The notes below the pieces were generated by a model. That model ran no database searches and was not told the origin of the DNA. It was given only the letters and a program-made list of their open reading frames with translations. Shown here in pieces: positions 1 to 9,009 of a stretch of DNA of 9,009 bases. Numbering within the stretch: position 1 is the stretch's first letter; the number at the start of each line of letters is the position of its first letter. This DNA is from Octopus sinensis (lineage: Eukaryota), in NCBI RefSeq assembly GCF_006345805.1, contig NW_021828160.1, positions 1 through 9,009 on the forward strand, read 5' to 3'. Both the position numbers and the translations under genes were made by a program.

Positions 1-426
1 TCCTTCTGAAGTAGATATTTTTGTAGTCCTATGGTGGTTTTTTTATGTAGTGTTTTCCAGCTGTATAATGCCTCTACCACCTTCTATACTGTTGTATATA
101 TAGTCTTGCTATGTCAGATTTTGGGTGGATGCATCCTAGATCCTGTCATATTTTTCTTGTTTTCCTATCTATTTGGTCAGTTCATTTAGTGTCCAGTTAA
201 GGATATTGTAGCTGTAACTTATCCTGGGACGGCTAAAGTGTTAGTACCTATAATCTTGTTTTTTAGCATTGAGCTCTGTTTTTAGTATTGATCTAACTCG
301 TCTATAATATTCTTTTTTTTTTATTTTCTCTTTCATTTGTGTGTGTTGTGTCTTATCTAGTTCATGGATTCCTAGGTATTTGTAAGTTTGGCTTTGGTCT
401 AATTCTTTGATTTCATTGGTTTTATC

Positions 427-427
<1 letters not shown>
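1..427 (-). mobile_element. 5'-truncated, frameshifted non-LTR retrotransposon fragment (REL-endonuclease type, R4/Dong-like): RT domain 7 and thumb; continues past the window start
   Basis: Minus-strand translation across several 1-bp frameshifts gives DKTNEIKELDQSQTYKYLGI (YKYLGI at 367-384), KEYYRRVRSILKTELNAK-NKIIGTNTLAVP, SYSYNILNWTLNE, MH-HPKSDIARLYIQ (from 134) and EGGRGIIQLEN (GGRG at 70-81). These match the YKYLG ... ELN..NK ... HP..D..RLY.PR..GGRG motif series of R2-superfamily/R4 LINEs. The clade call is from motif recall. Confidence 0.85.

Positions 428-460
<33 letters not shown>
428..460. repeat. (ATT)11 microsatellite, (TAA)n on the minus strand, abutting the 5' truncation point of the LINE fragment
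   Basis: Perfect trinucleotide run read directly. It produces the poly-Ile of ORF 241..477. Confidence 0.98.
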
Positions 461-960
461 GAGTGAGAGCAGTGCATGCCATCAAAGTGACATGAAGCCC
501 AGTATACCCATCTTGACTACCAGTCTGATAAGGTACAAGAGGCACATGCATCACAACCATATATGCATGACATGATGATCTCGCATCAAAATAAACCGCG
601 CATAACCTTCCAGGTGGGGCCTAGTTAGAGTTTTCTTCAGGTCAAGTGGCCCATCCCACTCAAAAGATCCTTGAATAAGAGTTGTTTCAGTATGTTGAAC
701 GGAACACCCATGTTTCCAGAGATGAATTCTCCAAACCCCAAATAATTCCTCTCAACACATGGCTATAATGCTTCCCACTCCTTCTGCTGGTGATCAGAGA
801 TGCACATAAGGTCAAACAACTGACAAATAAATCTGTGGTATTGAGCAGAATATTTGCTGTAACCCACCTTTTATACAAAGACAAAACAATGTACATAATA
901 ACACTTCCAATCAGTTAAGATCAAAGGCCATGATAACCACTGCCTGGTACTGCATCAGGG
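461..960. mobile_element. Unclassified ~500-bp interspersed repeat bounded by ATT-type tracts
   Basis: Complex sequence, roughly 40% GC in a sampled line and higher than its surroundings. It has sharp edges at (ATT)11 on the left (gagtgagagcagtgcatgcc...) and a degenerate ATT tract on the right (...gcatcaggg|tatttactattattgtta). It resembles an abundant octopus repeat as I recall it. No TIRs, A/B boxes or recognisable protein were seen. Confidence 0.5.
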
Positions 961-1140
961 TATTTACTATTATTGTTATATGTTTGACTTTTGCTTTGTA
1001 TTTGTACATGTTGGCTCCACGTCTCACCCAGAGACCTCAAAAGAAAACAAGTTAAAAGTTCATGTTGGTGATATGCTTAGGGTGTCATATATTTGGGTTT
1101 GCACATAGTATTTGCCAATTTTTATTTCAAGACCTATATA
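961..1140 (-). mobile_element. Probable 3' UTR end of an R4/Dong-like LINE with degenerate (TAA)n tail
   Basis: The minus strand reads ...ttgaggtctctgggtgagacgtggagccaacatgtacaaatacaaagcaaaagtcaaacat-ataacaataatagtaaata. This is a stem-loop (gtctc-tgggt-gagac) followed by a decayed TAA tail, with (AAT)9 at the 5' side. The family assignment is from recall of octopus LINE tails. Confidence 0.5.
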
Positions 1141-1141
1141 C

Positions 1142-1170
1142 ATTATTATTATTATTATTATTATTATTGT

Positions 1171-1213
<43 letters not shown>
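1142..1213. repeat. Compound microsatellite (ATT)9-GTT-(ACT)14
   Basis: Read directly. It explains the poly-Leu in ORF 1062..1385. Confidence 0.98.
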
Positions 1214-1356
1214 GAAATTGCAAAAAATTGAAATCAGTATGTTCTTACAATACCAAAAGAATGGAACTGACACCGTATTTGGAAAAAAAAAGGAGTCTAA
1301 GCTGGTTACTCATGGGAACCTAATTTATAATATTTTTACGACCTCAAATTTTCCAG

Positions 1357-1371
1357 GTCTGAACAGACAAT
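1357..1371 (+). CDS. Candidate 15-nt microexon of an unidentified host gene
   Basis: The sequence reads aaattttccag|GTCTGAACAGACAAT|gtaagt. There is an AG-free zone of about 55 nt upstream and a ctaat branch-point-like motif near 1320. The length preserves frame. Support is splice signals only. Confidence 0.25.
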
Positions 1372-1581
1372 GTAAGTGTGCTTAAATCGTCGACGCATAC
1401 ATTTGTGTGGTAAACTACAATGCAAATGGGTAAGGCTTTTCTGTGGTTAACATGCATTTCACACTGGATGATGTAATCTCTTTTGTATTTCGTATCTAAA
1501 TATAGATCTGTAGTTTTCTATAATTGATGCAGAATCTGTAAATAGGGAAACTGATGTGGTAGATTCGTCTAAAAATTAAAC

Positions 1582-1644
1582 TGTATGTATGTATGTATAT
1601 GTATGTATGTATGTATGTATCTATCTATCTATCTATCTATCTAT
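1582..1644. repeat. Compound (TATG)n-(TATC)n microsatellite
   Basis: Read directly. Confidence 0.95.
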
Positions 1645-1749
1645 TTTTCTCTCTTTCTAAATATATATGTGTGTGTTTTAGTGTGAGTATGTGTGTGTTT
1701 GTGAGTGTGTTTTTTTTTATTTGTGTGTTGGTATTAGATATGTGAATAT

Positions 1750-1990
1750 ACATACATATATGTACTTGTATATACCTGTATACATAAATATATGCATAGA
1801 CATACGTATATACATACATTAATACATACGTATATACATACATGCATATATACATACGTACATGCGTACACTCATTCATACATACATACATACATACATA
1901 CATACATACATACATACATACATACATACATACATGCATACACTCATACATACATACGTACATGCATACACACATGCATACATACATTCA
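1750..1990. repeat. Degenerate (CATA)n microsatellite array with CATG/CGTA/CACT variants
   Basis: Read directly. It is the source of ORFs 1637..1987, 1792..2013 and 1842..2042. Confidence 0.95.
1972..1990 (+). repeat. Left copy of a 19-bp direct repeat (probable target-site duplication) ACATGCATACATACATTCA
   Basis: Identical to 2883-2901, including the non-canonical CATG and TTCA interruptions. The match extends to 25 bp with one mismatch. Confidence 0.75.
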
Positions 1991-2863
1991 TGTTGAGGAA
2001 GTCTCAAGGATAGCACACTGTTTTACATGGAAACAGAAATAATAAAATTACAGACCGTTTCTTTGTGGATAACTTGAAATTATATGCAAAGAATATGCAT
2101 GAGACCAAATAGAGCCTTGACCCGGTGACAATATTCTCAAAGGATAAAAGGCTGAAACTTGGTCACGATAAATGTTGGTATATGGTCGTAGAAAGAGGGA
2201 AAACTGTAAACCTGACTAACAACATCTCCATCAATGACTTAACTGTTTCCCCTTTATCTGTTGAGGAATGTTACAGGTATCTTGGGGTGGATGAAAACAT
2301 TTCTTACAATGGCAGTTACACGAGCCACTACAGAATATTACAGAAAAAATAAAGAAACTTTGGACCTCGGAACTCTCTGCATTCAATAAAACAGTGGCCT
2401 ACAATGTATTTGAAGTACCTGTGAAATAGAATAACTACGCTGAACTATTCAAAAATCTGCAATTGCTCAATCCAGATTATAAGTTCAGGTTTATACCTGT
2501 ATTTATTGAGGCACTGAGATACATAACACACTGCTTAAATACCAATCTTACGAAATTAGGCTTCTCAAAACTAGAAAGGAGAAAGCGGATTCGAAGACTA
2601 CAATCTCAATCCTACACTTGAACTATAAAATGTGTAAGACTTTCCTGAGATTTATCATTTAAGTATATATGAGTATGTCTAGATATGCAACTATATGCAT
2701 GAGAATACATACATATAACAAAACATACAAATCTGCAGATATACAGTCGTACAAATATACTATGTTGATGGTATTGAATTTCCAATTAAGAAACCTTGGA
2801 TCAAGGTTAGAAACAGGCTCTTTCTTCACCGGCAAGAAATGTTGAAATGAAACCGAATTTTAA
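1991..2863 (+). mobile_element. 5'-truncated, internally deleted REL-type (R4/Dong-like) LINE pseudogene with ORF C-terminus and 3' UTR
   Basis: Translation gives KITDRFFVDNLKLYAKN (RT5; catalytic DD decayed to DN at 2068-2073), LGHDKC (RT6), CYRYLGVDE (RT7, 2272-2286) and EYYR-KIKKLWTSELSAFNKTVAYNVFEVPV. It then continues directly into NNYAELFKNLQLLNPDYKFRFIPVFIEAL (the post-endonuclease iPviiGaL motif) and CKTFLRFII* (stop 2660-2662). About 200 bp of 3' UTR ends at a (CATA)n tract. Internal stops and frameshifts are present. Confidence 0.85.
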
Positions 2864-2901
2864 CATACATAGATACATACATACATGCATACATACATTC
2901 A
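2864..2901 (+). repeat. (CATA)n tail/flank containing the right copy of the 19-bp TSD (2883-2901)
   Basis: Read directly: catacatagatacatacatacatgcatacatacattca. Confidence 0.85.
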
Positions 2902-2916
2902 ATCACGTAGTTGTTA

Positions 2917-3097
2917 AGGCAGTGGATTAGTAGAAACAGAAAAAAATGGTTTTCTTACGCTCAGTTAAAATCCCTGCATGGAAAAATTTGCCTTTAATTC
3001 CCAACGGGTCGATAACAACAGAATACCTGTCAATTACTGAGGCCCCACAAATCAACCAACACTTTCCTCCAAATTTCTGGCCTTCTACCTCATATAG
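2917..3097 (+). mobile_element. Strongly diverged tRNA-derived SINE
   Basis: It has a B-box-like agttaaaatcc (2963-2973), a core tttgccttt...cgggtcgataa...tacc and a tail aaatttctggcctt...cct. These resemble an octopus SINE consensus as I recall it. There are many substitutions. Confidence 0.5.
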
Positions 3098-3106
3098 AGG
3101 CCACGT

Positions 3107-3228
3107 TCTTTCTTTCTCTTTCTTTCTTTCTTTTTCTTTCTTTCCTCCTTTCTTCCTTCCTTTCTTTCCTCACCCCTCTCTCTCCATCTCGCTGTTTATG
3201 TCTCTCAGTTTATCTCTCTATCTCTCTT
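3107..3228. repeat. Polypyrimidine low-complexity tract (TTTC/TC)
   Basis: Read directly. Confidence 0.9.
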
Positions 3229-3233
3229 TAGAG

Positions 3234-3234
<1 letters not shown>

Positions 3235-3273
<39 letters not shown>

Positions 3274-3293
3274 TGTGAGCTCATAAGTATATT

Positions 3294-3338
<45 letters not shown>

Positions 3339-3504
3339 GTATGTATATATATATATGTATGTATATATATATATGTGTGTATAAATGTAAACATGCACAT
3401 ATATATTATGTATAATGTATATAATATATAGATTATATATATACATACATATATATATATATATTGTGCAATATATATGATATTTACATATATATATATA
3501 TATG

Positions 3505-3551
<47 letters not shown>

Positions 3552-3700
3552 ATATAATATATTATATATATATGTACGTATGTATGTATGTATGTATGTA
3601 TGTTATATAGATATATAAACATATATGTGCGTGCGTCTATGGAGAAAGAGAGAGAGGGGGAGAGATAGATAGATAGATAAAGAGAGAGAGAGAGAGAGAA
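3235..3700. repeat. Microsatellite complex: (TA)17, mixed TA/TG, (TATC)n near 3506-3550, (TATG)n near 3579-3602, (GA)/(GATA)n
   Basis: Read directly. Confidence 0.95.
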
Positions 3701-4053
3701 GAGATAGTCAGGAGTATGGAGAAATAGAATATCAGAAATTAGGAACTGGAATGAGGGACTTTTATGAAGGAGAAGAACAATGGGGAAATAAACCTGAAGC
3801 GATAGAAAGTGGAATTATAGTAAATATTAAAAATCAATAGCAGAAAAAGGGAAACGTTTTTTGAAGAAGTGTACGAGGAAGTATTAGGAACAGAAAGAGT
3901 CAGTTCTATTGATTAGTTTGCAGTAGCTACCATGGAAACTGCACCTATTGAGTAGCACGAGAGCTATGCGTGTTACATGTGTGACGTCAGATTTTTAGTC
4001 CCATTACATAAAGATTAGCTATATTATTGCAGAGAGGAAACAAAAAGAAATAG

Positions 4054-4056
<3 letters not shown>

Positions 4057-4084
<28 letters not shown>
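4057..4084. repeat. (CA)14 microsatellite
   Basis: Read directly. Confidence 0.97.
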
Positions 4085-4088
<4 letters not shown>

Positions 4089-4183
4089 CAGAATTGTACA
4101 AACACAATGCATACACACACAGATGTACATATGAATGTATGCACATACAACACATATAAACAAATATTTCAAATGTGTTCGTA

Positions 4184-4185
4184 CA

Positions 4186-4283
<98 letters not shown>
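4184..4283. repeat. Interrupted (TA)n microsatellite
   Basis: Read directly. Confidence 0.95.
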
Positions 4284-4478
4284 TTGTGTGGTGTGTGGGT
4301 GTCATTTATTTATATTATAAATATAATTAGTTTAAAATGAATTTTAACACGTATGTGTATACGTGTATGTTGTAATACATACAAATATATATATATATAT
4401 ACATACATATATAAGTATGTGTGTGTGCGTATTAGTTTTCAGTTTATGATTTTGTTTCGATTATTTCGGTCACTTCAG

Positions 4479-4574
4479 AATTAATGAAATAATTTCTGTA
4501 AAGAGATCGATGAAAGAATTCAGAAGGAATGAACAAAGTAGTCAAAGTGGAAGTGAATGTGTAAATTCGAAAAG
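4479..4574 (+). CDS. Candidate 96-nt symmetric (phase 2-2) exon of an unidentified host gene
   Basis: The sequence reads ttttgtttcgattatttcggtcacttcag|AATTAATG...TCGAAAAG|gtgatg. Only one frame is open (INEIISVKRSMKEFRRNEQSSQSGSECVNSK). The donor is weak at +5 and no homology was recognised. Confidence 0.2.
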
Positions 4575-5718
4575 GTGATGATAGATTTCGTTTTGGGGGA
4601 GTTGGTTAATTTAAATTTGTTGATGTTTAATTCCATATATAGTAACATTCCATATACAGTAACACCTTAACACCTTTAGTTTAAGGTTTAGCATTAGATA
4701 GGATTATAAAGGGTCGAGAGAGAATTTAGAAAAACGAAAAATGAAGGACTAATATATAAGCGCAAATTGCAACACATATATTAAGAAACGTTCAGTTCTA
4801 CTATTATGGAAAGATTAGAGAAAGAAAGCTTGTATAAATACTATGAAAGATATATGAGAGATAAGTTAAATAAATCTCAAATAATATTAAGCTCGTATAA
4901 AGTAAGAAATATTTAGAACGAAGGCATATTAAGTTTAAAATTAATATTTAGCTTACAAAAAGAAAGTGTTTTAAAAATTTTATGCTGGTGAAATTATTAA
5001 ATGAAAAGCCTGAAAGAGAAACGAAATAATTTTGAGAAGTAATATAGGAACTAGTAAAATGGATGAAAATAACTAGAGACGTCTGAGGAAAAAAGTTATG
5101 AAGGAATCGTGGGTAATGCATAGCGAACAGTCAGATCTAAATAGGTCTTTATAATAAAGTGGGTAGAGATAAACGAGTAGAATGATATAAACATTTGTCG
5201 CATTGTACGCATATTGGTTTAACAAAATGGTGGACAAATTGATCAAAGCGTCTGAAATTAAGCGAGTAAACACATGAAAACTCACAGGCAAGCAGTTAAT
5301 GACCGGCAATGGGGAGCCAGTAAACTAGCCTCCTGGATCGTCTTCAACTTAACTGACACTCATTGTTGCATTCTGAGGGTAAATGCGTCCTCAGATAAGG
5401 CATTTACAATTTATTAATGCAAATTCTCTTCCATCTGCTAACTTTAAAGTATCTAATGGTGAACTTTAAACGGTAGGTCTGTCTGACTATAAATGAACTT
5501 AAACGTTCATAATATTAAATTAAGCAACTTGCCACAACTAAATCTAACTGACTCTTTGATCTTAGACTTTCACTGCCTCCCTCACTTCTATTCATCTTCT
5601 CCTCCTCCAAAACAATTTAACTAATAATTTAATTTCTTCTTCACTCACGAGTCCGGAATAGTTAACTGAAATAACTGAAACAGAATTAATTATAAACCTG
5701 CAAACTAATGTATATATA

Positions 5719-5774
5719 TGGCTGTGTGGTAAGAAACTTATTTACCAAAATCGCATGGTTCCGGGTTCTGTCCC
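5719..5774 (+). promoter_or_regulatory. Pol III type-2 internal promoter (A and B boxes) of the SINE
   Basis: TGGCTGTGTGG and GGTTCTGTCCC are separated by 34 nt. Both are imperfect matches to the tRNA box consensus. Confidence 0.6.
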
Positions 5775-6039
5775 ACTGCGTGGTACCTTGGGCATGTGCC
5801 AACTGCTATATCCTCGAACTGACCAAGGTGTGGATTTGGTAGAGTGAAACTGAAAGAAGTCCGTTGTATATATACATATCTATATATATATGTGTGTGTG
5901 TCTTTGTGTTTGTCCTCCCATCACCGCTTGACAACCGACGTTGGTGTGTTTACGTCACTGTAACTTAGCGGTTCGGCAAAACAGTCGATAGAATAAGTAC
6001 TAAGATTTAAAAAACAAGTGCTGCGTTCACTCCAGCATG
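5719..6039 (+). mobile_element. tRNA-derived SINE, near full length (octopus OK/OR-type), with internal (TA)/(TG) microsatellite
   Basis: A box TGGCTGTGTGG (5719-5729) and B box GGTTCTGTCCC (5764-5774) are present. The body includes ccactgcgtggtaccttgggca, tggatttggtaga..gaaactgaaagaag, cgcttgacaaccga..tggtgtgtttacgtc..gtaacttagcggttcggcaaaa and gatagaataagtac. These match the abundant octopus SINE as I recall it; the 3' part is shortened. Confidence 0.85.
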
Positions 6040-6339
6040 TTCTTTGTCTATCTCCTTAACTTCTTGTTGATTTTAGGCATAATTATACTGTGTCAATCTT
6101 TTCTAATTTAATTAAATTATATGTCTTTGTGCAGCTGAGGATTAATCTGCATTTAAATTGATCTAATTGTTGCATTGTTCAATTAAATGGACTTGCATGA
6201 AATGATCGTACTGCATTACCTCTGGATATTCTTGTTGCTTATTTTGATTTTAATCACCTTACTTTGAATTGTACGATAATACCGTACTAAATTCTGCTGC
6301 CTCAACTTAGTGCCATATTCATCTGAATCTAAATTTTTG

Positions 6340-6340
<1 letters not shown>

Positions 6341-6384
<44 letters not shown>
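6341..6384. repeat. (TA)22 microsatellite abutting the palindrome
   Basis: Read directly. Confidence 0.97.
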
Positions 6385-6390
<6 letters not shown>

Positions 6391-6553
6391 CAATTTAGGA
6401 TGGCCTTAATAGGCCATTCGTCCATAGAAAGAGCAGCCATAACTCAAAGTGCTAAGTAGTTAATTCAGTTATGGCTACTTAGCGGTTTGAGTTATGGCTG
6501 CTCTTTCTAGTGGACGAATGGCCTATTAAGGCCATTCCTAAAATTGTTTAATT
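6384..6553. mobile_element. 170-bp fold-back palindrome (MITE-like or inverted retroelement terminus) in a (TA)n context
   Basis: The arms at 6384-6459 (76 nt) and 6475-6553 (79 nt) are reverse complements at 74 of 79 aligned columns (3 one-base gaps, 2 mismatches), with a 15-nt spacer. The structure is certain; the element class is inferred. Confidence 0.75.
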
Positions 6554-6982
6554 TTATATATTTAGTCTTTGACTATTTACTCTTTCCCACTAGACCGCTG
6601 GTAGCGATAAATTTCTACTGAATTATTTTTGCTACCCTAAATTGATTATATATATATATAATATATATATATATAGGTGTACAAATGGACGGAAAACAGA
6701 TAGACAGGCAGACAGACAGACACACAGACACACACATGCACATGCATATTTATGTGTGTGGCAATCGTTGGATCTCTGTGTTCGGTAATGAGGAATCAGT
6801 TGTCCAATCAACTCAAATAAGTGTAACTGTCCCGGAATTTAAGTACGAGTGAATCTTCAATATATATATATATATATATTACTATATATATCTAAATATA
6901 TACCTATAACCTTCATTTAATACTTAGGCAGAATCACCGTGATAAATTGCATGAAGGAGCTTTTGAATCCTGCCGATTTTAA

Positions 6983-7121
6983 TCACTTTCCGACTTATTA
7001 GTTTCATCCTGATGCTATGATTTCACTCGAGATTATAGATGACATTTGCCCAGGTTGCTGCGCAGCGTGATCGAACCTGAGACTTTACGGTTGCAAAGAG
7101 AACTTCCTAAACGTTCGGTCA
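6983..7121 (-). mobile_element. Diverged SINE head, same family as 5719-6039, inverted orientation
   Basis: The minus strand has B box GGTTCGATCAC (7067-7077). The segment tcgagattatagatgacatttgcccaggttgctgcgcag aligns with the reverse complement of 5776-5817 (tcgaggatatagcagttggcacatgcccaaggtaccacgcag). Confidence 0.7.
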
Positions 7122-7176
7122 TACTGCGCTTAGGCAGCCCATCGACAAAAGCATGTGCGTTATCTATCTATCTATC

Positions 7177-7931
7177 TGCACGCGCTCGTGCAATGTCCAG
7201 CTGAGTCTATCGTCAATATTGTCACGCCTCCTTCCTTCAAACGGGAAGGAAGAGCTATTTCATCATTCTTGTGGCTATGGCGAAAGAATGTATCTGGTGG
7301 ACGCGTCTGAAAGGATTGGAGACAAACACTTTCCTCTCTGGTCATCTCTCATCAACCTCTTCAAGTACCACTTGAAAAGGAAAGTAAGAGTAGAGAGGCA
7401 AGGTTTGTCTAGCGAATGTTTTAAAAAAAAGATGGGTGAGTGTAGAGGATGGCACGTTTGAATGACGAAGCCACCTTGAGCATAATCCTATGAACCCAGA
7501 AATTGAAAACAGAGGGTTACCCACTTGCAAACAAATGTGGTAACATATAACAATATTGACCAAGGTTACCGTGGTCTTTTTTGTAGGCTTTTCTTCTCAT
7601 GGATAAACCTTACTTGCTTTCCCCTTTACACCATATATCATAACACTGTGATACACGATCCCTATTGATCGTTCTTTTTTTTCCTCTTCCCCCTTTTTCC
7701 CCTTTTTTAATTTCTCTTTCCTTTTCCTTTTCCTTTTCTTTTTTTTTCTTTTTATTTTATTCAATTTTTTTTCTTTGTTCTTTTCTTCCCTTTTACGATC
7801 CCTCTTGATCGAAAACCTACGCCACCCCCTTTTTTTTCTTTTGTTTTTTGTTCTCTTCATCCCCCAAAAGAAAAGCTCTACCTTGTAACTTGTCCCATCT
7901 GTGTGCAGCCCTGTGTGGCCAATAAAGAAAC

Positions 7932-7932
<1 letters not shown>
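7177..7932 (+). mobile_element. 5'-truncated L1/Tx1-clade LINE 3' end (ORF2 C-terminus pseudogene, T-rich 3' UTR, AATAAA)
   Basis: Frameshift-corrected translation gives ESIVNIVTPPSFKREGRAI / FIILVAMAKECIWWTRLKGLETNTFLSG / SLINLFKYHLKRKVRVERQGLSSECFKK / RWVSV / RMARLNDEATLSIIL* (stop 7491-7493). AK..IW..R is the L1/Tx1 ORF2 C-terminal motif. A pyrimidine-rich UTR at 7670-7860 is followed by AATAAA at 7921-7926, then (TATC)n from 7933. Confidence 0.75.
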
Positions 7933-7993
<61 letters not shown>

Positions 7994-8066
7994 CTCTCTC
8001 TCTCTAACTCTCTATCTATCTATCTCTCTCTAACTCTCTATCTATCTATCTCTCTCTCTCTAACTC

Positions 8067-8130
<64 letters not shown>
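7933..8130. repeat. (TATC)n array with three internal TC/TAAC higher-order units
   Basis: Read directly; TAAC at 8005, 8031 and 8061. Confidence 0.97.
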
Positions 8131-8135
8131 CCTGT

Positions 8136-8136
<1 letters not shown>

Positions 8137-8182
<46 letters not shown>

Positions 8183-8340
8183 GATAGATAGATAGGTAGA
8201 TAGGTAGATAGGTAGGTAGCTGTCTGCCTGCCTGCTTGCCTTTCTGTCTGCCTGTCTCTCGGTGTGTCTGTCTGTCTATTTGCTTGTCTGTCTATTTGCC
8301 TGTCTGTCTATCTATCTGTGTGAATGTCTGCTTTCTGTCT
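8137..8340. repeat. (TAGA)n grading into (TAGG)n and degenerate (GTCT/GCCT)n
   Basis: Read directly. Confidence 0.93.
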
Positions 8341-8766
8341 GTAATCCTACAATCCCACACAGAAAACTAAACACATAACAGGAACAGAACTACATAAATT
8401 TTATTTGCTTGCTTTTATGTATAATGTTAAGGGCATATTGATTTCATGTTTATATTTGCATCGCATATTATGAAATATTTAAATATATTATTAAATTATC
8501 TGATACTCTTAAAACATTCTTCGTGATCATGAATTATTTCGATATTATCAAGAGTAAACCAAAACAAAAAAAAAAAACAGCAAAATATTTGAAAAAATGA
8601 AGCAAAATTTATATCATTCTGATAATGTGTTGTTTTCATGTATCATTAAACACATTTACACAGAAACATACAGAAAGACACAGAGACACACACATACGCG
8701 CGCGTGCGCGCAAACACGTCCACACAAACATTCACATAGCTAAAGTCAAAGAAAAAGATGAACATG

Positions 8767-8767
8767 C

Positions 8768-8798
<31 letters not shown>

Positions 8799-8830
8799 AT
8801 ATTATATATATATATACATATATATATAAA
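8767..8830. repeat. Interrupted (TA)n microsatellite
   Basis: Read directly. Confidence 0.95.
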
Positions 8831-9009
8831 CATATTCATATACACATATGAATATGTTTGCGTCCATGTGTATGGCTTTACATCATTTTTCACCCGGATA
8901 TAAATTTTGGTTTCTAGAACACTCATGTACTACATTCATAGGCGACGCCAAAGAGGACAGATATTTTTTTTCTCTAGAAAATTTTCACGGCAGACCCTTA
9001 TTATGTATA

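Follow-up and report, generated by a model that had tools for sequence, protein, structure and literature searches.

Published cases already exist of single genomes in which several LINE lineages each use a different microsatellite. In Anopheles gambiae they are Waldo (ACAY), Mino (AC), and DongAg (TAA), and in pufferfish Kibi (TC) and Koshi (TTC) (PMC3812793). Dong, of the R4 clade (Bombyx mori, Anopheles gambiae, Biomphalaria glabrata), targets TAA, the snail family included, with (TAA)n at both junctions and copies lined up head to tail within TAA tracts (PMC3812793). Target specificity holds for most RLE LINEs, with microsatellites among their targets, and in Togen ((TG)n, NeSL-related) and some HERO families the copies are separated by a family-specific microsatellite (PMC4640811). 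O. vulgaris is rich in Dong-R4 and L1-Tx1 families (PMC13282606).

We analyzed a stretch of 9,009 nucleotides from Octopus sinensis, called the window below, and compared it with relatives' loci in other contigs and assemblies (L numbers). The reading that we favor, with moderate confidence, is that the window holds three dead, 5'-truncated LINE copies of three families, each ending in and preferring its own microsatellite, namely (TAA)n for element A, (ACAT)n for B, and (TATC)n for C. It draws on what we observed: the identity of each element, where it is truncated, what flanks it, how the pattern recurs in relatives, and how rarely it would arise by chance. Since this arrangement is known from Dong, Waldo, Kibi, and Koshi in other animals, the window is a new example and not a new principle. 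The microsatellite coordinates are TRF calls, and they bear out the positions that an earlier note on this DNA had given for the repeats. The features are as follows.

1-427, minus strand: element A, a Dong-like RLE LINE, decayed and truncated at the 5' end, of which the C-terminal part of the RT region remains (translation, homologues, tblastn, blastn)
422-460, minus strand: (TTA)n, which reads as (TAA)n along the element, immediately before the 5' truncation point of A (TRF, 12.7 copies, 94%; junction sequence)
461-960, no strand: insert X, 500 bp, interrupting a TAA-type tract between A and 961-1140 (flanked by (TTA)n at 422-460 and degenerate 'tatttactattattgttata' at 961-980)
981-1140, no strand: A2, 160-bp segment with TAA-type repeats on both sides (flank sequences, TRF)
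1142-1213, no strand: compound tract, (ATT)10 then (TAC)14 (TRF)
1780-1991, plus strand: degenerate (ACAT)n at the 5' junction of B (TRF (ATAC)n, 52.5 copies, 76% matches)
1992-2862, plus strand: element B, 5'-truncated, internally deleted RLE LINE of a second lineage (protein and DNA homology)
2863-2898, plus strand: (ACAT)9 after the 3' end of B, either tail or target (TRF; same repeat after the homologous 3' end in L003, L006, and L010)
6384-6553, no strand: element D, palindromic MITE of 170 bp at the right edge of (TA)22 (6341-6384) (self-complementarity, folding, end alignment)
7161-7177, plus strand: (TATC)4.25 abutting C at its 5' truncation point (TRF; junction sequence)
7178-7932, plus strand: element C, 3' end of a putative APE-type L1/Tx1-like LINE (homology to Logan contigs L007-L009)
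7933-8130, plus strand: (TATC)n following the 3' end of C, some 50 units among which TCTCTCTAAC blocks are interspersed (TRF score 284)

Two RLE LINE lineages, elements A and B

By sequence homology, A is confirmed as an RLE LINE and B as a second, divergent one. The six-frame translation of 1-427 (minus strand) gives a decayed C-terminal RT region, YKYLGI...EYYRRVRSILKTELNAKNK...HPKSDIARLY..GGRGII, which stops before the C-terminal nuclease. Residues 483-603 of the Dong-like ORF in L001, a near-full relative, match window positions 414-49 (tblastn), and A is 67-71% identical to L001 and L002 (blastn). The closest solved structures of L001 are R2 proteins (E = 1e-31, versus 1e-18 for L1 ORF2p). 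It carries CCHC and RPD..D..EK, and an alignment of its C-terminus to R2 brings CCHC, [RK]PD, D, and EK..Y into register. Dong resembles A and its relatives in having an RT with a C-terminal CCHC and a PD..D..K nuclease. It differs from A in that the best of A's 528 homologues are just 56-59% identical and that the window copy shows the 5' junction only, the 3' end lying beyond the left window edge.

The missing junction can be seen in relatives' genomes, where Dong-like copies form head-to-tail arrays with only (TAA)n between them. L001 contains six Dong-like copies and (TAA)n as its sole repeat type. The repeat follows all five of its 3'UTRs (5/5), five further copies or ORFs start 1-22 nt after (TAA)n, and copy 6 (at 12984) is the only one without a preceding (TAA)n. 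In L002 the 5' junction bears (ATA)12 and the 3' end TAATTAATAA, so that (TAA)n at both junctions is found in L002 as well as in L001 copies. The proposal that 1-427 is an RLE LINE joined to (TAA)n is therefore borne out by the translation, the homologues, the R2-like L001, and the (TTA)n array at 422-460. The same identity had been proposed for 961-1140 and was not confirmed: this segment showed no significant similarity to the Dong-like C-terminus (tblastn) and none to the relatives' loci or the window itself (blastn). A2 may represent a minus-strand Dong-like copy reduced to its 3' stub; L001 has a 173-bp stub of the same anatomy at 5604-5775, and TRF places (ATT)n at 1142-1172. Insert X had no match among the relatives' loci compared.

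Element B contains the end of the RT, the extreme C-terminus of the ORF, and about 240 nt of 3'UTR, and it has lost an internal stretch near 2425-2440. It is 61% identical at the protein level to Octopus sinensis LOC115227337. Its DNA identity to O. sinensis L003 is 75% with 10184-10605 and 90% with 11223-11310. RLE ORFs end in PIVVGALGY, to which the C-terminal 'IPVFIEALRY..' of B aligns; lineage B shares this end along with CRLC..H..C, KPDI.IW, VE.S.P.D, and EK..Y. The Pfam match of RVT_1 to the window fragments of A and B is weak (E = 0.037, on B), and ORFs homologous to these fragments, in L001, L005, and L006, give E = 1e-23 to 1e-27. B retains only the last ~60 residues after the nuclease; the C-terminal CCHC and PD-(D/E)xK-type motifs (CR.C..H..C, [RK]PD, D/E, EK..Y) are present in the relatives of A and B and in O. 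bimaculoides L004, aligned with R2. Both hallmarks of an RLE LINE, a non-LTR RT and a CCHC with RLE nuclease, are thus found through homologous ORFs and relatives. Together with the TRF calls, this homology upholds the proposal of a divergent element at 1991-2863 with (CATA)n on both sides.

The 3' end of lineage B leads into (ACAT)n in octopus and in two other assemblies, and into (TTAC)n in further ones. In L010, tandem copies are separated by (CATA)7-50; they look like duplicated units and so are not counted as independent insertions. L005 and L012 have (TTAC)n on both sides of the copies, and in L012 (TTAC)75 ends 1 nt before a truncated copy. Like B, Togen and some HERO families are RLE LINEs whose copies are separated by a repeat. 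They differ in that lineage B goes with a tetranucleotide repeat, which reads (ACAT)n in octopus as well as in L006 and L010 and (TTAC)n in both L005 and L012, and in that just one of the three octopus copies is repeat-flanked at the 5' junction. That copy is the one in the window; L003 has (AT)9 there, and L004 has unique sequence resembling a zinc-finger gene. The earlier note had held that 5' junctions with mixed or absent repeats would speak against family-specific targets, and octopus lineage B shows this in part, with the repeat present in the window copy and absent in L003 and L004. Because of this one-in-three count, a 3' tail and a target are inseparable for B in octopus. Waldo, of the R1 clade, targets (ACAY)n, the same repeat class as (ACAT)n. 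However, Waldo encodes an APE and the B lineage an RLE, indicating convergence on the target and not membership.

Elements C and D and their repeats

Element C extends from inside a C-terminal CCHC knuckle, beginning with its H..C half at 'HALVQCP', through a T-rich 3'UTR of ~470 nt to AATAAA at 7921-7926. We had also considered 'CTRSCNVQ' as the CCHC start in the window and rejected it, as the copy begins at the 'HALVQCP' half. Just upstream of the C-homologous stretch, L007-L009 contain a decayed RT and a CPRC..DET..H..C zinc knuckle, which makes an L1/Tx1-like origin plausible for C. Motifs recognized by eye in these decayed contigs include FTW.., ..DY/SDH-like, GVRQGCPLSP-like, and CPRC..DET..H. 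Pfam zf-RVT reached only E = 0.062 on them, Pfam found nothing on window 7150-7940, the stitched RT of L007 had no match in the PDB, and a single-protein scan of metagenome contigs found no relatives of C. The proposed L1/Tx1 copy at 7177-7932 has (TATC)n on both sides by TRF, and its L1/Tx1 identity is plausible from L007-L009. These contigs end before the 3' end of C, and the (TATC)n association comes from the single copy in the window. C resembles Kibi and Koshi, of the Tx1 clade, in that a truncated copy is flanked on either side by one and the same microsatellite, and as a putative APE-type LINE it would have the L1/Tx1-style C-terminal CCHC in common with them. Kibi and Koshi differ in their targets, (TC)n and (TTC)n against the (TATC)n of the one C copy.

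A 102-aa ORF at 7153-7461 was rejected as a gene. Alignment places the LINE in another frame, and the ORF is therefore spurious. Its one significant match at E <= 1e-10 is a TPR-repeat protein, a chance match, and its three real relatives are short ORFs of Logan contigs.

The self-complementarity of element D reaches 89%, and ViennaRNA with default RNA parameters predicts an MFE of -124 kcal/mol. The palindrome proposed at 6384-6553 therefore stands, but its setting in (TA)n holds on one side only, as the single copy has (TA)22 on the left and merely TTTATATATTTA as its right flank. Its flanks read ..tatataa TTAA acaattt...aaattgt TTAA ttttatata. Like Micron/Stowaway-type (TA or (TA)n) and piggyBac-type (TTAA) MITEs, D is a short, palindromic, non-autonomous element, here beside (TA)n; it differs from them in the one-sided repeat and in a duplication that can be read as TA or TTAA. 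D is probably no case of microsatellite specificity; with a run of TA ending beside it, its flanks suit either TA or TTAA as the target. D is probably a DNA transposon using such a target, abundant beside (TA)n, and an ordinary, separate case. That it instead comes from a MITE family truly targeting (TA)n, like rice Micron, is distinctly unlikely. Micron MITEs insert into TA microsatellites (PMC3812793), and D has (TA)22 adjoining its left end and TATATA near the right, but the Micron pattern of (TA)n on both sides would rest here on one copy with the full repeat on one side. A TTAA duplication would account for the ends just as well, and TA on both flanks is common elsewhere in the window (4 of 14 unique segments).

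Chance expectation and rival explanations

TRF arrays of period <=6 make up ~21.5% of the window, and many of these repeats are attached to no element. Matching non-TA repeats on both sides were found for 3 of the 14 unique segments, the three that contain the claimed pieces; among these, segment 461-1141 (TTA on the left, ATT on the right) contains only X and A2, and fragment A lies at the window edge with one flank visible. The non-LINE segments have no matched non-TA flanks. We scored a chance match as a random junction bearing the expected repeat, in the expected orientation, over >=12 bp, and obtained 0.01-0.5% for TAA, 0.1-1.6% for ACAT, 0-2.4% for TATC, and 0.2-3.2% for TA. All three LINE 5' junctions visible in the window have the matching repeat (3/3). 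An Rfam scan gave only sub-threshold matches to miRNA families, on repeats and hairpins, and a tRNA scan found none.

The flanks could also arise if reverse transcriptase makes or copies microsatellite tails at the 3' end and the sites are non-specific, the 5' repeats being coincidence or the tails of older neighbors. The lineage B copies without a 5' repeat (L003, L004, and L006), the high repeat content of the window, and L001, where almost all (TAA)n tracts follow closely on the 3' end of another copy, all agree with this. However, the chance per junction is at most 2.4%, and far lower for TAA, all three visible junctions of the window match, and in L001, L002, L005, L010, and L012 the truncated copies begin 1-22 nt downstream of the repeat. 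Moreover, insertion into an older copy's tail is itself repeat-directed integration. We regard this explanation as unlikely, although it deserves to be taken seriously.

Passive co-accumulation, in which repeats and LINE debris collect in poorly purged, low-recombination regions or the repeats expand from short A/T-rich element ends after insertion, would involve no relation specific to a family. It is on record as a proposal for Waldo-A and Waldo-B of Drosophila, which lie near CA repeats (PMC3812793). The many unattached repeats of the window fit such a process, but the match of repeat type and strand to family, seen in the window and in unrelated assemblies, is left unexplained by it, and so is the lack of matched non-TA flanks at non-LINE segments. 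It is very improbable as the source of the pattern. The reading of three families that each prefer their own microsatellite is retained here. The broader proposal of different mobile lineages in different microsatellites survives for at least two RLE LINE lineages and probably one APE-type LINE, recurrent in relatives, and probably fails for the MITE.

Possible insertion route and its meaning

From these observations we infer cleavage specificity, tail annealing, and repeat growth. The element RNA would end in a few units of its family's repeat, and the encoded endonuclease would nick a matching tract. The nicked repeat strand could then pair with the RNA tail and prime target-primed reverse transcription, which would usually abort and leave a 5' truncation. 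The cDNA end would be rejoined into the same tract, in element B possibly via the CAT(T)CAT microhomology seen at its 5' junction on comparison with L003. The outcome would be a truncated copy framed at either end by the same repeat. Endonucleases may in this way divide the microsatellite types among them. Annealing of an RNA repeat tail as primer would produce the same anatomy as endonuclease specificity, and the present data do not separate the two.

If the pattern is genome-wide, octopus would be another genome whose LINE families avoid genes via different simple repeats, and the first cephalopod example found in a limited full-text literature search. RLE LINEs with short, defined DNA targets are also of practical interest as site-specific insertion tools. 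A more speculative extension, which we consider doubtful, is that lineage B is a new RLE LINE clade in octopuses and several marine invertebrate assemblies, that its sublineages switched between (ACAT)n and (ACTT)n, a one-base difference, and that together with the Dong-like (TAA)n and L1/Tx1-like (TATC)n elements it uses and seeds the dense octopus repeats. Close lineages preferring (ACAT)n or (ACTT)n would be a natural experiment on specificity change.

The elements had also been thought to help explain the extreme density of simple repeats. Only 533 of the 1935 repeat bases in the window (~27%) are attached to them, so that on their own they cannot account for the density. Where integration occurs outside a repeat, the tail may seed a new microsatellite, which could grow by slippage and attract further copies into head-to-tail arrays. 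Tails would then be a measurable source of new microsatellites in a repeat-rich genome with active Dong-R4 and L1-Tx1. Tails may thus feed microsatellite growth, and elements are indeed seen to bring repeats to new places: L006, a full-length-looking copy with no ACAT run within 1.5 kb upstream of its ORF, bears (ACAT)31 at its 3' end.

Dong-like LINE remnants and TAA-type repeats

The window is AT-rich (GC 23-45% in 500-bp windows). Short-period tandem arrays (6 or less) cover about 21.5% of it, and perfect repeats of at least 12 bp make up 11.5%. An earlier note proposed that several mobile lineages each occupy a different microsatellite type in this DNA. The segments concerned are as follows.

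1-427 (-): element A, whose decayed translation is broken by several frameshifts and stop codons (..YKYLGI..KEKIKKKEYYRRVRSILKTELNAKNK..NTLAVP..HPKSDIARLY..GGRGIIQLE)
461-960: insert X, 500 bp between two TAA-type tracts, between two Dong-type junctions
961-1140: region of segment A2 (981-1140), with a degenerate TAA-type run (961-980) on one side and (ATT)10 (1142-1172) on the other
1992-2862 (+): element B, whose translation shows the end of an RT region (..CYRYLGVDEN..EYYRKIKKLWTSELSAFNKTVAYNVFEVPV), flanked by degenerate (ACAT)n (1780-1991) and (ACAT)9 (2863-2898)
6384-6553: element D, a palindromic MITE of 170 bp, near-perfect and 89% self-complementary
7178-7932 (+): element C, defined by homology to three Logan contigs (L007-L009), with (TATC)4 adjoining its truncated 5' end and (TATC)~50 after AATAAA..gaaact at its 3' end

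With the conceptual translation of element A as query, 528 homologous ORFs were found, all from ENA or JGI assemblies, with top identities of 56-59%. At locus L001, one homologue adjoins a 903-residue open frame with an RVT_1 match (E = 9e-28). Among solved structures, R2 retrotransposon proteins are nearest to this frame (E = 1e-31), with LINE-1 ORF2p at E = 1e-18. Its C-terminus aligns with the R2 CCHC knuckle and restriction-like nuclease, and its motifs CRMCG..H..C, RRPD, IIDFAIP, and EKIEKYQDL correspond to CRNC..H..C, RKPD, VDVTV, and EKVRHYKDL of R2. Because of its homology to this ORF, we regard element A as a 5'-truncated LINE of the restriction-like endonuclease (RLE) type. The truncation maps to roughly reference residue 480-600 and adjoins (TAA)n at 460-422 in the element-strand reading; the 3' end is outside the window, and only the 5' junction is visible. 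The proposed joining of this LINE piece to (TAA)n is therefore borne out at that junction, and its RLE identity by the alignment through L001 to R2.

The same anatomy recurs in relatives. All 15 microsatellite tracts of at least 15 bp in L001 (14.5 kb) are of the TAA type, and tblastn places six Dong-like copies there in one orientation. (TAA)n lies 1-22 nt ahead of five further copies or ORFs; the exceptions are copy 1, whose 5' end is outside the locus, and copy 6 (12984), which is preceded by TATATATA instead. The 3' UTRs are about 66-107 nt long and are followed by (TAA)n in 5/5 cases, and a 173-bp copy stub (5604-5775) has (AAT)n on either side. A lone truncated copy at locus L002 has (ATA)12 at the 5' junction and TAATTAATAA past the 3' UTR. 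Targeting of (TAA)n by Dong has been published for silkworm, mosquito, and a snail (PMC3812793), and the relatives of element A behave alike. In O. vulgaris, the most abundant recently active LINEs are reported to be Dong-R4 (PMC13282606).

The region 961-1140 was also claimed as a LINE piece joined to (TAA)n. Its TAA-type flanks stand, and its anatomy equals that of the L001 stub, but it showed no similarity to Dong-like C-termini, to elements A or B, or to any retrieved locus, leaving the LINE part of the claim without a match. Insert X, likewise with no match among retrieved loci, looks like an insertion into a TAA tract; it could be another (TAA)n-using element, or family A could have a long 3' UTR of which it is part. 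Next to this region, a compound repeat (1142-1213) runs from (ATT)10 straight into a perfect (TAC)14, with units one base apart.

A second RLE lineage and tetranucleotide repeats

Element B is 75% identical in DNA to an Octopus sinensis chromosomal locus, and its protein shares 61% identity with LOC115227337 of that species. With a SINE-like segment (about 5700-6010) that matches the same locus, this marks the window as nuclear DNA of octopod type. Past an internal deletion near 2425-2440, the final ORF part reads NYAELFKNLQLLNPDYKFRFIPVFIEALRYITHCLNTNLTKLGF. An alignment of the window, a fragment from O. bimaculoides (L004), and the intact ORFs of L005 and L006, from other assemblies, displays the motifs CRLC..H..C, KPDI(M/L)IW, VE(I/F)S.P.D, EK..Y, and PI(V)VGA(L)GY. 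Since this is the RLE motif set, and identity to the Dong-like ORF is about 25-29%, we assign element B to a second RLE LINE lineage, lineage B. Homology to a longer O. sinensis copy begins at 1985, which indicates that element B is 5'-truncated and fused to the repeat via the common bases CAT(T)CAT. The description of a divergent RLE LINE with (CATA)n on both sides is thus upheld by its motifs and its ACAT-class flanks.

Relatives of element B are less uniform at the 5' end. A near-full O. sinensis copy (L003) has a homologous 3' end (gaaatcttgaaataaactgaataatg) followed by a degenerate ACAT-rich run, with just (AT)9 upstream of the likely 5' end. The L004 fragment has a C2H2 zinc-finger-like 5' flank and its 3' part is missing. 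L006 (protein 37% identical) is an intact-looking two-ORF copy with (ACAT)31 160 nt past the stop and no ACAT run within 1.5 kb upstream of the ORF. L010 (48% identical) carries four tandem copies with spacers of (CATA)7 or (CATA)50; three of the copies resemble duplicated units and hence are not independent. L005 and L012, from the assembly that also holds L002, carry a related family whose copies are spaced by (CTTA)n, which is (TTAC)n in another phase. There, (TTAC)75 stops 1 nt ahead of a truncated L012 copy with (TTAC)4 past its ~830-nt 3' UTR, and the alignment of two L005 3' ends reaches up to the repeat. L011 has (CTTA)66 upstream of its LINE, yet a (GTAA)6 tail of the opposite strand class. 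Overall, the 3' repeat does not vary within a sublineage, being (ACAT)n in some and (ACTT)n in others, and the 5' repeat is frequent but not universal (1 of 3 octopus copies). These mixed 5' junctions argue for a weaker preference than that of Dong.

Some further features were seen at these loci. The L010 3' UTRs (2900-3450, 5990-6450, and 9460-9800) contain about 25-35 tandem 15-bp units (gtctatattgtctgg) ahead of the terminal (CATA)n. Downstream of the (GTAA)6-tailed LINE of L011, a tRNA-like, SINE-looking segment of ~415 bp (4808-5295) has (GTAA)n on both sides and may be a SINE partner with the LINE's tail in common. Residues 589-667 of the 693-aa L005 ORF, in the predicted RLE region, gave a non-significant Pfam match to the bunyavirus L-protein N-terminus (E = 0.028); as that domain is itself a PD-(D/E)xK endonuclease, this weak match is consistent with the RLE fold assignment.

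Elements C and D

Pfam gave no match to element C. The L007-L009 contigs match the window at 70-77% identity along some 100-200 nt, and just upstream of the homologous stretch they carry a decayed RT (..VNATVTTSEPFIIMRSVWKVCFHCPSCMY.., read by eye as VNG..S..F...RGVRQGCPLSPLLY), motifs that may belong to an APE C-terminus, and a knuckle (CPRCAQ.DET..H..C). In the alignment of true frames, element C starts within the knuckle (HALVQCP) and continues with ..ESIVNIVTPPSF..LVAMAKECIWWTRLKGL... From these upstream domains and this starting point, we infer that element C is probably the 3'-terminal part of an APE-type LINE. Profile support for this identity is weak (zf-RVT, E = 0.062), and a stitched L007 RT had no match in the PDB. 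The element had been called an L1/Tx1 copy within (TATC)n; the LINE end and the repeat on both sides agree, and the L1/Tx1 label is plausible as a style of C-terminus. O. vulgaris is reported to contain L1-Tx1 families (PMC13282606). No further copy reaching its 3' end was found, and the (TATC)n association is that of one copy.

A 102-aa ATG-initiated ORF (7153-7461) was considered as a conserved gene and rejected. Its frame differs from that of the LINE ORF it overlaps, and it is an artefact of DNA conservation and gene calling; an exhaustive search returned just three short ORFs on Logan contigs and a chance TPR match. Past the element, at 7933-8225, (TATC)n flips strand to (ATAG)n over a 5-bp spacer (8131-8135). 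The arms of this repeat palindrome (75-90 nt) are 86-93% complementary, and it could extrude a hairpin or be the trace of an inverted duplication. Three TCTCTCTAAC-type blocks inside its (TATC)n tract suggest a higher-order repeat.

Element D has a predicted MFE of -124 kcal/mol (ViennaRNA, default RNA parameters). (TA)22 contacts its left end, its right flank is TTTATATATTTA, and its ends fit a TTAA or TA duplication alike. The palindrome and its (TA)n contact on the left are as described earlier, but TA|TA flanks occur at 4/14 unique window segments, about 3% of random junctions in repeat-rich octopus DNA are expected to adjoin (TA)n, and a single copy demonstrates no microsatellite specificity. 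Its placement requires no more than a preference for AT-rich targets.

Chance, mechanism, and precedents

To gauge coincidence, we counted the positions that follow at least 12 bp of the element's own repeat in the matching strand orientation, with one mismatch allowed, both in the window and in a further 42 kb of independent octopus sequence (L003 and L004).

Positions preceded by a matching repeat
TAA: 0.01-0.5%
ACAT: 0.1-1.6%
TATC: 0-2.4%
TA: 0.2-3.2%

Counting the 3' repeat as part of the element leaves the 5' junction as the sole chance event. Matching repeats are found at 3/3 LINE 5' junctions visible in the window. Given the rarity of such matches, coincidence is unlikely for elements A, B, and C. 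Just three unique window segments have matching non-TA repeats on both sides, those holding the claimed pieces. The TAA member (461-1141) holds X and A2 alone, since element A abuts the edge of the window and shows a single flank. Mixed 5' flanks, which would weigh against the proposed partitioning, occur in octopus lineage B (repeat at 1 of 3 copies) and not among the window LINEs.

Repeat-directed target-primed reverse transcription is the best-supported account of this anatomy; the repeat-embedded copies and their recurrence in relatives are its observed part. An RNA whose 3' end bears a family-specific repeat would be reverse-transcribed at a nick in the matching genomic repeat, giving truncated copies embedded in it. 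Integration elsewhere would seed new repeats (L006 and L003), and later copies would enter the tails of earlier ones, building the arrays of L001, L005, and L010. Specificity may be a property of the protein, lying in its endonuclease or DNA-binding regions as it does for R2, or it may come from annealing between the RNA tail and the nicked repeat.

Microsatellite-targeting LINEs include Dong (TAA)n, Waldo (ACAY)n, Mino (AC)n, Kibi (TC)n, and Koshi (TTC)n, and they coexist in A. gambiae (Waldo, Mino, and DongAg) and pufferfish (Kibi and Koshi) (PMC3812793). RLE LINEs are mostly target-specific, microsatellites included; (TG)n is the target of Togen, and certain HERO families also show microsatellite specificity (PMC4640811). 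Microsatellite birth from LINE tails is also established (PMC3812793, PMC2887409). The proposed division of microsatellite types among lineages therefore restates, for a new host, a pattern already known. Overall, the observation is partly confirmed and its interpretation partly supported. Two features may be new: an RLE lineage that goes with tetranucleotide repeats, (ACAT)n and (ACTT)n, and a (TATC)n-associated L1/Tx1-like element.

Several other features lie in the window. All 43 Rfam matches at E < 0.1, mostly to miRNA families (e.g., 1789-1859, 8068-8207, and 6425-6509), were rejected as repeat artefacts, being under the gathering score and on microsatellites or the MITE hairpin. An inverted repeat pair (4549-4643 and 5486-5577; 72.6% identity over 95 nt, about 1 kb between) may derive from an old DNA transposon, as its terminal inverted repeats. 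A second SINE-like copy at 6903-7160 (-) has, as read by eye, a putative tRNA-like core (GGTTCGATC..CTGCGCAGCAACCTGGGCA) in which ARAGORN called no tRNA, and its tail end appears to meet (AT)n at 6860-6902. The other SINE-like copy, at 5700-6010 (+), shares 79% identity with L003 12227-11930, and several matches to it occur in O. bimaculoides L004 as well.
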